Virus record (IMG/VR): IMGVR_UViG_647533160_000003
Source of the DNA: a virus
Lineage: Duplodnaviria > Heunggongvirae > Uroviricota > Caudoviricetes
Length of the DNA stretch: 64,000 bases
Direction: 5' to 3' (one strand)
In this document: piece after piece, positions 1 through 64,000 of the stretch
Position numbering within the stretch: position 1 is the first letter of the stretch
How the letters are laid out: each line of letters opens with the position of its first letter
Program-made: the position numbers and the translations under genes
The notes under the pieces: model-generated
The model's input: the letters and a program-made list of their open reading frames with translations, nothing else
Told to the model about the DNA's origin: nothing
Databases searched by the model: none

Positions 1-1
1 C

Positions 2-2293
2 GGAAACGTTGTTGTGCGTGCCTTCAGCGAGCAGTATCAGCTGGGCACGTTACAACAAACGCTGAAGTTTGTTGCCGGGCCGCTTGATGCAGCACATTCG
101 TCCATCACACTGAATCCTGATAAACCGGTGGTTGGCGGTACAGTTACGGCAATCTGGACGGCAAAAGATGCTAATGACAACCCTGTAACTGGCCTCAATC
201 CGGATGCACCGTCATTATCGGGCGCAGCTGCTGCTGGTTCTACGGCATCAGGCTGGACGGATAATGGCGACGGGACCTGGACTGCGCAGATTTCTCTGGG
301 TACTACGGTGGGCGAATTAGTGGTTATGCCGAAGCTAAATGGACAGGATGCGGCGGCTAATGCAGCTAAAGTTACCGTTGTGGCTGACACTTTATCTTCG
401 GGTCAGTCGAAGGTTTCTGTTGCTTCGGATAAGGTGAAAGCAGGAGACAGCACGATAGTGACGCTGGTAGCAAAAGATGCACATGGTAATGCAATCAGCG
501 GTCTTTCTCTATCTGCAACTCTGACGGGGGCCGCAGCTGAAGGGGCGACCATTTCAAATTGGGCTGAGGAAAACGGCGGCACCTATATTGCTACGTTTAC
601 CGCTGGTGTAAAAACGGGTGAGATTAGCATTATGCCGCTTATTAATGGTCAGCCCGCCGCCTCAGAAGCAGCGATTTTGACCGTTATCGCCCGGGATATT
701 TCATTAACTAATTCCACGCTTGTTGCGGATAATGGAACGCCAGTAGTCAAAACAACGACCAAACTGACATATATGGCGAAGGATGCGAATGGCAATCCTA
801 TTAGCGGGCTGAAACCTGATGCACCAGATTTTGGTGGTGTAGCCAACGCTGGAACAGAAAAACCCTCGATAGGTGAATGGAAGGAGCAGAGCGATGGTAT
901 CTATGTTACGACATTAACTTTAGGCTCTGCTGCGGGGCAGTTGGTCATTTGGCCAAGGGTAGACGGCAGAGATGCTGCTTCAAAACCTTTACTGTTGGAC
1001 GTTGTGGGTAATGCCACCGAAGCAAATATCAACGACATTTCAGTCGAGGTGGATAACCAACTGGCGAATGGACAGTCAGCTAACAAAGTAACACTGACAG
1101 TTGTGGACTCCTATGGCAACCCGTTACAGGGGCAAAATGTTACGCTGACTTTGCCAGAAGGTGTAACCAGTAAGACGGGCAATACTGTAACAACCAATGC
1201 GGCGGGTAAAGCTGATATTGAGTTGATGTCAACGGTTGCTGGGGAACACAATATTACTGCTTCGGTGAATGGAGCTCAGAAGACGGTTACGGTGACGTTC
1301 AATGCGGATGCCAGTTCTGGGCAGGTAAGTCTTCAGGTTGACGACAGCTCTCAAAGAGCAGCAAATGGCAGTGATGCCTTTACGCTGACGGCTATTGTTA
1401 AGGATAAAAATGGCAATGTAGTCCCTAGAGAGTTGGTGACGTTTAATCTACCTAAGGGCGTCACACCTGCTGCGGGAAAACACATTTGGGTGAGGACCGA
1501 CGATGAGGGTAAAGCGGAACTACAAGTAGTTTCCGTGATTGCTGGCTCGTATGAGGTCACGGCATCAACGGAAAATGAGCAGCCTTCAGATGCCAAGACG
1601 ATTACGTTTGTGGCTGACAAAGCTACAGCAACCATTTCTAGCATAGAGGTGATTAATAACTATGCTCTGGCAAATGGCAAAGATAAACAAACGTACAAGA
1701 TCACTGTAACAGATGCTAATAACAACCTCCTGAAAGGGAGTGAGGTATCGTTGAGTGCCAGTGCTAGTACCAGTCAGGGAGAATTAACTCTGTCTCCTAA
1801 CGGGGTTGCTACAACAGATGAGCAAGGGCTGGCTGTTTTCACGGCTACAACAACAACGGCTGCGACGTATACAGTGACGGCTACAGTTAAGCAGACTAAT
1901 GGTCAAACATCGACTAAAACAGCTGAGTCCAAATTTGTTGTGGATTACAAAAACGCAGTGCTTGCCGTCTCTCCTGAAAATATCGATTCTCTGGTGGCTG
2001 ACGGAGAAACAACCGCAACGCTAGAAATTACTCTTATGGCAGAGAACAATCCTGTCGGGGGGACTATGTGGGTTGAGATTCAGGCTCCGGAAGGCGTGAC
2101 GGAGGAGAATTATAAATTCCTGCCTTCTAAATTCGACCATTTTGTAAACGGGAAAATTACACGCAAATTTAGCACCACTAAGCCAGGAAAATATACATTA
2201 ACATTCAACTCTCTAAACTATGGAGGATACGAAATGGAACCGGTAACCATAACCATTAACGCTGTAGAGGCGAATGATAAGGTCGCGGAATAA
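2..2293 (+). CDS. Large Ig-like (Big) domain adhesin, invasin/intimin-type; 5'-partial, C-terminal part only
   Basis: Reading frame open to window edge; repeated ~100-aa T/V/A/G-rich units with 'KDANGNP..GL' and 'VTLTVVDSYGNPL' motifs typical of bacterial Ig-like repeats; stop at 2291-2293. Confidence 0.7.
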   Translation, partial: GNVVVRAFSEQYQLGTLQQTLKFVAGPLDAAHSSITLNPDKPVVGGTVTAIWTAKDANDNPVTGLNPDAPSLSGAAAAGSTASGWTDNGDGTWTAQISLGTTVGELVVMPKLNGQDAAANAAKVTVVADTLSSGQSKVSVASDKVKAGDSTIVTLVAKDAHGNAISGLSLSATLTGAAAEGATISNWAEENGGTYIATFTAGVKTGEISIMPLINGQPAASEAAILTVIARDISLTNSTLVADNGTPVVKTTTKLTYMAKDANGNPISGLKPDAPDFGGVANAGTEKPSIGEWKEQSDGIYVTTLTLGSAAGQLVIWPRVDGRDAASKPLLLDVVGNATEANINDISVEVDNQLANGQSANKVTLTVVDSYGNPLQGQNVTLTLPEGVTSKTGNTVTTNAAGKADIELMSTVAGEHNITASVNGAQKTVTVTFNADASSGQVSLQVDDSSQRAANGSDAFTLTAIVKDKNGNVVPRELVTFNLPKGVTPAAGKHIWVRTDDEGKAELQVVSVIAGSYEVTASTENEQPSDAKTITFVADKATATISSIEVINNYALANGKDKQTYKITVTDANNNLLKGSEVSLSASASTSQGELTLSPNGVATTDEQGLAVFTATTTTAATYTVTATVKQTNGQTSTKTAESKFVVDYKNAVLAVSPENIDSLVADGETTATLEITLMAENNPVGGTMWVEIQAPEGVTEENYKFLPSKFDHFVNGKITRKFSTTKPGKYTLTFNSLNYGGYEMEPVTITINAVEANDKVAE

Positions 2294-2323
2294 TTTTTTG
2301 CTTAGAATAACTCAATCTTAAAC

Positions 2324-2355
2324 AATAATGGCGTTGACTCCTCAACGCCATTATT
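2324..2355 (+). terminator. Stem-loop downstream of adhesin gene (aataatggcgttg...caacgccattatt)
   Basis: 13-bp inverted repeat 30 nt after stop codon; no clear T-run. Confidence 0.4.
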
Positions 2356-2721
2356 CTATCGAGCCTTCCTTTTTATTTAGCATAGAGTAGATCTTCGTTT
2401 TAGATTCTCTTATCTATGTTTCAGATTGTTATTGTCGATTAAAAACACATGAGCTCGGTGTATGGCAGCATCGGGGGAATGGCGGAGAATAAATAACTAG
2501 CACTAATTTTCAGCAAGGTCACTTCGATATCCATCAGTGATCTACTTCAAGTGGGCTGCTGATAGCCATCACTGCAAGGGTATATCGCGTAAAAAGATAC
2601 TGGATGTACCCACGTCAACACCAGGATGCACGGGCAGTAATGCTGTGTGTGGTGTGCTCACTCACATTATCAATGATGCTAGGAGTGGGGAATTTGACGA
2701 TTGTCCTGTGATGTAGGAGAG

Positions 2722-2752
2722 CTGATTAGGCGGTGCGATGCACCGCCTTTTT
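2722..2752. terminator. GC-rich hairpin with T/A runs between adhesin and apbC 3' end (possible bidirectional terminator)
   Basis: aggcggtgcgatgcaccgcct followed by ttttta on plus strand; abuts apbC stop. Confidence 0.45.
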
Positions 2753-2753
2753 A

Positions 2754-3854
2754 TCACACTGCGCGGAATGCGATCTCGCCAGGTATTACTTCGCCTTGCC
2801 AATACATTTGGGCAGCAACGCGATCTGCGAGGTCACGATAAATAGCCGTAAATTCGCTATCTGGACGACTAATAACGGTTGGTGTTCCGTTATCCAGATC
2901 TTCACGAAGAGAGATATGAAGTGGCATTTGGCCTAACAACTGCGTGTTGTATTTCTCGGCCAGTTTCTGTGCGCCACCGGTGCCAAAAATTGGCTCGTGA
3001 TGACCGCAGTTACTGCAAATATGCACACTCATGTTTTCGACGATACCCAGTACCGGCACTTCGACTTTTTCGAACATCACAATGCCTTTCTTCGCATCGA
3101 TCAGCGCGATGTCTTGCGGCGTAGTTACCACAACCGCACCAGTTACAGGAATGTTCTGCGCCAGCGTCAATTGAATATCACCAGTGCCCGGCGGCATATC
3201 GAGAACGAGATAGTCCAGATCAGGCCACAGTGTTTCCTGCAACATCTGCATCAGCGCCTTGCTGGCCATCGGTCCACGCCACACCATTGCATTGTCGTCG
3301 GTGACCAGATAACCAATAGAGTTGGTTGCCAGGCCATGAGACATAATCGGTGCCATGTGAGTACCGTCCGGTGAGGTTGGACGTTGGTTTTCCGCGCCCA
3401 GCATGGTTGGAATTGATGGACCGTAGATATCGGCATCCAAAATACCAACTTTCGCACCTTCAGCAGCCAACGCCAGTGCCAAGTTTACTGCTGTGGACGA
3501 TTTGCCTACACCGCCCTTGCCTGAGCTTACGGCGATAATATTCTTAACGCCATTAATGCCTGGTTGGTTTTTGACGCGCTTAAGCGTGGCAATGTTGTAC
3601 GACAGCTTCCAGTCAATAGCCTTTGCGCCAGTGATACGGAGCAGATCACCACTACATTGCTCTTTCAGGTCTTCAAAAGGCTTATTCCACACGAAAGGCA
3701 TGATTAGTTCGACATGCAGTGTGTCATCCATCAACGCAACATGGTGTAACGCTTTAAGCGTAGTCAGGTTGTGTTTCAGGGTTGGGTGCTGAAAATTAGC
3801 CAGCGTACCGGCTACCATTGCTCTCAGGGCATCCGGCGATTTGGACTCGCTCAT
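2754..3854 (-). CDS. apbC: Fe-S cluster carrier P-loop ATPase ApbC/Mrp
   Basis: 366-aa ORF; deviant Walker A 'SGKGGVGKS', conserved CxxC 'CSNCGHH', overall ApbC/Mrp family pattern; divergent from metG as in enterobacterial genomes. Confidence 0.9.
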   Translation of the reverse strand: MSESKSPDALRAMVAGTLANFQHPTLKHNLTTLKALHHVALMDDTLHVELIMPFVWNKPFEDLKEQCSGDLLRITGAKAIDWKLSYNIATLKRVKNQPGINGVKNIIAVSSGKGGVGKSSTAVNLALALAAEGAKVGILDADIYGPSIPTMLGAENQRPTSPDGTHMAPIMSHGLATNSIGYLVTDDNAMVWRGPMASKALMQMLQETLWPDLDYLVLDMPPGTGDIQLTLAQNIPVTGAVVVTTPQDIALIDAKKGIVMFEKVEVPVLGIVENMSVHICSNCGHHEPIFGTGGAQKLAEKYNTQLLGQMPLHISLREDLDNGTPTVISRPDSEFTAIYRDLADRVAAQMYWQGEVIPGEIAFRAV

Positions 3855-4011
3855 CCCGTCTCCTTTATTTTAATTTGCGCAATTGTCGCCTTGTAGTGTA
3901 CTCCAGCTACGACATTTAATCATTTATGAGAAATGCTGTTATCACATGGCAGACATAAGGCCATTTTGTTACTATCAAGCCCCTTTTCACTACAAAGAAG
4001 TAATGCCTACT

Positions 4012-7000
4012 ATGACCCAAGTCGCGAAGAAAATTCTGGTGACGTGCGCGCTGCCGTACGCTAACGGCTCAATCCACCTCGGCCATATGCTGGAGCACAT
4101 CCAGGCTGATGTCTGGGTTCGTTACCAGCGAATGCGCGGCCACGAGGTTAATTTCATCTGTGCCGACGATGCCCACGGTACGCCGATCATGCTGAAAGCA
4201 CAGCAGCTTGGTATCACACCGGAGCAGATGATTGGCGAAATGAGTCAGGAACACCAGACTGATTTCGCAGGCTTTAACATCAGCTATGACAACTATCACT
4301 CGACGCACAGCGAAGAGAACCGCCAGCTGTCTGAGCTTATCTATACTCGCCTGAAAGAGAACGGTTTTATTAAAAACCGCACCATCTCTCAGCTGTACGA
4401 TCCGGAAAAAGGCATGTTCCTGCCGGATCGTTTTGTAAAAGGCACCTGCCCGAAATGTAAAGCACCTGATCAATATGGCGATAACTGTGAAGTCTGCGGC
4501 GCAACATATAGCCCGACTGAATTGATCGAACCGAAATCGGTGGTTTCTGGCGCTACGCCGGTAATGCGTGATTCTGAACACTTCTTCTTTGATCTGCCCT
4601 CTTTCAGCGAAATGTTGCAGGCATGGACCCGCAGCGGCGCGTTGCAGGAGCAGGTGGCAAACAAAATGCAGGAGTGGTTTGAATCTGGTCTGCAACAGTG
4701 GGATATCTCCCGCGACGCACCTTACTTCGGTTTTGAAATTCCGAACGCGCCGGGTAAATATTTCTACGTCTGGCTGGACGCACCGATTGGCTATATGGGC
4801 TCTTTCAAGAATCTGTGTGATAAGCGCGGCGACAGCGTAAGCTTCGATGAATACTGGAAGAAAGATTCCACCGCCGAGCTGTATCACTTCATCGGTAAAG
4901 ATATCGTTTACTTCCACAGCCTGTTCTGGCCAGCAATGCTGGAAGGCAGCAACTTCCGCAAGCCGACCAACCTGTTTGTTCACGGCTATGTGACAGTGAA
5001 CGGCGCGAAGATGTCCAAGTCTCGCGGCACCTTTATTAAAGCCAGCACCTGGCTGAATCATTTTGACGCCGACAGCCTGCGCTACTACTACACCGCCAAA
5101 CTGTCTTCGCGCATTGATGATATCGATCTCAACCTGGAGGATTTCGTTCAGCGCGTGAATGCCGATATTGTTAACAAAGTGGTTAACCTGGCCTCCCGTA
5201 ATGCAGGCTTTATCAACAAGCGTTTTGACGGCGTGCTGGCAAGCGAACTGGCTGACCCGCAACTGTACAAAACCTTTACTGATGCCGCTGAAGTGATTGG
5301 CGAAGCATGGGAAAGCCGCGAATTTGGTAAAGCTATCCGTGAAATCATGGCATTGGCTGACCTGGCTAACCGCTATGTCGATGAACAGGCTCCGTGGGTG
5401 GTGGCGAAGCAGGAAGGTCGCGATGCAGATCTGCAGGCGATTTGCTCTATGGGCATTAACCTGTTCCGCGTGCTGATGACGTACCTGAAACCGGTACTGC
5501 CAAAACTGACTGAACGTGCAGAGGCATTCCTCAATACGGAACTGACCTGGGATGGTATCCAGCAACCGCTGTTGGGCCATAAAGTGAATCCGTTCAAAGC
5601 TCTGTATAACCGTATCGATATGAAGCAGGTTGAAGCACTGGTGGAAGCGTCTAAAGAAGAAGTCAAAGCCGCTGCCGCACCGGTAACTGGCCCGCTGGCA
5701 GACGATCCGATTCAGGAAACCATCACCTTTGACGACTTCGCCAAAGTTGACCTGCGCGTGGCACTGATTGAAAACGCGGAGTTTGTCGAAGGNNNNNNNN
5801 NNNNNNNNNNNNNNNNNNNNNNNNNNNNNNNNNNNNNNNNNNNNNNNNNNNNNNNNNNNNNNNNNNNNNNNNNNNNNNNNNNNNNNNNNNNNNNNNNNNN
5901 NNNNNNNNNNNNNNNNNNNNNNNNNNNNNNNNNNNNNNNNNNNNNNNNNNNNNNNNNNNNNNNNNNNNNNNNNNNNNNNNNNNNNNNNNNNNNNNNNNNN
6001 NNNNNNNNNNNNNNNNNNNNNNNNNNNNNNNNNNNNNNNNNNNNNNNNNNNNNNNNNNNNNNNNNNNNNNNNNNNNNNNNNNNNNNNNNNNNNNNNNNNN
6101 NNNNNNNNNNNNNNNNNNNNNNNNNNNNNNNNNNNNNNNNNNNNNNNNNNNNNNNNNNNNNNNNNNNNNNNNNNNNNNNNNNNNNNNNNNNNNNNNNNNN
6201 NNNNNNNNNNNNNNNNNNNNNNNNNNNNNNNNNNNNNNNNNNNNNNNNNNNNNNNNNNNNNNNNNNNNNNNNNNNNNNNNNNNNNNNNNNNNNNNNNNNN
6301 NNNNNNNNNNNNNNNNNNNNNNNNNNNNNNNNNNNNNNNNNNNNNNNNNNNNNNNNNNNNNNNNNNNNNNNNNNNNNNNNNNNNNNNNNNNNNNNNNNNN
6401 NNNNNNNNNNNNNNNNNNNNNNNNNNNNNNNNNNNNNNNNNNNNNNNNNNNNNNNNNNNNNNNNNNNNNNNNNNNNNNNNNNNNNNNNNNNNNNNNNNNN
6501 NNNNNNNNNNNNNNNNNNNNNNNNNNNNNNNNNNNNNNNNNNNNNNNNNNNNNNNNNNNNNNNNNNNNNNNNNNNNNNNNNNNNNNNNNNNNNNNNNNNN
6601 NNNNNNNNNNNNNNNNNNNNNNNNNNNNNNNNNNNNNNNNNNNNNNNNNNNNNNNNNNNNNNNNNNNNNNNNNNNNNNNNNNNNNNNNNNNNNNNNNNNN
6701 NNNGCTGTTGGGCCATAAAAGTGAATCCGTTCAAAGCTCTGTATAACCGTATCGATATGAAGCAGGTTGAAGCACTGGTGGAAGCGTCTAAAGAAGAAGT
6801 CAAAGCCGCTGCCGCACCGGTAACTGGCCCGCTGGCAGACGATCCGATTCAGGAAACCATCACCTTTGACGACTTCGCCAAAGTTGACCTGCGCGTGGCA
6901 CTGATTGAAAACGCGGAGTTTGTCGAAGGTTCTGACAAACTGCTGCGCCTGACACTGGATCTCGGCGGAGAAAAACGTAATGTCTTCTCAGGCATTCGTT

Positions 7001-7182
7001 CCGCTTATCCAGATCCACAGGCACTGATTGGTCGTCACACCATTATGGTGGCTAACCTGGCTCCGCGTAAGATGCGCTTCGGTATCTCTGAAGGCATGGT
7101 GATGGCTGCTGGCCCCGGCGGGAAAGATATCTTCCTGTTAAGCCCGGATGCCGGTGCTAAACCTGGCCACCAGGTTAAGTAA
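4012..7182 (+). CDS. metG: Methionyl-tRNA synthetase MetG, interrupted by assembly gap (N-terminal catalytic part 4012-5792; C-terminal tRNA-binding part 6704-7182)
   Basis: ATG at 4012 ([29 protein letters not shown], class I HIGH motif), 'KMSKS' at ~5010; C-terminal tRNA-binding domain after gap; gap plus duplicated flank makes true length and frame uncertain. Confidence 0.85.
5568..5792. repeat. Left copy of ~225-bp direct duplication flanking the N-gap
   Basis: Sequence gctgttgggccataaagtgaatccg...gagtttgtcgaagg is repeated at 6704-6929 with one extra A (ataaaagtg). Confidence 0.95.
5793..6703. other. Assembly gap (911 N) inside metG
   Basis: Contiguous run of n characters. Confidence 1.
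6704..6929. repeat. Right copy of duplication flanking the N-gap (1-nt indel relative to left copy)
   Basis: Direct comparison with 5568-5792. Confidence 0.95.
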
Positions 7183-7201
7183 TTAAACAACCTCTGTTCG
7201 C

Positions 7202-7229
7202 AATGCCCGGCAACACGCTGGGCATTTTC
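7202..7229 (+). terminator. Rho-independent terminator of metG
   Basis: Hairpin atgcccgg-caacacg-ctgggcat followed by TTTT, 20 nt after metG stop. Confidence 0.7.
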
Positions 7230-7266
7230 ATATAGACACAATCCCTCCTGATTTACACAAGCCCTA

Positions 7267-7279
7267 AAACAATTTGTTT
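7267..7279. promoter_or_regulatory. 13-bp palindrome AAACAA-N-TTGTTT (site 1)
   Basis: aaacaatttgttt. Confidence 0.6.
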
Positions 7280-7317
7280 TCTACCTTTTGTTGATTGAGA
7301 TAATAAGCCACATAAGA

Positions 7318-7330
7318 AAACAAATTGTTT
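7318..7330. promoter_or_regulatory. 13-bp palindrome AAACAA-N-TTGTTT (site 2), 14 nt upstream of ATG 7344, preceded by GATAAT
   Basis: aaacaaattgttt. Confidence 0.6.
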
Positions 7331-7343
7331 CGGAGTGGTTGAA

Positions 7344-7643
7344 ATGTTGAACATTACCCAAGCCTACCAGGTGGCATTGATCAGTTCATCTCATACATCA
7401 GAGGAAGATGCTCGCCGATTCATGATCGCAAGCAATGAACTGGATTGGGTTTCACAAATTGAGTACGGTTGCATTGTCCACGCCGGGTTACAGGACGATG
7501 ACTGGAAAGATAACTTGCGTCGATATGGTATATCCGAGGGCGCGATTTCGAACATTCAGAAGGTACTTGATGTAGGCTTCGACTCTGTACATTTCGATTG
7601 TGGCGCACCGGTCGTTGAAGGGCTTGAGTGCTGGCAATGGTAA
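7344..7643 (+). CDS. Hypothetical early protein
   Basis: ORF (track 7335, GTG) with GGAG RBS 8 nt before ATG 7344; preceded by conserved palindrome at 7318-7330. Confidence 0.55.
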   Translation: MLNITQAYQVALISSSHTSEEDARRFMIASNELDWVSQIEYGCIVHAGLQDDDWKDNLRRYGISEGAISNIQKVLDVGFDSVHFDCGAPVVEGLECWQW

Positions 7644-7679
7644 TCCGGCAATCGCTTCATACTAGATAACGGAGAATTT

Positions 7680-7865
7680 ATGCTTAAAGAAGACTCATAT
7701 CTACTAAAGGCGCTTGAAATGCGTGGCGTTGAACCTACAGTGAAAAACGCTCACGATATCTACCTTCAGTTTTCGACAGAGCTGAAACAGCTCATAAATA
7801 AATATGGAGTGAACGACTCCAGCGTCAAAGCCATGATAGATGATGAATTAGACCATCTCATCTAA
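7680..7865 (+). CDS. Hypothetical small protein (61 aa)
   Basis: ORF with RBS-like 'acggagaatttatg'; operon position after previous gene. Confidence 0.45.
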   Translation: MLKEDSYLLKALEMRGVEPTVKNAHDIYLQFSTELKQLINKYGVNDSSVKAMIDDELDHLI

Positions 7866-7959
7866 TCAAACCGTTGATAATGGCGGTCACAATTTGATTC
7901 TTTTCTATAAGAATCCGTTGATCGCCACTACTTCCCTTCCATACCCGCAATCACATCCT

Positions 7960-8760
7960 TAAATATCAATAATTTATAGTTGTTTATACAATCAAGAAAA
8001 CAACTGAATAACAGATCAACGAAACGTCAACGCTTTCACCTGATTTGGTCTAAAAAGTTGACGTTTTCACACATCACTTCTTATACCCGTAATCCCACGC
8101 AGCAGATAGCGCCACAGCGTCCAAATTTCACCACAGACGACTCAACACTACCAACAAAAACACACGCTCAAAATCGCTCCCGTTGCGTTACACAACCATA
8201 TAAACAACTTATTTCCAGGCATAACAAAACAACTAAATAACACACATGCCATTCCCAAAAACAACCAACCTCTTTATGGCAGGCTACCGAAAAGACCCAC
8301 CTCTTCTTCCCAGGCTACCGGACAACCAACCTAACTTTCACAGGCAATCCGAAAACATTCATACGCGCGATACTCACGACACGCCATTCCCCAAACAGCG
8401 AAGAAACACAGAACCACTGAACCCCCAACGAAGCCTGTAACCGCAAGGATTCTCTCAATCCCAAAAGACACGAAACAGAACAATCACGGGAAACGCCATT
8501 ACCCAATACACGAATAACTACAAAAGCCTTTCACGCACTCCAGACAAACACAATAACGAAAGGAATCGCCCACCTGCCATTACTCCATATACGGAGAAGA
8601 ACAATCACCAAAACGACGAGAACACCCCACAGAAGAACCACCGCAAAACGAACGAAACCATTTACACCGACAGAGAGAACAACACACCCAATTCACCAAC
8701 AGGAATAGTCGCCGTATAGAACGCTCTGGAAGGAGTGAGCATTAACGCCTATAGAGAGGT
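7960..8760 (+). other. Strand-asymmetric C+A-rich noncoding region with degenerate ~30-bp repeats
   Basis: Plus strand almost devoid of G and T over ~800 bp; repeated caggctaccg units near 8281-8342; ORFs here have non-protein-like composition. Confidence 0.6.
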
Positions 8761-8831
8761 TGAGACAGATAAAACACGAAGAAAACACAACATGTATAAC
8801 GAAGAAGCCAGGTATGTATAAGTGGGGAGGG

Positions 8832-8856
8832 AAGGAGGGGTGTCGCCTCCTTTTTC
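8832..8856 (+). terminator. Intrinsic terminator at end of CA-rich noncoding region
   Basis: aggagg-ggtgtcg-cctcct followed by TTTTT. Confidence 0.6.
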
Positions 8857-8939
8857 GTATTTATTCAACTCCTGATTTTATCCCCCGTAACACCCCTACG
8901 GTCAGCCTCCGGTCCATACAGGGAAAAGGCTGCATCCCG

Positions 8940-9055
8940 CTACAGAAACGGCTGGATTGCCTTCGGGGAACGGCTGGAGGTTTTCAGGGAAACGGTCGAG
9001 TTGCCTGTGTGGATTTCGGGAAAAGGTTCGATGCCGGTTCAGGAACGGTGGCGTA
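8940..9055. repeat. Iteron-like direct repeats GG(R)AACGG (5 copies, ~21-27 bp spacing)
   Basis: agaaacggctgga, gggaacggctgga, gggaaacggtcga, gggaaaaggttcga, aggaacggtggcg. Confidence 0.6.
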
Positions 9056-9387
9056 CCGGTATAGCGTGAGGGAGAGTTGCGGCTACCCACCTGTAATGTG
9101 CGGGAAGAAGAGAGGTGCTCACGTGCAGGCGGACTTACTTACCGCTGGATTCCCTCTGAATGCCCAGCTACAGCGTAATTGTGCCAGATAGCCAGCGGGT
9201 CACAATCGATTTCAGTAGGTTTTCGGGGAGAGGATTATTCTGCACACCAGCCACTTTCGGCCACTAAATCAGAATAATGTAAAAAGTGTACTCGGTACTG
9301 AACCTGAAAACTCACTGCTAAAACCACATTCACCGGAATAAAATCCTTTTTCGCTTATGTGTTATTACGATAATAACACCAATAAGA

Positions 9388-9400
9388 AAACATGTTGTTT
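9388..9400. promoter_or_regulatory. 13-bp palindrome family (site 3)
   Basis: aaacatgttgttt; preceded by cgataataacaccaataag. Confidence 0.55.
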
Positions 9401-9412
9401 AAGGATTGCTTT

Positions 9413-9496
9413 ATGTTTGCACATATCGACATCAACCAAATTAAGAAATTGACTCAAAAAGAGTCTGTGAGCTGGAAGGTTGGTCTTCCACTCTGA
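9413..9496 (+). CDS. Possible 27-aa leader peptide or small ORF downstream of conserved promoter/operator motif
   Basis: ATG 13 nt after palindrome 9388-9400; short; may instead be part of a frameshifted gene with 9511-9732. Confidence 0.25.
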   Translation: MFAHIDINQIKKLTQKESVSWKVGLPL

Positions 9497-9510
9497 TCAA
9501 TTCGCGGTGG

Positions 9511-9732
9511 GTGCTTGAGCTGATGACTCGTGATGATGCACCTGCTTTGATGATTTGCGACATGGGTGAAGATGCTGACTTTATGGATATGAGCGAATTT
9601 TGTGTGGACACATACAACCGCAGCCAGAAGTACTACTTCACATGCGATAGCGAGAATGACGTGATTTCTAAGGTCTATCTTCACCTTGTCCAGCATTGGG
9701 ACGTTCAGGAGTTTCTTGAAGTATTCGCGTAA
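9511..9732 (+). CDS. Hypothetical acidic small protein
   Basis: 73-aa ORF (GTG start in track; ATG at 9523). Confidence 0.45.
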   Translation: MLELMTRDDAPALMICDMGEDADFMDMSEFCVDTYNRSQKYYFTCDSENDVISKVYLHLVQHWDVQEFLEVFA

Positions 9733-9861
9733 CCTCAACCAAAGCCAGCAATGCTGGCTTAACTTCTCTGTGGCCGCAGGGAAGAACCTGCATATCGCTC
9801 ATGCGCCTGATCAATATGCTTTGTAGCCGTTTTCTTACTGCTATTATTTACGCCATTGAGA

Positions 9862-9874
9862 AAACAAGTTGTTT
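9862..9874. promoter_or_regulatory. 13-bp palindrome family (site 4)
   Basis: aaacaagttgttt. Confidence 0.6.
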
Positions 9875-9885
9875 ACGGAGTTGTG

Positions 9886-10197
9886 ATGAAAAAATCATTG
9901 GTTCTTGGTCTGGACAAAGACCAGAAGCGAAAAGAGAAGCCTGCGCTGGTTGCTCAATTAACTTTGCTGGACATCGTTGCCAATGGAACCTCTATTCGTC
10001 TGTTCCGTGAAACAGCGGTGTCTTTCGATAAAAACACCTTTACTCGTTATGTAATGAATGTTCGTCGCCAGCGTGGAAAAGGCTGGGTGGCATTTCAAAG
10101 AATGTGGCCGGAACATCAGCTCGAACTGGCTTTGATGGAAGTTAACCGCGTGGCCCAGCAAGAAATTCAGAGAGCATCAGTGATGGCAATAGCCTGA
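9886..10197 (+). CDS. Hypothetical early protein
   Basis: ATG 9886 with ACGGAG RBS, 12 nt after palindrome 9862-9874; followed by terminator. Confidence 0.55.
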   Translation: MKKSLVLGLDKDQKRKEKPALVAQLTLLDIVANGTSIRLFRETAVSFDKNTFTRYVMNVRRQRGKGWVAFQRMWPEHQLELALMEVNRVAQQEIQRASVMAIA

Positions 10198-10231
10198 TAA
10201 TGTGCAAGTGGTAATTAGTCGACAGTACGAC

Positions 10232-10260
10232 AGCCCCGCCATCCTTACGGGGCTTTTTTG
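10232..10260 (+). terminator. Rho-independent terminator
   Basis: agccccgcc-atcctta-cggggct + TTTTTT. Confidence 0.8.
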
Positions 10261-10323
10261 TATTGTAAGTACATACCTACGGCTATAAAATATAAAAATA
10301 ACCAAGACACTACGGAGAGTGAA

Positions 10324-10719
10324 ATGACCGTTAAACGCGAAAAACTGACAGTTGATGTTTACTATGCCTCTGAAACCGCCGAAGGTAAGAATGTGGCAAA
10401 AATCACCGTTGTTACGTACAACACCGAAACTGGTGCCGAAGTCCAGGCCAGTACGATCGTGCGTAAAGGTGATGCCTCCGGCGGCGAGTACGCGACTCAA
10501 TACCAGTCTATTTTCGATGCAACTGACCCGCTGCTGCTGAAAATCGAGAACTACTTCCGCCAGGTTGATGAAGAGGTGTTTGAAACCATGATGAATATGG
10601 TTAACACCGTATTCGCCTCCAGCCTGAATACCAACACTACCTGGATTGGTCAGTACGGCCTGCGCATTACCTCCGGCATTCCTGCTGACACCTTAATTCC
10701 TGAAAGCGTATTCGCTTAA
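10324..10719 (+). CDS. Hypothetical protein
   Basis: ATG 10324 with GGAGAG RBS; 131-aa ORF. Confidence 0.55.
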   Translation: MTVKREKLTVDVYYASETAEGKNVAKITVVTYNTETGAEVQASTIVRKGDASGGEYATQYQSIFDATDPLLLKIENYFRQVDEEVFETMMNMVNTVFASSLNTNTTWIGQYGLRITSGIPADTLIPESVFA

Positions 10720-10814
10720 TCCTCTTTGAATGGCGCGTAAACCGCGCCATTTCCTATGCCCGATAACAATTTGTTTTCTGCCTTTATCTCGCTGCGATAA
10801 TTACACCAACAAGA

Positions 10815-10827
10815 AAACAACATGTTT
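10815..10827. promoter_or_regulatory. 13-bp palindrome family (site 5)
   Basis: aaacaacatgttt; preceded by cgataattacaccaacaag. Confidence 0.55.
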
Positions 10828-10840
10828 ACGCAGTGAGGAT

Positions 10841-11128
10841 ATGCTCATGACTGATTTCACCATTACCCCTAAAGCACAAAATGTATTTCTTGAATCATGG
10901 CTGGACTTGCCGGAAACAGAACAGCAAGAAATGGATCATGTGGATTATGACGAGCAGGTAAGCACGCGATTCTTCCACTTTGAGGGATGCGTTTACGACA
11001 TTGCCGACTTCATGCGAGATGACCGCTTCCCTGAATGGCACGCAAGCTATCCACTAAACGCCTTCGCCATGCTGATGATCCGTGTGGATGATTCAGGGGA
11101 TACCATCGACATCGGTCTGCTCCACTGA
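10841..11128 (+). CDS. Hypothetical acidic protein
   Basis: ATG shortly after palindrome 10815-10827; ORF in-frame with track ORF 10730. Confidence 0.5.
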   Translation: MLMTDFTITPKAQNVFLESWLDLPETEQQEMDHVDYDEQVSTRFFHFEGCVYDIADFMRDDRFPEWHASYPLNAFAMLMIRVDDSGDTIDIGLLH

Positions 11129-11299
11129 AGAATAAGGTCACCAATGCTGGTGGCCTTAAATGACCATCCTGTTTCCCTCAGGCTAAAAACACCAACCTCT
11201 TACCTCCAGGCAACCGACAAACCCACCTGTTCCCGTCCGGCCACCGCAACTTTCCACTTTGACGCCTTATTCGTACAACGATAATTAACACCAACAAGA

Positions 11300-11312
11300 A
11301 AACAATTTGTTA
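11300..11312. promoter_or_regulatory. 13-bp palindrome family (site 6)
   Basis: aaacaatttgtta; preceded by cgataattaacaccaacaag. Confidence 0.55.
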
Positions 11313-11332
11313 TTTACGATAAGGAATTAATC

Positions 11333-11815
11333 ATGAATTTTATCGCTACTGTAAACGCACCCGCACATGGCAATATCGCTGTAACGTTCTCTGACATTGA
11401 AAAACGAGTACTTGGTGCATGGCGCGACAATGAGACGGTAGAACTGTCAGCACAAGAAAAATGCATTATTGCACGCGACATCATTGGCAATCGTCGTTAC
11501 TCGCGGGTATTTGAGAAAGCGTATGTGGTAAATTCTGGATTCGGAACGTTCGTCTTTCCGGTGCGCTCCGGGCGATTCTGCCAGTCCAAGCTGATTGAGT
11601 TCGCTACGCAGATTTCTGTCTGGATTAAAACTCAATCGTCGTTCAAATTTTCCGACGATGAAGCAGTATCGCAGGGGATGCGGATCGCCAACAATGCAAT
11701 TAAATGCAAAAACATTACGTATACCGCTGGCGTTGATACATGGAAACTGTTTTGCGCTAACTTTATGCTGAATGTATACGCAAGCAACCGCATCCACATC
11801 CTTGATGGCGTGTAA
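11333..11815 (+). CDS. Hypothetical protein (160 aa)
   Basis: ATG 21 nt after palindrome 11300-11312, AAGGA RBS; followed by hairpin 11825-11846. Confidence 0.55.
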   Translation: MNFIATVNAPAHGNIAVTFSDIEKRVLGAWRDNETVELSAQEKCIIARDIIGNRRYSRVFEKAYVVNSGFGTFVFPVRSGRFCQSKLIEFATQISVWIKTQSSFKFSDDEAVSQGMRIANNAIKCKNITYTAGVDTWKLFCANFMLNVYASNRIHILDGV

Positions 11816-11824
11816 CTGAGAAGA

Positions 11825-11846
11825 GGGCCAGAAACGGCCCTTTCTC
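11825..11846 (+). terminator. Terminator hairpin after early gene cluster
   Basis: gggccagaaacggccc + TTTCTCT. Confidence 0.55.
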
Positions 11847-11869
11847 TATAGCCACCAGCTGCCGCAGGG

Positions 11870-11950
11870 AAATTTTCAGAAACGGCGAGGAACGTATTCA
11901 TGAGCCGACGGGAAACGGCTAGGATTTTTTCGGGAAACGGCTACATTTGC
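11870..11950. repeat. Second cluster of GGGAAACGGCT iteron-like repeats
   Basis: cagaaacggcgagg, gggaaacggctagg, gggaaacggctaca. Confidence 0.6.
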
Positions 11951-12067
11951 CTTTATGTAGAAAAACATCGGGAAGTTGGTTGAATCCAACCAGCGGTTGT
12001 CGGACAGGCGAGCGGGGAAATCATGATGACTTTCGTCGCCTGAGACATCCAGATTTCTTTCGTAGCG

Positions 12068-12109
12068 TAATCACATACGTGATTAAGTGGTGTGATTATG
12101 TGAAAAATC
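12068..12109. promoter_or_regulatory. Pair of inverted repeats with GTGATT/AATCAC half-sites (operator-like)
   Basis: aatcacatacgtgatt and gtgattatgtgaaaaatcac. Confidence 0.45.
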
Positions 12110-12429
12110 ACGCGCACATAATACGCGAGCGGATACGGAACAAAACAAAATGCCGATCCGCGCCGACAAATAAACGCGGATCACATAGCAAGACTAAAAG
12201 CCAATGATTAACTATGCGCTATAGCGCAATATAACGCGTTTTAAGCGCGTTAATGCGTTAAGTAATGGGTATGTACTGGCAAGGATATAAAAGCGCGTCT
12301 ATGGCGTTATTTTGGCGCTTATTGTTATGTTGTTGGAGTGAGTTAAAGACAATAAAAAACGCGCCAATGATGGCGCGTTATGGTGGAAGTATTGGAAACG
12401 AAAAAAGCGCCCATAGTGGGCGCTCGATT

Positions 12430-12660
12430 TTATTTATGTAAACTGATTTCAAATCCCATTTCTACAAACGCTTTTAACATTAAAAAAATATCAGCGTCGT
12501 TCACGTCTGCTTTTTTTCGCTCCTGGTCGCTCAATAAGTCAATTTTGCGCGTCGTTTCATCTATAAGCTCGACCGCGCGCCCAGCGTAACCAGCGATCCC
12601 AGCGATGCGATTAACATAATATTCATTATGGACGTTAACGCCAGCGATAAGAACAAACAT
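12430..12660 (-). CDS. Hypothetical small protein (76 aa)
   Basis: Minus-strand ORF in AT-rich cassette; flanked by repeated hairpin. Confidence 0.4.
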   Translation of the reverse strand: MFVLIAGVNVHNEYYVNRIAGIAGYAGRAVELIDETTRKIDLLSDQERKKADVNDADIFLMLKAFVEMGFEISLHK

Positions 12661-12681
12661 GATTAAGCTCCTTAAAAAAAA

Positions 12682-12930
12682 TTAAATAGAATTTTGAAGT
12701 TTTCCGATTAATGCGCTTAAACGTAAGTATTCACGTTTGCGCTTGCAATCTCGCTTGCTGTTAAGCAAATCAGAAAACGTAAAATTTAATTGGTCGCGTT
12801 GCGCGATCAAATCATCGATTAATTCCAGTTTATAAGCGCGATACTTTGCGCGATATTCTGCGCGGATCTTGTCATAGCTGACCATCTTTAAAGCTCCTTT
12901 AAAGCGCCCACTATGGGCGCTTAATTCCAT
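12682..12930 (-). CDS. Hypothetical small protein (82 aa), basic, possibly nucleic-acid binding
   Basis: Minus-strand ORF; Lys/Arg-rich; flanked by repeated hairpins. Confidence 0.4.
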   Translation of the reverse strand: MELSAHSGRFKGALKMVSYDKIRAEYRAKYRAYKLELIDDLIAQRDQLNFTFSDLLNSKRDCKRKREYLRLSALIGKLQNSI

Positions 12931-12933
12931 TAA

Positions 12934-13584
12934 TTACGCTTTGAAAGCGTCAGCTAGATAATTGTAGAAATCATTTTTAATGAAGCGATATTGCTGAGTA
13001 CCAGCTTTTGCGCTCCCAGCTCCTTTGACTTTCTCAACAAGTCCGAGACGTTCGCAAAGATTGATCAACTGGTTGGCTTGAGTATAGCCAGCGTCCAATT
13101 TAATTTCGCACGCTTTTTTAGCTTCATTCATTAAATCGAAAACAGCGCCATTAGTGAACGTGTCGATCTCGTCGTTAATCATATCGATTAAAGCGAATAC
13201 ACGAGATCCTGACATATCAGCGACGGAATAAACGCATTTACCAGCTTTAATGGATTTAACCAGATAAACCAGTTTTTCCAGTGAATAACTATTAGTCATT
13301 GCATCACGGAAAAATACTTCTGGCGCTTGTTTGCTTGCTTTAATCGCATAGTAGAAAACAGAGCATAATTTTTCGTCTTCTACTGCGTTTACGACGTTGT
13401 TGATGAAGTAAGCAAGTTTAGTGGTCGCAGCTTGCATATTTGCTTTGTCTGCTTTAGTGTGCGTACCATTTTTATAATGTTCGTTATATGTTTGAGTTGC
13501 CAGATCTGCTTTTTCGCGCAGCTCGTCGGATACAATGGAAGCAGCTTCAATGATGGTTTTTTTAGAAATGATAATGTTAGCCAT
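12934..13584 (-). CDS. Hypothetical protein (216 aa)
   Basis: Minus-strand ORF with AT-rich upstream region 13590-13840. Confidence 0.5.
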   Translation of the reverse strand: MANIIISKKTIIEAASIVSDELREKADLATQTYNEHYKNGTHTKADKANMQAATTKLAYFINNVVNAVEDEKLCSVFYYAIKASKQAPEVFFRDAMTNSYSLEKLVYLVKSIKAGKCVYSVADMSGSRVFALIDMINDEIDTFTNGAVFDLMNEAKKACEIKLDAGYTQANQLINLCERLGLVEKVKGAGSAKAGTQQYRFIKNDFYNYLADAFKA

Positions 13585-13846
13585 GATTTTATTCCTTAGT
13601 ATAAATATTAAAATTTAACTCAAGAAAGAAAGTGTTTTGCATTCGTTCCTGATGCGTTCAATTATCGATGCGCGAAAAAAGATTGCAAGTGTTTTTTTAA
13701 AATTTTTTGCAGGGATGAAAGTCCTAGAAATAAAAGCTAGATCGTCGAAGGTGTTCCCTAAATAAATAATAAATTCCGGCTTTTGACCTTATATATTTAT
13801 ACGGGGGAGAATTGAATGAGTGTTAAACGAATGGCATGTAAAATAA

Positions 13847-13866
13847 TAACCGGACTTAGCCGGTTA
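13847..13866 (-). terminator. Terminator hairpin for minus-strand operon 13882-15503
   Basis: taaccggacttagccggtta; T-run on minus strand. Confidence 0.55.
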
Positions 13867-13881
13867 TTACCCTTATAGAAA

Positions 13882-14403
13882 TTAAAACGGAAGGATTCGT
13901 TCAACCCAATCGAAGAAAATAAGTATTTTTCTACCGTCTTCCAACTTAAGTGTGACTAGACAGGCGTCAACGCCATCTGACTTTCCCTCAATTTCGCGAC
14001 CGTCTGCCATGTAGACCCTTATAGATTTGCCGTTTTGGTAAGCCTGACGACATATCTTAAAAAAGTCACGACGTGATGGCTGATTAACCATCTGTTCATT
14101 GTTTAGCGTTAGTCGACCTGTGAATGAAGTGTCAACCTCTTCTATGCCCGACTCAATTGTGCTAATGCGCTCAAGAGGGAGCCTTATACGATTTGTGTTG
14201 CTAAGCGGATCTGGTGTGAGGTTCAGCTTATTTCTTGCGCTCAATAGCCCGTAGACATACATGCAAAACACTTGGCCGTCTTCGAGAGTGACTCTTACAG
14301 GAAATTGAGCACTCCGCCAGAAGAGCAAGGTGCGTTCAGCATGTTCGTAGTTTCGCGGCCATACTTCAGCCGGTATGCCGTAGGTGATGTCCAATGTTCT
14401 CAT
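13882..14403 (-). CDS. Hypothetical protein (173 aa)
   Basis: Minus-strand ORF overlapping upstream gene by 4 nt (operon). Confidence 0.5.
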   Translation of the reverse strand: MRTLDITYGIPAEVWPRNYEHAERTLLFWRSAQFPVRVTLEDGQVFCMYVYGLLSARNKLNLTPDPLSNTNRIRLPLERISTIESGIEEVDTSFTGRLTLNNEQMVNQPSRRDFFKICRQAYQNGKSIRVYMADGREIEGKSDGVDACLVTLKLEDGRKILIFFDWVERILPF

Positions 14404-15014
14404 TCTGATACTCTTAGAGGTGTTTTCAGCAATCCAAATTTAAATTCTTTGTTACCAACGACCAAGAAGGGGACTTCAACATAGATTTTTTTATCGACGG
14501 ATTTAGAGTTCGCTGTTTTCTTGATGTCGCGAACGATACGTTTTGTTGTGTTTTCATCAATAAACAATACCTTCCCACTGGTATTCCCTTCAGTCTTAGC
14601 ATAAGTGACAATAGGTTCTTCATTGCCAACTCTGATGTTCACTTGGCAACCCGTTGTAGCCATTTCATCACAATAGAGTGTACCGTCTTGAATTTCTAAA
14701 ACAATTCCAGATGGCTTCATGGCCTCGTTAGAGCTTACATTAGCGTTTTCTGGTACTGCGGTCCCGTTAATTTGCAACCGTAATCTTTCTTTTCCTGCAT
14801 GAAGTATTGTTTCTTCTGCGTTATCTGAGAATCTATACCAGACTGGTTGAATCAGACCTCGTGATTTGTATTTTAGTACGTCTTCAGAAGTATACATGCT
14901 GTACGTTTTTTGCATGTCAGAGACGAAATCTGATAATGCGTTGGCGGAAAACGCCGGGAGGCATATACAAGCAAGGAGTAACGAAAGTTTCATTTTCATA
15001 TCATGATAAACCAA
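14400..15014 (-). CDS. Secreted/periplasmic hypothetical protein with signal peptide (probable start at 14999, MKMKLSLLLACICLPAFSANA)
   Basis: N-terminal hydrophobic signal sequence with A-x-A cleavage-like site; tightly packed in 3-gene operon. Confidence 0.55.
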   Translation of the reverse strand: MVYHDMKMKLSLLLACICLPAFSANALSDFVSDMQKTYSMYTSEDVLKYKSRGLIQPVWYRFSDNAEETILHAGKERLRLQINGTAVPENANVSSNEAMKPSGIVLEIQDGTLYCDEMATTGCQVNIRVGNEEPIVTYAKTEGNTSGKVLFIDENTTKRIVRDIKKTANSKSVDKKIYVEVPFLVVGNKEFKFGLLKTPLRVSE

Positions 15015-15503
15015 TTATTTAACATCACACTTTCTAAGTTTTTCTATTTGTTCTAATTTTTCATGATCATCATTTAGATTTCCTTTGACTATCTCCGTTT
15101 CAAGTTTGCTGATTAGCATGTTAAGTGCGTTGTAGTTATTGCATTTTACTTTGTAGGCGTAGTATGACCTTGTCCCTGGTTTTTGTACGCCCATATCATT
15201 AAAGTTAGAGCTTAAAGTATAACCTTCAAGTTCAACCCCTTTTATTGTTGGAAGAATTATATTTAATGGTTCTAATTTAAATGGGTAGATATAAATATGT
15301 GATATGAAGTACTCTTCTGAAGAGATTTTCTTCATGTCTTTTGTGATTGAAACTGAATATTTACAGTCCCGAGTGATATAAAATTTTGTACATTTGTACG
15401 GCACTAAGTTGAATAGATAATATTTGTCTTTAAAAAGAACATCTTTTCCATGTGATATTTTATGTCGTAAAGAGTTAATTATTTTGTTTATAGAAATACT
15501 CAT
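15015..15503 (-). CDS. Hypothetical protein (162 aa), very AT-rich codon usage
   Basis: Minus-strand ORF; K/I/N/Y-rich; first gene of 3-gene operon. Confidence 0.45.
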   Translation of the reverse strand: MSISINKIINSLRHKISHGKDVLFKDKYYLFNLVPYKCTKFYITRDCKYSVSITKDMKKISSEEYFISHIYIYPFKLEPLNIILPTIKGVELEGYTLSSNFNDMGVQKPGTRSYYAYKVKCNNYNALNMLISKLETEIVKGNLNDDHEKLEQIEKLRKCDVK

Positions 15504-15648
15504 CTACAGTATCCGACCTTAGTTATCAATTGAAAAGCCTACAAATATCGTTCAGCCAATCAAGAAATTTTTTCAGCCGGAGGTGTGTACTTCAAAAAAT
15601 GTGATGAATGTCACATGCAGGTGCTCTCATACACCTGCATGTAGACTA

Positions 15649-16248
15649 TTAATCATTCAATAATCTATATTTTCTTTTGATTAAATCTTCACCTTTTTTG
15701 GTGAACACAAAACCAAATTGCGATTTTTTGTTTAGACGAAGGACTCTGTTATCCAACGCATCGGTTGATGGAATCAATGTTTGATCATCTATCCAATTAA
15801 GTAGCGTAAGAAAGTTCAGCAGCCTCAACGTTGTTGTGCGAAGCTCTTTCGATATATTTTCAATGCTGGCAATTCGTCTTTCTTTTTTCTCAGGTGGTAC
15901 AGATAATTGTTCTTGAGGTTTCGTGGATAGATAATCAATTTCGTTTGCTGCATCGAATGATATGTGTGGCGTAATTTTGCTAAAAAAGCCTTTCGCTGAC
16001 TCACTTGATAATAAACCAGACCTATTCATATCGTTTGTTATTCTGTACAGGAGTGGACTGTGTTTCATTTCAGGATAACGTTGATAAAAGTTAAGCAATT
16101 CAAAAGCAGCATTAGCGCCAACAAGAAAATCAGAAGGATCGCTGACTTTCCAGAAAGAATGATTTTTCTTAGCGCCAGTGGTGTCAACAAATGATAATTC
16201 TTTTAACCAACTCATGATGTGCTCCTTTCTAACAAGTGAGCACATCAT
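15649..16248 (-). CDS. Hypothetical protein (probable start 16215, MSWLKEL...)
   Basis: Minus-strand ORF; hairpin terminator at 15618-15645 downstream. Confidence 0.45.
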   Translation of the reverse strand: MMCSLVRKEHIMSWLKELSFVDTTGAKKNHSFWKVSDPSDFLVGANAAFELLNFYQRYPEMKHSPLLYRITNDMNRSGLLSSESAKGFFSKITPHISFDAANEIDYLSTKPQEQLSVPPEKKERRIASIENISKELRTTTLRLLNFLTLLNWIDDQTLIPSTDALDNRVLRLNKKSQFGFVFTKKGEDLIKRKYRLLND

Positions 16249-16280
16249 AGAATTAGTAGATAGGGGGTAAATATGAAATG

Positions 16281-16559
16281 TTACGGCAACCTGCTCAGTA
16301 TTTCCTCTAAATCTTTTTTTGTCATATTGGAGTTTTCATAGATGCGCATGATTTTCTCACGCGTCTTAGCGGAAACCCCAACGGCAGATGTGACTTTGTC
16401 AAATTCAGCCATAGTCATCGTCTCCAGAATGGCATTGATAACTTCAGCCTTAGACATCTTGATTTTTTTCTCTTTGAGTTTTATTTGAAATTTTCCAAGT
16501 TTTTCATTGGCCTTATCAGACAATGCCACTTGGCAATAAGTTGTTTTTTTTTCGCTCAT
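16281..16559 (-). CDS. Small hypothetical protein (92 aa), possible DNA-binding regulator
   Basis: ORF immediately downstream of the helicase gene; Lys-rich; weak RHH-like pattern (inference). Confidence 0.4.
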   Translation of the reverse strand: MSEKKTTYCQVALSDKANEKLGKFQIKLKEKKIKMSKAEVINAILETMTMAEFDKVTSAVGVSAKTREKIMRIYENSNMTKKDLEEILSRLP

Positions 16560-16561
16560 AA

Positions 16562-18121
16562 CTAATCTCGTTTCAGAATTCCAAAATCGAATGCGCCATC
16601 AATAGGCAATACACCTTCCGCAAAGCCAGGTGTGGTGTCGATGATGTGTTTTCGCTCATAAGAGTGAGACAACAGGTATTTGTTGCTAGTGTCAATGAAA
16701 TCAGTGATAAAACACACGTTTGCCTGATTCTTCTTGGCTCGTAAGCCACGACCGACACGCTGCCTCATTTCAACTTCTGCTTTCCCACCACCAGCAAGAA
16801 TGACCGCACCAACGCTTGGCACATCAACACCGACATCCAGAATAGTCGAGCCTATTAAAACATCTATTTCTCCAGACGCTAAACTGTTCAGCTTTGCTTG
16901 CCTTGTCGCCTGGTTAGATTCCCCATAGATGAAGTCAACTCTAAGGCCTGACTCCTTCATCATCTCCATCAGGATTTGCCCGTGGCGTTTAAGACGAACT
17001 AGAGTCATACAATTGAGAGAATGTTGCTTATAGAGCAATGCTTCGCGAACAATGGCCTCATTACGTCCCAAATTATACACGATCCCCAACTGATAAGCCT
17101 TTTGGTAGGCAGTGCTCATACCTACTCTAAAATTGAGATGTTTATTGGCAAGTTCTGCCTTGATTCTGACCTCGTCTGGCTTGTAGGCAACTTTATGATA
17201 AAGGAAGTACGGTTTTGCCAGAATGCCTCGATCAATCAGGTACTTTTCTGTGACTTTAATTTCAATTCGCCCGGCCACAGCCATCAGACGCATGTTGGCT
17301 TCTGTAGAATCCTTCATGAACGGCGTGGCCGTAAGCGCCAGACGATAGTCTGCGTTCACACATAATCTGGCAATTTCATAGAAATTAGAACCTGAAGACT
17401 CATGCGCCTCTTCCAGAATAAGCAGAGACACACTTGAAAGGAAGCGTTTCACCAAGTCCCGACGTTTGAGGTGGTAGCTCTTCTTATCTGGAGTTGCATC
17501 GCGTGGTGGTTCTTCAAGGAAACTTGCCAGAGTTTGAACTGTAGCGACGTTGATATGTCGTGATACCTGGAACTCACCCGAGCCAATGACTCCAACCTTT
17601 TGGTCTTTTAACCACGGTTCGCCATTTTTGGCGCGGTAGTCGATGGATCTCTGGAAGTTTTCAGCCATTTGAAACATCAGAACAGAGCGGGTTGTTAAAA
17701 ATAATGTCATTCGACCGATACGTGCAGCTGCTTTGCAGGCAACGTTAGATTTCCCACCACCAGTAGCGATCTGGGCAATCATCATTCCCTCTCGAACTAG
17801 TGTTTCCACAGTCTGATCCTGATACGCATAATCAGGATTGTATGGGAATGGGTTAACCGCCGGATTTGGTTTACCAAGCGCCGGGGCTTTGTCTTTGCGG
17901 ATATGAACACATTTGATGCCCGCCTTGTTCAAGTTCGCCGCTACAGGCTTGGCAAAGCCAGCAGGGAACGAGTTTTTACTCCAGTTGAACATCGTGCTTG
18001 TGCCCTTCCAGTCGCCAGTCTCGACTTCGTAGCTCAACATTTGCTGCACCAGTTGCTTTACCTTGTCATCTGCGCCAGAAATAAGCGCATTTACTGCGTT
18101 AGATACAATCCGAACAGTCAT
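16562..18121 (-). CDS. Superfamily-2 DEAD/DEAH-box helicase
   Basis: Walker A 'IATGGGKS', DEAH-like 'LILEEAHE', motif III 'LALTATP', C-terminal helicase domain motifs (QRVGRGLR). Confidence 0.8.
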   Translation of the reverse strand: MTVRIVSNAVNALISGADDKVKQLVQQMLSYEVETGDWKGTSTMFNWSKNSFPAGFAKPVAANLNKAGIKCVHIRKDKAPALGKPNPAVNPFPYNPDYAYQDQTVETLVREGMMIAQIATGGGKSNVACKAAARIGRMTLFLTTRSVLMFQMAENFQRSIDYRAKNGEPWLKDQKVGVIGSGEFQVSRHINVATVQTLASFLEEPPRDATPDKKSYHLKRRDLVKRFLSSVSLLILEEAHESSGSNFYEIARLCVNADYRLALTATPFMKDSTEANMRLMAVAGRIEIKVTEKYLIDRGILAKPYFLYHKVAYKPDEVRIKAELANKHLNFRVGMSTAYQKAYQLGIVYNLGRNEAIVREALLYKQHSLNCMTLVRLKRHGQILMEMMKESGLRVDFIYGESNQATRQAKLNSLASGEIDVLIGSTILDVGVDVPSVGAVILAGGGKAEVEMRQRVGRGLRAKKNQANVCFITDFIDTSNKYLLSHSYERKHIIDTTPGFAEGVLPIDGAFDFGILKRD

Positions 18122-18203
18122 AAACCTCTTTCCTTAGTGCCTTTTGTATGTTATTTGGCTATTATAATAAGTAAGTGATTACTTAGCGGATTGTAGCAAT
18201 AAA

Positions 18204-18884
18204 ATGGATGTAAAAATCACGATTTTGCAGGTTGATGTTGCCAACCTTCGCCCGAATACCTGGAACACCAATTCGGTTGGTGCGCAGAATTTTGAAAAAC
18301 TGAAAGGTTCTATCGAAAAATTGGGCTTTTTTAAGCCAATTTTGGCTCGTGAACTTGAAGATGGATTTTTTGAAATCCTCGGCGGCGAACATCGCTGGCG
18401 TGCCGCTATTGAGCAAGGAATTTCAACGGTTCCAGTGCTTTCTGTGGGCAAAATTAGCGATGTCGTAGCTAAACAGATGTCACTGGTGGACAACGAGCGA
18501 TACGGTGAAGACGACCAAATCGCATTGCAACGCTTCATTGAAGAAATTCAGTCAGAACTTGACTATCAACTGTCTGAAATCGCCCCGTATGACGACGAAA
18601 TCTCGATGGTTTTAGCAAAAGAGGCGGCAATCGACCTTGAAGCACTGGAGGCGTTGTCTCGTGGTAGTGATGAGCCTGTCGATACCGACAAACGAGAGAA
18701 AACCGAACGTGTGGGTGCGGAACATCAGACCATGCGCTTCAAAGTAACTTTCGATGCGTCAGATCGTGTTGCAGAAACCATAAAAAACATCATCAAAGAG
18801 CAGGCTATTAACACCGGTAATGAAATGGAGAACGCTGGTGAGGCTCTGGTGTGGCTGGTCGACTACTACAAGGAGCGTATGTAA
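18204..18884 (+). CDS. ParB/Srx-like nuclease-domain protein
   Basis: N-terminal ParB-type motif 'EILGGEHRWRAA'; acidic C-terminus. Confidence 0.65.
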   Translation: MDVKITILQVDVANLRPNTWNTNSVGAQNFEKLKGSIEKLGFFKPILARELEDGFFEILGGEHRWRAAIEQGISTVPVLSVGKISDVVAKQMSLVDNERYGEDDQIALQRFIEEIQSELDYQLSEIAPYDDEISMVLAKEAAIDLEALEALSRGSDEPVDTDKREKTERVGAEHQTMRFKVTFDASDRVAETIKNIIKEQAINTGNEMENAGEALVWLVDYYKERM

Positions 18885-19552
18885 TGACCAAAAAGTTTGA
18901 AATCGTATATCGCGACCCGGCAGATCTTATTCCCTATGAGATGAATGCCAAAAAGCATGATGAACAGCAGATCCGAGATCTGGCCGCAGCCATTAAAAAG
19001 CGTGGATTTGACCAGCCAATTACGGTCGATAAGAACGACGTAATTATTACTGGCCACGGCCGCCGTGAGGCTGCAATTTTTGCTGGACTTGAGCGCGTAC
19101 CGGTTATTGTTCGCGATGATCTCAGTGATGACGAGGTTCGTGCGAAGCGCCTTGAAGATAACCGACTTGCCAGCATTGATTACGATGCAATTAAGCTACA
19201 GAAAGAGCTTGAGTCGCTTGTTCTGGACGATATCGAGGTTTTCGGCTTTGAAGAGCGTGAGTTGAATGTTCTCGTTGGCAGTATGACAGAAGAAATGGAC
19301 ACCGATTCGCTAGTTATCGATCTTGGCGAAGAAACTAAACGACAGAAGGATGAACACACCGAGATCAGTCGTGAAGTTGCAGCGGAAGAAGTACGTGTTG
19401 TCGACGTATTGGGCTTTAAAACGCTCCCTGCTGGCTCTGCCATTGTTGTTGGTGATTTGCTTGCCCACATGGAAGAAATGACGGGAGAAAGCGGGGTAGA
19501 CGCATTTGTGGCATATGCGGAGAAGATCTCTTCCGGGGAGATGGCTGCATGA
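18884..19552 (+). CDS. Second ParB/Srx-like nuclease-domain protein
   Basis: ATG overlapping upstream stop (TAATG); motif 'IITGHGRREAA'. Confidence 0.65.
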   Translation: MTKKFEIVYRDPADLIPYEMNAKKHDEQQIRDLAAAIKKRGFDQPITVDKNDVIITGHGRREAAIFAGLERVPVIVRDDLSDDEVRAKRLEDNRLASIDYDAIKLQKELESLVLDDIEVFGFEERELNVLVGSMTEEMDTDSLVIDLGEETKRQKDEHTEISREVAAEEVRVVDVLGFKTLPAGSAIVVGDLLAHMEEMTGESGVDAFVAYAEKISSGEMAA

Positions 19553-20214
19553 GCAAATACATCATCAACGTATCGTTTCAGACACGCGTAAATAAAACCA
19601 CGCGCACGTTGGAAATCGCTGAGTCGTTCGGGCTTGGCCTGGACGAAAAAGAGTGGACGCTTTACGACAATCTGGAGCTGGAAGTGAAGCAGGGCGATGT
19701 GGTGTACATCACCGGCCAATCCGGTTCCGGCAAATCCGTTGTGCTGCGCGAGTTGCAACGCCAGATGAAGAATGAAGGGCTTTCTGTAGCCTCCATCGAT
19801 GATTTTACCTTCGATAATGAGGTTAACGTCATCGATCAGTTGGGCAAAACGACCAGTGATGCGCTTGGGTTGTTATCTATGGCTGGTCTGAACGATGCAT
19901 ATCTGTTTGTTCGCAAGCCTTCTGAAATGTCAGACGGCCAGAAATATCGTCTCAAGATTGCCAAACTGATTGAGTCAGGCGCTAAAGTATGGGCTGCTGA
20001 CGAGTTCGGCGCTGTTCTCGACCGTGTAACCGCTCAGGTTGTGGCGTCTAACCTCCAGCGTGCCGCTCGAAAGGTTGGTGCGACGGTAATGGTGGCGACG
20101 ACTCACGAAGACCTGAAGAACGCGCTGCGCCCGGATATGCAGATCACCAAGCACTACAAAGAACGCGTGAAGGTGGAATATCACAATGGTAGTCATGATG
20201 AGGTCCATTCATGA
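19549..20214 (+). CDS. ABC-type ATPase domain protein
   Basis: Walker A 'GQSGSGKS', signature-like 'SDGQKYRL', Walker B 'VWAADEF', H-loop 'ATTHED'. Confidence 0.65.
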   Translation: MSKYIINVSFQTRVNKTTRTLEIAESFGLGLDEKEWTLYDNLELEVKQGDVVYITGQSGSGKSVVLRELQRQMKNEGLSVASIDDFTFDNEVNVIDQLGKTTSDALGLLSMAGLNDAYLFVRKPSEMSDGQKYRLKIAKLIESGAKVWAADEFGAVLDRVTAQVVASNLQRAARKVGATVMVATTHEDLKNALRPDMQITKHYKERVKVEYHNGSHDEVHS

Positions 20215-21101
20215 CGGACATCATCATTAAACGCTACCGCCCTGAAGAGTTTCCGCGTCATCTGGACTTTCTGGAGCGAATGACTGTTACAAAGGGAACT
20301 GTAGAGGACTGGCACGCTCTTAAGTCGCTTCACTACAAAACAGACGGCAAACCTTTCGCGCCAACTTACTATCGCTGCGAACTTGATGACCGTCTGGTGG
20401 GCGTCGTGGTTATGGCTTACCCGAAACTACTGTTGGCACCTCGCCACCGCATGTTTCCTAAGTTGAAACCAACCACTAATACCACCGTGGCTAACCAGTA
20501 CTGGGGTCGGTACGTGAATAACAACTTTGCGGTGATCAGTCGCTCAGTTGTGGATACTCAGTATCGTGGCGTAGGCGTCTCTTATCGAATGATTAACCTG
20601 GTTAGCAGGATGCATGACCGGCCAATCATTGAGATCCAGTCCTCGATGAGCAAATACAATCCCTTCGCCATGAAAGCAGGGTTTAAGTTCATCCGCCCTG
20701 AGCGACCGAAGAGCTATGAAAGTGCACTGCGTGTATTCCAGCGCCATTTCCGTTCCGACCCGGGTGATAACGAGGCGATCGTCAAAGAGTTGTTCGCAAT
20801 GAGCGAGTCCCGTCGTCGCCGTGCACTGCGTGATCTGGTGGCGGACTACCACAAGAACAGTTCCCTGGCAAAAGCTGGGAGGAATCGTGGCACGACAATT
20901 CAGGACATTGCCGACAGTCTGGTGGACGAGGCCAGCATTGTGAAGCTGCTCAAGGACATTCACAACCTGAGCTTTACGTCTCCGTTGTATGGTGTGTATC
21001 GAAACCCTGACTTTGGTCGTCGACTGCCTGACACGCTGCCACTGCTGGCATTCGACAAACAACCTTTGGATAAACCGTTAGAAATTGCTTTACCGGCATA
21101 A
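20211..21101 (+). CDS. Hypothetical protein with GNAT-like acetyltransferase motif
   Basis: 'VVDTQYRGVGVSYRM' resembles GNAT motif A (Q/R-x-x-G-x-G/A); overlaps upstream stop. Confidence 0.4.
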   Translation: MTDIIIKRYRPEEFPRHLDFLERMTVTKGTVEDWHALKSLHYKTDGKPFAPTYYRCELDDRLVGVVVMAYPKLLLAPRHRMFPKLKPTTNTTVANQYWGRYVNNNFAVISRSVVDTQYRGVGVSYRMINLVSRMHDRPIIEIQSSMSKYNPFAMKAGFKFIRPERPKSYESALRVFQRHFRSDPGDNEAIVKELFAMSESRRRRALRDLVADYHKNSSLAKAGRNRGTTIQDIADSLVDEASIVKLLKDIHNLSFTSPLYGVYRNPDFGRRLPDTLPLLAFDKQPLDKPLEIALPA

Positions 21102-21110
21102 GGATTTGCC

Positions 21111-21377
21111 ATGACGTTAACCGACAAACAAAAGGACATCATCAAAACGCTCAATCTCGGTTATGAGCGAGGTCATCTACTTGATCTGGACGAATTGCTT
21201 GAAGTTTTGCCGTACAAGACAACCAAGCAAAGTATCCAGTTCTCAATTCGCGCTCTGATAAAAAAGGGGCTGGTGGAGAAAGGGCATACGCGCCAACGCA
21301 GTGACAATCGCTATCACCGCCGAACTCTTGGGTTAACCACTTTAGGTCGAGCCAAAGCGAAGTTACTGGTGATGTAA
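21111..21377 (+). CDS. Small basic protein, possible winged-helix regulator
   Basis: 88-aa ORF; followed by long palindromic element 21401-21457. Confidence 0.4.
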   Translation: MTLTDKQKDIIKTLNLGYERGHLLDLDELLEVLPYKTTKQSIQFSIRALIKKGLVEKGHTRQRSDNRYHRRTLGLTTLGRAKAKLLVM

Positions 21378-21400
21378 TCGGTCTGGGAGCTTATTTAAAG

Positions 21401-21457
21401 ACCTGCTTCTGTATATATAAATAATAAGTAACTTATTAAATATATACGGAAGCAGGC
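21401..21457. repeat. Long palindromic hairpin element, copy 1 (acctgcttctgtatata...tatacggaagcagg)
   Basis: ~17-bp stem with AT-rich ~25-nt loop; near-identical copy at 55339-55393. Confidence 0.8.
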
Positions 21458-21495
21458 TTAATAAGACATGCCCAGACCTAATTAAACACCCCAGA

Positions 21496-21533
21496 AAACA
21501 AATTGGTTAGCATATGCAGTAAACAAGTTGTTT
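21496..21533. promoter_or_regulatory. Two 13-bp palindrome-family sites (7, 8) upstream of terminase small subunit gene
   Basis: aaacaaattggtt and aaacaagttgttt. Confidence 0.55.
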
Positions 21534-21573
21534 TAGAGCGCATGGACGCGCTCTGTGTGTTTTAGAGGGATCT

Positions 21574-22206
21574 ATGACGGTCGAAAAAGACGAGGTAAAA
21601 ACTCGCCTGACACCAGCGGAGTGGGCCGAAGCTGAAGCCAAATGGACGTCAGGCGAATATACACTCTCAAAGCTGGAGGAAGAGTACGGCATTCGTCGTG
21701 AAACACTCTCCAGACATTTCAAAAAGCGAGGATTAGAGAAAGGCGCGGACTCTGTTGGGAAGATGGTTCGTGAGTCTCTTAAATCTGACGCAGAGCTTCG
21801 CGCTAAAGCCCGTGCGGAAAAGATAGAAGAACGTCGTACACGTTATGACGGCTGGGCGTATGCGTTGGGGCAGATGGTGATGGTCGAAGTCACTACGGCC
21901 AAACGTGAGGGTAAGCCTTTAGGGGCGATTGAGGATTCTCTCAAGAGCTTACAGAGAGCCAGTAATACCCTTGCAAAATGCTTTGAAGTTTCGTCCAAAG
22001 CATTGGGCATGGATCATGCGGAAAATGACGAGGAAGAAATTCCGAACCTGGTATTTGGTGAGCTTACGCCTTCCCAGGTGGCGAAATTACGTCAGGAAGA
22101 CGACGAGCCTGAAATCATCGATGACGAATTGCTTGAGACGTTGGAAGAAGAAGCTCTAAGCGAATTTGGTGCGACAGATGATGGAAGTGAAGGGGAGGAC
22201 GAATAA
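21574..22206 (+). CDS. Terminase small subunit (putative)
   Basis: Position immediately upstream of large terminase; basic N-terminal region, highly acidic C-terminus. Confidence 0.6.
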   Translation: MTVEKDEVKTRLTPAEWAEAEAKWTSGEYTLSKLEEEYGIRRETLSRHFKKRGLEKGADSVGKMVRESLKSDAELRAKARAEKIEERRTRYDGWAYALGQMVMVEVTTAKREGKPLGAIEDSLKSLQRASNTLAKCFEVSSKALGMDHAENDEEEIPNLVFGELTPSQVAKLRQEDDEPEIIDDELLETLEEEALSEFGATDDGSEGEDE

Positions 22207-23462
22207 TGGCAATCCCGTCCTCGCTCAGTCTTGTGCAACTGCATTCTGGACAGATGAAAGTCTTCCAGTCTCCGCATCGATTTAAAGTTGTTTGTGCTGG
22301 TCGACGCTGGGGAAAATCCCGGTTGTCGATCTCCACTATTATTCGTGCGGCGGCAAAGGAAAAAAAGCAAAGAGTCTGGTATGTCGCTCCTACTTACCAG
22401 ATGGCTCGCCAGATTTTGTGGGACGATCTACAGGAAGTTCTGCCTCGTAAGTGGGTTAGGAAAAAGAACGACACCACGATGACAATCGTGTTGAAGAACG
22501 GTTCGGAGATCGCCCTCAAAGGTGCTGATAAGCCTGACACTCTGCGCGGCGTAGCGTTGCATTTTGTAGTGCTTGATGAATTTCAGGATATGAAGGCTGA
22601 CACCTGGTACAAGGTGTTACGACCTACTCTTTCATCGACACGCGGCGGTGCACTGATCATTGGTACGCCAAAAGGCTTCTCGGAATTTCACAAACTGTGG
22701 ACTATAGGCCAGAACGTAGAGCTGCAAAGAAAGGGACAGTGGAAGAGCTGGCAGTTTGTAACTGCTGATTCGCCGTTTGTGCCTACGGCGGAAATTGAAG
22801 CTGCTAAGAACGATATGGACCCTAAATCGTTTGCTCAGGAGTACCTGGCCAGCTTTGAAAATATGTCCGGGCGCGTTTACTACCCGTTCGATCGAAACGT
22901 GCATGTTAAACCGCTTCAGTTCAACCCTCGGTTGCCTATATGGGTAGGACAGGACTTCAACATTGACCCGATGTCTTCCGTAATTTTGCAACCTCAGCCA
23001 AATGGTGAGCTATGGGCAATTGATGAATTGGTGCTCTTTTCCTCTAACACGGCAGAGGTTTGTGATGAGCTTGAGAGGCGCTTCTGGCGCTGGAAATCAC
23101 AGATAACGGTATTTCCAGATCCGGCAGGTGCTTATCGCCAACATGCTCGCGGGGAGTCTGACGTAGACATATTCAAAGAGAAGGGATTCTTACGTGTCGA
23201 TTATTCGAAAAAGCACCCGCCAATTGCGGATCGTGTTAATGCTGTTAACCGAATGCTGATGACCGCATCTGGAGATATCCGGCTGTATATCGATCCGAAG
23301 TGCAAGCATTTGATTGATTCACTGGAAAAGGTCATCTACAAGCCTGGAACACGAGATATGGATAAGACAGGTGGCATTGAGCATAGTGCAGACGCATTGG
23401 GCTATCCAGTACATCGTAGGTATCCAGTCAAAAACCGTGTTATTCTTGGTGGTTCTCGATAG
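22206..23462 (+). CDS. Terminase large subunit
   Basis: Walker A 'CAGRRWGKSRL', Walker B 'HFVVLDEFQDM', C-terminal nuclease-like region; overlaps upstream stop. Confidence 0.85.
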   Translation: MAIPSSLSLVQLHSGQMKVFQSPHRFKVVCAGRRWGKSRLSISTIIRAAAKEKKQRVWYVAPTYQMARQILWDDLQEVLPRKWVRKKNDTTMTIVLKNGSEIALKGADKPDTLRGVALHFVVLDEFQDMKADTWYKVLRPTLSSTRGGALIIGTPKGFSEFHKLWTIGQNVELQRKGQWKSWQFVTADSPFVPTAEIEAAKNDMDPKSFAQEYLASFENMSGRVYYPFDRNVHVKPLQFNPRLPIWVGQDFNIDPMSSVILQPQPNGELWAIDELVLFSSNTAEVCDELERRFWRWKSQITVFPDPAGAYRQHARGESDVDIFKEKGFLRVDYSKKHPPIADRVNAVNRMLMTASGDIRLYIDPKCKHLIDSLEKVIYKPGTRDMDKTGGIEHSADALGYPVHRRYPVKNRVILGGSR

Positions 23463-23489
23463 GTAAGCAGTTATCTAAGGGGTATTCAA

Positions 23490-25064
23490 ATGGAATTGAA
23501 CGACAAACAAATTAAAGATCTGGTGGCGCGACGCCACCCGGAATACGAAAAGAAAAAAGAACATTGGGACTTCCTCGCCAGCACTTACGCTGGCGGGCGT
23601 GGTTGGTTTACAGACAATATCTTTCGTTACTTTAAAGAGGGAGATCAGGAGTTTAAGGAGCGAGTTGAGCGTGCTTATCGCTTCAACCACACTCGTGAGG
23701 TGGTAAACCTCATCAACAAATATCTCTTTAAAGAAGACATTCATAGAAATATCGAAGAGGCACCAGAGCAGATCCGCAATTTCTGGAAACGTGCGACTCG
23801 CCAGAATGCCTCTATTGACTCATTTATGGCCGCTATTGATTTGCAGTCGTCTATTTACGGTCGCATATGGGTTGTTGTCGATAGCACGATGAGTGGTGAT
23901 GTTGAGTCAGTAGCTGACGAGAAAAAGAAAGATGCTCGCGCCTACGCCTACTGGATTTCACCTCAGCAAATGCTGGATGTGGCATGGGACGACGACGGGA
24001 ATATGTTGTGGGCGTTAATTGTGGAAGTCGCTCGTGATGACGCAGATCCTTTTACTTCTACAGGTCAGGAATACCAACGTTATCGTCTGTGGACACAAAA
24101 CGAGTGGTATCTGTTCCGTGAGGAAGTGAAGAAGGGCGCTGGTGGAGCAGGTCGCCGTCAGGCAAAAGTTATTTTAGAGGATAGCGGTGCGCATAATCTC
24201 GGCGTAGTTCCTGTGTTTCCTGTTGATTGTATTGGAGAAAGTGAATCACCGTATTTCAGCCCATCGTTGATCGATGATATCGCTTATCTTGATCGTGCGG
24301 TTGCAAACTATCTGTCAAACCTTGATGCCATTATTCAGGATCAGACATTTAGCCAGTTGGCTATACCGGTACAGTCGCTTTTACCTGGTGATGAAAACCA
24401 CACTAAAGTGCTTGAAATGGGCACAAAGCGAGTCTTCACCTACGATTCTGAAGGTGGAAACCAGCCGTTTTATCTGTCACCAGACCCGAAACAAGCTCAG
24501 ATGATCATCACTACGATTAAGACGGTGATTAACGAAATCTACCATTCAGTTGGTGTAGCTGGTGAGCGAACGAAGCAGGACAACGCACAGGGAATCGATA
24601 ACTCATCTGGTGCCGCAAAAATGTATGACTTCCAGCGTGTAAATAGCTTGCTTGTCACAAAAGCAGAGCGTCTGGAAAGGGCTGAACGCCAAATCATGCT
24701 ACTGGTTGCGAAATGGATGGGGGTAGATCTGGACGAAGACCACTCATTAATTGCGTATCCAGAAAGTTTCGATATTCGTGGCCTTACTGATGAATTTTCT
24801 GTTGCCGAGAAACTGTCGTTACTTCAGGCACCGGACTCTGTACGTCGTCACCAGATGGAAATGCTTATTGAGAAGATTTTCCCGAACATTACTGAGGCGA
24901 TGAAAAAGGAATTTGATAAAGATCTCTTGAATTTTCCGCCAAAAAATGATCTAAATACCCTTGAAAATAAGTCAGTACTTACTTATGATCGTGGTGCGGC
25001 CCAAGAAAGCGGGCAAGATCAACCCCGAGGGAATGGGGACTCATCTACTCAAGAGAACGAGTGA
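23490..25064 (+). CDS. Portal protein
   Basis: 524-aa ORF directly after terminase; size and gene order. Confidence 0.7.
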   Translation: MELNDKQIKDLVARRHPEYEKKKEHWDFLASTYAGGRGWFTDNIFRYFKEGDQEFKERVERAYRFNHTREVVNLINKYLFKEDIHRNIEEAPEQIRNFWKRATRQNASIDSFMAAIDLQSSIYGRIWVVVDSTMSGDVESVADEKKKDARAYAYWISPQQMLDVAWDDDGNMLWALIVEVARDDADPFTSTGQEYQRYRLWTQNEWYLFREEVKKGAGGAGRRQAKVILEDSGAHNLGVVPVFPVDCIGESESPYFSPSLIDDIAYLDRAVANYLSNLDAIIQDQTFSQLAIPVQSLLPGDENHTKVLEMGTKRVFTYDSEGGNQPFYLSPDPKQAQMIITTIKTVINEIYHSVGVAGERTKQDNAQGIDNSSGAAKMYDFQRVNSLLVTKAERLERAERQIMLLVAKWMGVDLDEDHSLIAYPESFDIRGLTDEFSVAEKLSLLQAPDSVRRHQMEMLIEKIFPNITEAMKKEFDKDLLNFPPKNDLNTLENKSVLTYDRGAAQESGQDQPRGNGDSSTQENE

Positions 25065-25085
25065 TAAGTAACAAAGGGAATTTTT

Positions 25086-25973
25086 ATGAAACTGTGGCAA
25101 ATGCTTTTGGCCCGTCGTGGTCTGATGGATGTTGCTGAAGCGCATGAGCGTGGAGGCGCTGGCGGTGTAGCTGCTGATAATGAGCAGAGTACACAAGATC
25201 CTGACAAACAGGGTGAACAAAAAGAGCAGCCGAAGGGTGATGACGAATACGCTGGCATGACTCATGAAGAGTTACTGGCCGAACTTCGTAAAACCAAGAA
25301 AGCTGGTGCTGAACTGCTGAAAGAGAACATGAAGCGCAAAGAGAAAGAGCGCACATTGGCCGATCAGCTTGCTCAGTACGGTGATATCGACCCGGCGCGT
25401 GCTCGCCAGCTTTTAGAAGCTGAACAGGCCGCAGAAAATGCACGTCGTGAGGCGGAGCAAGCTGAACTGGAGCGTCGTGGTGAGTTCGATGCTGTTAAAA
25501 AACAGATGATCGAAGCACACCAGGCAGAGCTGGCACAGCGTGACGAACGTTATGCAGCACTGGAAAGTGAAAACGCATCACTGAAATCTCAATTAGTCGA
25601 GATGACCGTGGGCGCTTCCTTCAGTAACTCTCTCTTCCTACGTGACAAAGTTCTGATGACTCCGGCAAAAGCCCGCGTGATCTACGGTTCTCATTTTGAA
25701 GTGGGTGAAGACGGTAGCGTAGTGGGTTATGACAAACCGGCAGGTCATAAAGAACGAGCTGTTCTGGTTGACGGTGAAGGTAAGCCGTTGCCGTTTGAAT
25801 CCGCGATTGAACGCATTGTGCGGGCAGATCCGGAAGCTGACGCATTGATGCGTAGCGAAGCCAAGCAGGGTGTAGGCTCACATTCTAAATCGACCTACAC
25901 AATATCCCAACCGAAGAACAAGTCGACTATGGATAAGTTGGCCTCCGGTCTGGGGAAAATTGGACTTAAGTAA
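25086..25973 (+). CDS. Head scaffolding protein (putative)
   Basis: Charged, coiled-coil-rich (E/A/R/K) 295-aa protein between portal and capsid genes. Confidence 0.55.
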   Translation: MKLWQMLLARRGLMDVAEAHERGGAGGVAADNEQSTQDPDKQGEQKEQPKGDDEYAGMTHEELLAELRKTKKAGAELLKENMKRKEKERTLADQLAQYGDIDPARARQLLEAEQAAENARREAEQAELERRGEFDAVKKQMIEAHQAELAQRDERYAALESENASLKSQLVEMTVGASFSNSLFLRDKVLMTPAKARVIYGSHFEVGEDGSVVGYDKPAGHKERAVLVDGEGKPLPFESAIERIVRADPEADALMRSEAKQGVGSHSKSTYTISQPKNKSTMDKLASGLGKIGLK

Positions 25974-25998
25974 CATCTAAATCAAAGGGAATTGATAG

Positions 25999-26874
25999 AT
26001 GCCATTACTGCGTGAAGAAGCTGAAAAGCTGTCTAACAACGAACTCGAACAGGGTGTGATCGAAACTATCATTGATCGCGATGACCTGTTTGCCATCTTG
26101 CCTTTTATGAAAATTAATTCAAAGGCATATCTGTACAATCGTGAAAAAACGCTGAGTGAAGCTACCTTCATCGACGTTAACGACACCATCCCGGAAGGTG
26201 CAGCAACCTTCGAAGAATGCGTTGCGAAACTGCGTATTCTGGCTGGTGACGTAGACGTTGATAAATTCCTGGCAACCACTATGGCCGACACCAATAACCA
26301 GTTGGCTATTCAGGTTCGTCAGAAAGTTAAAGGTCTGGCTCGTGCGTTCCGCCGCAACCTGATTTTGGGTGACTCCAGCTCCAACAACAAAGCGTTTGAC
26401 GGCATTCCACGCCTGATGCACGCAGATCAGAAGATCGACATTGCAGGTGCATCTATGACTTTCTCCATGTTCGACGAACTGGTCGATGCGGTGAAAGATC
26501 TTGGTGCTGACTGCATCATGATGCGTTCAGAGCACCTTCGTGCTTACCGTGCGCTGCTGCGTACAGTAAACGTAGGTCCGTCTGAAATCATGATGGAGAA
26601 CTTCGGTCGTCCGATGCTGTGTCATAACGGCGTTCCGTTCATCATCAACGACTTCATCCCGACCGATTCTGGCAAAGCAAGCATCTACTGCCTGCATCTG
26701 TCAGAAGAGAACGGCGTTACTGGTCTGTATGGCGGCGATAACGCAGGTATCGTTGTTGAAAACATTGGTACTGTACAGAACAAAGACGCAGTACGTACCC
26801 GTGTGAAGTGGTACTGCTCTCTGGCGAATAAGCACGATAAGGCTATCGCTGCACTGACCAATGTAAAAATTTAA
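25999..26874 (+). CDS. Major capsid protein (putative)
   Basis: Gene order after scaffold; followed by strong terminator at 26909-26934. Confidence 0.6.
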   Translation: MPLLREEAEKLSNNELEQGVIETIIDRDDLFAILPFMKINSKAYLYNREKTLSEATFIDVNDTIPEGAATFEECVAKLRILAGDVDVDKFLATTMADTNNQLAIQVRQKVKGLARAFRRNLILGDSSSNNKAFDGIPRLMHADQKIDIAGASMTFSMFDELVDAVKDLGADCIMMRSEHLRAYRALLRTVNVGPSEIMMENFGRPMLCHNGVPFIINDFIPTDSGKASIYCLHLSEENGVTGLYGGDNAGIVVENIGTVQNKDAVRTRVKWYCSLANKHDKAIAALTNVKI

Positions 26875-26908
26875 TCAGTGTGATAGATAAGTAATTATCT
26901 ATGTTTAA

Positions 26909-26934
26909 GGGTGGGCTATACGCCCACCCTTTTT
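26909..26934 (+). terminator. Rho-independent terminator after capsid gene
   Basis: gggtgggc-tata-cgcccaccc + TTTTT. Confidence 0.75.
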
Positions 26935-26947
26935 GTAGGAGCGAGAA

Positions 26948-27868
26948 ATGCCAGAACAAAAGATGAAGATTACGGAAGAGGCATTTTCGGATTTTACGGG
27001 GCATATGTGCCGTGCCGGATTTACCAATTCTATCTCCGATGAACCTTTAACCGAGCGGCAACAAAGTCAGCTATCTGCTTGTTTGCAGGCGGTTCCCCTC
27101 TCCCAATCCGTAAACATAACCCCGGCTTCACCGTCAGTTTTGGTTGGGAAAACTGTTCAACTTAGTGCAGGTATTAGTATGGGTAAGAGTGCCAGTTCAT
27201 TCACCTGGAAGTCAGCCAATGATCAAATTGCAACCGTCAACGGCACTGGATTAGTAACTGGCGTAGCACCAGGCAAAGTGAAAATTACCGCAACTGATCA
27301 GGAAACCCAGCTTTCCGCTTCAGTGGAAGTCACCGTAAATCCGGTAGCCGTTCAATCCGTAACGGTAACGCCAGACTCAACCTCTGTTGAGAAAGGGAAA
27401 TCAGTCAGTCTGAAAGCGAATGTTCAGCCGTCAAATGCGACGAATAAGGCTGTTACCTGGTCTTCCAAAAATGAAGATAAGGCAACGGTAGACCAGAGCG
27501 GGAACGTTACTGGTGTAGAAGTTGGCACTGCGACGATTGAGATCGTTTCCCAAGATGGCAGCAAAAAGGCAACTGCAACGGTGGAAGTAACTGCGCCTGT
27601 TGTGGCTGTTACCGGCGTCGAAATCGACCCAAATAGCACAACCGTTGAGGCAAACAAAACTGTTCAGCTGACCGCAAATGTCGAGCCGGCAGGAGCAACA
27701 AATAAAACCGTTACTTGGGAATCCAAAAATACCGAATTTGCAACGGTGGATAGCGAAACCGGTGTTGTAACTGGCGTTGCGGCTGGTACTGCCACAATCG
27801 AGGTTACTACCCAAGATGGTAGCCACAAAGCGACAGCGACCGTAGAGGTCACTGCTGCACAGGAATAA
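26948..27868 (+). CDS. Ig-like (Big_2-type) domain protein, probable head decoration protein
   Basis: Three tandem ~85-aa Ig-like repeats (VTV.P.S.SVE.GK...L.A.V.P..ATNK.VTW.S...ATVD..G.VTGV..GTATI). Confidence 0.6.
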   Translation: MPEQKMKITEEAFSDFTGHMCRAGFTNSISDEPLTERQQSQLSACLQAVPLSQSVNITPASPSVLVGKTVQLSAGISMGKSASSFTWKSANDQIATVNGTGLVTGVAPGKVKITATDQETQLSASVEVTVNPVAVQSVTVTPDSTSVEKGKSVSLKANVQPSNATNKAVTWSSKNEDKATVDQSGNVTGVEVGTATIEIVSQDGSKKATATVEVTAPVVAVTGVEIDPNSTTVEANKTVQLTANVEPAGATNKTVTWESKNTEFATVDSETGVVTGVAAGTATIEVTTQDGSHKATATVEVTAAQE

Positions 27869-27912
27869 TCAATATTGGGCGGCGAAAGCCGCCCATGTAG
27901 AGAGAATGCGTT

Positions 27913-28347
27913 ATGAAACCAGCAAAAATTGTTTTATTAGAACCGCAATTTTCCGGTTATTCGGGAATGCTGTGCGGCGTTCAGTTCGAGAACGGGGTAT
28001 CCGTAGCGGAGTTGCCTTTTATCGATCAGCAGAGGATTTGTGCTTCAATGCGAGCGTCAACAGTAGAGGGTAAAAATGTTTCTCCGTCTGCCGCATACAG
28101 TGATCGTGGCGAATTGACCGCAGACCTGATTACCGAGCCAGCAGCACCTGACATTGTGCCAATGAAACGTGGGACACCAGATGAACCGGCCAAACAGATC
28201 CAGACTTTCACACGAGAAGAGTTGGAGTCAATTGCAGACAATGAAGGCATTGCCGGTCTACGTGTGATTGGTAATCAGGTTGGTGTCAAAGCGAAAGGAA
28301 TTGTCGAGATGATTGAAGGCATCCTGAAAGCACAAGGCGGTGAGTAA
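27913..28347 (+). CDS. Hypothetical head-associated protein
   Basis: ORF in head morphogenesis block. Confidence 0.4.
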   Translation: MKPAKIVLLEPQFSGYSGMLCGVQFENGVSVAELPFIDQQRICASMRASTVEGKNVSPSAAYSDRGELTADLITEPAAPDIVPMKRGTPDEPAKQIQTFTREELESIADNEGIAGLRVIGNQVGVKAKGIVEMIEGILKAQGGE

Positions 28348-29180
28348 TGGCGCAGATCGACTCGTATCGTAGCGGTGAAGCTGTTTCTCTTTCATTTGCC
28401 TTCAACGTGCTGGATATCGAATCTGCCACCTACACAGTAAAGGACAGCACCGGGGCTATTCTCGTTGATGGCGAGCCGCTAGAAATTACCAGCGGTCAAA
28501 TGTCGATTCCGGTTGTCGTGTCGGCTGAATATAACCAGCTCTCTGAGAAAGAACGCGATCTGCGGTACGTCATTGTGAAGGCTGTTGCATCGGGCCTGAC
28601 GCATGAAGAGCGTCAAATGTATGTTCTGCTGAATAGTTTTGAACTGTCGATACCAGAACAGTCGTTTGCAACTGTCGCTGATGCTCAAATGCAGGCGATC
28701 GATATGCTGAATGGGGACACTTTGCTGTCGGATGGTGAAGGCTTAATGCGCAAGCGTCTCATTGAGGCTACCAGACGAATTAAAACTTTACCGTTCTCAA
28801 TCCGCAAAATTCTACGTATCGACTTTGACCGATACGATCGCCCTCAAAATATGCTGAATGTGTATGACATTCCGTGGGGAGCAGATGGAGCGTACCGGCA
28901 TGATTTAGTCGATTGGGAAAAGATGACGCAAGAGAAGTTTGAAGAGTTCCCTGACTACTTCAAAGAAGCGTTGATGCTTGCCGTTGTCAACGAAGCGTGT
29001 GAGATCGCAAATGGCAATGATGTTGCCGCAGCACGAGAGGATGGCATTTTGTCAGAGTCAATCGGCGAAACAACCAACATGTACCGTACCGGTAAAGCTG
29101 CAAACGTGCATGTGGCTCGCAGTACCTGGCGCTTGCTGGTCAGTTACATCAACAACCGTATGATTGTTCGCCGTGCGTAA
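28347..29180 (+). CDS. Hypothetical head/connector protein
   Basis: ORF in morphogenesis block; start overlaps upstream stop. Confidence 0.4.
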   Translation: MAQIDSYRSGEAVSLSFAFNVLDIESATYTVKDSTGAILVDGEPLEITSGQMSIPVVVSAEYNQLSEKERDLRYVIVKAVASGLTHEERQMYVLLNSFELSIPEQSFATVADAQMQAIDMLNGDTLLSDGEGLMRKRLIEATRRIKTLPFSIRKILRIDFDRYDRPQNMLNVYDIPWGADGAYRHDLVDWEKMTQEKFEEFPDYFKEALMLAVVNEACEIANGNDVAAAREDGILSESIGETTNMYRTGKAANVHVARSTWRLLVSYINNRMIVRRA

Positions 29181-29259
29181 CGCCAGTCGCATTATTTACT
29201 TTTGGTCTAAAGGGTTTTTGGCCAGTAATGAGAGCGACCGACAACAACAGGGAGAGAGC

Positions 29260-29604
29260 ATGAATATTTCATGGCAAACAGAAATTGCGATCTACCGCTT
29301 TGGCGCAAAGAACGTTTACGGTGAGGCGCAATTACAATTCGTCAGGAAGACGAATGTCGGCGTGGTTAAGTTCGAACAGAGTAATGAGAAATCGTCAGTT
29401 CGTGCTGATAGCTCTGGTAGTCGTGGTAAGGCGAGTCTGGAGCTGTTTGATGCTGTGTTAGTTGTCCCTTTAGAAGCGGCTGTACAACTTGATGATGTGC
29501 TGATCCTTGAAGGTCAAAAATTAAAGGTGTCCAGTGTTCATCGTCGCTGGGGGCTACGAGGAAGACCTGGGCATCTTGAAGTGGGGGCGAATATATGGGT
29601 CTGA
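29260..29604 (+). CDS. Head-tail joining protein (putative)
   Basis: ATG 29260 with AGGGAGAGAG RBS; position. Confidence 0.4.
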   Translation: MNISWQTEIAIYRFGAKNVYGEAQLQFVRKTNVGVVKFEQSNEKSSVRADSSGSRGKASLELFDAVLVVPLEAAVQLDDVLILEGQKLKVSSVHRRWGLRGRPGHLEVGANIWV

Positions 29605-30068
29605 AATACGATGCGCATCAGTTCAAACGTGCGGGGAATAGACTCAACAACAGCCAGAAAGCATTTAAGCGATATCTTATTCGGGACATGGAAAAGCTGG
29701 CGCGTTTGGTTGAGCGCCTCAGCCGTGCAATGGCCCCGCTGGAAACCGGATCTCTGGAGACAGCTATCTTTGCCAGGGTGATTAAAGAAGGTTATTCAGG
29801 GCTGCGCATTGAGCTTTCTGTGTCTGGAGCAAAACCACGTCAGGGGCATCCGGGCGTAGAAGTAGGTGACTATGCTAAGTACATGGAGCTGGGTAAATAC
29901 CGACTCGGTTATCTTTCTCGAATGAAGAGCGTGACAAACCCACCAATTGCCGGTGTTAAACCCCGTGTTGGGCCACACTTTCTGGAAAGAGCGGTGGAAA
30001 TTAGCGAGAAGCAGTTCTCAGAAGCGATTCTTGAGGCTGCCAGAAAAGCCGGTTTTACGAGAGGTTAA
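29595..30068 (+). CDS. Head-tail connector/tail completion protein (putative)
   Basis: Overlapping ORF in morphogenesis block. Confidence 0.4.
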   Translation: MGLKYDAHQFKRAGNRLNNSQKAFKRYLIRDMEKLARLVERLSRAMAPLETGSLETAIFARVIKEGYSGLRIELSVSGAKPRQGHPGVEVGDYAKYMELGKYRLGYLSRMKSVTNPPIAGVKPRVGPHFLERAVEISEKQFSEAILEAARKAGFTRG

Positions 30069-30453
30069 TGTGTTTATCGAAGCGTTTGCAAGTTTGATGC
30101 AGAAGGCAAAGATTGGCACGGTCGGGACTGACATTTTCTGTCACTACTTGCCTGCCAATGTGAAATCTGGCGTCCTGCTTATTAACCCAAATACCGGCAT
30201 CAGCATCGATCATGAGCTACAGGGCTTTTATCACGAATCATTCACAATCATTGTGCGTGGTTCGTCAATCACTACGACGGTTGAGAAAGCCAATAAAATC
30301 ATTGAGATGTTTCCAGTAGAGGAAACGGAATCTGGTGGTGTTTATTTTCGACTTGTACGACCGATGGCGATGCCAATCATTTATCCCAAAAATGATGGGG
30401 CATTAATAGAAGCAGGCATTCCTGTTGAATTTGCTGGCTATTTATTGAATTAA
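30067..30453 (+). CDS. Tail completion protein (putative)
   Basis: GTG 30067 overlapping upstream stop; position before major tail gene. Confidence 0.4.
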   Translation, partial: NVFIEAFASLMQKAKIGTVGTDIFCHYLPANVKSGVLLINPNTGISIDHELQGFYHESFTIIVRGSSITTTVEKANKIIEMFPVEETESGGVYFRLVRPMAMPIIYPKNDGALIEAGIPVEFAGYLLN

Positions 30454-30460
30454 GTTAATT

Positions 30461-30478
30461 GGTAAGTATATACTTACC
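30461..30478. promoter_or_regulatory. Perfect palindrome GGTAAGTATATACTTACC (member of GATAAGTAAG motif family) upstream of major tail gene
   Basis: 18-bp perfect inverted repeat ~50 nt before ATG. Confidence 0.55.
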
Positions 30479-30527
30479 ATTGACGCAATGAATGCGTAGA
30501 ATTAACGGAAAAAGGAGTTTTCCATCA

Positions 30528-31274
30528 ATGTCTAATACCCATGTAAAAAACATCAAACTTGGTGCCTGTAAGGTGTCGTTTGGTGGTGTGGATTTGGGTT
30601 ACACCAAAGGTGGTGTTCAGGTTGAAGTAGCCACTGAAACGCAGAAAATCACCGTTGACCAGAGAGGTCAAACCGTAGTCTCAGAAGTAGTTATGGGGCG
30701 TAACATTACCATTACCGCACCTCTGGCCGAATCTGTGCTCCGAAACATGGTTGACCTGATGCCCGGTTCTACTCTGAGCGAAGATGACAACTCTGTCACG
30801 ATCACATCTGCTCAGGGCGTAAACCTGATGGATGTAGCGAAGGAGCTGGTTCTGACTCCGCAGGACACAACCGACTATGTGTTGACCATCCCGAAAGCGG
30901 CAACTGCGGGCAACTTCACTATGACCTACCAGTCTGATGATGTTCGTGTGTTCTCTGTTCAGTTCAGCGCATACCCGGATGATGAAGGCGTTTTGGGCAA
31001 AATGAGCGGTCCAAAACCGGTAAAAACTGTGTCGATCACACCGGAATCTCCAACCGTAAAAGCTGGAGAGACAGTGCAACTGACAGCAGAAATCACTCCA
31101 GCTGATGCCGCAGATAAAACCGGTGTTTGGGAATCCGAAGACCAGGAAAAGGCCACGGTAGATCAAACGGGTCTTGTGCGTGGTGTGGCGCAGGGTACTG
31201 CAAATATCTCCTTCACCAGCAATAGCGGTGCTAAGAAGGCAACTAAGTCAGTAACGATTAACTCCGCAGATTAA
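30528..31274 (+). CDS. Major tail protein with C-terminal Ig-like (Big_2-type) domain
   Basis: AAAGGAG RBS; C-terminal ~80 aa Ig-like repeat similar to those in 26948-27868; lambda gpV-like architecture; followed by terminator. Confidence 0.7.
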   Translation: MSNTHVKNIKLGACKVSFGGVDLGYTKGGVQVEVATETQKITVDQRGQTVVSEVVMGRNITITAPLAESVLRNMVDLMPGSTLSEDDNSVTITSAQGVNLMDVAKELVLTPQDTTDYVLTIPKAATAGNFTMTYQSDDVRVFSVQFSAYPDDEGVLGKMSGPKPVKTVSITPESPTVKAGETVQLTAEITPADAADKTGVWESEDQEKATVDQTGLVRGVAQGTANISFTSNSGAKKATKSVTINSAD

Positions 31275-31287
31275 TCAGTAATTAAGC

Positions 31288-31314
31288 AGAGGCTCAGGAT
31301 GAGCCTCTCTTTTA
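31288..31314 (+). terminator. Rho-independent terminator after major tail gene
   Basis: agaggctcaggatgagcctct + CTTTT. Confidence 0.7.
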
Positions 31315-31329
31315 AAAGGATTTTAACCA

Positions 31330-31647
31330 ATGACCAAATTACTCGATCTCGATTCCATTCTGCCTCCGAAGAAAAGCATCAAATTTGGCGGTCAGGAATA
31401 TCCCATCGTTGAAATGACGGTAGGTCTGTTCGTTTCCATCAAACAGATGGAAGGCAAAGATCTCATGAACATGTCTCCTGTTGAGCAAGTGACAGCTTAT
31501 GCAGATCTGGTTCGTAAGGTTATCCCTTCAGTACCTGACGAAGTTCTTGAAAAACTGACTGTTCCGCAACTCCAGCAGATCTTCACCTTCGCTATGGAAG
31601 TGATTGATGAAGAAAACGAAAAAGCGGCTGGCGAAGGGGCAAAGTAA
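31330..31647 (+). CDS. Tail assembly chaperone (lambda gpG-like)
   Basis: Small acidic protein directly upstream of tape measure gene. Confidence 0.6.
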   Translation: MTKLLDLDSILPPKKSIKFGGQEYPIVEMTVGLFVSIKQMEGKDLMNMSPVEQVTAYADLVRKVIPSVPDEVLEKLTVPQLQQIFTFAMEVIDEENEKAAGEGAK

Positions 31648-31997
31648 TTTCCCGCGATGAATCCGGGACAAGGACCGTTTCAATAGATCTCGGATTCTAT
31701 TTCAGTCGTGTAGTTGCTCACTACGCTGTGTCGCCATTAGAGCTATTGAACATCCCTCTCACGATGTTCTGGATGCTCAGTCGCAATATAGACCGTCTGC
31801 GTGCGGAAGAGGATGTCCGCAACTTACAAGTCGCTCGTGCGTCCCAGGCGGATGGCGAGGCTGTGAAGGCGTTCATGGAGGGTTTGCAACTCAGGATTGG
31901 AAGACCAGTCGTAACAGATAAAGTCTACGATCCAAGCCAGGATAAGGCAGACCCTGACGCCAAAGAGCAACTGATGCAAATATTTGGCAGAGGATGA
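31611..31997 (+). CDS. Tail assembly chaperone -1 frame extension (gpGT-like C-terminal part; expressed by programmed frameshift)
   Basis: -1 frame open from 31611 to 31997, overlapping end of upstream ORF; A-run gaaaaag at 31618-31624. Confidence 0.45.
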   Translation, partial: RKRKSGWRRGKVISRDESGTRTVSIDLGFYFSRVVAHYAVSPLELLNIPLTMFWMLSRNIDRLRAEEDVRNLQVARASQADGEAVKAFMEGLQLRIGRPVVTDKVYDPSQDKADPDAKEQLMQIFGRG

Positions 31998-32004
31998 CAA
32001 GGGA

Positions 32005-35000
32005 ATGTCACAAAACGTAGAGTTTATCCTGTCGCTGGAAGACAAACAGTTTACAGCGTCAATCGATCGTGCGGGGAAACTGCTTACTCGATTTGGTGAG
32101 CAGGTAACAAAGCCTGCTCAAAAAATCCAAACCTTTGAACGCTCTTTGGGTTCGGTCGCCCGTATCATTGGCGTTCTGGAAAGCAAGCTCGATTCTACGG
32201 CAGATAAACTACAGGATGTAGCTGCCGGTTTTGAGCTTGCTTCAGATGCTACGCGTAAAATGCGTGGTAACATCACCAGCCTCAATTCTGGTCTTAAAGC
32301 CCTGATTGAGCGCGTCGATACGACAACTTCTTCAGTAGATAAACTCACCGCGTCATTACGTAAAGTGCAATCAGAGCTAAATGATTTCTCTGATTGGGCG
32401 ACCTATGCAAGCAAAAGCGCAAGCCGCTTTGGTACGGAGGTCAAAGAAGCCTCTGCGTCCGTGAGTGGCATGAATACGCGCCTTAATACCACGACGAAGC
32501 GACTCAGTAATTGGGGTGTCACAACGACTCAGGCTGCCGAGGGACTGAAAAAGGTTCGTGAGCAGATGGACGAAGTTATCGGGCGTCAGCAACTGATTAG
32601 CAAGCCGGTACGTGTTCGTACATCTGGAAGTGGTGATGGTGGTAGCGGTAGCAGGCAGCGTAGCGGCGCTTCTGGCCATAGCGGTAAAAGTAACGAAGGA
32701 GGTATGTTCTCTGGCCTTCGTGGCAACATTTTCCTGCTTGGCGAGATCGGAGATGCAGCCAGAACGGTTACTGACATCATGTTTGGGTGGCAGAAGCCTA
32801 TTGTTGAAGCTGCGGCCGAAATGGAACGTATGCGGGTGATGCTTCGAGGGTTGAATAAGGAGAAGTCCAACCCTGGCCAGGCTGCCGCTGATGATATGAA
32901 GTACATCGTAGACATGGCTCAAAATGCGCCGTTCGCGATGCAGGCGTTAACAGACTCCTTCGTGAAGTTTCGTTCTGCTGGCTTAGATCCAACCGATGGT
33001 TCTCTGAAGGCGCTGGTGGACTCCGTTGCTCGTTTTGGTGGTGATAGTGAGCTGTTGAAACGTGCGGCTGTGGCCGTTCAGCAGATGTCCGGTAAGGGCG
33101 TTGTGTCAATGGAAGAGCTACGTCAGCAATTAGGTGAAGCCGTTCCTAACGCGATGCAGGCAATGGCAGACGCCGCAGGCATCACTATGGGGGAACTAAC
33201 TAAAGCCGTTGCCAGCGGTACGGTTGAGGCAAAGCAGGCGTTGTCTCTGATGTTTGTTGGTCTGCGTGCGGAGAACGAGAACGCAGCGAAAGACATGATG
33301 CAAACCTACACAGGTGCGCTGGCGCAACTTCAGACGTCATTCACGTTATTTGCTGATCGAGTTGGTCAGGCTGGATATCTGGATTCTCTATCAAAGGGGA
33401 TGAAAGAACTGGCTTCAATCATGAATAGCGCCGAAGGGATTTCGTTTGCCAATTCTTTAGGTTCGGGGTTAACGACGGCAATCGATGGGTTGCGTCAGCT
33501 TGCTCAATGGTTAGCAAAGAACCAAGAGCTGGTAATTAATCTCGGTAAGGTCGTGGCCGCGATGGTTGCGTTCAAACTGATGCGAGCAGGGATCATGGGA
33601 GTAGTTGGCGCAGGCAGCCAGATGGTTAGCACCTTTGCCACGATGGCGACCGCCATACAGACTCCATTTAACCTCGGCGCTACAGCAGTAACTCGATTCA
33701 ATCGTGCGGCACGTATGGGGTTGGCTCCGATCCCCTCTCTTATTTTCGCCATCCGTGGGGCGATTACGGGGCTTAAAGGCGCTTTTGCAGGATTAACGGC
33801 GTTCATTGCAGCAAACCCTATAGGGGCAGCATTTACAGTTGCCACTGTAGCTGTTGCTGGCCTAATCACGTACATGACCATGCTCCGCAGCGAAACTTCA
33901 AAGGTCGTTGACGAGATTAGGAAAATACCAGAAGCGATGACAGCGGCCAAACGTGCACAGATGGCGGAGTATAAAGCGCGTCTTGAGCAACAAATCACGC
34001 AAAAGGAACAAGAGTTAAAATCTGGCGAAAAGGTGGTTTATGGGCCGGGTATGGCCGGAACTACAGTAAAGATTAATCAGGATGAACGTAAGCGTATAGA
34101 AAATGAGCTAAATGACCTTCGTAAGAAACGCGATAAAACTACTGGGGCAATTGAACGCGGAGACATTGCTGTAGCCAAACGTCTTGCAAAAGATGCGGCA
34201 GAATCACAGATAGAGAAAATACGGGAAGAGAATAGAGACTTTGCGGCAACATTCGCTAAAGCTCGTCAAGAGGCTCTGGAGAAGATCCAAAAAATCAATG
34301 ATGACGATTCACTTTCTGATGACGAAAAGAACAAACTATTGGCACCGTTACGTGAAACGGTAAACAAAAGCTATCTGGAGCCTGCGCAAAAACTGGTTGA
34401 TTCACTTTCTTCTCGTAAGAATGCTACCGAGAAGCAAATAGCGACTCTTAATGATCAGCTTGAAAAAGCGAAAAAGGAAGGAAACACCGAGCAGATCAAG
34501 AAACTGCAAGGCAGTATTCGTGGTTATCAGGAGAATTTGGAAGTCGTCGCTCAGGAACTGACTCAGGCAGAGTTCGAGAGAGATAACGCTGCCAAAACTG
34601 GTAAGGGCGTAATGTCAAACCAGGGGACTGTTCTTGGGTTAGGTACAACTGATAAAGCTGCTCAGAAGGCGTTGGCGCAATATATGCGAAACCAGATGGA
34701 TTCTGCGACTTATCAGCGTACTTTGCCTGACGGCACTCCGATGATGGACTTCGAAGGTAAGCCGATTATTGGGCCTAAACAACTCAAGACGCAGCTTAAT
34801 TTGCAGAAAGCATCCAGTGCCAGCTCTCTGGAGAAAATGAGCGATGAAGAGCGTGCCGCAGCCATTGCTGCACTGACTAAAGCTCGTGAACAGGATGCAG
34901 CAGCTGCCGAGAAAGCAGCCCAACGATCAGCTAACGCCTCGCAGCGTGCGGCCAAGAAGGAACAGGCAGCGCAACAGAAACTGGCAGCCGGATACCAGAA

Positions 35001-36570
35001 GGCTCTGGACAAAGCCGATCAGCTTATGGGGCAAATGGGTGAAAGCTCTAAGGCTACGGTATCGTTTGATCAGTCTCTTCGCGATACAACAAAATCGCTA
35101 ACTGATTTGGCTAATGCGGTTCCTAACGAGTTCATCACTCAAGAGATGATCGACAAGGCGAAAAAACGTCTTGAAGACCTCAAAAATGCGACACCTGAAT
35201 ATCGCGAGATGTTTAATCGCCGCAATGTTGAGCAGATGATCTCCACTTGGGCACCGGAGGCGGATTCCATTATTAGTGCTGGCTATACGCCGTCTCGTGA
35301 AGAGAAAGTTGCTGATTTCGAAGACACCTACAACCGCAATCTCAAAGCGTTGATAGAACTTCGTGATAAGGCGTCTGATCCTAAAGTCGTGGCGCTTTAT
35401 ACAAAGAAAATCAATCAACTTATTGCTGCTGGCAATACCGCGCTTATTAAAGAGACGGGGACTGCGACGCAGAAGTTGGCACTGGAATACGAAAACCTGG
35501 CAGAGCAGATCGAAAGCACCTGGACTGATTTGTTTAGTGGCTTAACTGATGTCCTGACTGATTTCGTTATTAACGGGAAGATGAGCTTCTCCAGCCTGTC
35601 TCAGTCCATTTTGAAAGATATCACCAATATGGTCGTGAAGTCGCAGATCACGCTGCCTCTAATGAACATGTTGGGGATGGGAACCACCGCAGCTGGTAGT
35701 TCACAGAGTGGTAATTTGCTGACCGGGGTTGCTTCCGCCGTTGCCAATCAAGGGGTACGAATGGGCAACACTGTTAACGGCGACAAGTCGGTAGGAGAAG
35801 CCACGAAGGAGACGTCCAGTTCGGTAACTGGATTGGGGCAAACGACACAGCAGACCACCAGCGCAATTGGCACAGCAACAAATGCGATTGGTAGCTGGGT
35901 ATCAGGGCTATTTGATAGCACCGAAGCCAAAGATGCTGAGACAAAAGCAGTGAAGGATTCCATCTTCTCGATGCAGAACCTCAGCTCTGTTACCGGTGCT
36001 CTGTCTGCCGCGTTTGCAATGCTTGGAGCTAATGCTTCCGGCTCTGGTAATAAGTGGTTGAATTTCGGCGCGACAGTTGCATCTGGGTTGGTTTCAGTAT
36101 GGGCAGGTGGTGGTTTCGACAGTGTGACATCAAGCTCTGCTAAAACCGCAACTAGCAGTGTGGCTGACGGAACTAAAGGCATTCCTGCAATCCCGAAGTT
36201 TGCAAATGGAGGAATATTCGGAAAAGACGGCGTGATCCCGCTCCGGGCATACCAGAAAGGCGGTATTGCTAACTCACCTCAATTAGCGTTGTTTGGGGAA
36301 GGTTCTATGAATGAGGCGTATGTTCCATTGCCTGATGGCCGAACAATCCCTGTAACGCTCAGTACCGATGGTATGAGTGGAGGCGGAAATGTTCTTTCTC
36401 CTGTATCAATTGAGATCAACGTCCATAGTGACGGTAGCACGACAGAATCCGGCGATACAGAAAGCATATGGAACAATGCTGCTAAACGGGTGAAAGCCGT
36501 CGTACTTGAGACTATCGCTCAAGAAAAACGCCCTGGCGGATCACTCAACCCAAACACTCAACGTAACTAA
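32005..36570 (+). CDS. Tail tape measure protein
   Basis: >1500 aa, coiled-coil-rich with hydrophobic central segments; position after G/GT. Confidence 0.85.
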   Translation: MSQNVEFILSLEDKQFTASIDRAGKLLTRFGEQVTKPAQKIQTFERSLGSVARIIGVLESKLDSTADKLQDVAAGFELASDATRKMRGNITSLNSGLKALIERVDTTTSSVDKLTASLRKVQSELNDFSDWATYASKSASRFGTEVKEASASVSGMNTRLNTTTKRLSNWGVTTTQAAEGLKKVREQMDEVIGRQQLISKPVRVRTSGSGDGGSGSRQRSGASGHSGKSNEGGMFSGLRGNIFLLGEIGDAARTVTDIMFGWQKPIVEAAAEMERMRVMLRGLNKEKSNPGQAAADDMKYIVDMAQNAPFAMQALTDSFVKFRSAGLDPTDGSLKALVDSVARFGGDSELLKRAAVAVQQMSGKGVVSMEELRQQLGEAVPNAMQAMADAAGITMGELTKAVASGTVEAKQALSLMFVGLRAENENAAKDMMQTYTGALAQLQTSFTLFADRVGQAGYLDSLSKGMKELASIMNSAEGISFANSLGSGLTTAIDGLRQLAQWLAKNQELVINLGKVVAAMVAFKLMRAGIMGVVGAGSQMVSTFATMATAIQTPFNLGATAVTRFNRAARMGLAPIPSLIFAIRGAITGLKGAFAGLTAFIAANPIGAAFTVATVAVAGLITYMTMLRSETSKVVDEIRKIPEAMTAAKRAQMAEYKARLEQQITQKEQELKSGEKVVYGPGMAGTTVKINQDERKRIENELNDLRKKRDKTTGAIERGDIAVAKRLAKDAAESQIEKIREENRDFAATFAKARQEALEKIQKINDDDSLSDDEKNKLLAPLRETVNKSYLEPAQKLVDSLSSRKNATEKQIATLNDQLEKAKKEGNTEQIKKLQGSIRGYQENLEVVAQELTQAEFERDNAAKTGKGVMSNQGTVLGLGTTDKAAQKALAQYMRNQMDSATYQRTLPDGTPMMDFEGKPIIGPKQLKTQLNLQKASSASSLEKMSDEERAAAIAALTKAREQDAAAAEKAAQRSANASQRAAKKEQAAQQKLAAGYQKALDKADQLMGQMGESSKATVSFDQSLRDTTKSLTDLANAVPNEFITQEMIDKAKKRLEDLKNATPEYREMFNRRNVEQMISTWAPEADSIISAGYTPSREEKVADFEDTYNRNLKALIELRDKASDPKVVALYTKKINQLIAAGNTALIKETGTATQKLALEYENLAEQIESTWTDLFSGLTDVLTDFVINGKMSFSSLSQSILKDITNMVVKSQITLPLMNMLGMGTTAAGSSQSGNLLTGVASAVANQGVRMGNTVNGDKSVGEATKETSSSVTGLGQTTQQTTSAIGTATNAIGSWVSGLFDSTEAKDAETKAVKDSIFSMQNLSSVTGALSAAFAMLGANASGSGNKWLNFGATVASGLVSVWAGGGFDSVTSSSAKTATSSVADGTKGIPAIPKFANGGIFGKDGVIPLRAYQKGGIANSPQLALFGEGSMNEAYVPLPDGRTIPVTLSTDGMSGGGNVLSPVSIEINVHSDGSTTESGDTESIWNNAAKRVKAVVLETIAQEKRPGGSLNPNTQRN

Positions 36571-36612
36571 CTATCGACTGCCCCGGTCGGGGCAGTCTTA
36601 CAAGGATGTGAG

Positions 36613-36948
36613 ATGGAAAGACAAACGTTTAATTGGTATCCAGATTACGAATCTGAAAAAAGCGTAAAACCGAATGTAACGGTACTTAATTTTGGTGATG
36701 ACTACGAGCAGCGACAGGCTCAAGGTCTTAATCGTATTAAAGAAGAATGGTCGTTAACCTTTACCAGATCATACAACGAAATTAATGCAATCGATGACTT
36801 CCTGACTGAGCGATCAGGCGTTGAATCGTTCTATTGGGTTAATCCAAGAGGCAAGCAGATTGTAGTTGTATGTGACAGTCATACGGTCAAGCGATATCAG
36901 GGGTACTGTGTCTTAACAGCTACATTCAGACAAGTATTTGAGGCTTAA
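36613..36948 (+). CDS. Minor tail protein (lambda gpM-like)
   Basis: 111 aa, gene order H-M-L-K-I-J. Confidence 0.6.
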   Translation: MERQTFNWYPDYESEKSVKPNVTVLNFGDDYEQRQAQGLNRIKEEWSLTFTRSYNEINAIDDFLTERSGVESFYWVNPRGKQIVVVCDSHTVKRYQGYCVLTATFRQVFEA

Positions 36949-37030
36949 GTATCTGGATAAGTAAGTACTAATTTACTATCATTGTGGCGCTGACAGGATG
37001 TTAGCGCCTACTTATTTCAAGGATGAAACA

Positions 37031-37729
37031 ATGGGAATTAAAGCTGATATTCAGAGCTTATCTCCCTCTGCACTCATTGAGTTGTTCGTACTGGATATGT
37101 CGAACACAACTTCAGGGGGGAAGCTATTCTTCCACGCCGGAACAAACGAACTGATGCAACCGGTCGTCTGGCAAGGAGTGACATACGAGCCGTGGCCAAT
37201 CAAAGCATCAGGCTTTGACAAAACTGGCCAGGGAACGTTGCCACGTCCAAAAATTCAGGTATCGAACTTTGCCGGAACCGTCTCTGCGGAAGTTCAAGCG
37301 AACGACGATCTTGTTGGCTGCCGCATTATTCGCAAGATGACGCTGGCTCGCTTCCTCGATGCCGTTAATTTTAAAGACGGCAACCCAACAGCAGATCCAA
37401 ACCAACATTTCCCGGATGAAATGTGGTTTATCGAACAGAAAACTCTCGAAACTCATCAGGTTGTCGAGTTTGAATTGTCCAGTGTGTTCGATTTGATGGG
37501 GGTGCAACTGCCGTATCGTCAGATCATTAAAAACACCTGCCCGTGGAAATACCGAGGGCCAGAATGCGGCTATACCGGTCCATATTTCGACAAAAATAAC
37601 CAGCAGACGTCTATGTCTGGTGCGGATTACTGCACAAAACGTTATGACGCCTGTAATGCGCGTCGGAATTATTTTGCCGACGGTGTGATCCATTTTGGCG
37701 GGTTTATTGGAGCTACGCGGTATGGGTAA
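37031..37729 (+). CDS. Minor tail protein (lambda gpL-like)
   Basis: ~233 aa; Cys-rich C-terminus (CPWKYRGPECGYTGPY...CTKRYDACNARRN); gene order. Confidence 0.65.
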   Translation: MGIKADIQSLSPSALIELFVLDMSNTTSGGKLFFHAGTNELMQPVVWQGVTYEPWPIKASGFDKTGQGTLPRPKIQVSNFAGTVSAEVQANDDLVGCRIIRKMTLARFLDAVNFKDGNPTADPNQHFPDEMWFIEQKTLETHQVVEFELSSVFDLMGVQLPYRQIIKNTCPWKYRGPECGYTGPYFDKNNQQTSMSGADYCTKRYDACNARRNYFADGVIHFGGFIGATRYG

Positions 37730-38519
37730 TAAAGCAATCCCTGAGCTTGGCTCTGACGTTATGCAGCAAATCTATCTCTGCGCCATAAATCGCTACCCTA
37801 ATGAAGCGTGTGGCTTTCTGGTTAGAACTAATGGCGACAAATATCGCTTTATGGAAGCGCGGAATGTTTCGGAGAACCCGCAGAACACTTTTGTAATGCA
37901 CGTTGACGACATTATGGCGGCAGAGGATGCGGGTGATGTTATCGCAATCTGGCATTCACATACTGATGAATCAGTAGAAGCATCTGATGCCGATCGTGCA
38001 GGCTGCGAAGCGACGGAAGTTCCGTGGATGATTCTGGCTATTCGCAAGAATGTTGAGGGAGACGCCACTTTCCATTTTAGCGAGATGAATGTGATCACAC
38101 CTGATGGTTTCGAAATGCCATACCTGGGCAGACCGTATGTATTTGGCGTATTCGATTGCTGGATGTTGTGTCGGGACTATTTGAAGCGTGAGTTTAACGT
38201 CGAACTAAACCCGAACGCACATCTGCATATTCCATCGTGGTACACCGGCGATAAAGACATTCTCGACCAGAACTACCGAAATGAAGGATTGGTACGGCTT
38301 GCGCCCGGAACAGAGCCTCAACGTGGGGACATCTTCTTTATCCAATACGGGAAAATGCCTGACCACTGCGCTGTTTATATCGGCGATGGAATGATTCTTC
38401 ATCACCAGATCGACCGCCTAAGTTGTCGTGCTTATTACGGCGGAATGTATCAGAAACATACGACGCATCACTTGCGTCACAGAGACTTGCTCAAGGGAGA
38501 TGAGACGTGTCTGAGTTAG
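37722..38519 (+). CDS. Tail assembly protein (lambda gpK-like) with JAB/MPN and NlpC/P60-like regions
   Basis: JAMM-like motif 'HSHTDESVEASDADR'; C-terminal Cys/His region (DCWMLCRDY...HH); gene order. Confidence 0.65.
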   Translation: MGNKAIPELGSDVMQQIYLCAINRYPNEACGFLVRTNGDKYRFMEARNVSENPQNTFVMHVDDIMAAEDAGDVIAIWHSHTDESVEASDADRAGCEATEVPWMILAIRKNVEGDATFHFSEMNVITPDGFEMPYLGRPYVFGVFDCWMLCRDYLKREFNVELNPNAHLHIPSWYTGDKDILDQNYRNEGLVRLAPGTEPQRGDIFFIQYGKMPDHCAVYIGDGMILHHQIDRLSCRAYYGGMYQKHTTHHLRHRDLLKGDETCLS

Positions 38520-39100
38520 TTCATGTGCAGCTTGGCGGCCCTATGGCCAAACATTTTGGCCGCCACTGGCATCTAAAGGTTCGTAATACAAAACAGGCTA
38601 TGGATTTAATTGAGGCCAACAAGCCTGGGTTTAAAGCATGGATGAAGCGCAATATCAAAACCTATGACAGATACCACATCCAGATCACCAATAAACAGGG
38701 CCACAAGTGGTCTGTGGACGAGAGTGAATATCAGATGATGGGGCAGTCTGAAAACATTGCCAAAATTCGCATTACCCCTGTTCCGCGAGGAAGCGGCGGA
38801 TCTGCTTTTGGGTGGTTTCAGACGGTTGTTGGAGCCACTTTATTGGTGGCATCTTTTTTTGGCTTGCCCGCTCTTGCCCCTCTCGGTTTGTCACTGATGA
38901 TGGGCGGTATAGCGCAAATCATATCTCCGCAAGCCACTAACGAAAGTGTGAGGCAGGCGGATAACTCGAACTCTTATTACTTCGATGGACCTCAAAACAC
39001 AACAAACCAGGGGAACCCTGTACAGCTTATCTATGGCGAGGAAATTTTAGTTGGCTCACAGGTCGTGAGTTCTTCTATCACCATCGACCAGCTTATGTAA
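38507..39100 (+). CDS. Tail assembly protein (lambda gpI-like)
   Basis: GTG start overlapping upstream stop; hydrophobic central segment; gene order. Confidence 0.6.
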   Translation: MSELVHVQLGGPMAKHFGRHWHLKVRNTKQAMDLIEANKPGFKAWMKRNIKTYDRYHIQITNKQGHKWSVDESEYQMMGQSENIAKIRITPVPRGSGGSAFGWFQTVVGATLLVASFFGLPALAPLGLSLMMGGIAQIISPQATNESVRQADNSNSYYFDGPQNTTNQGNPVQLIYGEEILVGSQVVSSSITIDQLM

Positions 39101-39117
39101 TCAAGGATTTTTTGGAC

Positions 39118-42100
39118 ATGGAACAGTTCAAGAAGAAAAAATTACCGCTTCTTATTGCCGGTGCTGGTGGCAAGAAAAGTAAAAGCTCCAGCCGTACCCC
39201 GGTTGAAGCTGATGATACTGTCAATTCTCGTGCTATGGCAGCCATCCTCGACCTTCTTGGCGAGGGGGTTATCGGTGGCCTGGTAAATGGCGCAAAGTCG
39301 ATCTTCATCGACGATTTACCGATCTTGAATGAAGATGGCTCTTCCAACTTCAGCGGTATTACATGGGATTTTCGTGACGGCTCACAAGACCAGACGCCAA
39401 TGGCTGGTTTTGATTTTGTTGAAACGCCTAAGTCCGTAAATATTCAGCTCAAAAAAACACACGACGTTACGGTTTCAATCGATAACGATGAAGCTGATCG
39501 CGTTCGTGTCATCATGAAATTCCCCTCTTTACGTAGCGTTGATAAAAGCTCTGGCGATACAAATGGCACTACGGTGAAGTACAAATTCCAGATCGCCAAC
39601 GGAGACGCAACATTTTCTGATGTAGTGGCAGAAGGTGAGAAAAGCGTTGATATCACGCTAACGGCAAAGAAAACCGGCGTGTATTACCGTAGCTATGAGC
39701 TGAAACTGCCTAAGCCTGGTCGTGCATACAAGGTTAGGGTGATTCGTCTTACAGATGATAACAGTAGCCAGTACCTCTACAACGACACATGGGTTGATTC
39801 CATCGGTGAGATTGTAGATACACCCATGAACTACCCTAACTCTGCACTTGTTGGCTTAAAGGTCAATTCAGAGCAGTTTGGTAGCACAATGCCTTCTCGT
39901 TCGTATTTGGTACGCGGTATCAAAATTCGAGTGCCGTCAAACTACAACGAATACACCAATACTTATGTCGGCGTATGGGACGGTACTTTTAAGCTGTTGT
40001 CTTCTTCAAACCCTGCGTGGATTCTCTACGATTTGCTTACCAATACTCGGTATGGTCTTGGGCAATTTGTGTCGGAATCCATGATTGACCTCGGCCAGCT
40101 CTACCAGATTGGTCGATATTGTGACGAAGAGGTCGATGATGGCTTTGGGGGTAAAGAGAAACGCTTTGCAATCAATACGCAGATCACCAGTCGACAAGAC
40201 GCATACCGATTAATTCAGGATATTGCTGGTGCATTCCGCGGCATGGTGTTTTGGGCTGGTGGCATGGTTAACATCATGCAGGATAGCCCATCAGATCCGG
40301 TAATGATGTTTACCAACTCCAACGTCAAAGATGGACTGTTTACCTATAAAGGTTCTGCGCGTAAAGATCGCCCATCCGTTGCGCTCGTAACCTACAACAA
40401 CAAGGAGGACGGTTATAAGCAAAACATCGAGTACGTTGAAGATCAGGACGCAATGCGCCGTTATGGTGAGCGTAAAACAGAAGTCGTAGCATTTGGATGT
40501 ACAAGCCGAGGCCAGGCTCACCGAGTTGGTTTGTGGCTTTTGTATACCGCCAGAATGGAGTCGGATGTAATTACATTTACTGCCGGCTTAGACGCCTCAT
40601 TTCTGATGCCTGGTGAAACCGTTCTGATTCAGAACAAATATCGTGCAGGTAAACGTAACTCCGGTCGAATTGTGGAGTTTACCAAAAACAGCATCACTCT
40701 CGATGCGCCTGTGTCGTTAGCTAAAAGCGGCAGCTTTATTCGGATATTGAATCAGGAAGGCAAAATCGTTGAACGCGATGTTCTTGAAACTGGCGAAAAC
40801 ATAACAAAGGTTACGTTTTCAAAAGCCCTGTCGTCAGCGGAAACGCCTGTTTTGAACGGTGTCTGGACAATTACAGAACCAGATCTCGAACCTATGCGCG
40901 TTCGCATCGTTAACATCGCTCAGGGGGAAACGTCGGGTAGCTTTGACATCACCGCTGTTGAAAACAATCCGTCTAAATATGAGGCGATCGACAATGGTGC
41001 AACGCTTATCCCGCAGAATACGACGGTATTGGACCCGACTTACTCCAAGCCGTCTAATTTGCAAATCACTGAAGGGACTTACCTCTCAAGCCCGGGTAAC
41101 CTGTCAGTAAAACTGACTGCAACATGGGAAGGGAAATCTCCAGAGTATTGGATCAGTTGGCGACGTTCTGATGAAAACAATGTATCGAACTGGAAATCGG
41201 CGCGTGTAACCGAAGAGCAATACGAAATTGTTAATGTCGCGGAGAATGGACGCTACGACTTCCAACTGTATGCGGTTTCATTCAACGGTAAAAAAACAGA
41301 AATTATCAGTACCGTTTATCAGGTGCTGGGCACAATGACACCGCCGGATGCACCAACGTCATTAACGGCCGTTGGAGACTATCGTAATGTGATACTGAAT
41401 TGGGTTAATCCAGATTCGGTAGACCTTGATCACATTAATGTTTACGCATCCCAGACCAATAATCTGGATACGGCGAAACTGATCGCAGAGTCTGCAAGCA
41501 CCACCTTTACACATGCTGGTCTTGGGGATAGTGAAACGTGGTATTACTGGGTTCGAGCTTCGAACAAGCGCGGCATGTTAAGTCCTCCGAACTCAAACTT
41601 GGGTACAGAGGCGACAACTCGCGATGTACTGTCGTTCCTGGAAGGTAAGATTACATCGTCTGAGCTTGGTCAGGCTCTGCTTGAGGACCTCAACAGCAAA
41701 GCCTCTCAAGAAGCAGTTGACGAGTTAAATGAGCATATCAACCAGAGCGTCGAATCTTTGGAGGGGGCGGTAAACGACGTTAAGGAAGATATAGCTGAAT
41801 TAGATAAGCAGTTCAGCGATAACCTCGCGGATTTTGAAATAAAATTCAACGAGCGTAGCGATGCTTTGGAGAACGCACAAACCGAGCTTAAAGGTGAGGT
41901 TTCGGCAACGATCGACAAGGTCAATGAAGCGTTTGAAAAAATTGATGCTACTGATGCTGCAATTGTTGAAATCGAAAACACCGTATCTGAACACGATAAA
42001 GCTCTCGCTAATACAGTCGAGGCAATAAAGGCTGCAAGAGATGAAGCGGCGGCTCTTATTGCTAAGGAAAGCGAGGCTCGTGTTGAAGGCGATGCTGCAA

Positions 42101-43842
42101 ACGCTAAACAACTGGAAGTGTTGCAGTCAACGGTAGAGGAAAGCTCCGCTGCTGTTGAAGAAATGAAAAAGACGGTTGCAGAGGTCGATCGTGCCAGTGC
42201 AGAACTGACTACGAACATTGAGGCGTTAGCCAAAACAAATATTGACCTGGCTCTTCGTCAAGATGAAGACCAGCACAAGCAGATGGTCAATAACGCGAAG
42301 ATCGCAACAACACAGAAAACCTTTGCTGATGATATGTCTGCAATGGCCACGAAGGTTGAGGAAATTCGCGTAGAAATTGGCGAAGACATTAAGGCCAGTA
42401 TTCTGGAAGAGTCCACCGCTCGTGCCGATGGCGATGAAGCGTTGGCAAAGCGTGTCACTCAGCTGCAATCTAAGTTTGAAGGAGATATCAGCGCGGCGAT
42501 TAGTACAGAGCAGGAGGCTCGTACATCTGCCGATGAAGCTCTGACGACACAGATCACTCAGCTTGAGTCGAAAGTAAGCAACGATATCGTCGCAGCTATT
42601 AAGGAAGAGCAAGAAGCCCGAGCAACGGAAGATTCGGCTCTGGCAAGCCAGATCACCCAACTTCAGGCAAAGGTTGATGATGATATTTCTGCTGCAATAC
42701 GTAGTGAGCAGGAGGCTCGAGCAAGCGGGGACTCTGCGTTAGCCAAACAAATAAACCAGCTTCAGTCAAAGGTTGACGGTGATATATCCGCTGCCATCAC
42801 TCAGGAGCAGGAGGCCAGAGCAAGTGCTGACCAGGCGCTCTCACGAGAAATTAACAGCCTGCGAGCACAAACCGGAACTGATATTGCCGCAGCGGTTGCT
42901 GTAGAGACAAAGGCAAGGACTGATGCCGATAGTGCATTGTCCACTCAGATTTCGTCTCTTACAGCAAAAGCTAATGATCTCGAGGCATCTCTTGCCAGAG
43001 AAACAACGGCTCGTGCAGATGGCGATACCGCTTTAACAAAAGAGGTTTCAAGTTTAAAAGCACAGACTGCGAAAGATATTAGTGCGGCCGTTGCAGTGGA
43101 AACGCAGGCTCGAACTGATGCTGACTCGGCGTTGTCATCTCAGATCACCAAGCTGACCTCTCAATACAAAGAGGATATTAAAGCGGCTGTAGCAACCGAA
43201 ACGAAAACGCGTACAGAGCAAGATGCGGCATTGGCGACTCAAATCACAAAATTAGAGTCTCAAACAGCAGCCAACATTTCTGCGGCGGTCACAACTGAAA
43301 CGACAGCGAGAACGCAGGCAGATAATGCTCTAAGTGGGCGAATCGATACTCTGAAAGCAGAGGTGGATGGAAATACCGCGACAATTCAACAGCAGGCAAC
43401 AGCCATTGCTGATACCAACAAAAAAGTCTCAACCGCGTGGACGTTGAAAATGGAGACTTCAACGAGCGGAGGGCAGAAGTATGTTGCCGGTATTGCGCTT
43501 GGTATCGACACCACCGGTCTTTCTCAGTTTTTGGTGCAGGCGGACAGATTTGGTTTGGTCAACTCTGTTAACGGGAAGATCACCACGCCATTTGTTATCG
43601 AAAACAGTATCGCCTATATGAATGGTGCGTATATCAAGGATGGCACAATCACCAATGCAAAAGTAGGCGATCTGCAATCTACCAATTTTGTTAGCGGTAG
43701 ATCTGGATGGCGGTTCGGCAAAAATGGAACGCTTGAGATCAACGGTAATAGCGGCGGCAATGGGCGATTGGTTATAAATGGTCAGCGGATTGACGTTTAT
43801 GACGATAACAACGTCTTACGAGTAAGAATTGGCCTTCTGTGA
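39118..43842 (+). CDS. Host specificity / central tail fibre protein (lambda gpJ-like) with internal tandem coiled-coil repeats
   Basis: ~1575 aa after gpI-like gene; ~33-aa repeats (EQEARASADxAL..QI.QLQSKVD.DISAAI) in 42.4-43.4 kb. Confidence 0.8.
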   Translation: MEQFKKKKLPLLIAGAGGKKSKSSSRTPVEADDTVNSRAMAAILDLLGEGVIGGLVNGAKSIFIDDLPILNEDGSSNFSGITWDFRDGSQDQTPMAGFDFVETPKSVNIQLKKTHDVTVSIDNDEADRVRVIMKFPSLRSVDKSSGDTNGTTVKYKFQIANGDATFSDVVAEGEKSVDITLTAKKTGVYYRSYELKLPKPGRAYKVRVIRLTDDNSSQYLYNDTWVDSIGEIVDTPMNYPNSALVGLKVNSEQFGSTMPSRSYLVRGIKIRVPSNYNEYTNTYVGVWDGTFKLLSSSNPAWILYDLLTNTRYGLGQFVSESMIDLGQLYQIGRYCDEEVDDGFGGKEKRFAINTQITSRQDAYRLIQDIAGAFRGMVFWAGGMVNIMQDSPSDPVMMFTNSNVKDGLFTYKGSARKDRPSVALVTYNNKEDGYKQNIEYVEDQDAMRRYGERKTEVVAFGCTSRGQAHRVGLWLLYTARMESDVITFTAGLDASFLMPGETVLIQNKYRAGKRNSGRIVEFTKNSITLDAPVSLAKSGSFIRILNQEGKIVERDVLETGENITKVTFSKALSSAETPVLNGVWTITEPDLEPMRVRIVNIAQGETSGSFDITAVENNPSKYEAIDNGATLIPQNTTVLDPTYSKPSNLQITEGTYLSSPGNLSVKLTATWEGKSPEYWISWRRSDENNVSNWKSARVTEEQYEIVNVAENGRYDFQLYAVSFNGKKTEIISTVYQVLGTMTPPDAPTSLTAVGDYRNVILNWVNPDSVDLDHINVYASQTNNLDTAKLIAESASTTFTHAGLGDSETWYYWVRASNKRGMLSPPNSNLGTEATTRDVLSFLEGKITSSELGQALLEDLNSKASQEAVDELNEHINQSVESLEGAVNDVKEDIAELDKQFSDNLADFEIKFNERSDALENAQTELKGEVSATIDKVNEAFEKIDATDAAIVEIENTVSEHDKALANTVEAIKAARDEAAALIAKESEARVEGDAANAKQLEVLQSTVEESSAAVEEMKKTVAEVDRASAELTTNIEALAKTNIDLALRQDEDQHKQMVNNAKIATTQKTFADDMSAMATKVEEIRVEIGEDIKASILEESTARADGDEALAKRVTQLQSKFEGDISAAISTEQEARTSADEALTTQITQLESKVSNDIVAAIKEEQEARATEDSALASQITQLQAKVDDDISAAIRSEQEARASGDSALAKQINQLQSKVDGDISAAITQEQEARASADQALSREINSLRAQTGTDIAAAVAVETKARTDADSALSTQISSLTAKANDLEASLARETTARADGDTALTKEVSSLKAQTAKDISAAVAVETQARTDADSALSSQITKLTSQYKEDIKAAVATETKTRTEQDAALATQITKLESQTAANISAAVTTETTARTQADNALSGRIDTLKAEVDGNTATIQQQATAIADTNKKVSTAWTLKMETSTSGGQKYVAGIALGIDTTGLSQFLVQADRFGLVNSVNGKITTPFVIENSIAYMNGAYIKDGTITNAKVGDLQSTNFVSGRSGWRFGKNGTLEINGNSGGNGRLVINGQRIDVYDDNNVLRVRIGLL
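42400..43360 (+). repeat. Intragenic tandem repeats (~99 bp units, ~9-10 copies) inside J-like gene
   Basis: Repeated peptide unit visible in translation. Confidence 0.7.
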
Positions 43843-43873
43843 TGGTAGAAAAAAATATTTATATCGGTAAAAA

Positions 43874-43891
43874 TAAGTAGGTACTTACTTA
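43874..43891. promoter_or_regulatory. TAAGTAGGTACTTACTTA palindrome upstream of tail fibre gene
   Basis: Motif family also at 18168, 23458, 25063, 26885, 36957, 49256, 55481, 60749, 61624. Confidence 0.5.
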
Positions 43892-43935
43892 ATGGTGGGC
43901 AAGGATAGCCCACCAAATCAAGGAGCATATTCAAC

Positions 43936-46900
43936 ATGTGGTACAGGGAAGGTACTATCACATTTACACAGGGTAGTAATACTCTGGTTGGGGTTGGGAC
44001 AGCCTGGAACGTAACAGCTAATGGTGTGTTGCCGGGGATGATCGTCATTGGCCCCGACAATAAGCTGTATGAGATCAAGCGCGTAACAAGCGATACGAAC
44101 ATTGTTCTCTCAGAACCTTATACCGGTGAAACTCAGTCTGAAGTTCCGTGCCGAATCATTACTACCTATGAAGGCGACTTAACACAGTTTAGCGCGCGCT
44201 TTACCGCGCTAATGTCGCGTATGTCGGCTGATTCCAAGTCCATGCGTAGTTGGTTGACTGCTCTGGATGAGGTGACAATCGAGCGTGAAGACGGTACAGA
44301 AGTGACCGTTAAGCCGCTGATGCAGATCGTCAACGAGCACAACGAAAACGTTGAGTGGTATAAAAATAACACTGACGCGATTGATGCCGCTGGTGACAAA
44401 GCTCGTGAGGCGGCGGCCAGTGCTGCCGCAGCAGCAGAAAGCGCCAATACCGCTGGAGAAAAAGCATCTCAAGCGTCTCAAAGTGCATCCGCTGCGGCAT
44501 CCTCACAAAGTGCCGCAAGTGCGAGTGCAACTGCTGCGAAAAAATCTGAAACGAACGCAGAATCAGCATATCTAGCGGCAGCAGAATCAGCGTCTGTAGC
44601 GTCGACCAAAGCATCGGAGGCAGCAACATCTGCGTCCAGTGCCTCTGCATCTAAGGATGCAGCCAAAGCATCAGAGACTAACGCTTCATCGAGTGCAAAC
44701 GCGGCTGCATCATTTGCAACAGAAGCTGAAAATTCGTCTAAGGCAGCAAAAGCGTCAGAGACAAACGCAAAAGCATCTGAAACGGCAGCCGGGCAGAGTG
44801 CATCGTCTGCAAACAGTTCGAAATCTGCGGCAGAAGCGTCAGCAAGCGCAGCCTCAGCAAGTGCGGATAGAGCTTCATCAAGTGCAACTGCGGCAGGAAA
44901 ATCTGCGGAAAGCGCGTCGTCGTCAGCGACAACAGCTACCGCAAAAGCGACTGAGGCGACGAATCAGGCTACAGCCGCTAAAAATTCAGCATCGGCAGCA
45001 AAATCCTCTGAAACAAATGCAAAGGCTTCTGAAGATAATGCCGCTTCCTCTAAAGAGGCAGCTGCTGAATCTGCAAGTTCTGCGTCTGCATCAGCCACCT
45101 CGGCATCCGCTTCAAAAGATGAGGCGACCAAGCAGGCATCAGCTGCGAAGGGGAGTGCTTCAACGGCATCCACGAAAGCAACAGAGGCGGCAGGCAGTGC
45201 GACGGCTGCATCTCAGAGCAAAGCTGCTGCTGAATCCGCTGCGACCCGTGCAGAAGCTGCCGCTGATCGTGCTGAAGAGATTGCCGGTGCCGTTGCGATG
45301 GAAGACGCAAGCCTTACCACCAAAGGTGTTGTGAAACTTAGCAGTGCTGTCGACAGCACCAGTGAATCGCTGGCCGCAACGCCAAAAGCAGTTAAAGCAG
45401 CCAATGACAATGCGAATAGCAGGGTGCCATCTAACCGAAAAGTTAACGGTAAAGCACTGACTGCGGATATCACATTAACGCCGAAAGATATTGGTACTTT
45501 AAATTCAGTAACGATGTCTTTCTCTGGCGGGGCTGGGTGGTTCAAACTGGCTACGGTTACCATGCCACAAGCGAGTTCCATCGTTTACATCGCATTGATT
45601 GGTGGCGCTGGTTACAACGTCGGCTCCCCACATCAGGCAGGCATTTCAGAACTGGTTCTACGAGCAGGCAATGGAAACCCCAAAGGGATTACCGGTGCTT
45701 TGTGGAAGCGGACAGCCGTCGGATTAACGAATTTCGCCTGGATCAACACATCCGGCGATACATATGATATTTACGTTGAGATTGGCAATTATGCGACTAG
45801 TGTAAATATCCATTGGGATTGTACTGCAAATGCGACAGTTTCTATTTATACATCGCCAACATATTCAGCGAGTAAGCCTTCCAGCGTTACCGATGGTGTT
45901 GTTTATACGATGTATAGCACACATCAGAAACCGACGCCGTTAGATATTGGAGCACTGCCAACAACCGGAGGAACAGTTTCAGGTCCGTTGTCTGTTACTG
46001 GTGGGATCACCGGAACATTAAATGGTAATGCAAGTACAGCAACGAAATTGCAGACGGCAAGATCTATCGGTGGAGTTGGTTTCGACGGTTCTGCAAATAT
46101 CAACCTTCCAGGTGTAAATACTACGGGTAATCAGAACACCACTGGTAATGCTGCAACTGCTACAAAACTTCAGACGGCAAGAACTATCGGCGGCGTGAGC
46201 TTTGATGGTACTGCGAATATTAATTTGCCAGGTGTTAATACGACTGGTAATCAGAATACAACGGGCAACGCGGCTACTGCTACGAAGTTGCAGACTGCAC
46301 GTACTATCAATGGGGTGTCGTTTGACGGCTCGGCAAATATTTCCTTGTCGCCAGCAAATATAGGTTGCCCGGCATCTCCTACTGGTTGGTTAACTACAGG
46401 AAGTAATGGCGGAGCAATAACAACAGCACAGTTAGTGACGTTATTGCAAAATAATGGAGCATTTAACACAAAGTCATGGATTGCTCGATGTGCGTGGGCC
46501 TATGCCAATAGTGCAACCATACCAAACAGTGAAACTGGTTGTGGCGTTATTCCATTGGCAGGAGCTGTTATAGAGGTATTTAATAACGGTAGTAGCTCAA
46601 ACAATTATACGATCCGTATAACAACGGCCACAACGACGAGTGTCTCTGGTGCTCTCACTAATGCGGAGTTTATCTATGTATTTAATGGCACAGATTATTC
46701 TCCGGGATGGCGAAGAGTATATAACACGAAAAACAAACCAACAGCCTCTGATGTCGGTGCATTACCTCTTACCGGTGGTACATTATCTGGAGGTTTGACA
46801 TCTTCTGGCGAGATCATTTCAAAATATGCAAATGGTTTCCGCATTGCTTACGGTAGCTTTGGGTTCTTTATCCGTAATGATGGATCGAACACATATTTCA

Positions 46901-48093
46901 TGCTAACAGCATCAGGAGACACATTAGGTTCATGGAACGGTTTGCGACCTATTACAATTAATAATACCAGCGGTGCGGTATCAATTGGTAATGGACTAAA
47001 TGTGACTGGTGGCGTAAATGGTAGTTTGAACGGTAATGCTTCAACAGCTACGAAGTTGCAAACAGCGAGAAACATCAATGGTGTTAAGTTTGATGGCTCA
47101 GGCGATATCAACATTAATACACTGGTATCTCGTGGCCGAGTTACGGCATTAAGCGGCTCTACTCAAGGCACTGCTGGCATTCAAATGTACGAGGCGTACA
47201 ACAATAGCTACCCGACCACGTATGGCAACGTATTGCACATGAAAGGTGCGAGTGCTGCTGGTGAGGGCGAGTTGCTTATTGGCTGGAGTGGTACGAGCGG
47301 TGCACATGCGCCAGTTTTCATTCGCTCACGAAGAGATACCACAGATGCGGCATGGTCAGCGTGGGCGCAGCTATATACTGCTAAGGATTCAATCCCTGGT
47401 GTGAATACAACCGGTAATCAGAATACTACTGGTAATGCCGCAACAGCCACAAAATTGCAGACAGCAAGGAAAATTGCTGGTGTGGCGTTTGATGGCTCTG
47501 CCGATATTACTTTGACTGCGGCTAACCTTAATGCTTATACGAAAACAGAGGTAACAAACCTTCTAAGTTCCTATGCAAGCAGATCATCACTGACAGGCTA
47601 TAGTGGCAACCTGGATATTATTGCTGAAACACTGGTTGTCAAATCAGGCGGTAGTGGAGGGTTTGCTATATGGGATATTGGCACAACTACTAGCGGTGCC
47701 AATATGTACATTGATCCAAACCCTGGTATCAATACAGTTTGGCGTTCAACATCTTCAAGGCGCTATAAAAAGGATATTGAAACATTACAAGATCGATATG
47801 CTGATGAACTTTTGTCATTAAGACCTGTTTGGTATCGTTCAATTTGTCGAGGTGACCGAAAGGATTGGGGGTATTACGGCCTTATTGCTGAAGAGGTTGG
47901 TGAGATTGCCCCGCAATATGTCCATTGGCGTGAACCAACAAATAATGATTCTCCAGAAGATATTTCCTCAAATGGTATGGTCGCTGAAGGGGTGATGTAT
48001 GAGCGTTTGGTTGTACCACTCATTCATCATATTCAGCAATTGACCAAAAGGGTTGAGGAGCTTGAAACGAAGTTAAATTCACCTAAAGAATAA
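43936..48093 (+). CDS. Tail fibre protein with Ala/Ser-rich repeats, ~40-aa fibre repeats and C-terminal intramolecular-chaperone (peptidase S74-like) domain
   Basis: N-terminal 'SASxAAxxSExNA' repeats; repeated 'GNAATATKLQTAR.I.GV.FDGSANI'; C-terminal 'YKKDIETLQDRYADELLSLRPVWYRS...GLIAEEVGEIAPQYV' typical of autocleaving fibre chaperone domains. Confidence 0.85.
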   Translation: MWYREGTITFTQGSNTLVGVGTAWNVTANGVLPGMIVIGPDNKLYEIKRVTSDTNIVLSEPYTGETQSEVPCRIITTYEGDLTQFSARFTALMSRMSADSKSMRSWLTALDEVTIEREDGTEVTVKPLMQIVNEHNENVEWYKNNTDAIDAAGDKAREAAASAAAAAESANTAGEKASQASQSASAAASSQSAASASATAAKKSETNAESAYLAAAESASVASTKASEAATSASSASASKDAAKASETNASSSANAAASFATEAENSSKAAKASETNAKASETAAGQSASSANSSKSAAEASASAASASADRASSSATAAGKSAESASSSATTATAKATEATNQATAAKNSASAAKSSETNAKASEDNAASSKEAAAESASSASASATSASASKDEATKQASAAKGSASTASTKATEAAGSATAASQSKAAAESAATRAEAAADRAEEIAGAVAMEDASLTTKGVVKLSSAVDSTSESLAATPKAVKAANDNANSRVPSNRKVNGKALTADITLTPKDIGTLNSVTMSFSGGAGWFKLATVTMPQASSIVYIALIGGAGYNVGSPHQAGISELVLRAGNGNPKGITGALWKRTAVGLTNFAWINTSGDTYDIYVEIGNYATSVNIHWDCTANATVSIYTSPTYSASKPSSVTDGVVYTMYSTHQKPTPLDIGALPTTGGTVSGPLSVTGGITGTLNGNASTATKLQTARSIGGVGFDGSANINLPGVNTTGNQNTTGNAATATKLQTARTIGGVSFDGTANINLPGVNTTGNQNTTGNAATATKLQTARTINGVSFDGSANISLSPANIGCPASPTGWLTTGSNGGAITTAQLVTLLQNNGAFNTKSWIARCAWAYANSATIPNSETGCGVIPLAGAVIEVFNNGSSSNNYTIRITTATTTSVSGALTNAEFIYVFNGTDYSPGWRRVYNTKNKPTASDVGALPLTGGTLSGGLTSSGEIISKYANGFRIAYGSFGFFIRNDGSNTYFMLTASGDTLGSWNGLRPITINNTSGAVSIGNGLNVTGGVNGSLNGNASTATKLQTARNINGVKFDGSGDININTLVSRGRVTALSGSTQGTAGIQMYEAYNNSYPTTYGNVLHMKGASAAGEGELLIGWSGTSGAHAPVFIRSRRDTTDAAWSAWAQLYTAKDSIPGVNTTGNQNTTGNAATATKLQTARKIAGVAFDGSADITLTAANLNAYTKTEVTNLLSSYASRSSLTGYSGNLDIIAETLVVKSGGSGGFAIWDIGTTTSGANMYIDPNPGINTVWRSTSSRRYKKDIETLQDRYADELLSLRPVWYRSICRGDRKDWGYYGLIAEEVGEIAPQYVHWREPTNNDSPEDISSNGMVAEGVMYERLVVPLIHHIQQLTKRVEELETKLNSPKE
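46023..46346 (+). repeat. Three tandem ~120-bp repeats inside tail fibre gene (further diverged copies near 47020 and 47400)
   Basis: Direct repetition of ggtaatgc..acagcaacgaaattgcagacggcaaga.. Confidence 0.8.
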
Positions 48094-48105
48094 ACAACTT
48101 CAATC

Positions 48106-48128
48106 GGGGCTGGAACTAAACCAGCCCC
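48106..48128 (+). terminator. Terminator hairpin after tail fibre gene
   Basis: ggggctgg-aactaaa-ccagcccc. Confidence 0.6.
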
Positions 48129-48153
48129 TGCTTAAAAGTATAAGGATATATTT

Positions 48154-48408
48154 ATGAGCTATGGTGCACAGGTATGGTCGCCATCAAGACAGGAGATGGT
48201 CGATGCGTTGGCCCCTGTTTATTACCTCGATTATTTTACTCCCTCTGGTTCTGGAAGTAGAACATATGAGGTTGAGGCGGGATTGGGAATCGACTATTAC
48301 ATAATGGACGTAACCAATGGGAAATACACAAGTCTTACGGTTTCTGGAAATACCATTTCATGGTCTGGAGCTAGTGGCAATTTAAACATATTGGTTTTTC
48401 AAAAATAA
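48154..48408 (+). CDS. Hypothetical small protein downstream of tail fibre
   Basis: 84-aa ORF, AGGA RBS. Confidence 0.45.
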   Translation: MSYGAQVWSPSRQEMVDALAPVYYLDYFTPSGSGSRTYEVEAGLGIDYYIMDVTNGKYTSLTVSGNTISWSGASGNLNILVFQK

Positions 48409-49016
48409 TGTACGGAAGCAAGATATATCGATCTGACGGGAAGGTCTGGATGTCTCCTTCTTTGTCTCCTATCGTTTTTCAGAGAAAGCAGGTTGTTTCT
48501 TTGTCTGGCGGGACAGAGTTTAACACCCAAATATCTCCAGATCGTTCACCGATGATTTTTGTTGCCTATTCGAAAGCTGTTTCATTAATAGCCAACAGAA
48601 TAGTGCGTAACAACCAGGTGATTTACAGTTTCGGAGGTCAGGGTAGCGATTCTAGTGCCACGATATACGTATTTTCGAAAGGTATAGCCAAAAAAGAAAC
48701 TTGGGGCATGAGTTTTTTCAATGCGCGAGGAGAGGAGATCTATAATACGGCAAATATCCCACTTTCATTTACCTTTCTTAATAATACGGAGTGGAACAGT
48801 TCTGGAGGGCATGTTTTTGATTACCCGCCAGCGATAATCCCAACATATGCAAATGTGTTCGCGGTTCCAGTACCGGGCGGGGCCATGACAATGGTTTATG
48901 GATATGCGGCATATGGAAATACTGTTAGCTCGATATTCGTAAACCAACTTAATGGCGGCCATAGTTTTAGCGTAAATGGCAGAGTACCGGTAATAAATAG
49001 AAATCTGTATAACTGA
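48408..49016 (+). CDS. Hypothetical protein downstream of tail fibre
   Basis: 202-aa ORF overlapping upstream stop. Confidence 0.45.
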   Translation: MYGSKIYRSDGKVWMSPSLSPIVFQRKQVVSLSGGTEFNTQISPDRSPMIFVAYSKAVSLIANRIVRNNQVIYSFGGQGSDSSATIYVFSKGIAKKETWGMSFFNARGEEIYNTANIPLSFTFLNNTEWNSSGGHVFDYPPAIIPTYANVFAVPVPGGAMTMVYGYAAYGNTVSSIFVNQLNGGHSFSVNGRVPVINRNLYN

Positions 49017-49023
49017 TGAGTAA

Positions 49024-49257
49024 ATGATGAAAAGATTATTTCTAACAATAGCTGTTGTTCTCTCTCTTACTGGCTGCCAGAAATTGCCGACACCTATATG
49101 TTACGGTGAGGCTATCATTGGTGGACAGGAGACAGTCATACCCATATATGCTGTTAAAAAAGTGAACGACTATACCTTATACAAAGCGGGTAGCATCTAT
49201 AACTGGCGATGGGTAGGAGTAGGTGCTTTCTCATCAGTTCGTTGCAATGCTGAATGA
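49024..49257 (+). CDS. Small lipoprotein (possible superinfection-exclusion/receptor-blocking lipoprotein)
   Basis: Signal peptide with lipobox 'LSLTGC'; location next to tail fibre as for Cor/Llp-type genes (inference). Confidence 0.5.
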   Translation: MMKRLFLTIAVVLSLTGCQKLPTPICYGEAIIGGQETVIPIYAVKKVNDYTLYKAGSIYNWRWVGVGAFSSVRCNAE

Positions 49258-49326
49258 TAGGTAAGTACACACCTACAACAATAGGGTGAAATGTGATATA
49301 AATCCGCCATCCCGATTTGACTTTTC

Positions 49327-49662
49327 ATGGAGGAAAACATGTCGAACGAGATGGCGAGCGTTACAACAGAGCAAGTTGAGCGTATTGCCGCGATCGTTGC
49401 TCGGGAGGTTGTTGGCAAATTAGGTAAAGAGCTACGTGAAGAAATTGGCCAGGAGGTCAATGATCAGCTGAAAACCTACTTTGGTGATATGACCCCGGCG
49501 CAACATAGTATTCAACACTCCAATCTGGACAAACTCCTTAACCGGTTAGATTCCATCTCCAGTGGGTTCTTTGGCGGCATTGTTTCTAAAATAACGTCGT
49601 TCATTATTACTGCACTGCTTTTGGGGTTAGCCGCGTATGGCGTAAAAAATGGACTGCAATAA
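49327..49662 (+). CDS. Holin-like small membrane protein (putative)
   Basis: Single C-terminal TM segment; position at head of lysis cassette. Confidence 0.4.
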   Translation: MEENMSNEMASVTTEQVERIAAIVAREVVGKLGKELREEIGQEVNDQLKTYFGDMTPAQHSIQHSNLDKLLNRLDSISSGFFGGIVSKITSFIITALLLGLAAYGVKNGLQ

Positions 49663-49675
49663 CAGGAGATCAAGG

Positions 49676-64000: not shown

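Follow-up and report, generated by a model that had tools for sequence, protein, structure and literature searches.

What function is carried by a C/A-rich stretch of DNA inside a 1.57-kb unannotated gap of an SSU5-type element, and is it used as RNA or as DNA? The window analysed here (the whole stretch of 64,000 nucleotides, 64 kb) is an SSU5-like phage-plasmid. Such elements, which carry resistance and other cargo, occur commonly in clinical Klebsiella, E. coli, Salmonella and Enterobacter, and to our knowledge the control of their lytic programme is almost entirely unexplored. The element encodes replication genes of its own (DnaE, helicase, primase, ligase and RNase HI, rnhA). The gap is kept in position, composition and sequence across elements from Escherichia, Salmonella, Klebsiella, Enterobacter, Citrobacter and Cronobacter. 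By BLAST, 838 plasmids of PLSDB contain the segment, as do 243 of the 5,426 complete E. coli genomes. The genes upstream of the gap differ between the SSU5, Klebsiella and E. coli elements, and the stretch is positioned at the junction of a variable cargo hot spot and the early genes, in the early, small-gene region that we take to be the setting of the unit. No description of the region was found in the literature searched (one 2026 preprint on an SSU5-type phage-plasmid was left out), and the C/A-rich stretch most likely represents an undescribed, non-coding transcription unit. Its core contains the following features:

8080-8745, plus strand: C/A-rich, non-coding, structure-poor core
8202-8232: copy of the early-gene palindrome, AAACAACTTATTT (AAACAAGTTGTTT in relatives), then half site AACAAAACAAC
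8248-8610, plus strand: motif acGCCATTACcCaa.a..CggagAA.aaC, four copies at 8248, 8383, 8495 and 8576 (four to five in relatives)
8259-8350, plus strand: three tandem units of 30-31 nt, consensus ACCcACCTctT..tccCAGGCtACcGaaaA, ending CAGGCTACCG

The plus strand between 8080 and 8760 consists of 38.8% A, 32.2% C, 14.4% G and 14.7% T. The richest 600-nt window (8101-8700) has an A+C content of 0.733, about 7 SD above the mean of the 64-kb window (0.499, SD 0.032), and in 200-nt windows this is the sole stretch of the 64 kb where A+C exceeds 0.66; the strand-biased, C+A-rich region of the original prediction is real, and with 73% A+C it is unlike anything else in the 64 kb. The GC skew ranges from -0.35 to -0.51 and the AT skew from +0.24 to +0.60. 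Moreover, the C/G ratio of 2.6 over 600 nt is the maximum of the 64-kb window, and the median over 78-nt windows is 2.44 in the stretch vs 0.88 for the 64-kb window. The description of the plus strand as almost free of G and T was overstated, since G+T amounts to 29% (G 14%, T 15%). The bias sets in near 8080 and not at 7960, the segment 7960-8079 being instead A+T-rich (A 39%, T 31%) with regulatory-looking motifs. Among the non-redundant homologues of the stretch, 32 of 32 have an A+C content of 0.63-0.74. Chi is absent from the stretch, though enriched across the 64-kb window.

The stretch is non-coding. The longest plus-strand ORFs in the region are 86 and 64 aa, in agreement with the earlier statement that it lacks a credible ORF, and most indels that separate relatives have lengths not divisible by three. 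Within the longest frame that is open in any relative, the differences at the three codon positions number 10/12/17, 17/12/15 and 26/24/27, i.e. an excess at third positions is absent, and non-synonymous changes are 2- to 5-fold more numerous than synonymous ones. A protein-coding gene was ruled out on the basis of the frame-breaking indels, the lack of codon periodicity and the large surplus of non-synonymous changes; a conserved coding frame in homologous regions, which had been proposed as the observation that would speak against a non-coding function, was not found in the relatives. Long stop-free frames are present in some relatives (681 nt in L010 and 627 nt in L064), in frames that differ between clades, and stop triplets are rarer than in dinucleotide shuffles (z = -4.0 and -2.9); the long open frames are a side effect of the T-poor composition.

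The difference between clades is 0.32-0.33 for the stretch vs 0.63-0.65 at four-fold sites of the neighbouring gene. Since this divergence is half that at the neighbour's four-fold sites, the sequence, and not the composition alone, is constrained, and we conclude from these alignments that the stretch is under purifying selection. It is conserved to the same degree as the neighbouring proteins, and the 1.57-kb gap as a whole shows dense conservation with a divergence of about 0.3. The comparison of relatives for composition versus sequence, suggested with the original prediction, therefore shows both to be conserved. In some plasmids an IS1 or IS3 is inserted at 8612-8623, and most of the stretch is absent from one contig, which argues that it is dispensable, at least for plasmid maintenance.

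As RNA, the plus strand is nearly free of structure. The predicted RNA of 8100-8699 has a minimum free energy (MFE) of -67 kcal/mol vs -175 ± 22 kcal/mol for 600-nt tiles of the window, i.e. it folds about 5 SD worse than the other tiles, while the minus strand is ordinary (-155 kcal/mol). The MFE z-score of the plus-strand RNA against shuffles is -1.1, and hence there is no hidden structure. Almost no conserved structure was detected in relatives, the consensus energy of 8085-8250 being only -3.9 kcal/mol. In several clades, pairing between the C/T-rich tract at 7925-7940 and the G/A-rich tract at 8825-8840 was not above shuffles, and pairing of the stretch with the G-rich iteron region was within about 1-2 SD of shuffles. 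Rfam gave no match, neither at the gathering threshold for the whole window nor at E<=5 for 7800-9500, and no tRNA or tmRNA was found.

The expression data come from one public RNA-seq set, limited to lysogens, for the phage-plasmid Cyrano of E. coli LF82, a 95%-identical element. For an ORF call that covers the first half of the stretch, there are zero reads from lysogens grown in LB, and in the other conditions its level does not exceed about 14 FPKM, so this is not an abundant RNA of the lysogen. The original prediction of a long, unstructured A/C-rich non-coding RNA accordingly holds with respect to coding status and to the nearly structure-free plus strand, but the region is silent in the lysogen RNA-seq; the suggested role as an RNA-chaperone sponge finds no backing, given that Hfq and CsrA motifs are not above shuffles, that there is no Rfam match and that lysogens are silent.

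The degenerate repeats of about 30 bp that had been noticed are genuine and correspond to the three units of 30-31 nt at 8259-8350. A second repeat family, GCCATT(A/C)C, had been missed; it has 11 matches in the 64-kb window vs 3.5 expected. The repeated motifs include GCCATTAC and CAGGCTACCG, and altogether the stretch carries seven to eight conserved motifs, four to five of the GCCAUUAC type and three of the CAGGCUACCG type. All are in one orientation, and the spacers in between are C/A-rich too. The GCCATT spacings vary by clade (135/112/81, 142/135/41/52 and 143/135/93) and are not in helical phase. The single orientation and the variable GCCATT spacing fit better with beads on a flexible strand than with a fixed nucleoprotein complex on DNA.

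To the left, the stretch is preceded by several promoter-like and operator-like sites:

7872-7960, plus strand: left conserved block (conservation 0.86-0.92), where homology begins despite differing upstream cargo
7874-7901, plus strand: promoter-like TTGATA (7874-7879; TTGACA in relatives), 16-nt spacer and GATTCT (7896-7901), in 7/7 clades in the conserved promoter scan
within 7872-7960: palindrome GATTCTT..AAGAATC
7925-7958: C/T-rich tract
7975-8010, plus strand: operator-like half sites GTTGTTT..AAGAAAACAAC
8003-8030, minus strand: promoter-like site (conserved promoter scan)
8022-8066: inverted repeat AAACGTCAACG / CGTTGACGTTT, the arms of which give back-to-back TTGAC -35 hexamers
8058-8087, plus strand: promoter-like TTGACG (8058-8063), 18-nt spacer and TATACC (8082-8087), conserved in 7/7 clades and also in a BLAST-derived alignment

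The half sites at 7975-8010 share their orientation with the motif found after the -10 of the early genes of this element. Relatives do not conserve the A+T-rich patch at 7961-8000. As RNA, the inverted repeat at 8022-8066 would form a hairpin followed by UUUU; the pairing is broken in a common E. coli subclade, and the hairpin is lost in L002, L014, L018, L026 and others. Judged from its position and conservation, the 8058-8087 site would place a transcription start at about 8093; it fails a strict consensus scan because TATACC lacks the final (-7) T. To the right, and around a related module (module B) that has its counterpart in the stretch and its surroundings (module A), the features are:

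8752-8800, plus strand: segment of 49 nt specific to the E. coli clade, with an operator-like copy AAGAAAACACAACATGT at 8779-8795
8829-8856, plus strand: G/A-rich hairpin and T-run, terminator-like on the plus strand only (terminator scan)
8915-9070, plus strand: six iteron-like repeats with a 22-bp period and the core G(G/A)AA(A/C)GG (3-6 copies in relatives)
9178-9205, minus strand: putative promoter, TTGTGA, 16-nt spacer and CACAAT, in 5/7 clades, directed leftward into the iterons and the C/A-rich stretch
9414-11815: early genes
11160-11250, plus strand: second set of three CAGGC units, in the untranslated gap after the stop codon at 11128
11259-11285, plus strand: promoter-like TTGACG (11259-11264) and GATAAT (11280-11285), before the gene 11333-11815
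11822-11945, plus strand: paralogue of 8829-9070, with a G-rich hairpin and TTTCTC after the gene 11333-11815, then GGGAAACGG iterons

The hairpin and T-run with which the region had been said to end were recovered at 8829-8856 (stem of 10 pairs, loop of 6-7, then TTTTT) and are strong in the clade of the window; in most other clades the hairpin is weaker and the U-run interrupted, with a consensus energy of only -6.8 kcal/mol and modest support from covariation. The C/A bias sets in a few bases after the 8058-8087 site and ends about 85 nt before the plus-strand hairpin. The core G(G/A)AA(A/C)GG of the iteron-like repeats was observed 6 times vs 0.2 expected, and these repeats differ from the RepA iterons TATGCTGYCAGCGGT, which are sited at repB 33 kb away. 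The shorter related stretch at 11140-11290 is likewise present, with an A+C content of 0.63 and three more copies of the 31-nt unit, located at about -60, -90 and -120 of the promoter-like site. Module B thereby has the order units, promoter, operator, 160-aa gene, G-rich hairpin and iterons, and its transcribed payload occupies the slot that is held by the C/A-rich stretch in module A; by analogy, this paralogous arrangement argues for a transcribed payload at the stretch as well. For the 160-aa protein, single-sequence structure prediction was uninformative (pLDDT 39), and an alignment-based model was good and had no structural match.

We tentatively favour, at somewhat less than even confidence, that the stretch specifies an early, non-coding RNA, not made in the lysogen, which functions in single-stranded form and as an obligatory substrate of Rho with sequence-specific sites. 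The 8058-8087 site, flanked by copies of the early-gene palindrome, would start a plus-strand RNA near 8093 that would extend for about 0.77 kb, as far as the hairpin and U-run at 8829-8856. The unit would be switched off in the lysogen, with which the early-gene palindromes inside and beside the stretch and the zero reads in LB-grown lysogens are consistent, and its RNA would stay single-stranded and free of ribosomes, displaying the seven to eight conserved motifs. Rho loads on C-rich, G-poor, unstructured and untranslated RNA, e.g. rutA/rutB of lambda tR1, and the predicted RNA has, as expected of a rut region, a C/G ratio above 1 over at least about 80 nt, little structure and no translation. 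An untranslated, unstructured RNA with a C/G ratio of about 2.5 is a textbook Rho substrate, so that Rho would have to be part of the mechanism: naked RNA would be loaded by Rho and transcription would stop inside the stretch. Because Rho loading needs composition only, Rho alone leaves the constraint at the sequence level unexplained. We postulate a sequence-specific partner (protein or RNA) that would bind the motifs and alter the outcome, or for which occupancy itself would be the purpose; no candidate for this partner was identified. The stretch would in either case be a long conditional attenuator or decoy.

Several observations count against this interpretation. The only expression data are lysogen RNA-seq, where the stretch is silent, the 8058-8087 promoter is weak by consensus, and the terminator-like element has an interrupted U-run in most clades and modest hairpin covariation. 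Promoter-like sites are also present on the minus strand (8003-8030 and 9178-9205), the repeat periods of 31 bp and 22 bp come near to an integral number of helical turns, a feature of DNA-binding arrays, and there exist plasmids in which the stretch is interrupted by IS1/IS3 or largely missing.

A serious rival to the RNA reading, possible though in our view doubtful, is an array of binding sites at the DNA level for phage proteins, which together with the 22-bp iterons would make up a lytic replication origin, a site resembling a centromere, or a hub for regulation or looping in the early region; a protein-binding array had also been offered in the original prediction. The dense conservation of the entire gap suits it, as do the significant iteron-like repeats with their 3-6 copies, typical of binding arrays, the unit spacings of 30-31 bp and 22 bp (about three and two helical turns), the regular placing of the module B units upstream of a promoter-like site, and the replication genes that the element encodes; we know of no lytic origin for this element, and the second iteron cluster brackets the early genes on their other side in a manner reminiscent of iteron-gene-iteron replicons. 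However, duplex sites do not need spacers that are C/A-rich on one strand, and we know of no origin with 0.7 kb of such strand asymmetry. The iterons are unlike those of RepA beside the distant repB, no DnaA box with <=1 mismatch was found, the A+T-rich patch is not conserved, GCCATT spacing is neither conserved nor in helical phase, none of the flanked genes was recognised as coding for an initiator-like protein, and the cumulative GC skew of the plasmid is monotonic without an origin signal. Rather improbable, in our judgement, is that a G/U-rich minus-strand RNA from 9178-9205 forms an R-loop or D-loop and primes DNA synthesis in the leftward direction, as happens in ColE1 or in the mitochondrial control region; the skew of A+C against G+T would in that case reflect either function or the deamination of an often single-stranded strand. 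The asymmetry does match the G+T-rich heavy and A+C-rich light strands of vertebrate mtDNA, the promoter-like site is conserved in 5/7 clades, the 8829-8856 hairpin is no terminator in that direction, the element carries rnhA, and the stretch is bounded by the inverted repeat 8022-8066 on the left and by iterons on the right. Nearest-neighbour energies are not discriminating and give no preference for a G/U-rich hybrid (hybrid minus duplex, +0.035 kcal/mol per nt for the minus-strand RNA and -0.044 for the plus-strand RNA, both within about 1.3 SD of the window). Given the purifying selection, mutation alone does not account for the skew, and both the orientation of the motifs and the paralogous module point to the plus strand.

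The RNA could alternatively act in trans. We regard as improbable a sponge that takes up Hfq, ProQ or CsrA, or host sRNAs that are G/U-rich, e.g. GcvB: repeated motifs on a long, single-stranded, C/A-rich RNA would suggest multivalent binding, the G/U-rich seed of GcvB targets C/A-rich elements and prophage-encoded anti-sRNAs exist, but in none of three clades were (ARN)4, AAYAAYAA, ANGGA and GGA enriched relative to dinucleotide shuffles, no family of the CsrB/RsmZ/CrcZ type or other was matched in Rfam, lysogens are silent, ProQ/FinO ligands are structured RNAs whereas the predicted RNA is unstructured, and no significant complementarity to any E. coli chromosome was found at BLAST sensitivity, which short seeds escape. 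Unlikely, yet less so than the sponge, is that the structure-free RNA of about 0.77 kb is made only at the lytic switch and serves in trans as a multivalent decoy, via its seven to eight motifs, for Rho and/or a sequence-specific RNA-binding factor of host or phage; if true, termination or RNA metabolism would be reprogrammed at the start of infection, and the RNA would be a counterpart of protein Rho inhibitors such as P4 Psu. Finally, a decaying former gene or neutral spacer with a composition due to historical accident is highly improbable and largely refuted by the comparison of relatives. The stop-free frames of 681 and 627 nt, the depletion of stop triplets and the rare variants with a missing or interrupted stretch are what it would lead one to expect; against it, codon periodicity is lacking, non-synonymous changes far exceed synonymous ones, the frames differ between clades, the divergence is half that of four-fold sites, A+C is held within its narrow range in all 32 non-redundant homologues, and discrete motifs are conserved.

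More specific identities were rejected as well. For a RepA-iteron plasmid origin the repeats are different, repB is 33 kb off, DnaA boxes are lacking and the A+T patch is unconserved. For an Hfq/Crc sponge, (ARN)n/AAYAAYAA occur 0-2 times vs 0.2-1.5 in shuffles in three clades, and for a CsrA/RsmA sponge, GGA occurs 6-11 times vs 6-8.5 expected, with no Rfam match. A type III toxin-antitoxin system was rejected on the grounds that the repeats are not near-identical and that the 160-aa protein has no ToxN/AbiQ/CptN-like sequence or fold, and mimicry of the FljA target on the grounds that the fliC-leader alignment scores were matched by 16-181 of 300 shuffled leaders. In this context, a 9-mer, ACCCAATAC, is shared with the fliC mRNA leader, a known FljA target, and the element itself has a related regulator:

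13882-14403: FljA-family regulator gene

Annotation pipelines have left this large element blank, and Rfam has no matching family. Should it prove to be a long leader or decoy under the control of Rho, it would provide a handle on the switch from lysogeny to lysis in the SSU5-like family and an extreme natural example of an RNA selected for having no structure; if it is a DNA element, it would be the best candidate so far for a cis site of these phages that has yet to be mapped, either a lytic origin or a regulatory hub.

Compared with known systems, the iterons of P1 (incC/incA) and F (incB/incC) resemble the 8915-9070 repeats, and not the C/A-rich stretch, in forming two clusters of variable copy number that bracket genes; the repeats here are unrelated to the element's RepA iterons and have no Rep-like gene between the clusters. 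The type III toxin-antitoxin arrays (ToxI, CptI) and phage pseudo-ToxI recall module B, where tandem units of about 31 nt precede the 160-aa gene, and the orphan array in module A; here, however, the units are only 65-77% alike and no terminator separates units and gene. With P1/P7 c4, P4 CI RNA and N15 CA RNA the stretch shares the character of a non-coding early or immunity leader with internal repeats and expected premature termination. At about 70-80 nt those RNAs are small; they have structure, undergo processing and pair with complementary repeats in their own leader, whereas the stretch shows no conserved internal complementarity beyond shuffles. The sponges CsrB/CsrC/RsmZ (for CsrA) and CrcZ (for Hfq/Crc) are, like the stretch, non-coding, with several short single-stranded motifs and a terminator at the end. 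The stretch differs in that its motifs are of the GCCAUUAC and CAGGCUACCG types, GGA/ARN not being enriched, and in being without presentation in hairpin loops, without an Rfam match and unexpressed in the lysogen. Rho terminators and leaders (rutA/rutB of lambda tR1; the rho, mgtA, corA and chiP leaders of enterobacteria) similarly have untranslated, unstructured, C-rich, G-poor RNA after a promoter, and lambda tR1 and tL1 are also found at the head of a phage early-gene block. Rho-controlled leaders run straight into a regulated ORF, whereas the stretch, for which Rho dependence is predicted from composition, ends in an intrinsic-type hairpin. Rho needs roughly 80 nt, and the C/G ratio of the stretch stays well above 1 for much longer than that; in contrast to known rut regions the stretch, at about 0.67 kb, is some five to eight times longer, is conserved in sequence too and carries two families of repeated motifs.

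On the plus strand, positions 8080-8760 hold 38.8% A, 32.2% C, 14.4% G and 14.7% T, and A+C reaches 0.733 in the best 600-nt window compared to 0.499 ± 0.032 over the whole window; in 200-nt windows, A+C exceeds 0.66 in this stretch alone within the window. The strand-biased C+A-rich stretch of the original prediction was thus confirmed, while its onset is at approximately 8080 and not at 7960, and "almost free of G and T" was an overstatement (G+T = 29%). The stretch is part of a 1.57-kb gap (7866-9440), which is blank in annotations or holds unconserved "hypothetical" ORFs. The anatomy of the gap was derived from an alignment of homologous loci from relatives together with the conservation profile.

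Features of the gap
7872-7960: start of homology, the same whatever the upstream cargo
7975-8090: operator-like half sites; also an inverted repeat whose arms supply back-to-back TTGAC hexamers
ending at 8087, plus strand: conserved promoter-like site (TTGACG, 18-nt spacer, TATACC)
8080-8745, plus strand: C/A-rich core
8202-8214: one copy, in the core, of the palindrome AAACAA-N1-2-TTGTTT
8259-8350: three 31-nt CAGGCTACCG units in the core
within the core: GCCATT(A/C)C-type motifs, four here and four to five in relatives, consensus acGCCATTACcCaa.a..CggagAA.aaC
8829-8856: G/A-rich hairpin with T-run
8915-9070: six 22-bp iteron-like repeats
9369-9400: promoter and palindrome of the next gene

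The ~30-nt repeats, the hairpin plus T-run and the related C/A-rich stretch at 11140-11290 are all present as originally described. A 49-nt segment (8752-8800), found in the E. coli clade only, carries an extra operator-like copy (AAGAAAACACAACATGT) just 5' of the terminator hairpin. In the window, a frameshift or a sequencing error breaks the first gene after the gap (9392-9732) into ORFs of 34 aa and 73 aa in different frames, where a related plasmid has a single ORF of 109 aa. The 61-aa protein encoded immediately before the gap (7680-7865) has sub-threshold similarity (Pfam E = 0.005, below the cut-off) to T7 gp5.9, a RecBCD inhibitor. The cargo farther upstream varies: E. coli has metG-apbC, Klebsiella has restriction and DUF262 genes, and SSU5 has yet other genes. 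In the window, metG (3883-7182) and the divergent apbC (2754-3854) are cargo, a cassette of chromosome type. A run of 911 N (5793-6703) interrupts metG, and at least 200 bp are directly duplicated on its two sides (5587.. = 6724..), so that approximately 70 residues appear twice in the ORF; this indicates masking or an effect of assembly.

Segment 7300-9400 matches plasmids of approximately 100-115 kb with 90-97% identity in 243 of 5,426 complete E. coli genomes, with no chromosomal match among these, and with 66-77% identity 838 PLSDB plasmids (Klebsiella, Escherichia, Enterobacter, Salmonella, Citrobacter and Cronobacter) and the phages SSU5, Cyrano and relatives. One related plasmid, pECOPRAWN_FPGL2, has genes for tail, capsid, portal and terminase, and encodes its own DnaE, helicase, primase, ligase and RNase HI as well as a RepB-family initiator. 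These matches and genes identify the window as an SSU5-type phage-plasmid. Its C/A-rich element is widespread, previously undescribed and open to direct tests.

The stretch is non-coding, as originally claimed. Most indels between clades are not multiples of three, and the open frame differs from clade to clade. Some relatives have long stop-free frames, e.g. 681 nt in L010, where differences are even across codon positions (10/12/17, 17/12/15 and 26/24/27) and non-synonymous to synonymous codon changes range from 24:11 to 93:18. We consequently reject a protein-coding function; the long open frames are a by-product of T-poor sequence. Comparison among relatives, suggested originally as a means to separate conservation of composition from that of sequence, revealed that both are kept. 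An A+C content of 0.63-0.74 is retained in all 32 non-redundant homologues, and in nearly all loci retrieved via a neighbouring gene the stretch sits 1.8-4.5 kb upstream of it. Between the window and the SSU5, Citrobacter, Enterobacter clade, 32-33% of aligned positions differ in the stretch, compared to 28-37% overall and 63-65% at four-fold degenerate sites in the neighbouring 103-aa gene. The stretch is thus constrained to the degree of a protein gene. This sequence-level constraint excludes a neutral spacer or purely mutational skew.

That the stretch is a payload transcribed from the plus strand is argued chiefly from a paralogous set, module B, around the 160-aa gene 11333-11815. Three further copies of the 31-nt unit form its C/A-rich patch (11160-11250), which lies in an untranslated gap 3' of a stop codon and 5' of promoter, palindrome and gene; downstream follow a G-rich hairpin with TTTCTC and then GGGAAACGG iterons (11822-11945), kept in relatives. 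The slot between promoter and hairpin thus holds a transcribed gene in module B and the C/A-rich stretch in module A, and the two iteron clusters (8915-9070 and 11822-11945) bracket the early small-gene block. Chi (GCTGGTGG) occurs 12 times in the window (9 on the plus strand) compared to 1.5 expected, once at 11146 where the second C/A-rich patch starts and once in opposite orientation at 11852, just past the module B terminator.

The plus-strand RNA 8100-8699 has a predicted MFE of -67 kcal/mol compared to -175 ± 22 for 600-nt window tiles and -155 for its minus strand; the full RNA (8090-8860) is no more structured than shuffles (z = -1.1), RNAalifold on relatives gave almost no conserved structure, and long-range pairings seen in the window did not outperform shuffles across clades. 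The window's highest C/G ratio is also here (2.6 over 600 nt; median 2.44 in 78-nt windows). Rho loads onto untranslated, unstructured, C-rich, G-poor RNA and must act on the stretch if it is transcribed. Because Rho requires composition only, yet the sequence is constrained and the one-strand motifs are discrete with clade-variable spacing (GCCATT: 32 observed, 0.7 expected, in 8 sequences), this points to a sequence-specific partner besides Rho. In Cyrano, a phage-plasmid of E. coli LF82 that is 95% identical here, RNA-seq has been re-analysed as log2(FPKM+5) (PMC9928086). CYRAN_103 (window ~7980-8336) stays at the floor of 2.32, equivalent to zero reads, in the two LB samples and does not exceed 4.27 in the others; values are 2.6-4.7 for CYRAN_104 (~8824-9228) and 5.6-9.2 for the upstream cargo gene CYRAN_102. 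In lysogens, the C/A-rich unit is off.

A long unstructured non-coding RNA, as originally proposed, is the best-supported reading, although it is unproven and we put it at somewhat short of an even chance. A serious rival is a DNA-level array acting as origin, centromere or looping hub: the iterons are real, bracket the early genes, vary in copy number and have periods close to whole helical turns, and we know of no lytic origin for SSU5-type phages, but duplex sites explain neither the one-strand C/A-richness of the spacers nor the variable motif spacing. Neither the stretch nor the 8915-9070 repeats are the plasmid-maintenance origin or its control iterons, which sit elsewhere; in a related plasmid (L012, 20043-21797) fifteen TATGCTGYCAGCGGT iterons flank a RepB-family initiator gene, and this plasmid-maintenance origin is 33 kb from the stretch. 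A minus-strand, R-loop-type reading is possible given a promoter-like site (9178-9205) directed leftward, but is not favoured by hybrid energies.

The element is dispensable for plasmid maintenance, because two E. coli plasmids carry independent insertions (IS1 in one, IS3 in the other) at most 10 bp apart at the 8612-8623 equivalent, and a viral contig (L139, 1900-3060) keeps just the last ~170 nt, fused to another gene, a terminator and a small ORF that has the usual palindrome, with hairpin and iterons intact. The paired insertions mark a hot spot for insertion or else reflect selection for disrupting the stretch. In L014 and L050, a foreign insertion starting TCAACGCCAAGAT(A/T)(G/T)TTGGCCGTTTTTCGCCATTTTTAATG entered the iteron region at different points (~8895 and ~9100 equivalents), replacing the iterons in L014.

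The palindrome AAACAA-N1-2-TTGTTT (often AAGAAAACAAnnTGTTT) occurs in at least 12 places in the window (7267, 7318, 8202, 9388, 9862, 10764, 10815, 11300, 21496, 21521, 52237 and 56264), with 27 strand-matches compared to 2.9 expected, usually between a GATAAT -10 and the RBS of small plus-strand genes, the terminase operon included. It is a putative genome-wide operator or 5'-UTR hairpin of a regulator and marks a regulon, of which the C/A-rich unit looks like a member. Other palindromes (TAATCAC-ATAC-GTGATTA, GTGATTATGTGAAAAATCAC and GCGCTATAGCGC-like) cluster at 12040-12260, in the gap that separates the early plus-strand genes from the regulatory genes on the minus strand; the cluster probably serves as control region for this divergent block.

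Among known systems, RNA families gave no match, the motif content argues against an Hfq, Crc or CsrA sponge, leaving the original chaperone-sponge idea unsupported, and a ToxI-like array was rejected, the 160-aa protein having a confident model without a ToxN-like or any other fold match. A fliC leader mimic was likewise rejected. A full-length FljA-family protein is encoded at 13882-14403 on the minus strand (PF03614, Pfam Flag1_repress, E = 2e-68; PHROG label "transcriptional repressor"); FljA proteins act post-transcriptionally on fliC mRNA (PMC2652032), and possible targets of this one are genes of the element itself or host flagellin.

Follow-up and report, generated by a model that had tools for sequence, protein, structure and literature searches.

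Two conserved arrays of direct repeats in non-coding DNA of SSU5-like phage-plasmids, with a possible centromere-like role

The window analysed here, a stretch of viral DNA of 64,000 nucleotides, is from about 7.25 kb onward an SSU5-like phage-plasmid, with Escherichia phage Cyrano as the top match (96%), CMS-2020a and PhiR41_1 as other close matches, and Klebsiella phage-plasmids and Salmonella phage SSU5 as the next. The genes apbC (mrp) and metG, at 2754-7182, are part of the element as a captured host fragment and are neighbours on the E. coli chromosome; metG is interrupted at about 5.8-6.7 kb by a run of N, flanked on either side by a copy of the same 70 codons, which is indicative of an assembly gap. 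Elsewhere in the window, a 120-bp tandem repeat (2.6 copies, 73% matches) lies at 46035-46341 inside a tail-fibre-like ORF (43936-48093). The locus under study consists of two arrays of short direct repeats, clusters 1 and 2, and of the genes, hairpins and promoter-like elements around them; these features, together with the remote partition genes and a family of palindromes discussed below, are collected in Table 1.

Table 1. Features of the window that bear on the repeat arrays
Feature	Position	Strand	Description
Palindrome AGAAAACAAnTTGTTT sites	7267-7330, 9385-9400, 9859-9874, 10764-10827, 11297-11312, 21493-21533, 52234-52249, 56261-56276		
Promoter-like element	8062-8091	+	TTGACG-N17-TTATAC, then about 700 nt of A/C-rich ORF-free DNA towards cluster 1
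Terminator-like hairpin	8829-8856	+	GGAGG-GGTGTCG-CCTCC, then TTTTT; about 65 nt upstream of cluster 1
Cluster 1	8921-9049	+	Six core copies of about 10 nt in the same orientation; spacing 22-22-22-31-22
Copies of cluster 1	8921, 8943, 8965, 8987, 9018, 9040	+	GGGAAAAGGC, CAGAAACGGC, GGGGAACGGC, GGGAAACGGT, GGGAAAAGGT, CAGGAACGGT, respectively
Terminator hairpin of the 160-aa gene	11826-11850	+	GGGCC-AGAAAC-GGCCC, then TTTCTC; just upstream of cluster 2
Cluster 2	11877-11941	+	Three copies; spacing 33-22
Copies of cluster 2	11877, 11910, 11932	+	CAGAAACGGC, GGGAAACGGC, GGGAAACGGC, respectively
Four tandem terminator-like hairpins	12425-12405, 12379-12358, 12183-12154, 12127-12111	-	Far side of cluster 2
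FljA-family gene (Pfam Flag1_repress)	13882-14403	-	PF03614, E 2e-68; 2 kb downstream of the arrays
ParF-like Walker ParA	52285-52953	+	Pfam AAA_31/MipZ/CbiA; nearest solved relative ParF of TP228
ParA partner, 119 aa	52953-53312	+	Basic tail, ribbon-helix-helix-like (RHH-like) pattern; candidate DNA binder

The exact word GGGAAACGG(C/T) occurs in three copies only, the other copies being off by one or two positions, and a degenerate core-like word, GGGAAATTT, is found at 11867, near cluster 2. With GGGAAACGGY and at most one mismatch, 16 matches were obtained in the 64-kb window against 5.9 expected, a number that none of 100 shuffles reached, whereas the core [CG][AG]G[AG]AA[AC]GG has 11 matches on both strands of the 64 kb, of which 10 fall within the two clusters, all 10 on the plus strand. 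Same-strand clusters of three or more copies did not appear in any of 200 dinucleotide-preserving shuffles of the window. TRF reports a period of 22 at 8945-8995, in cluster 1, and about 10 of each 22 bp are conserved in the array repeats. The motif table compiled from 80 distinct units reads (A/C)GGGAAACGG(C), with weak information at the positions outside it; a T-tract often precedes this core word. A weak hairpin is possible in cluster 2 at 11903-11920 (AGCCG-ACGGGAAA-CGGCT, then T6).

In relatives, PGAP leaves about 1.6 kb around cluster 1 without annotation in a 98%-identical plasmid, and about 1.4 kb at cluster 1 in pHCM2 and in the Enterobacter and Cronobacter plasmids; the ORF calls of other annotators across cluster 1 are inconsistent between genomes. 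The lineage indels at this cluster (9, 11 and 22 nt) are not, as a set, multiples of three, and a coding repeat is ruled out by the 22-nt period, the non-triplet indels and the conflicting annotations between genomes. The arrays are thus confirmed as genuine, non-random repeats in non-coding DNA. The preliminary description had placed five copies at 8945-9052 and three at 11877-11945, in non-coding DNA and with a spacing of about 21-27 bp; the non-coding location and the three copies of cluster 2 are borne out, and the first array is real but contains six copies, not five, and the spacing of 22 bp is indeed found but gaps of 31 and 33 bp are present as well.

Each array is located at the 3' end of a transcription unit, and neither is at a promoter. 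The stretch that leads from the promoter-like element towards cluster 1 (8062-8800; A 40%, C 30%; GC skew -0.5, AT skew +0.5) has no ORF and no 3-nt periodicity, and could represent either a rut-like, untranslated transcript that has been conserved or an insulator of transcription; as constant companions of cluster 1, the A/C-rich DNA and the promoter-like element before it are found again in SSU5, in the divergent Klebsiella lineage and in Moellerella. The hairpin ahead of cluster 1 falls within 8817-8903, the 87 nt where conservation in this region is highest; its sequence is conserved, with the hairpin and T-run clear only in the E. coli lineage. The stem of the hairpin ahead of cluster 2 changes among lineages with the pairing kept (GGGCC/GGCCC versus GGGGC/GCCCC), and its loop, in the hairpin at 11829, resembles the core (motif-like CAGAAACGG). 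Beyond cluster 2, the four tandem hairpins end a converging minus-strand operon ahead of the array, and in SSU5-type lineages a converging gene lies downstream of cluster 1. Given their non-promoter position and the flanking terminator-like hairpins, both arrays look shielded from transcription. In published RNA-seq of the Cyrano lysogen, CYRAN_104, the ORF that covers cluster 1, does not exceed background in any of the ten columns, the small genes neighbouring it rise in some columns, and the FljA-like gene is expressed (PMC9928086 supplement).

An Rfam scan of 7000-13000 returned nothing relevant, and RNAalifold, applied to both strands with 17 (cluster 1) and 10 (cluster 2) non-redundant sequences, gave no conserved structure across the arrays and retained terminator hairpins only, including the helix at 11826-11850; a known RNA family or a structured RNA was rejected on this basis. 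Two other repeat families, both also present in SSU5, were observed in the same region: one with units of about 30 bp (ACCAACCTCTT..CAGGCTACCG) in 3 + 3 copies at 8259-8350 and 11158-11246, and one (GCCATTACCC..ACGGAGAAGAACA) in 3 copies at 8383-8604, adjoining the arrays.

The two arrays are syntenic throughout the lineages examined, each keeping its own position, and the carriers are elements of E. coli, Salmonella (SSU5, pHCM2), Enterobacter, Cronobacter and Klebsiella and a plasmid of Moellerella (Morganellaceae). The cluster-1 region is present in 711 PLSDB plasmids from Klebsiella, Escherichia, Enterobacter, Salmonella, Citrobacter, Cronobacter and others. Scanning of IMG/VR for GGGAAACGG-N13-GGGAAACGG, that is, for cores 22 bp apart, yielded 66 loci, 63 of which represent this phage-plasmid element; at all loci the two arrays are on the same strand, with cluster 1 located 1.5-4.2 kb upstream of cluster 2 and with variable small genes between them. 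A complete relative of 110.5 kb has no array clusters beyond these two. In an alignment of 8 lineages, the core columns of cluster 1 are invariant and the spacers divergent, and likewise for cluster 2. The spacing of cluster 1 is identical in SSU5, pHCM2, Cronobacter, Enterobacter, Cyrano and many IMG/VR contigs, and cluster 2 is spaced 33/34-22 in relatives. The arrays are also kept in a divergent Klebsiella lineage, in which a neighbouring protein is 51% identical, and, with the same core, in the Moellerella plasmid; in these two lineages there are 2-4 copies with spacings of 10, 23-25, 28, 34, 37 or 44, and the copy number per array across relatives is 2-6.

Lack of conservation in relatives, which the preliminary description had named as evidence against its reading, is therefore not what was found: the arrays are conserved in all lineages examined. 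Its claim of a regular spacing close to two helical turns holds in the shallow lineages (22/31/33-34) but not in the deep ones, where the spacing is irregular (10-44). Two decayed derivatives, Cronobacter pCsaCS931a (51.6 kb) and E. albertii p3RM15115 (62 kb), have lost the genes from terminase to tail and keep both arrays along with the FljA-like gene, parA and the RHH partner, and the replicon, although, as single deletion events, they carry little weight. We take the two arrays together to be a single cis-acting element that SSU5-like phage-plasmids have conserved, and they are not described in the literature that we searched.

Every lineage with the arrays also keeps ParA and its partner, the FljA-family protein and a 216-aa protein of phrog_1513 (12934-13584, minus strand), as well as the UvsW-like helicase and a ParB-N pair adjoining the terminase genes. 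Searches of Pfam, PHROG and PDB sequences with the remaining neighbouring proteins, including the 216-aa one, assigned no function. The genes for the 160-aa (phrog_1641) and 113-aa (phrog_5125) proteins, which are located between the arrays, are confined to this phage group, and the model of the 160-aa protein matched no known fold. Given that both genes are absent from Moellerella, which keeps the arrays, they are not required.

A separate motif, the palindrome AGAAAACAAnTTGTTT(TCT), also written AGAAAACAAGTTGTTT, occurs 17 times in the window against 0.4 expected. It directly follows a GATAAT -10-like hexamer, 5-40 nt ahead of start codons of small early genes, terS and the DnaB-like helicase, and is also located upstream of parA, where it is conserved in the divergent Klebsiella lineage and half-conserved in Moellerella. 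This palindrome looks like a phage-wide operator or 5'-UTR element.

Multi-copy protein binding is the most economical reading of the arrays. As judged from sequence, double-stranded binding-site arrays for an element-encoded protein seem the most likely among the readings, and a centromere for the ParF-like ParA and its RHH partner is the single role that we tentatively put ahead of the others, while regarding it as far from assured. Each copy would present an asymmetric recognition word of about 10 bp in the same orientation; several molecules of one sequence-specific, element-encoded protein would bind next to one another on an array and build a nucleoprotein complex at two transcription-shielded sites; and the arrays would serve as a centromere-like partition site on which ParA and the RHH partner, encoded about 40 kb away, act in trans. 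We infer three parts of this explanation, namely the action of the arrays as DNA, the identity of the binder and the role in partition. Consistent with it, the core is invariant while the spacers diverge, the spacings of 22, 31 and 33-34 in the shallow lineages are near whole helical turns, and the virion-less derivatives retain par, rep and both intact arrays. Action as DNA also agrees with clustering beyond chance, the fixed synteny, the lack of conserved RNA structure across the arrays, their non-promoter setting behind terminator-like hairpins, with convergent genes, and the silence of cluster 1 in the lysogen.

Among the SSU5, Klebsiella and E. coli elements, the partner shows 91-100% identity. 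Two of its segments, IKSRT.S.EDE and RSDV.RAA, do not vary even where overall identity falls to 32%, and its putative DNA-reading strand shows no change over the evolutionary range in which the repeat core is constant. Pfam and PDB searches with this protein gave no match, and the RHH fold is suggested by the sequence pattern. The par operon has no repeat array beside it, either upstream of parA or downstream of the partner gene, and no copy of the core; its centromere must therefore lie elsewhere. The segment that follows the partner gene, up to the genes for the 249-aa and DnaB-like proteins (53318-55314), encodes a DUF2971 protein and a 398-aa protein; in the E. fergusonii relative the same slot holds one opposite-strand gene of 352 aa, and it looks like variable cargo, possibly defence genes.

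Several observations argue against the centromere. Type Ib centromeres normally overlap the par promoter, and conservation upstream of parA is confined to another motif, the palindrome AGAAAACAAnTTGTTT, which makes the more natural RHH operator. An RHH dimer would less typically recognise an asymmetric core such as this one, and the irregular 10-44 nt spacing with 2-4 copies in the deep lineages fits independent sites better than a phased segrosome. Against action as DNA in general, all copies are on the strand that the flanking genes transcribe, and the conserved promoter and long untranslated stretch before cluster 1 are unaccounted for. A comparison of binders and motif for co-variation did not separate the candidates: every lineage has conserved the core as well as the FljA-like gene and the reading strand of the RHH partner.

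The strand bias of the copies and the promoter and untranslated stretch before cluster 1 are among the observations on which a reading at the RNA level draws. The FljA-family gene adjoins the arrays in every lineage, including Moellerella, and its product is predicted to consist of two tandem Sm/Hfq-like domains, which makes it a candidate binder of single-stranded nucleic acid or RNA; the literature searched does not describe FljA as having an Sm fold. FljA-type regulators stop the translation of fliC mRNA (PMC2652032). A chromosomal FljA-like gene, P0125, proved to be located within a decayed phage-plasmid fragment and not at a flagellin locus. Under the RNA reading, which is possible although we doubt it, each 9-10-nt core would be a linear RNA or single-strand site for the tandem-Sm protein, cluster 1 being the tail of an A/C-rich untranslated RNA and cluster 2 the 3' UTR of the small-gene operon, and binding would destabilise or silence the transcripts, or else the array RNA would titrate the FljA-like protein as a sponge. 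The co-conserved gene, the ability of an Sm/Hfq-like fold to read short single-stranded motifs, the short asymmetric core with all copies on one strand and with no structure requirement, the flexible spacing in deep lineages and the conserved promoter-like element upstream all agree with this, but cluster 1 is at background in lysogen RNA-seq despite expression of the FljA-like gene, terminator-like hairpins stand ahead of both arrays, no phage 5' UTR in the window carries the motif, and host fliC, the known target of the family, already gives the FljA-like protein a job. The fliC leaders themselves are equivocal: that of E. coli has TGAGCCGACGGG followed by TGGAAAC, where the window has TGAGCCGACGGG followed by AAAC at 11901, and that of Salmonella contains ACGGTGAGAAACCG, with GGAAAC as a further shared word, but fliC leaders do not have the 3' GG that is invariant in the core, the match lies mostly in spacer that differs in other lineages, and a 12-mer match somewhere in the window is not unusual, as shuffled windows share a mean of 2 eleven-mers with the leader. 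The 12-nt identity in TGAGCCGACGGG and the ensuing GAAAC word (11901-11923 versus the E. coli K-12 fliC leader) are limited to the E. coli lineage and statistically weak, and could be chance or host mimicry. The broader form of this proposal, which we consider rather improbable, is that the arrays and the A/C-rich untranslated transcript constitute an RNA module read by the FljA family, which would then be a previously unrecognised class of phage RNA-binding regulators; the predicted Hfq-like protein and the multi-site RNA, acting as a sponge or decay tag, would control early genes or the lysis-lysogeny decision, and the module may mimic the host fliC leader.

The readings that take the arrays for replication or transcription sites fare less well. 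Iterons or copy-control (incA-like) sites of the plasmid RepA replicon would have direct repeats with 22-bp spacing on a plasmid-borne element, as is the case here, but RepA of Cyrano (CYRAN_63, 60.6-61.7 kb, with the arrays at 95.2 and 98.9 kb) is separated from cluster 1 by about 34 kb. The E. fergusonii plasmid NZ_CP079892.1 (98% identical) was inspected in two pieces outside the window (12400-13746 of one and 1-1800 of the other); there, repA spans the record start and is flanked on both sides by its own iterons, at least eight copies of GTATGCTGTCAGCGGT(AA) in a RepFIB-like layout and unrelated in sequence to GGGAAACGG; this is the true plasmid replicon of the family. The same arrays are present in plasmids typed as rep_cluster_488, IncFIB, rep_cluster_763 and rep_cluster_2469, and the core does not co-vary with the Rep type. 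Cumulative GC skew has its minimum and maximum at repA, with no turning point at the arrays. The arrays should therefore not be annotated as a plasmid oriV, the true RepA iterons being elsewhere, and this role, contradicted by the remote RepA, the separate iterons, the replicon-independent conservation and the GC skew, is extremely improbable. The term iteron-like, as used in the preliminary description, suits the form of the direct repeats; the plasmid replication origin attached to it does not stand. A lytic origin, with the arrays as iterons for a phage initiator that serves the element's own replisome (DnaB-like helicase, DnaE, RNase H, ligase and UvsW-like helicase) and with the upstream transcript activating or priming initiation, is unlikely. 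It would agree with the iteron-like form, the two clusters and the 22-bp spacing in most lineages, with the retention of arrays and phage replication machinery in all lineages whatever the plasmid replicon, with the adjacent UvsW-like helicase operon and, by analogy, with an order of promoter, untranslated transcript and repeats that recalls transcription-activated origins such as those of lambda, ColE1 and T4. However, GC content is 0.54-0.575 around cluster 1 and 0.47-0.50 across cluster 2, and neither an AT-rich unwinding region in the GC profile nor a DnaA-box set on reading the sequence was found beside the GC-rich arrays, which also give no skew signal; terminators insulate the arrays from transcription, and deep-lineage spacing is irregular. 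Nor was an initiator gene found: phrog_1641 and phrog_5125, between the arrays, are missing in Moellerella, the 160-aa protein is without a known fold, and the 249-aa protein encoded upstream of the DnaB-like helicase has no repeats nearby. We consider a transcription-linked function of the DNA, as a roadblock, terminator-enhancer, insulator or set of distal operators of a phage regulator, quite unlikely: both arrays directly follow terminator-type hairpins and together enclose a variable set of small genes, every one of which has its own promoter/operator unit, but the next promoter is 280-400 bp away, or the arrays lie in convergent intergenic DNA without a promoter, and the genome-wide operator of the element is a different motif. 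A pac or cos site is also unlikely, with the terminase genes 12 kb away and the SSU5 record starting near terS. A share of the probability goes to none of the readings named here.

The arrays are among the most conserved non-coding features of the SSU5-like family, with a core that does not change between Enterobacteriaceae and Morganellaceae. Clinical Klebsiella, E. coli, Salmonella and Enterobacter widely harbour SSU5-like phage-plasmids; these carry resistance genes, and their maintenance and lytic cis-sites are essentially unmapped. Were the arrays a centromere, they would offer a handle for incompatibility-based curing and insight into a ParF/ParG-type system with a remote site; were they a lytic origin, they would locate the start of phage-mode replication; and RNA sites for an Sm-like FljA protein would amount to a new type of phage post-transcriptional switch. 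The negative result on the plasmid origin is itself useful for the annotation of oriV in the family.

Comparison with known systems yields both likenesses and differences. The fliC leader, the target of FljA in Salmonella and E. coli phase variation, shares with the arrays a G(G/A)GAAAC word next to CGG and, in one array unit, the 12-nt identity, and an FljA-family protein is encoded beside the arrays; the arrays, however, are neither in a 5' UTR nor near a ribosome-binding site, their motif is repeated 3-6 times, and the 3' GG of their core is missing from the leader. The sequestering RNAs CsrB and RsmZ likewise have many one-strand copies of a short motif in a non-coding stretch with its own promoter-like element, whereas the array motifs are not in conserved hairpin loops, the RNA is not abundant in the lysogen, and a hairpin and T-run part the promoter from the array in the E. 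coli lineage. Iterons of the RepFIB/P1 type resemble the arrays in being same-orientation repeats at a spacing of about 22 bp, in two sets that flank genes; the arrays differ in lying away from repA, without a DUE or DnaA boxes, and in remaining constant across replicon types. The phage lambda origin has G/A-rich repeats with T/A tracts at a spacing of about 22 bp, and SPP1 has two separate repeat sets, oriL and oriR, on one phage genome, as do the elements studied here; unlike those origins, the arrays are not in or beside an initiator gene and have no adjacent AT-rich region, and their units are not palindromic.

The centromeres compared, in which two clusters are served by RHH proteins, are parC1/parC2 of pB171 par2, parH of TP228 with ParF/ParG, and parC of R1. 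The arrays differ from these in lying about 40 kb from the par operon and outside its promoter, where a different motif, the palindrome upstream of parA, is found, in having a 22-bp period with a 10-bp core as opposed to units of 4-11 bp, and in their irregularity in deep lineages. The likeness consists in short direct-repeat clusters, two of them about 1.5-4 kb apart and non-coding, on an element that encodes both a Walker ATPase of the ParF-like type and a small RHH-like partner with a basic tail. Taken as putative repeated sites for a protein, carried by a plasmid or phage, the arrays are of a known kind.

What the first reader, a model, noticed from the sequence alone, without database searches (positions are those of the whole stretch)
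11816..12429. 600-bp noncoding hub between convergent gene blocks with terminator, iterons, operator-like inverted repeats and several GC hairpins
This interval contains a terminator (11825), the second iteron cluster, GTGATT/AATCAC inverted repeats (12068-12109) and palindromes gcgctatagcgc, aaacgcgccaatgatggcgcgtt and gcgcccatagtgggcgc. The only ORF (11947-12207) is Arg/Cys-rich and not protein-like. Candidate origin of replication or regulatory switch region.
Basis: seen in the sequence. Interest (0 to 1): 0.5.

Follow-up and report, generated by a model that had tools for sequence, protein, structure and literature searches.

The report
Conserved noncoding spacer with repeat array
This 614-base gap between two converging gene blocks of an SSU5/pHCM2-type phage-plasmid is truly noncoding and holds three transcription stop signals, a conserved array of short repeats that probably bind a protein, and a pair of recombination-hotspot (Chi) sequences, but its job (a second replication origin or a control region) is still unproven.

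Summary
The window is an E. coli SSU5/pHCM2/pMT1-type phage-plasmid. Region 11816-12429 is an unannotated spacer whose length is conserved (about 580-640 bp) in Escherichia, Klebsiella, Enterobacter, Citrobacter, Salmonella, Cronobacter and Yersinia pestis pMT1.

- **Coding:** it is noncoding. The ORFs are broken by frameshifts among near-identical relatives.
- **Terminators:** the hairpin at 11825 ends the rightward operon. Two of the "palindromes" (12358-12379 and 12405-12425) are tandem terminators of the leftward operon.
- **Repeats:** GAAACGGC occurs 4 times. This is the second of two same-sense arrays with mostly 22/33/44-bp spacing, and both are conserved across the family.
- **Not conserved:** the GTGATT/AATCAC repeats belong only to the E. 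coli lineage. gcgctatagcgc is a chance palindrome.

I also found an invariant Chi octamer (11852-11859) whose inverted partner is present in 50 of 53 relatives but degenerate here. There is a universally conserved leftward promoter-like element (-10 TATNAT at 12118-12123), and a recombinationally exchanged central module.

The plasmid's Rep gene and its different iterons lie 38 kb away, so this is not the prophage origin. My best guess (0.4) is a protein-binding cis element of the replication or copy-control type, possibly a lytic or auxiliary origin. A regulatory operator array, an antisense-RNA circuit and a plain terminator-and-recombination junction remain open.

The parts
11333..11815 (+). 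Flanking 160-aa gene (phrog_1641). It is the last gene of the rightward small-gene operon and always lies directly upstream of the spacer.
11825..11847 (+). Intrinsic terminator of the rightward operon: GGGCC-AGAAAC-GGCCC followed by TTTCTCT.
   Evidence: Sequence. A 5-bp G+C hairpin plus T-tract is kept in every lineage, although the stem register and sequence differ (GGGGC-TGGAAAC-GCCCC in others).
11852..11872 (.). Nearly invariant block CCACCAGCTGCCGCAGGGAAA. Its first 8 bases are a Chi octamer (GCTGGTGG) on the minus strand and form the left arm of a family-wide inverted repeat.
   Evidence: Present in 51 of 53 unique relatives.
11829..11943 (+). Repeat array 2: four same-sense copies of TTTC-R-GGRAAMGGY, with cores at 11831, 11879, 11912 and 11934 (spacing 48, 33, 22 bp).
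   Evidence: Cores are more conserved than spacers. One relative carries an extra 22-bp unit (EcCPE35). Kept in all lineages, including a relative whose 216-aa neighbouring protein is only 53% identical.
8923..9049 (+). Repeat array 1 (outside the finding): six copies of the same motif in the same orientation, spaced 22/22/22/31/22 bp, upstream of the rightward operon.
   Evidence: Conserved across lineages.
11949..11966 (.). Conserved block GCCTTTATGTAGAAAAAC next to the array. Its minus strand reads TTTTCTACA, a DnaA box with one mismatch.
11974..11982 (+). Degenerate right arm of the inverted repeat. The window has AGTTGGTTG where 50 of 53 relatives have (A)GCTGGTGG, a plus-strand Chi.
11967..12110 (.). 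Variable central module, E. coli 'type A'. It contains the hairpin GGCGA...TCGCC (12007-12040) and the AATCAC/GTGATT hexamers (12069-12111). Unrelated-looking types B, B2 and C replace it in other lineages, and it is exchanged by recombination in hybrids.
   Evidence: No consensus RNA structure on either strand.
12118..12148 (-). Candidate leftward promoter: -35 TTGTTT (12148-12143), a 19-nt spacer, and -10 TATTAT (12123-12118). The predicted start is near 12111, reading into the variable module and antisense to the repeats.
   Evidence: TATNAT is present in all 53 sequences, and only position 4 varies (T/C/G).
12140..12183 (-). Minus-strand terminator-like hairpin (11 pairs) plus T-run. It is found only in lineage type A and overlaps the -35 of the candidate promoter.
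   Evidence: Absent in types B and C, which instead have plus-strand hairpins at the equivalents of about 12230-12262 and 12300-12330.
12216..12227 (.). Palindrome GCGCTATAGCGC, not conserved and probably due to chance.
   Evidence: other lineages read CGCGCTAAAACGCT or TACTCTATAGCGC.
12262..12276. 15-mer GTAATGGGTATGTAC, identical in 12 of the 13 plasmid sequences aligned (Y. pestis pMT has ...ATGAG...) and nearly invariant among the 53 unique viral-contig sequences. It lies inside an A+T-richer conserved block (12193-12372, 58-64% A+T). Function unknown.
   Evidence: Lost in the most distant relative, L339.
12350..12379 (-). Second (inner) intrinsic terminator of the leftward operon: AACGCGCCA-TCAT-TGGCGCGTT followed by TTTTTTATTGTC.
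   Evidence: Stem invariant, loop variable across lineages.
12399..12425 (-). First intrinsic terminator of the leftward operon: GAGCGCCCA-CTA-TGGGCGCTT followed by TTTTCG. It is bidirectional, since the plus strand is followed by CGATTTTATT.
   Evidence: The same hairpin recurs 2-3 times after successive small genes in relatives.
12934..13584 (-). Nearby 216-aa protein (phrog_1513) with long N-terminal helices and a C-terminal winged-helix domain. It is a candidate DNA-binding partner, by inference only.

Best explanation
The interval is a conserved, noncoding, multi-part cis-acting DNA region of SSU5/pHCM2/pMT1-type phage-plasmids.

Shown:
- Its two ends are transcription stops. One terminator ends the rightward small-gene operon, and two tandem terminators end the leftward operon.
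- Between them lies an array of four same-sense repeats (TTTC-R-GGRAAMGGY) on a roughly 11-bp phase. It is the downstream partner of a six-copy array 2.9 kb upstream, so the two arrays bracket the rightward operon.
- In most relatives, repeats 2-4 are enclosed by an exact inverted pair of Chi octamers.
- To the right come a recombinationally exchangeable module, a conserved leftward promoter-like element and an A+T-richer conserved block.

Inferred:
- The repeats are binding sites for a DNA-binding protein encoded by the element. Candidates are the neighbouring 216-aa winged-helix protein and the 160-aa protein.
- The paired arrays work as a replication or copy-control locus, that is, an auxiliary or lytic-phase origin with a distant partner array. 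This would resemble P4 ori/crr or the iteron sets that flank P1 repA.
- The locus is distinct from the prophage plasmid origin, which lies 38 kb away.
- The outward-facing Chi pair would stop RecBCD before it reaches the array, the orientation seen around a bidirectional origin.
For: - Clustering and phasing of the repeats are far beyond chance.
- Both arrays are kept in lineages that are only about 60% identical over the spacer. Cores are more conserved than spacers (0.94 against 0.79), and copy number changes by one 22-bp unit.
- There is no conserved RNA structure over either array on either strand. No Rfam family matches. No conserved ORF exists. These results favour a DNA-level role.
- Spacings are mostly 22, 33, 34 or 44 bp, which puts the sites on one face of the helix.
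- The plasmid Rep locus is elsewhere and uses different iterons, and a ParA-type partition ATPase is elsewhere. The arrays therefore belong to neither of those systems.
- A winged-helix protein is encoded 0.5 kb away in conserved synteny. It is silent in the lysogen, which fits a lytic-phase role.
- The Chi octamer and its inverted partner survive in a module that is otherwise unalignable between lineages. An A+T-richer block is conserved.
Against: - No recognisable initiator gene is adjacent. The 160-aa protein has no structural match, and winged-helix folds are generic.
- There is no exact DnaA box or IHF site, and the A+T-richer block is only about 60% A+T and lies about 250 bp from the array.
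- The spacer sits at a convergent junction, not a divergent one, and GC skew shows no switch there.
- Chi sites occur in both orientations all round the plasmid.
- The window itself and pHCM2 lack the right Chi arm.
- A Serratia-like relative keeps only one canonical repeat and no upstream array, so the arrays are not indispensable.
- There is no experimental datum on replication, protein binding or transcription for this spacer.
Confidence: 0.4

Rival explanations
1. Transcriptional control region. The two arrays are operator-type sites for a regulator that brackets the rightward operon, from upstream of its promoter to just past its terminator. The regulator represses or insulates the operon by DNA looping or spreading. 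The variable central module and the leftward promoter form part of a lineage-specific switch.
For: - The arrays flank one transcription unit from promoter side to terminator.
- The rightward unit is partly on and the leftward unit is off in a lysogen.
- The central module exists in discrete exchangeable types, and its type tracks the N-terminal allele of the adjacent winged-helix protein in 50 loci, including recombinants.
- A conserved promoter-like element is present.
Against: - Array 2 lies downstream of a terminator, with no plus-strand gene after it.
- Array 1 ends about 300 bp from the nearest promoter-like sequence.
- No motif is shared with the winged-helix gene's own upstream region.
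- The module/allele association is confounded by 1-kb linkage, and it fails for B against C in L297.
Confidence: 0.25
2. An ordinary junction. Only the terminators are functional. The repeats are remnants of tandem duplication around the terminator, and the Chi octamers simply make this spacer a recombination hotspot where modules are swapped.
For: - Terminators account for both ends of the spacer.
- Mosaic breakpoints fall inside the spacer.
- The spacer holds 1 to 4 Chi octamers (2 to 4 in 50 of 53 relatives) against about one per 4.5 kb elsewhere.
- Repeat number varies, and one lineage has a single copy.
- The window lacks one Chi arm.
Against: - Neutral remnants should not keep their cores better than their spacers across lineages that are about 60% identical, nor keep two separate arrays with the same phase and orientation.
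- A spacer length of about 600 bp is conserved in seven genera.
Confidence: 0.2
3. RNA-based circuit. The conserved leftward promoter makes an RNA that runs through the variable module and across array 2. The RNA therefore carries four copies of the complement (CCGUUUCCC). These pair with the six GGGAAACGG copies in the long leader of the rightward operon, or act as an antisense to the 3' end of the 160-aa gene. This would be a P4 CI or P1 c4-like control.
For: - The -10 TATNAT is conserved in 53 of 53 sequences, with variation only at the least critical position.
- Both arrays are in the same sense, so a minus-strand RNA over array 2 is complementary to a plus-strand RNA over array 1.
- Other phage-plasmids (P1, N15, with satellite P4) use such RNAs (my own knowledge).
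- In lineage A, one stem pair runs C-G, then U-G, then U-A on the plus strand.
Against: - No consensus secondary structure or covariation appears on either strand, and there is no Rfam hit.
- No intrinsic terminator lies downstream of the candidate promoter on the minus strand in any lineage.
- The promoter has a poor -35 and a 19-nt spacer.
- No sRNA was reported from this spacer in a Y. pestis pMT1 RNA-seq study; the two pMT1 sRNAs map elsewhere.
- The 11-bp phasing of the repeats has no rationale in RNA.
Confidence: 0.1
4. Plasmid partition site (centromere) made of direct repeats.
For: Arrays of phased direct repeats, sometimes in two clusters flanking an operon, are typical of type Ib, II and III centromeres (my own knowledge). 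The winged-helix model resembles TubR among many other proteins.
Against: - A ParA-type ATPase operon lies 40 kb away, with no such repeats next to it.
- No NTPase is encoded between or beside the arrays.
- The winged-helix gene is silent in the plasmid state.
Confidence: 0.05

Closest known systems
Iteron sets flanking the initiator gene in P1 (incC-repA-incA) and F/RepFIB replicons
   Same: Two same-sense arrays of short direct repeats bracket a transcription unit. Spacing follows the helical phase, and copy number varies by whole units.
   Different: No Rep-family gene lies between or beside the arrays. The element's real P1/RepFIB-like replicon, a RepB-family gene with TATGCTGTCAGCGGT iterons and a GATC-rich region, is 38 kb away. 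There is no exact DnaA box.
Satellite phage P4 bipartite origin (ori plus crr, both carrying the alpha-protein-binding octamer, about 4.5 kb apart)
   Same: Two clusters of one short repeat lie kilobases apart in a phage-type element. This would explain why a second array exists far from the first.
   Different: No alpha-type primase-helicase was identified next to the arrays. Dependence of replication on either array is untested. The resemblance is recalled from memory and was not tested.
Rho-independent terminators at convergent operon ends, including tandem and bidirectional ones
   Same: Each is a G+C hairpin followed by a T-run directly after a stop codon. Stems are conserved and loops are free to vary.
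   Different: Nothing unusual. This part of the finding is ordinary.
Chi (GCTGGTGG) recombination hotspots, oriented outward around the E. coli replication origin
   Same: The exact octamer is on the minus strand at the left and, in 50 of 53 relatives, on the plus strand at the right. RecBCD arriving from either side would therefore meet an active Chi before the repeats.
   Different: The pair is also a perfect 8-12-bp inverted repeat, so a stem or a two-site protein target is equally possible. The window's right arm is mutated. Plasmid-wide Chi orientation shows no clean polarity.
Antisense or immunity RNAs of phage-plasmids (P1 c4, N15 CA, P4 CI)
   Same: Repeated complementary sequence elements lie at two places in one control region of a phage-plasmid, with a promoter-like element pointing into them.
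   Different: There is no Rfam match, no conserved fold and no terminator. This is not supported as membership.

Membership tests
Iteron-type replication origin | Three or more direct repeats of about 17-22 bp on a helical phase | tested here: met
   Array 2 has four copies, with the last three spaced 33 and 22 bp. Array 1 has six copies spaced 22/22/22/31/22 bp. Both are conserved in relatives.
Iteron-type replication origin | A linked initiator (Rep) gene whose product binds the repeats | tested here: not met
   Neighbouring proteins have no Pfam Rep domain. The 160-aa protein has no structural match. The 216-aa protein has a generic winged helix only. The RepB-family gene lies 38 kb away and uses different iterons.
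Iteron-type replication origin | An adjacent A+T-rich unwinding element and DnaA/IHF sites | tested here: inconclusive
   A 58-64% A+T block at 12193-12372 is conserved but lies about 250 bp from the array. Only DnaA boxes with one mismatch are present, and there is no IHF consensus.
Iteron-type replication origin | Supports autonomous or initiator-dependent replication | not testable with these tools
   Needs cloning and replication assays or marker-frequency sequencing.
Intrinsic (Rho-independent) terminator | A G+C-rich hairpin immediately followed by a T-run, downstream of a stop codon on the same strand | tested here: met
   Plus strand: 11825-11847. Minus strand: 12425-12399 and 12379-12350. 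The hairpins are retained in all lineages.
Chi site | The exact octamer 5'-GCTGGTGG-3' | tested here: met
   The minus-strand octamer is at 11852-11859. The plus-strand partner is present in 50 of 53 relatives, but the window has AGTTGGTTG at 11974-11982.
Chi site | Attenuates RecBCD and stimulates recombination in vivo | not testable with these tools
   Needs genetic assays in recBCD+ against recD or recB hosts.
Structured regulatory RNA (Rfam families, including phage antisense RNAs) | A match to a curated covariance model, or a conserved secondary structure with covariation | tested here: not met
   No Rfam hit at gathering thresholds in the window. Only chance-level hits appear at E<5. RNAalifold consensus energies are 0 to -5 kcal/mol across 11990-12360 on both strands, and -17 and -24 kcal/mol across 11816-11990, where the terminator hairpin accounts for most of the structure. 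The covariation term is unfavourable everywhere.
Protein-coding gene (ORF 11947-12207 or the 50-aa ORF that PGAP sometimes calls) | Reading frame conserved among relatives | tested here: not met
   The frame and stop positions change through indels among 21 relatives that are more than 94% identical. The ORF is absent from types B and C.
Plasmid centromere (parS/parC) | Repeats adjacent to a partition NTPase and adaptor operon | tested here: not met
   The ParA-type ATPase lies at 52285-52953, 40 kb away, with no repeat motif near it.

The most novel reading that the evidence does not exclude
The two same-sense repeat arrays and the universally conserved leftward promoter form an RNA-RNA control circuit. 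A leftward transcript would carry four anti-repeat sequences that pair with the six repeats in the leader of the rightward operon. That would be a P4 CI or P1 c4-like immunity or timing switch, not described in the SSU5-related papers I searched. The exchangeable central module would act as its specificity determinant.
Probability: 0.08. Interest if true: 0.75.

Novelty: new variant of a known kind. Interest (0 to 1): 0.4.

Why it matters
SSU5/pHCM2-type phage-plasmids are common in clinical Enterobacterales. This spacer matched 784 plasmid records in PLSDB, and it is present in 239 of 5,426 complete E. coli genomes, in Typhi pHCM2 and in Y. pestis pMT1. These elements also carry resistance genes.

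In the papers I searched I found no description of their lytic origin, copy-number control or lysis-lysogeny wiring. If the paired repeat arrays prove to be a second origin or a copy-control locus, that would help explain how these elements shift from about 5 copies to lytic amplification. It would also provide a handle for incompatibility-based curing and for typing.

If the spacer is only a terminator-and-recombination junction, it still marks a Chi-rich breakpoint where modules are exchanged between lineages.

Tried and rejected
- **Conserved protein or small peptide in the spacer.** Rejected: frames break among close relatives, and the 50-aa ORF that PGAP occasionally calls is not conserved.
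- **Known RNA family or tRNA.** None found.
- **Conserved RNA fold over the arrays, the centre or the right half, on either strand.** None found. Single-sequence folds were uninformative.
- **Compensatory changes in the plus-strand terminator.** The stem differs between lineages by a register shift, so there is no true both-sides covariation.
- **Iterons of the plasmid Rep protein.** Rejected: different sequence and location.
- **Centromere.** Rejected as unlikely: the ParA operon is elsewhere.
- **Sequence match of the 216-aa protein to PDB.** None found.
- **Motif shared between the spacer and the winged-helix gene's own upstream region.** None found.
- **Published sRNAs on pMT1.** The two reported ones map elsewhere.
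- **Literature on SSU5 origin or iterons.** Nothing covers this spacer. One 2026 preprint could not be opened.
- **Scans of genome contigs and viral contigs with a 14-mer.** They returned only chance matches, and the single genome-contig scan was wasted.
- **Plasmid-wide Chi polarity or GC skew as an origin marker.** No clean switch at the spacer.
- **Similarity between the 15-mer (12262-12276) and the GCCATT(A/C)C repeats of the C/A-rich region.** Too weak to use.
Full report
**Identity of the window.**
- The 1.65 kb around the finding is 97-98% identical to E. coli phage-plasmids of the SSU5/pHCM2 family. These include Escherichia phages CMS-2020a, PhiR41_1 and Cyrano, and plasmid p09EL50 of O104:H4.
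- A sensitive search with the 614-bp interval alone finds it in 784 plasmid records of Escherichia, Klebsiella, Enterobacter, Yersinia pestis (pMT1), Salmonella (including Typhi pHCM2), Citrobacter and Cronobacter. Matches nearly always run full length at 66-97% identity, and features are only rarely annotated under the match.
- In complete E. coli genomes it occurs in 239 of 5,426, always on plasmids.
- Synteny is constant: a 483-nt gene (160 aa, phrog_1641) on the plus strand, then the spacer. On the minus strand follow zero to three small genes, a 651-nt gene (216 aa, phrog_1513) and usually a FljA-like repressor gene.

**Is it noncoding?** Yes.
- RefSeq and GenBank records leave it empty. 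Some PGAP runs call a 50-aa minus-strand ORF.
- Among 21 unique relatives more than 94% identical to the window, every ORF of 40 aa or more in the spacer changes frame, start or stop through small indels.
- The more distant lineages have unrelated sequence there.
- No tRNA and no Rfam family is found, either at curated thresholds or at E<5.

**The two ends are transcription stops.**
- Ten bases after the stop codon of the 160-aa gene lies GGGCC-AGAAAC-GGCCC followed by TTTCTCT (11825-11847).
- All lineages keep a 5-bp G+C hairpin and T-tract here, although the stem sequence and register differ. Because of that register shift, a formal pair count shows no both-sides covariation. The support is therefore retention of the hairpin, not compensatory change.
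- On the other side, the 76-aa gene is followed on the minus strand by two hairpins, each with a T-run: 12425-12405 and 12379-12358.
- Their stems are invariant across the family, while the loop of the second varies freely (ATGA, TCAT, TTGT, ACAA).
The first also has a T-rich tail on the plus strand and so is bidirectional.
- Terminator-like sites are enriched in the interval (10 against 2.2 +/- 1.4), and consensus sigma-70 promoters are absent (0 against 3.6).

**The repeats are real and selected.**
- GAAACGGC occurs at 11831, 11879, 11912 and 11934. That is 4 of the 6 matches in 64 kb, against 2.26 expected for the whole window. No random placement out of 200,000 put four of six sites within 111 bp.
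- A slightly degenerate pattern finds six more copies at 8923-9049, spaced 22, 22, 22, 31 and 22 bp, all in the same orientation.
- The fuller consensus is TTTC-R-GGRAAMGGY.
- Both arrays are present in every lineage sampled. Array 1 has 3-6 copies and lies 1.4-3.3 kb upstream.
- One E. coli plasmid has an extra, exact 22-bp unit in array 2.
- Across 53 unique spacer sequences from 77 viral contigs, repeat cores are more conserved than the spacers between them (mean column identity 0.94 against 0.79).
- Spacings are mainly multiples of about 11 bp.
- RNAalifold finds no conserved fold over either array on either strand.
- A relative whose 216-aa neighbouring protein is only 53% identical still has 4-5 copies and an upstream array. 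A Serratia-like relative keeps one perfect copy (ATTTTCGGGAAACGGCC) and no upstream array.
- I conclude that the repeats are most likely protein-binding DNA sites, although multiple copies are not indispensable.

**It is not the plasmid origin and not the centromere.**
- In p09EL50 the RepB-family initiator gene lies 38 kb from the spacer. It is followed by about 13 copies of TATGCTGTCAGCGGT and preceded by a GATC-rich stretch, a P1/RepFIB-like arrangement.
- A ParA-type ATPase (222 aa) is at window 52285-52953.
- Outside the two arrays, the GGGAAACGG-type motif occurs only as isolated single matches in more than 100 kb of the element, with no third cluster.

- The nearly invariant block CCACCAGCTGCCGCAGGGAAA (11852-11872) begins with the complement of Chi.
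- In 50 of 53 relatives an exact inverted partner, (A)GCTGGTGG, lies 113-161 nt to the right. This gives an 8-12-bp inverted repeat that encloses repeats 2-4 and the conserved block GCCTTTATGTAGAAAAC.
- The partner survives inside a module that is otherwise unalignable between lineages. That points to constraint on the sequence itself rather than on pairing alone.
- The window is an exception, because its right arm reads AGTTGGTTG (11974-11982). pHCM2 has deleted that arm.
- The arms face outward, so RecBCD arriving from either side would meet an active Chi before the array. This is the orientation found around a bidirectional origin.
- Three points keep this from being proof of an origin. Chi is generally abundant in the element (12 in the window against 1.4 expected; 24 in p09EL50). 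It occurs in both orientations, without a clean polarity switch. GC skew also shows no switch.
- The Chi density may equally explain why mosaic breakpoints fall here.

**The centre is an exchangeable module.**
- Positions 11967-12110 exist in at least three forms. Type A is found in E. coli, including the window. Types B and B2 are found in Salmonella, Citrobacter, Enterobacter, Yersinia and Cronobacter. Type C is a shorter Klebsiella form.
Types B and B2 have a looser set of GTGNNTA-like words.
- E. fergusonii-like hybrids carry type A flanks with a type B centre. They are also B-like from 12654 onward.
- In 50 loci, type A against non-A of the module matches the N-terminal allele of the 216-aa protein. 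The two are only 1 kb apart, so linkage may be the cause, and one locus is discordant for B against C.
- Each type has a hairpin at about the same place (A: GGCGA...TCGCC, 12007-12040). Within type A that stem shows C-G, U-G and U-A variants. This is one pair only, so it is weak evidence.

**A conserved leftward promoter-like element.**
- A position-weight scan of all 53 sequences found one element present in every sequence. It lies on the minus strand: -10 TATTAT/TATCAT/TATGAT (12123-12118), preceded after a constant 19 nt by TTGTTT/TTGGCG-like hexamers.
- Only the fourth -10 position varies, as expected for a working -10. The -35 is poor and the spacer is long.
- A transcript from here would cross the variable module and run antisense over array 2 and into the 160-aa gene. 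No minus-strand terminator follows it in any lineage.
- In type A, a strong minus-strand hairpin plus T-run (12183-12140) sits just upstream. Types B and C instead have plus-strand terminator-like hairpins at the equivalents of about 12230-12262 and 12300-12330.
- No plus-strand promoter is conserved.

**The right half.**
- Positions 12193-12372 are 58-64% A+T in all lineages, against 36-53% to their left.
- This stretch contains the 15-mer GTAATGGGTATGTAC (12262-12276). It is identical in 12 of the 13 plasmid sequences (Y. pestis pMT has one substitution) and nearly invariant in the larger set. It is lost in the most distant relative.
- gcgctatagcgc (12216-12227) is not palindromic elsewhere.
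- There is no exact DnaA box or IHF consensus. The conserved TGTAGAAAA is a DnaA box with one mismatch.

**Candidate partners.**
- The 160-aa protein folds confidently (pLDDT 85) but has no structural relative.
- In published RNA-seq of the Cyrano lysogen LF82 (PMC9928086, S1 table), the 160-aa gene is moderately expressed (25.5). The 76-aa and 216-aa genes are at the floor (4.99 and 5.9).
- The spacer therefore separates a unit that is partly on in the prophage from one that is off.
- A Y. pestis RNA-seq survey reported no sRNA from this spacer; its two pMT1 sRNAs map elsewhere.

**Verdict.**
- Part of it, the three terminators, is ordinary.
- The repeat arrays, the Chi inverted pair, the exchangeable module and the conserved leftward promoter-like element have not been described in the SSU5-related papers I searched.
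- I rate a protein-bound replication or copy-control locus, distinct from the prophage origin, as the most likely function (0.4). A transcriptional operator/looping region follows at 0.25, a plain terminator-plus-recombination junction at 0.2, an antisense-RNA circuit at 0.1 and a centromere at 0.05.
- All of these functional assignments are inference. The deciding experiments are listed under next steps.

Noticed in passing
window 7950-8860: About 800-900 bp with no annotated gene in RefSeq and a strongly C/A-rich, G-poor plus strand (GC skew -0.3 to -0.6, AT skew up to +0.65). A conserved promoter-like TTGACG-17-TTATAC sits inside an 11-bp inverted repeat (about 8020-8095), and the stretch ends at a hairpin plus T-run (8833-8858), just before repeat array 1. 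The composition is conserved in other lineages, and GCCATT(A/C)C recurs four times. It may be a long noncoding RNA or part of the same cis-acting region.
   Followed up: partly
window 7285-7340 and 9355-9410: Two similar promoter/leader-like units (GATAATAA..CCA.ATAAGAAAACA..TTGTTT) lie directly upstream of plus-strand genes.
   Followed up: no
window 5793-6703: A run of 911 N (masked sequence) lies inside what relatives annotate as a methionyl-tRNA synthetase gene. ORF calls across it are unreliable.
   Followed up: no
L264 4076/4347/4617; L295 4051/4298 and 38 other loci: The terminator hairpin GCGCCCATAGTGGGCGC recurs two or three times at intervals of about 250-270 or about 500 bp, after successive small minus-strand genes in relatives. 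This looks like cassette-style small gene plus terminator units. The window has one copy (12407).
   Followed up: partly
window 13882-14403 (-): A full-length homologue of FljA, the repressor of phase-1 flagellin (PF03614, E=2e-68), is encoded on the phage-plasmid. It is expressed in the Cyrano lysogen (CYRAN_114, about 18).
   Followed up: no
window 12934-13584 (-): The 216-aa protein, conserved only in this phage-plasmid family, is predicted to have long N-terminal helices and a C-terminal winged helix. Its N-terminal 75 residues come in discrete allelic types.
   Followed up: yes
whole window; p09EL50: Chi octamers are about ten times over-represented (12 in 64 kb against 1.4 expected; 24 in the 109-kb p09EL50). 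Most are on the gene-sense strand.
   Followed up: partly
L340 4995-6648 (Serratia-like relative): The winged-helix gene is inverted relative to the 160-aa gene. The spacer there carries a near-consensus promoter (TTGCAC-16-TATAAT) for it, only one canonical repeat, and no FljA-like gene.
   Followed up: partly
window 18204-20214 (+): Two consecutive ParB N-terminal-domain proteins and an ABC/AAA-type ATPase lie upstream of the terminase genes. They are divergent from the UvsW-like helicase operon. This trio is conserved in distant relatives (L339, L340).
   Followed up: no
window 14-2293 (+): A 759-aa invasin/Big_1-repeat protein occupies the place where p09EL50 has toprim, DUF551 and other small genes. 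This is an accessory-gene replacement.
   Followed up: no
NC_018651.1, NZ_CP045164.1, pHCM2 and Klebsiella records: RefSeq locus-tag numbering skips one tag exactly at this spacer in several plasmids (for example O3M_RS26645 and GCK68_RS21610). A feature may once have been called there and later withdrawn, or may be hidden from the plasmid gene table.
   Followed up: partly

Follow-up and report, generated by a model that had tools for sequence, protein, structure and literature searches.

A duplicated terminator hairpin as a probable joint for small-gene modules in the p216 operon of SSU5-like phage-plasmids

Results

The p216 operon and its genes

The window, by which we mean the whole 64-kb stretch of DNA that was analysed, carries on its minus strand, in this order, a gene for an FljA-like repressor, a gap of 297 nt and the genes p216, g67 and g76a (Table 1). 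About 600 nt of non-coding DNA follow the 3' end of g76a, and a convergent plus-strand gene ends at 11815. The region is matched by 770 PLSDB plasmids, mostly non-mobilizable and approximately 110 kb long, from Escherichia, Klebsiella, Enterobacter, Yersinia and Salmonella, and by the phages SSU5 (80% identity), Cyrano, PhiR41_1 and others. Given these matches, the window is identified by similarity as part of an E. coli-type SSU5-like phage-plasmid. As the PLSDB matches indicate, phage-plasmids of this kind are widespread in Enterobacteriaceae, and they carry accessory and resistance genes. In other relatives g75b, a paralogue of g76a, takes the place of g76a or adjoins it.

Table 1. Features of the p216 locus in window coordinates
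Feature	Position	Strand	Description and basis
FljA-like repressor gene	13882-14403	-	PF03614
Candidate promoter of the p216-g67-g76a unit	13661-13688	-	Sigma-70-like, TTGCAA-16-GATAAT; consensus match only
p216	12934-13584	-	216 aa; first gene of the unit; phrog_1513; ORF, PHROG
HP2, proximal hairpin copy	12903-12921	-	Same stem as HP1; sense loop UAG; -15.0 kcal/mol
g67 translation-initiation region	12886-12902	-	Shine-Dalgarno AAGGAG at 12894-12899
g67	12682-12885	-	67 aa; phrog_6145; predicted coiled-coil-like; annotated with 204 nt in relatives
g76a	12430-12660	-	76 aa; phrog_1585; ORF, PHROG
HP1, terminal hairpin copy	12406-12424 (stem extendable to 12405-12425)	-	A-GCGCCCA-CUA-UGGGCGC-U; -15.5 kcal/mol
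U-tract of HP1	12395-12405	-	UUUUUCGUUUC after the closing U; sequence, terminator scan
T2, second intrinsic terminator (predicted)	12348-12379 (stem 12358-12379)	-	AACGCGCCA-UCAU-UGGCGCGUU followed by UUUUAUUGUC

The enclosed genes appear to be genuine. Their dN/dS values (g67 0.065, g76a 0.185, g75b 0.176) are low and therefore point to genes under purifying selection. Neither p216, g67 nor g76a matched a Pfam, NCBIfam or PADLOC family, and g75b likewise gave no informative match. Among the PHROGs, two are families of unknown function and one is labelled 'MIT family metal ion transporter', which is implausible for a protein of 67 aa. A sequence-profile search of p216 against the PDB returned chance matches only. 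The AlphaFold model of p216 (pLDDT 80) had no significant Foldseek match in the PDB (best E-value 0.03, TM about 0.3), and the top of the match list consisted mostly of winged-helix DNA-binding domains aligned over approximately 80-110 residues in the C-terminal part.

Two copies of one hairpin at a single locus

The preliminary description of this DNA reported the same hairpin, in both orientations, on either side of two small minus-strand genes. Hairpin AGCGCCCA-TAG-TGGGCGCT (AGCGCCCATAGTGGGCGCT) lies exactly where it had been placed, at 12406-12424, and is referred to here as the terminal copy, HP1. The second, AGCGCCCA-CTA-TGGGCGCT (AGCGCCCACTATGGGCGCT), exists as well, but 5 nt to the left of the claimed 12908-12926; it is the proximal copy, HP2. 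When up to three mismatches were allowed, only these two sites (four strand-matches) were found in the 64-kb window, against 0.02 expected from shuffled sequences. The RNA folds of the two copies range from -15.0 to -15.5 kcal/mol, with z-scores of -3.3 to -4.9. The exact hairpin sequence had no occurrence in the searchable literature. A search of Rfam 15 over 10500-14500 with E-values up to 1 yielded nothing at or above a gathering score, and the sub-threshold matches over 12344-12428 were at chance level (22-23 bits against cut-offs of 41-46).

The statement on orientation needs to be read differently. The loops of the two copies do differ (TAG and CTA), but the 8-bp stem is a perfect palindrome, so that the two 'orientations' amount to a difference of these 3 nt. 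An inverted alignment of the flanks (25 nt, 92%) is about as good as a direct one (34 nt, 76%). A hairpin that recurs in both orientations does not necessarily indicate an inverted repeat element.

Of the two genes said to be bracketed by the hairpins, 12682-12930 is over-extended; the evidence matches a start at the ATG at 12885. Relatives annotate a gene of 204 nt at this place, the AAGGAG sits 8 nt upstream of that ATG, and in SSU5 a stop codon closes the upstream extension of the reading frame. Because the longer frame is over-extended, HP2 is intergenic and not part of a gene: it lies within the 48-nt gap between the p216 stop at 12934 and the g67 start. Correction of this open reading frame call is a practical gain of the analysis.

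A terminal copy with a U-tract and a proximal copy without one

On the sense strand, HP1 reads GAGCGCCCA-CUA-UGGGCGCUU and then UUUUCGUUUC, and it was called terminator-like by the consensus scan. With nine pairs, six of them G-C, and a loop of 3 nt, it has the G+C-rich stem of 5-14 bp that is expected of an intrinsic terminator. Its tail, UUUUUUCGUUUC, is a run of six U that is kept in all relatives; TTTTTTCGTTTC of this tail is conserved even where p216 is only 48% identical. T2 follows 26 nt downstream (-15.7 kcal/mol, z -6.4). Because HP1 is followed by the six-U run and then by a second terminator, it qualifies by sequence rules as a canonical intrinsic terminator. The pair formed by HP1 and T2 resembles the tandem terminators known from convergent gene ends and faces convergent rightward genes. 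An 8-kb scan gave 15 terminator-like matches; ten of them fall within 11903-12425, which therefore appears to be a terminator-dense convergent zone.

HP2 is followed by UUAAAGGAG; its tail, UUUAAAGGAG, has three U only and no U-tract, and the scan did not call it. From the hairpin to the start of g67 the sense RNA reads UUUAAAGGAGCUUUAAAG-AUG, and a TTT(A/T)AAGGAGCTT motif is common to the cassettes that come after a hairpin copy in our junction table. We also scored the hairpins with a discriminant for hairpin plus tail of the d'Aubenton-Carafa type, the d-scores of which are indicative only: +19 to +29 for HP1, +26 for T2 and -16 to -33 for HP2 in the window. On the same indicative scale, the proximal copy of SSU5 and of Cyrano-type relatives, with four to five U after the stem, reached a borderline +7 to +8. 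The two hairpins had been proposed as paired terminators; this fits the terminal copy, the U-run of which makes it a textbook case of a predicted intrinsic terminator, but not the proximal copy, which has no U-tract and must be read through.

Transcription across the proximal copy

The candidate promoter in the 297-nt gap after the FljA-like gene is the sole promoter-like match upstream of p216. The consensus scan, in which promoter-like sites were fewer than in shuffled sequences, found none between p216 and g67 or in the 3' part of p216. Since the small genes have no promoter of their own and HP2 ends only 17 nt upstream of the g67 start codon, they must be transcribed through the proximal copy. 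In published RNA-seq data of Cyrano, CYRAN_112, which comes after the proximal hairpin, reaches about 0.4-3 times the level of CYRAN_113, the p216 gene (PMC9928086, Table S1). In LF82/Cyrano, CYRAN_113 and CYRAN_112 (g76a) lie at the limit of detection in LB, and both increase jointly in macrophages (PMC9928086). These levels, which come from low per-gene counts that do not resolve transcript ends, are consistent with read-through.

Conservation of the hairpin among relatives

Two sets of relatives were compared, namely 84 loci with p216 homologues, the bulk from IMG/VR and five from a scan of genome contigs, and 104 IMG/VR stretches that contain the exact 17-mer GCGCCCACTATGGGCGC on either strand. 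Of the 104 stretches, 94 represent the same locus, including lineages with no more than 48-62% identity in p216. In the remaining ten, which are mostly G+C-rich contigs, no related genes are present, and this is compatible with chance or convergence. In IMG/VR contigs of at least 100 kb, the 17-mer occurs at the p216 locus only.

The 7-bp core of the stem is virtually unchanged across approximately 175 related loci, with a copy number between one and three. A perfect canonical stem was found in 159 hairpin copies from 85 genomes, although the median synonymous divergence of the enclosed g67 reaches 0.92. In all relatives p216 is followed by a hairpin of the same family, in nearly all by a canonical copy. 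The 17-nt core together with TTTTTTCGTTTCCA after the terminal copy forms 31 nt that are identical even in the lineage with 48% identity and have not changed at flanking-protein identities as low as 48% and 33% and a synonymous divergence of about 0.9. A few deep relatives carry symmetric variants (GCGCCA-GAAA-TGGCGC); one copy has a 4-nt loop and one a bulged T.

Exchange of small genes at the hairpins

Seven architectures with one to three hairpin copies were distinguished, in which HP denotes a copy and HP(T) the terminal copy including its T-run: p216-HP(T) at 10 loci, p216-HP-g67-HP(T) at about 29 (the SSU5 type), p216-HP-g76a-HP(T) at about 14 (including Cyrano), p216-HP-g75b-HP(T) at 5 (the Yersinia pestis type), p216-HP-g67-g76a-HP(T) at 18 (the type of the window), p216-HP-g67-g75b-HP(T) at 3 and p216-HP-g75b-HP-g76a-HP(T) at 2. 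Four of them occur among backbones in which p216 is at least 95% identical. Across the family, hairpin copies were found at the p216, g67, g76a, g75b and operon-end boundaries, except at the g67-g76a junction of the window, which has no hairpin and shares only the TTTTAAGGAGCTT context. The genes between the copies are present, absent, duplicated or swapped among relatives.

The left flank of each copy goes with the upstream gene and the right flank with either the downstream ribosome-binding site or the T-run, in eight combinations, and the one-copy form consists of the left flank of the proximal copy, the hairpin and the right flank of the terminal copy. The exchange is seen most directly between SSU5 and a Y. 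pestis relative, which share 90-100% identity as far as the proximal copy and 24-50% between the copies, where g67 is replaced by g75b; 100% identity resumes directly after the terminal copy. In two distant relatives (L109 and L143) the hairpin, its tail and a spacer form tandem 44-nt repeats in two to three copies. In one genome (L038) both copies have the same rare loop, TCA in one and TGA in the other, the two being reverse complements of each other; this common derived loop, in opposite orientation, points to conversion from copy to copy. Between Cyrano and L003 a mosaic breakpoint lies inside p216 and not on the hairpin. The one chromosomal match to the g76 cassette, P0166 (CP125919), was considered as an occurrence in another context and discarded: p216 is broken there, only the terminal hairpin is present, and the match represents a degraded copy of the same locus and hence no evidence of mobility.

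Loop flips

The sense loop is CTA in 51 of 70 proximal and 73 of 83 terminal copies and TAG in 8 of 70 and 9 of 83, respectively; further pairs of reverse-complement loops are TTA/TAA, TTG/CAA and TCA/TGA. The proximal loop of the window, UAG, is thus flipped relative to that of most relatives. The loop of T2 flips as well (TTGT/ACAA, ATGA/TCAT, TTGA/TCAA), and the window and CP057127, its 97%-identical relative, differ by just such a flip. Parsimony on a neighbour-joining tree of the adjacent gene, with the reservation that recombination violates the assumption that this tree describes the hairpins, gave at least six flips at each hairpin copy and at least 14 events at T2. The 480-bp segment between the copies, by contrast with the 3-nt loop, was never inverted: in 175 loci, 259 pairs of p216 and a small gene were co-oriented and none was opposite.

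Discussion

The sequence comparisons make it probable that the two hairpins are copies of one intrinsic-terminator hairpin at the 3' end of a leftward p216-g67-g76a operon, and that they serve as the joint at which small-gene cassettes are shuffled. The terminal copy, backed by T2, would end transcription of the operon. The proximal copy would be a tail-less, leaky duplicate that RNA polymerase reads through, because conserved genes without a promoter of their own lie downstream of it; at most it may attenuate transcription or protect the 3' end of the p216 message. The copies presumably arose, and stay identical, through recombination and gene conversion between them. Together, the hairpin, the T-rich tail and the Shine-Dalgarno context would offer 17-31 nt of portable homology, on which unequal crossing-over or slippage could insert, delete, duplicate or exchange promoterless small-gene modules, both within and between co-resident phage-plasmids. 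The mini-cassette that had been suggested for the two genes is thus appropriate in a passive sense, with small genes present, absent or swapped and breakpoints at the hairpins, but there is no sign of an autonomous mobile element.

In behaviour, the closest known system is by analogy that of the PeSL (promoter-early stem-loop) cassettes of T4-type phages (Arbiol et al. 2010, PMC2839356; Comeau et al. 2014, PMC4122927). There, too, a short conserved regulatory stem-loop is repeated between small genes that are non-essential and of unknown function (PMC2839356, PMC4122927), and the end points of the insertions, deletions and replacements that separate close relatives lie in the motif, consistent with homologous recombination between copies. 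The p216 locus shows such end points in its junction table, in the seven architectures and in the clean swap of g67 and g75b between SSU5 and Y. pestis. It departs from PeSL in other respects. In PeSL a strong sigma-70-like promoter is joined to the stem-loop; here no promoter-like match was found beside either copy, and instead a Shine-Dalgarno sequence directly follows the proximal one; the small-gene modules are promoterless because the composite consists of hairpin and Shine-Dalgarno and has no promoter half. PeSL copies are many and spread over hyperplastic regions, whereas here one to three copies occupy a single locus, and the host is a temperate siphovirus-type phage-plasmid. Since the promoter half is absent and the copies are confined to a single locus, the hairpin is not a member of the PeSL family. 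The findings carry the PeSL idea beyond T4-type lytic phages into temperate phage-plasmids, and the locus shows that a terminator motif of 17-31 nt suffices as a seam along which small genes are gained, lost, duplicated and swapped.

A resemblance to integron cassettes is also apparent: small genes that lack promoters and point the same way, with a hairpin repeat behind each, form variable arrays that are expressed from an upstream promoter. An attC site, however, is an imperfect palindrome of 57-141 bp with conserved core sites and extrahelical bases that IntI recombines as single-stranded DNA. The element described here is a perfect 19-nt stem-loop at a single locus, with neither R''-L''/L'-R' boxes nor, on direct reading, GTTRRRY in either flank, and was rejected as attC. 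REPs are imperfect palindromes of approximately 35 nt with hundreds of chromosomal copies, and REP/BIME and intercistronic stem-loops stabilise upstream mRNA segments, for example in malE-malF. Our hairpin is likewise stable and intercistronic and could act as a 3' exonuclease barrier giving differential expression, but it is perfect, 19 nt long and restricted to one phage-plasmid locus. Elements of the REP/BIME, RAYT or IS200/IS605 kind are characterised by many dispersed copies, an imperfect palindrome with a conserved guide tetranucleotide and a cognate HUH transposase; such an element was rejected on account of the single locus in the 64-kb window and in the IMG/VR contigs of at least 100 kb. 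An invertible DNA switch was rejected as well, given that only the loop inverts and the segment kept its orientation in all 259 pairs. We also dismissed a site like lambda nut/boxB with a loop-specific protein, because the loop varies and flips freely, and consider an RNase III site unlikely, the stem of 8-9 bp being too short. The hairpins are not a transposable element, an integron site or an invertible switch. Among intrinsic terminators they share the G+C-rich 8-9-bp stem, the 3-nt loop and the U-run with the known cases; unusual are the tail-less second copy inside the operon before a ribosome-binding site, and a stem in which the sequence itself, and not just its pairing, is invariant across lineages with flanking proteins down to 48% identity.

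The most serious rival is compatible with the terminator joint and concerns the proximal copy, which may have been selected for a role of its own at the RNA level instead of being a by-product of recombination. Acting between the cistrons as an attenuator, a 3' stabiliser or a barrier to processing, it would raise the expression of p216 above that of g67 and g76a. We regard this as possible, though clearly less probable than the explanation given above. A hairpin of the same family lies 3' of p216 in essentially every relative with downstream genes, several lineages have a tail of four to five U with the borderline terminator score, and the A/U-rich stretch after the proximal copy resembles an RNase E target sequence. 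On the other hand, the tail in the window has only three U, in the Cyrano RNA-seq, levels do not fall consistently from one side of the hairpin to the other, at counts near the floor, and the mode of cassette insertion explains the position of the hairpin equally well. An unlikely alternative holds that the 19-bp palindrome is a double-stranded DNA site, operator- or centromere-like, for a dimeric protein of the phage-plasmid, with p216 as a candidate. Invariant arms around 3 central bp that vary and flip would suit half-sites with a spacer, sequence-specific recognition would account for the invariant stem, and the hairpin always accompanies p216 homologues, down to 48% identity. The list of winged-helix domains retrieved with the p216 model would keep this idea alive, if weakly; yet none of these matches was significant, and p216 matches no Pfam or NCBIfam family. 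Moreover, the copies stand at 3' ends of genes and not at promoters, the conserved T-run of the terminal copy has no role in an operator, T2 behaves alike with a different stem, loop flips included, and the symmetric loss of a C-G pair in distant copies (GCGCCA/TGGCGC) fits pairing equally well.

A mobile mini-cassette that ends in the two hairpins and is moved by dedicated machinery, whether attC-like, of the IS200/IS605 or REP/RAYT kind or an invertible switch, is very improbable. Promoterless small genes that are each followed by a hairpin are superficially reminiscent of integron cassettes, and both copy number and gene content vary. The 17-mer, however, is confined to a single locus in about 94 of 104 stretches and in the contigs of at least 100 kb, the structure has no GTTRRRY core, extrahelical bases or imperfect subterminal parts, the intervening segment was never inverted, and Rfam gave no match. 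Independent terminators that resemble each other by chance, with no common history, are effectively refuted on sequence grounds. It is true that G+C-rich stem-loops are common at gene ends and that about ten unrelated viral contigs contain the 17-mer, but two sites within 500 bp that match at 19/19 outside the loop, where 0.02 are expected, the retention of both copies at orthologous junctions in all relatives and the common derived loops of one genome argue against coincidence.

The identity of 31 nt across divergent lineages is the sole observation that the terminator joint does not fully cover. It exceeds structural need and could mean sequence-specific recognition rather than conversion or recombination. 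A bolder and rather doubtful reading is that hairpin, T-rich tail and Shine-Dalgarno constitute a selected docking site for promoterless cassettes, an integron analogue that is either recombinase-independent or p216-dependent; if so, the 31-nt sequence would be kept identical for recombination competence or for recognition by a specific protein.

The opposite orientation of the two copies was singled out in the preliminary description. The related CP057127 and SSU5 have both copies in the same orientation, and the difference in the window is probably a recurrent, neutral inversion of the loop that would arise by template switching within the hairpin during replication. A loop that is inverted while the arms of its stem stay perfect is the known signature of such template switching (PMC8794818, PMC8604942). 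As in the published cases, the perfect stem is kept, the loop turns into its reverse complement and the change recurs in independent lineages (PMC8794818, PMC8604942); nothing material sets our case apart, except that three neighbouring hairpins make it a dense natural example. Neutral template-switch events are thus the most likely source of the flips, and with at least 26 inferred loop inversions at three adjacent terminators in approximately 85 genomes, the p216 locus provides a compact natural data set from which comparative or population sequencing could estimate template-switch rates.

The second terminator and the convergent non-coding zone

The terminator downstream of the terminal hairpin (T2) carries a loop which, as at the hairpin copies, occurs in either orientation among relatives (TTGT/ACAA, ATGA/TCAT and TTGA/TCAA), amounting to at least 14 events. 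Even between the window and CP057127, a plasmid relative 97% identical to it, the sense-strand loop differs, reading TCAT in the former and ATGA in the latter. On both strands, the convergent non-coding zone at 11903-12425 contains an unusual density of terminator-like hairpins and of G+C-rich palindromes, with 10 of the 15 terminator-like matches of an 8-kb scan falling inside it. Conservation with Klebsiella and Salmonella relatives is limited within this zone to 12262-12405, and no Rfam match was found in the zone.

Features of the window and of related loci
Feature	Coordinates	Sequence or remark
Palindrome	12215-12228	TGCGCTATAGCGCA, perfect, 14 nt
Palindrome	12232-12252	TAACGCG-N7-CGCGTTA
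T2	12358-12379	CGCGCCA-N4-TGGCGCG + T-run
Weak A/U-rich hairpin	12886-12904	CUUUAAAG-GAG-CUUUAAAG
Terminator-like hairpin after FljA-like gene	13844-13869	TAATAACCGG-N6-CCGGTTATTA
FljA homologue, upstream of p216 unit	13882-14403	full-length; PF03614, E-value 2e-68
Longest perfect hairpin of the window	2324-2355	AATAATGGCGTTGA-CTCC-TCAACGCCATTATT, 14-bp stem
Terminator array, L109	8081-8141	
Terminator array, L143	1498-1602	
Terminator arrays, L115, L154, L163, L187		

Arrays, chimeric genes and a chromosomal copy in relatives

Small terminator arrays were observed in distant relatives, in which p216, the first gene of the minus-strand unit, is 48-62% identical; in each array a 44-47-nt unit made up of hairpin, T-run and spacer is repeated two or three times head to tail. 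In three IMG/VR contigs (L054-L056), the hairpins enclose a chimeric small gene whose N-terminus matches g75b (MVIFISGVNI...), the paralogue of g76a, and whose remainder matches g76a; recombination therefore also occurs inside the paralogous cassettes. A degraded copy of the p216 locus is present on an E. coli chromosome (L192, CP125919.1 388706-396936). It includes an FljA-like gene, a p216 disrupted by a frameshift and a g76 that has diverged in sequence; the terminal hairpin and second terminator are retained intact, but the proximal hairpin is lost.

The FljA-like gene and expression in phage Cyrano

FljA is the repressor of phase-1 flagellin, and a phage-plasmid-borne homologue could affect flagellin expression of the host. 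In LB, according to per-gene RNA-seq of phage Cyrano, the counterparts of p216 and g76a (CYRAN_113 and CYRAN_112) lie at the detection floor, and their levels rise approximately 10-fold or more in bacteria residing for 6 h inside macrophages; expression of CYRAN_114, the FljA-like gene, is seen in every non-LB condition (PMC9928086, Table S1).

Further observations

The weak A/U-rich hairpin holds the Shine-Dalgarno sequence GGAG of g67, the middle gene of the unit, in its loop and immediately adjoins the proximal G+C hairpin; it is found only in the E. coli-type junction variant. The longest perfect hairpin of the window is unrelated in sequence to the duplicated terminator hairpin. A run of approximately 910 N, masked or unsequenced, breaks the window at 5793-6703. 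The enterobacterial SSU5-like contigs L003 (JAEWTL010000044.1) and P0093 are assigned to MAGs labelled 'Bacillota bacterium' and 'Finegoldia magna', which probably reflects binning contamination.

Follow-up and report, generated by a model that had tools for sequence, protein, structure and literature searches.

A probable moron-type cargo slot beside an FljA-family gene in an SSU5/pHCM2-type phage-plasmid of Escherichia coli

The AT-rich stretch at positions 12430 to 16559 of the window, the 64,000-nucleotide stretch of DNA analysed here, is best read, at a probability of roughly 0.7, as a composite in which the distal part of a leftward helicase unit carries a moron-type slot between g92 and an FljA-family gene. 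Prophages commonly have cargo sites of this sort, and the slot does not amount to a demonstrated new system. The window was identified as an SSU5/pHCM2-type phage-plasmid of E. coli, its positions 12000-19000 being 96% identical to many E. coli plasmids of ~110 kb and to the phages CMS-2020a, PhiR41_1 and Cyrano, and 80% identical to SSU5. The SF2 (DEAD/ResIII) helicase gene (16562..18121, minus strand), which adjoins the stretch as the first-pass annotation had stated, is a core gene present in every relative, and it served as the backbone anchor through which the relatives (~80 loci) were retrieved, down to 71% helicase identity; gene presence was scored by tblastn in 89 loci, while slot lengths and arrangements were counted in 80. 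Among 5,426 complete E. coli genomes the helicase was found in 233, g199 in 87 of these, g162 together with g204sp in 81, and both in 35, with no chromosomal copy of the helicase, g199 or g162 plus g204sp in any of them.

The eight consecutive minus-strand ORFs described by the first-pass annotation are present at 12430-16559, and the lower GC content of the 4.1 kb that they occupy was likewise confirmed (37.7% versus 46.2%), this being the lowest value in the window and within the lowest 0.2% of sliding windows. Composition is uneven across the ORFs, rising from 29% GC in g162 through 36% in g199 and 39% in g204sp to 46% in the FljA-family gene, the same as the genome and the window. Five of the eight genes are backbone, namely g92, the FljA-family gene, g216, a 67-aa gene and a 76-aa gene. 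Of these, g92, the FljA-family gene and g216 are near-universal, being present in nearly all of the ~80 helicase-retrieved relatives, while the 67-aa and the 76-aa gene, which turn up again in different clades, differ between relatives in presence or allele and are often missed or replaced. The accessory part is limited to 14400-16248 and comprises the variable genes g199, g162 and g204sp, the last encoding an exported protein; the proposal of accessory cargo beside the helicase thus holds for an AT-rich slot and fails for an eight-gene unit. The g92 gene (16281..16559, minus strand; 92 aa, phrog_1466) starts 2 nt past the stop codon of the helicase, of whose unit it is part; it was detected in all but five of the helicase-retrieved loci, and was not detected in the most distant clade (helicase ~71% identical). 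At least three transcription units, divided by hairpins and a promoter, occur in the region, and a terminator and a promoter separate the FljA-family gene from g216. Terminator-like hairpins are enriched (14 observed versus 5.6 +/- 2.6 expected), most of them lying in a convergent zone at 11900-12430, and promoter-like sites are not (15 observed versus 15.6 expected). The hairpin terminators that had been ascribed to the genes were upheld in part: two hairpins alone, one behind the 76-aa gene (12425-12405) and one behind the FljA-family gene (13868-13845), resemble intrinsic terminators, and the hairpins that follow g92 and g199 lack a T-run next to them.

The slot between g92 and the FljA-family gene varies in length from 115 to 2943 nt and holds 18 gene arrangements among the 80 loci. 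An exported or lipoprotein gene, usually adjoining the FljA-family gene, is present in 73 of the 80 slots, with products that include LipoA, LipoB266, SP124 and g204sp, and the other seven slots are empty. Slot contents are swapped among elements otherwise 98-99% identical, and the flanks are 96-100% identical in five relatives that share the window's own cargo arrangement. The borders, formed by a hairpin that follows g92 and by the start of the FljA-family gene, are conserved. The hairpin (GATGTGCTC...GAGCACATC; 16216..16246, minus strand) lies just 3' of g92 and has the ribosome-binding site and ATG of g199 in or beside its 3' arm; stem arms closely related to its own were seen in the other slot arrangements that were examined, the empty slots of one clade among them, while a different hairpin stands at this position in SSU5 itself and in the emptiest distant clade. 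Near-identical genomes differ here in gene presence at one fixed site, and the base composition departs from that of the backbone, two features by which morons and cargo hotspots are recognised. The three cargo genes assort independently of one another across related loci, are under purifying selection (dN/dS 0.14-0.46) and are confined to this locus in this plasmid family; they gave no PADLOC, Pfam or NCBIfam match, and no known conversion, exclusion or defence protein was matched in profile searches.

Cargo hotspots of this kind are known from lambdoid morons and from the accessory hotspots of P2/P4 and P1. Like prophage morons, the insertion in the window lies between conserved genes, differs between near-identical genomes, has a GC content below that of the backbone, is bounded by hairpins and encodes small products with no virion or replication roles; unlike them, it has no dedicated promoter that could be detected. 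The slot was not described for SSU5-type elements in the literature searched. The cargo would ride on the helicase-to-fljA unit, and the resident plasmid-prophage would express it; given the lack of enrichment of promoter-like sites, this expression in the prophage state is assumed. Since an exported or lipoprotein gene is found in 73 of the 80 slot variants, usually beside the FljA-family gene, the cargo would most likely act at the cell envelope, in lysogenic conversion or superinfection exclusion, with proteins of the g162 family as a putative diversified cytoplasmic partner. The superinfection-exclusion envelope proteins of temperate phages, such as T5 Llp, Cor of phi80 and N15, P22 SieA and T4 Imm/Sp, are expressed by the prophage as small exported proteins or lipoproteins that vary greatly from one related phage to another. 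The slot resembles them in nearly always carrying an exported or lipoprotein gene, and differs from them in that its proteins have no sequence or fold similarity to these examples and in that g204sp is no lipoprotein.

The accessory gene g204sp (14400..15014, minus strand; true start probably 14999 or 14993) encodes an exported protein with a Sec signal peptide, as had been proposed for this ORF. Its homologues keep the cleavage region ...FSANA↓LSD and do not keep the 'LLAC' cysteine, which makes it a Sec/SPase I substrate rather than a lipoprotein. An Llp/Cor-type exclusion lipoprotein was considered for g204sp and rejected, since the ANA↓LS site takes the place of a conserved lipobox cysteine and no profile or fold match was obtained. 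The protein has two invariant cysteines and a mature part that forms a beta-sandwich, whose likeness to IalB (invasion-associated protein B, PDB 3dtd) is one of fold only, at 11% sequence identity; there was no Pfam match, a Foldseek search of PDB was not significant, and the model was of medium quality (pLDDT 62). The stop of g162 (15017-15015) abuts the g204sp ORF, and the stop of g204sp overlaps the start of the FljA-family gene in an ATGA at 14403-14400, so that the translational coupling proposed for 13882-15503 is borne out as read from the sequence. The g199 gene (15649..16248, minus strand) is an accessory orphan (phrog_13473) with a cytoplasmic product, and it probably starts at 16215 to give 188 aa. 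Its homologues amount to only 10 clusters in 5.8 billion proteins, it was found in 24 related loci with its position unchanged in all eight contexts shown, its dN/dS is 0.46, and its PADLOC match to SspC is at chance level (E 0.007, 12 bits). It has a hairpin on each side, neither with a T-run, and the one that follows it (CATGCAGGTG-N8-CACCTGCATG; 15614..15641, minus strand) was read from the sequence, having been missed by the terminator scan.

The FljA-family gene (13882..14403, minus strand) is backbone and highly allelic. The first-pass annotation was mistaken in finding no recognisable motifs here, as the product matches Flag1_repress (Pfam PF03614) over its full length, with an E-value of 2.3e-68 and a score of 229.8 bits where the cut-off is 24, residues 5-170 corresponding to profile positions 1-170 of 170. 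It is 36% identical over 168 aa (E 7e-35) to the product of the gene after flagellin on the Salmonella Senftenberg linear plasmid NZ_CP039272.1, and it resembles FljA, the phase-1 flagellin repressor of Salmonella fljBA and of the linear plasmid pBSSB1, in length (173 versus 174 aa) and in the invariant motifs D.TYG, S.RDFF and DWV.RI. Unlike Salmonella FljA, the gene has neither a flagellin gene nor a hin-type switch linked to it, and it is a strongly allelic core gene of a phage-plasmid family whose hosts include non-flagellated ones. No flagellin gene lies beside it in the window region or in the 80 slot variants, so that the fljB-fljA arrangement was not encountered, and its upstream neighbours are exported-protein or orphan genes. 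Homologues are carried by 832 plasmids (822 at a coverage of at least 80%) from at least eight genera, and the gene is intact in 342 plasmids of Klebsiella, 62 of Yersinia (including Y. pestis) and those of Shigella, hosts without functional flagella. When elements with a helicase identity of at least 98% are compared, the FljA-like proteins are 67-98% identical; dS in the gene is 0.6-1.3 versus 0.03-0.15 in the flanks, with dN/dS of 0.2-0.3, and codons ~20-110 form, together with the leader of g216, one of two divergence islands within a region otherwise 93-100% identical. A terminator-like hairpin (AATAACCGG-CTAAGT-CCGGTTATT followed by ATTTT; 13841..13868, minus strand), conserved across fljA allele classes, probably ends the leftward helicase-to-fljA unit, judging from its sequence.

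Homology predicts that the FljA-family protein acts post-transcriptionally, repressing its target by stopping translation of the mRNA; FljA-like regulators are known to block fliC mRNA translation (PMC2652032). It is possible, though we favour the composite reading, that the homologue is the gene of main biological importance and acts on the host by switching off fliC translation, so that lysogens would be non-flagellated and the exported proteins encoded upstream would be co-expressed conversion factors; protection from flagellotropic phages, evasion of innate immunity or energy saving could then follow. The full-length profile match, the similarity to the flagellin-linked FljA with its shared motifs, and the precedent of plasmid-encoded FljA-like regulators that repress chromosomal fliC post-transcriptionally (PMC2652032; PMC1876496) are in keeping with this. 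Set against it are the intact gene in the Klebsiella, Yersinia and Shigella plasmids, the lack of an accompanying flagellin gene, the allelic divergence among near-identical E. coli elements, which is unexpected if the target were one conserved host leader, and the literature searched, in which no paper connects SSU5-type plasmids with motility. The conservation of the gene in Klebsiella, Y. pestis and Shigella plasmids suggests that, within the composite that we prefer, the main target would be an mRNA of the element itself, for which the leader of the adjacent g216 is a candidate, with host fliC as a possible extra target in motile hosts.

The g216 gene (12934..13584, minus strand; 216 aa, phrog_1513) is backbone, 48-100% identical in relatives with dN/dS of 0.02-0.07, and without a Pfam or PDB match. 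It is preceded by a sigma-70-like promoter (TTGCAA, 16 nt, GATAAT; 13661..13688, minus strand) that is conserved among relatives and by a predicted leader (13585..13656, minus strand) with an imperfect inverted repeat at its 5' end (13656-13634). Nucleotide identity is 60-71% in the leader versus 93-100% in the promoter and coding sequence, the leader motif is unique within the window, and RNA structure in the leader was not significant (z -0.45). A weak link between the FljA-family protein and this leader may be drawn by sequence comparison. The leader element ATCGAAAGCGAACACGCTAACGAT is common to FljA classes only 55-81% identical to each other and differs only in the window's class and in distant clades, so that co-variation of FljA and leader rests on very few events; moreover, the fljA divergence island and the leader lie ~230 nt apart, and linkage by itself could account for what is seen. 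No mimic of the fliC leader was found in the window (best match E 0.28), and among 66 genes the translation-initiation region of g216 comes closest to that of fliC, with a weak match at 25 of 53 positions.

The g162 gene (15015..15503, minus strand) is an accessory orphan with homologues in three clusters in 5.8 billion proteins and two representatives in 1.84 billion; the 145-nt gap preceding it has no promoter-like site, and its AF2 model was unusable (pLDDT 47). It belongs to a diversified family (g162, F14, F23 and P0028) whose members are found at the same position of the slot in relatives, its sub-families aligning with each other in hhalign at probabilities of 83-95%. In two relatives (L023 and L099) this position is taken by a 377-aa HNH protein, which may be a g162 relative fused to an HNH nuclease: its N-terminal ~185 aa align with g162, F14 and F23 at hhalign probabilities of 41-54% (E 1e-4), below conventional significance, and the motif GYSFSFK...L..FI is common to both. 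F14 and F23 gave no PADLOC match, and the HNH relative matched generic HNH models only. It is rather improbable that the g162-family genes, and perhaps the slot too, are leftovers of a selfish insertion of homing-endonuclease type with no benefit to host or phage; in that case the 377-aa variant would have kept the nuclease, and what is left in the 160-200-aa versions would be a product of decay or domestication. The N-terminal alignment at a shared slot position would fit such an origin, as would the extreme AT-richness and orphan status of g162; against it, beyond the sub-threshold HNH homology, g162-family ORFs stay full-length at 57% identity across genera with dN/dS of 0.4, and an exported-protein gene consistently comes after them, a pattern that the decay of a selfish gene leaves unexplained.

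That the eight genes form one accessory cassette encoding an undescribed defence or anti-defence system, as the first-pass annotation proposed, is very improbable: the low GC content, the seven of eight products without an annotated function, the neighbouring helicase, for which PADLOC gives defence helicases such as PbeA as the nearest matches, and the HNH-domain protein in one slot variant speak for it, while none of the eight proteins has a credible match in PADLOC-DB v2 (nor has F14 or F23), the region has several transcription units, the helicase is itself core, and the stretch is not a single co-inherited cassette or operon, as five genes are backbone and three assort independently. The backbone, the independent assortment and the lack of PADLOC matches leave the undescribed system unsupported and the variable cargo slot supported, and conservation as core genes, which the same annotation had counted against its own proposal, was seen in part, namely for the backbone genes.

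Beyond g216, a hairpin (AGCGCCCA-TAG-TGGGCGCT; 12903..12921, minus strand), with a stem nearly identical to that of the terminator at 12425-12405, separates g216 from the 67-aa gene. The intrinsic terminator (12405..12425, minus strand) ends the unit of g216, the 67-aa gene and the 76-aa gene and marks the start of the convergent terminator zone. The 76-aa gene (12430..12660, minus strand; phrog_1585) has allelic variants in relatives, among them a divergent allele in L011. The 67-aa gene (12682..12885, minus strand) is preceded by AAAGGAG and is called by PGAP at 204 nt; it is missing or replaced in some relatives and absent in L027. The 82-aa ORF at 12682-12930 was rejected as over-extended, phrog_6145 covering residues 16-82 only and the hairpin lying inside the false extension. 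The name 'MIT/CorA metal transporter' attached to the 67-aa gene is a propagated misannotation (SSU5_119 annotation).

The eight minus-strand ORFs at 12430-16559, which adjoin an SF2 helicase gene (16562-18121, minus strand), do not constitute a single eight-gene system as the first-pass annotation had proposed, as presence and absence in related loci shows them to comprise a conserved regulatory and backbone block and a cargo slot holding three orphan genes; the original observation was largely right, its interpretation only partly so. All eight ORFs are present and their GC content is indeed low (37.7% versus 46.2% for the window), this being the most AT-rich 4.1 kb of the window, with an uneven composition that ranges from 29% in g162, the 162-aa gene at 15015-15503 (minus strand), to the genome value of 46% in the fljA-like gene (13882-14403, minus strand). 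The translational coupling across 13882-15503 was likewise borne out, the stop codon of g162 abutting the next ORF and the stop codon of g204sp (14400-15014, minus strand) overlapping the fljA-like start as ATGA, as was the signal peptide of the g204sp product, which is conserved in homologues as ...FSANA/LSD, while a potential lipobox cysteine is not kept in those homologues. Terminator-like hairpins are enriched (14 versus 5.6 expected) and lie mostly in the convergent zone at 11900-12430, and promoter-like sites occur at chance level only. With respect to gene calls, the 82-aa ORF was corrected to a 67-aa gene at 12682-12885 (minus strand), and the true starts of g199 (15649-16248, minus strand) and g204sp are probably at 16215 and at 14999 or 14993, respectively.

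The view that all eight genes are unknown holds for seven of them, the products of which match only PHROG families without a function, but not for the 13882-14403 product, a full-length member of the Pfam family Flag1_repress (FljA family; E 2.3e-68). This was also the only match obtained when the unknown block proteins were searched against Pfam, NCBIfam and PDB sequences, and an Rfam search over 11500-18300 gave no match. A defence-profile scan lent nothing to the suggested defence or anti-defence role, as none of the eight proteins matches a PADLOC defence model, and its application to these and the related slot proteins returned nothing specific.

The region from 12000 to 19000 is 95-98% identical to many E. 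coli plasmids of approximately 110 kb, such as NC_018651.1 of the O104:H4 strain 2009EL-2050, and to the same level to phages CMS-2020a, PhiR41_1 and Cyrano, while identity to Salmonella phage SSU5 is 80%; on these matches the window is assigned to an SSU5/pHCM2-type phage-plasmid. Such elements are frequent in clinical Enterobacteriaceae, and the literature reports S. Typhi and S. sonnei as carrying them in abundance. A survey of 5,426 complete E. coli genomes found the helicase in 233 of them, every time on a plasmid. In annotated relatives the gene order runs from the helicase through the 92-aa gene, a variable stretch and a gene labelled 'repressor of phase-1 flagellin / transcriptional regulator' to the 216-aa gene, followed by small genes. 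Contigs from two metagenome-assembled genomes, one named 'Candidatus Fimivivens' and the other 'Bacillota bacterium', carry the helicase at 81% and 92% identity, respectively, in a matching gene order, and are probably mis-binned enterobacterial phage-plasmid contigs.

When all proteins were compared against 86 related loci fetched through the helicase, the helicase, g92 (the 92-aa gene at 16281-16559, minus strand), the FljA homologue, g216 (the 216-aa gene at 12934-13584, minus strand) and a flanking ParB-like gene were found in practically all loci that had sufficient flanking sequence, including loci in which the helicase is only 71% identical, g92 being undetected in the most distant clade. 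The distribution of the three cargo genes is far narrower, with 24 of the related loci carrying g199, 14 carrying g204sp and eight carrying g162; g162 never occurs there without g204sp, while g204sp and g199 are each found without the others, and the position of g199 is identical in all eight contexts shown. In the complete E. coli genomes g199 is present in 87 and the segment carrying g162 and g204sp in 81, the two occurring together in only 35.

The interval that separates g92 from the fljA-like gene varies from 115 to 2943 nt and shows 18 gene arrangements among 80 loci. Its commonest occupant is a lipoprotein of 140-154 aa, termed LipoA, seen in SSU5, Y. pestis and Kluyvera; other exported occupants are the g204sp product, a signal-peptide protein of 118-124 aa and a 266-aa lipoprotein encoded on the opposite strand, and cytoplasmic ones are g199, g162, its relatives F14 and F23, and a 377-aa HNH protein. 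An exported protein or lipoprotein is encoded in 73 of the 80 slots, usually adjoining the fljA-like gene, and the remaining seven slots (7/80) are empty. A predicted hairpin 3′ of g92, GATGTGCTC...GAGCACATC in the window, forms the upstream boundary of the slot; stem arms related to it recur in most of the arrangements compared, among them the empty slots of a single clade. In a comparison with five relatives that share this cargo, the helicase, g92, g199 and g162 are 96-100% identical at the nucleotide level and g204sp is 81-98% identical. As a kind of feature, moron or cargo hotspots of temperate elements are already well known; this particular slot, its bias towards exported proteins and the g162 family are not described in the papers searched. 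The slot provides one fixed, helicase-adjoining site of cargo exchange, and thus a defined place in which to seek conversion, exclusion or defence genes, its usual cargo pairing an exported protein with a representative of a diversified orphan family. We favour envelope-directed conversion or exclusion as the role of this cargo, a mechanism that we infer. Immediately 3′ of the fljA-like gene is another, smaller variable site, where approximately 300 additional nt encode a signal-peptide protein of about 95-99 aa; it is seen in locus L015, in the 596-599-nt fljA-to-g216 spacers of L013, L014, L032 and others, and at 8344-8643 of L094, the record of which carries a weak 'ValRS_modifier' Pfam match for this protein.

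The possibility that the cargo genes are spurious ORFs was rejected: homologues in Citrobacter, Klebsiella and Salmonella keep their reading frames at 46-57% identity and dN/dS values for the three genes are 0.14-0.46, on account of which we regard them as real genes conserved across genera. All three are narrow orphans, g162 having three clusters among 5.8 billion proteins and two representatives among 1.84 billion, g199 ten clusters and g204sp 14, and these large searches returned only narrow families in enterobacterial phage-plasmids, with no context outside this locus. The proteins g162, F14, F23 and P0028, the last three from related loci, align with hhalign probabilities of 83-95% and are assigned to one diversified family. 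For this family a nuclease-related or selfish origin is an alternative, and in two loci, L023 (slot 816-1949) and L099 (6708-7841), the position of g162 is taken by the 377-aa HNH protein, whose HNH domain (Pfam E 3e-6) is C-terminal; the first ~185 aa of this protein align with the g162/F14/F23 family at a probability of 41-54% and have a GYSFSFK motif in common with it, a kinship that is suggestive only. The predicted structure of g162 was too poor for searching, and the g204sp model, of medium quality, matches generic beta-sandwiches only. In several RefSeq plasmids PGAP calls only 106 aa of g162 from an internal start; the 162-aa form is favoured because its first 56 codons show protein-level conservation in homologues as distant as 57% identity.

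The FljA homologue shares 36% identity (E 7e-35) with the product of the gene that comes after a flagellin gene of a linear Salmonella plasmid, and is encoded on 832 plasmids (822 at a coverage of at least 80%), including 342 from Klebsiella, 92 from Enterobacter, 62 from Yersinia and 60 from Salmonella. In elements with helicases at least 98% identical, the FljA-like proteins are only 67-98% identical as compared to 95-99.5% for g216 and 99.6-100% for ParB. As synonymous divergence in the fljA-like gene is 0.6-1.3 versus 0.03-0.15 in its flanks, with dN/dS at 0.2-0.3, the variants are best interpreted as old alleles spread by recombination and not as fast-evolving copies. Plasmids from Klebsiella, Y. 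pestis and Shigella, hosts that are not known to have working flagella, have kept the homologue, and this argues that host flagellin would not be its only or main target; why a flagellin-repressor homologue should be core and highly allelic even in plasmids of flagella-less bacteria is a puzzle. FljA-like regulators block translation of fliC mRNA (PMC2652032), and no paper on the function of the homologue in SSU5-type elements was found in the literature searched. The protein appears to be built of two similar halves, and residues 116-167 show a chance-level likeness (E 0.55) to archaeal Sm/Hfq-like proteins (2qtx, 5dy9), features that would fit an RNA-binding fold.

The fljA-like gene is followed by a terminator hairpin and then by the ~70-nt leader of g216 (13656-13585, minus strand), with a conserved promoter (TTGCAA, 16 nt, GATAAT) between hairpin and leader. 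In the E. coli clade this leader forms a second island of divergence (60-71% identity) that switches along with the fljA allele, while the promoter between allele and leader is 93-98% identical. This co-variation, striking at first sight, was weakened by comparison across all clades, where most FljA classes, themselves 55-81% identical to each other, have one leader element, ATCGAAAGCGAACACGCTAACGAT, in common, and only the class of the window and distant clades differ. The leader motif of the window is single-copy and its leader has no significant RNA fold; the start region of g216 is the most fliC-like of 66 genes (25 of 53 positions), which is suggestive only, and no mimic of the fliC leader was found elsewhere in the window. 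At 11901-11912 (plus strand), in a terminator-like hairpin after a 160-aa plus-strand gene, 12 nt (TGAGCCGACGGG) coincide exactly with the E. coli fliC leader, a match that at E 0.28 is compatible with chance.

That FljA acts on the g216 leader is put forward as a hypothesis. In this scheme the FljA-family protein would confer specificity on an RNA-level switch in SSU5-type phage-plasmids, each allele class acting through the leader that matches it to block translation of the conserved g216 mRNA next door, with an immunity-like, allele-specific control as the result, and the upstream slot would be a place that puts exported exclusion factors under the same control. We consider this scheme unlikely as it stands, at roughly one chance in eight. 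Its logic would resemble that of P1/P7 immI, from which it would differ in using a protein later borrowed by flagellar phase-variation loci.

The end genes at 12430-12930 are variable, as L027 is without the 67-aa gene and L011 has a divergent allele of the 76-aa gene (12430-12660, minus strand; 46-66% nucleotide identity), the adjoining g216 being nearly identical. SSU5 (SSU5_119) and phrog_6145 give the 67-aa product the name 'MIT family metal ion transporter CorA', a propagated misannotation, since a soluble protein of 67 aa cannot be a CorA channel; this label, the truncated g162 call and the over-extended 82-aa ORF are the annotations corrected here. Despite their unrelated sequences, the 76-aa and 67-aa proteins were listed in one 90% cluster, which may reflect a fused or mis-called member. 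The hairpins in the gap between g216 and the 67-aa gene (12903-12921) and after the 76-aa gene (12405-12425) have nearly the same GC-rich stem, AGCGCCCA/TGGGCGCT, with inverted loops. Outside the block, a masked run of 911 N at 5793-6703 accounts for the 15% GC of the 6001-7000 bin. Comparison with the close relative NZ_JBLWMF010000003.1 places this run within a plasmid-borne metG (methionine--tRNA ligase; ~4288-7181, plus strand), and, according to PGAP's annotation of a plasmid with 96-97% identity, the phage-plasmid has its own methionyl-tRNA synthetase gene. As approximately 225 nt of NZ_JBLWMF010000003.1 align to both flanks of the run, the masked stretch may represent an insertion or duplication.
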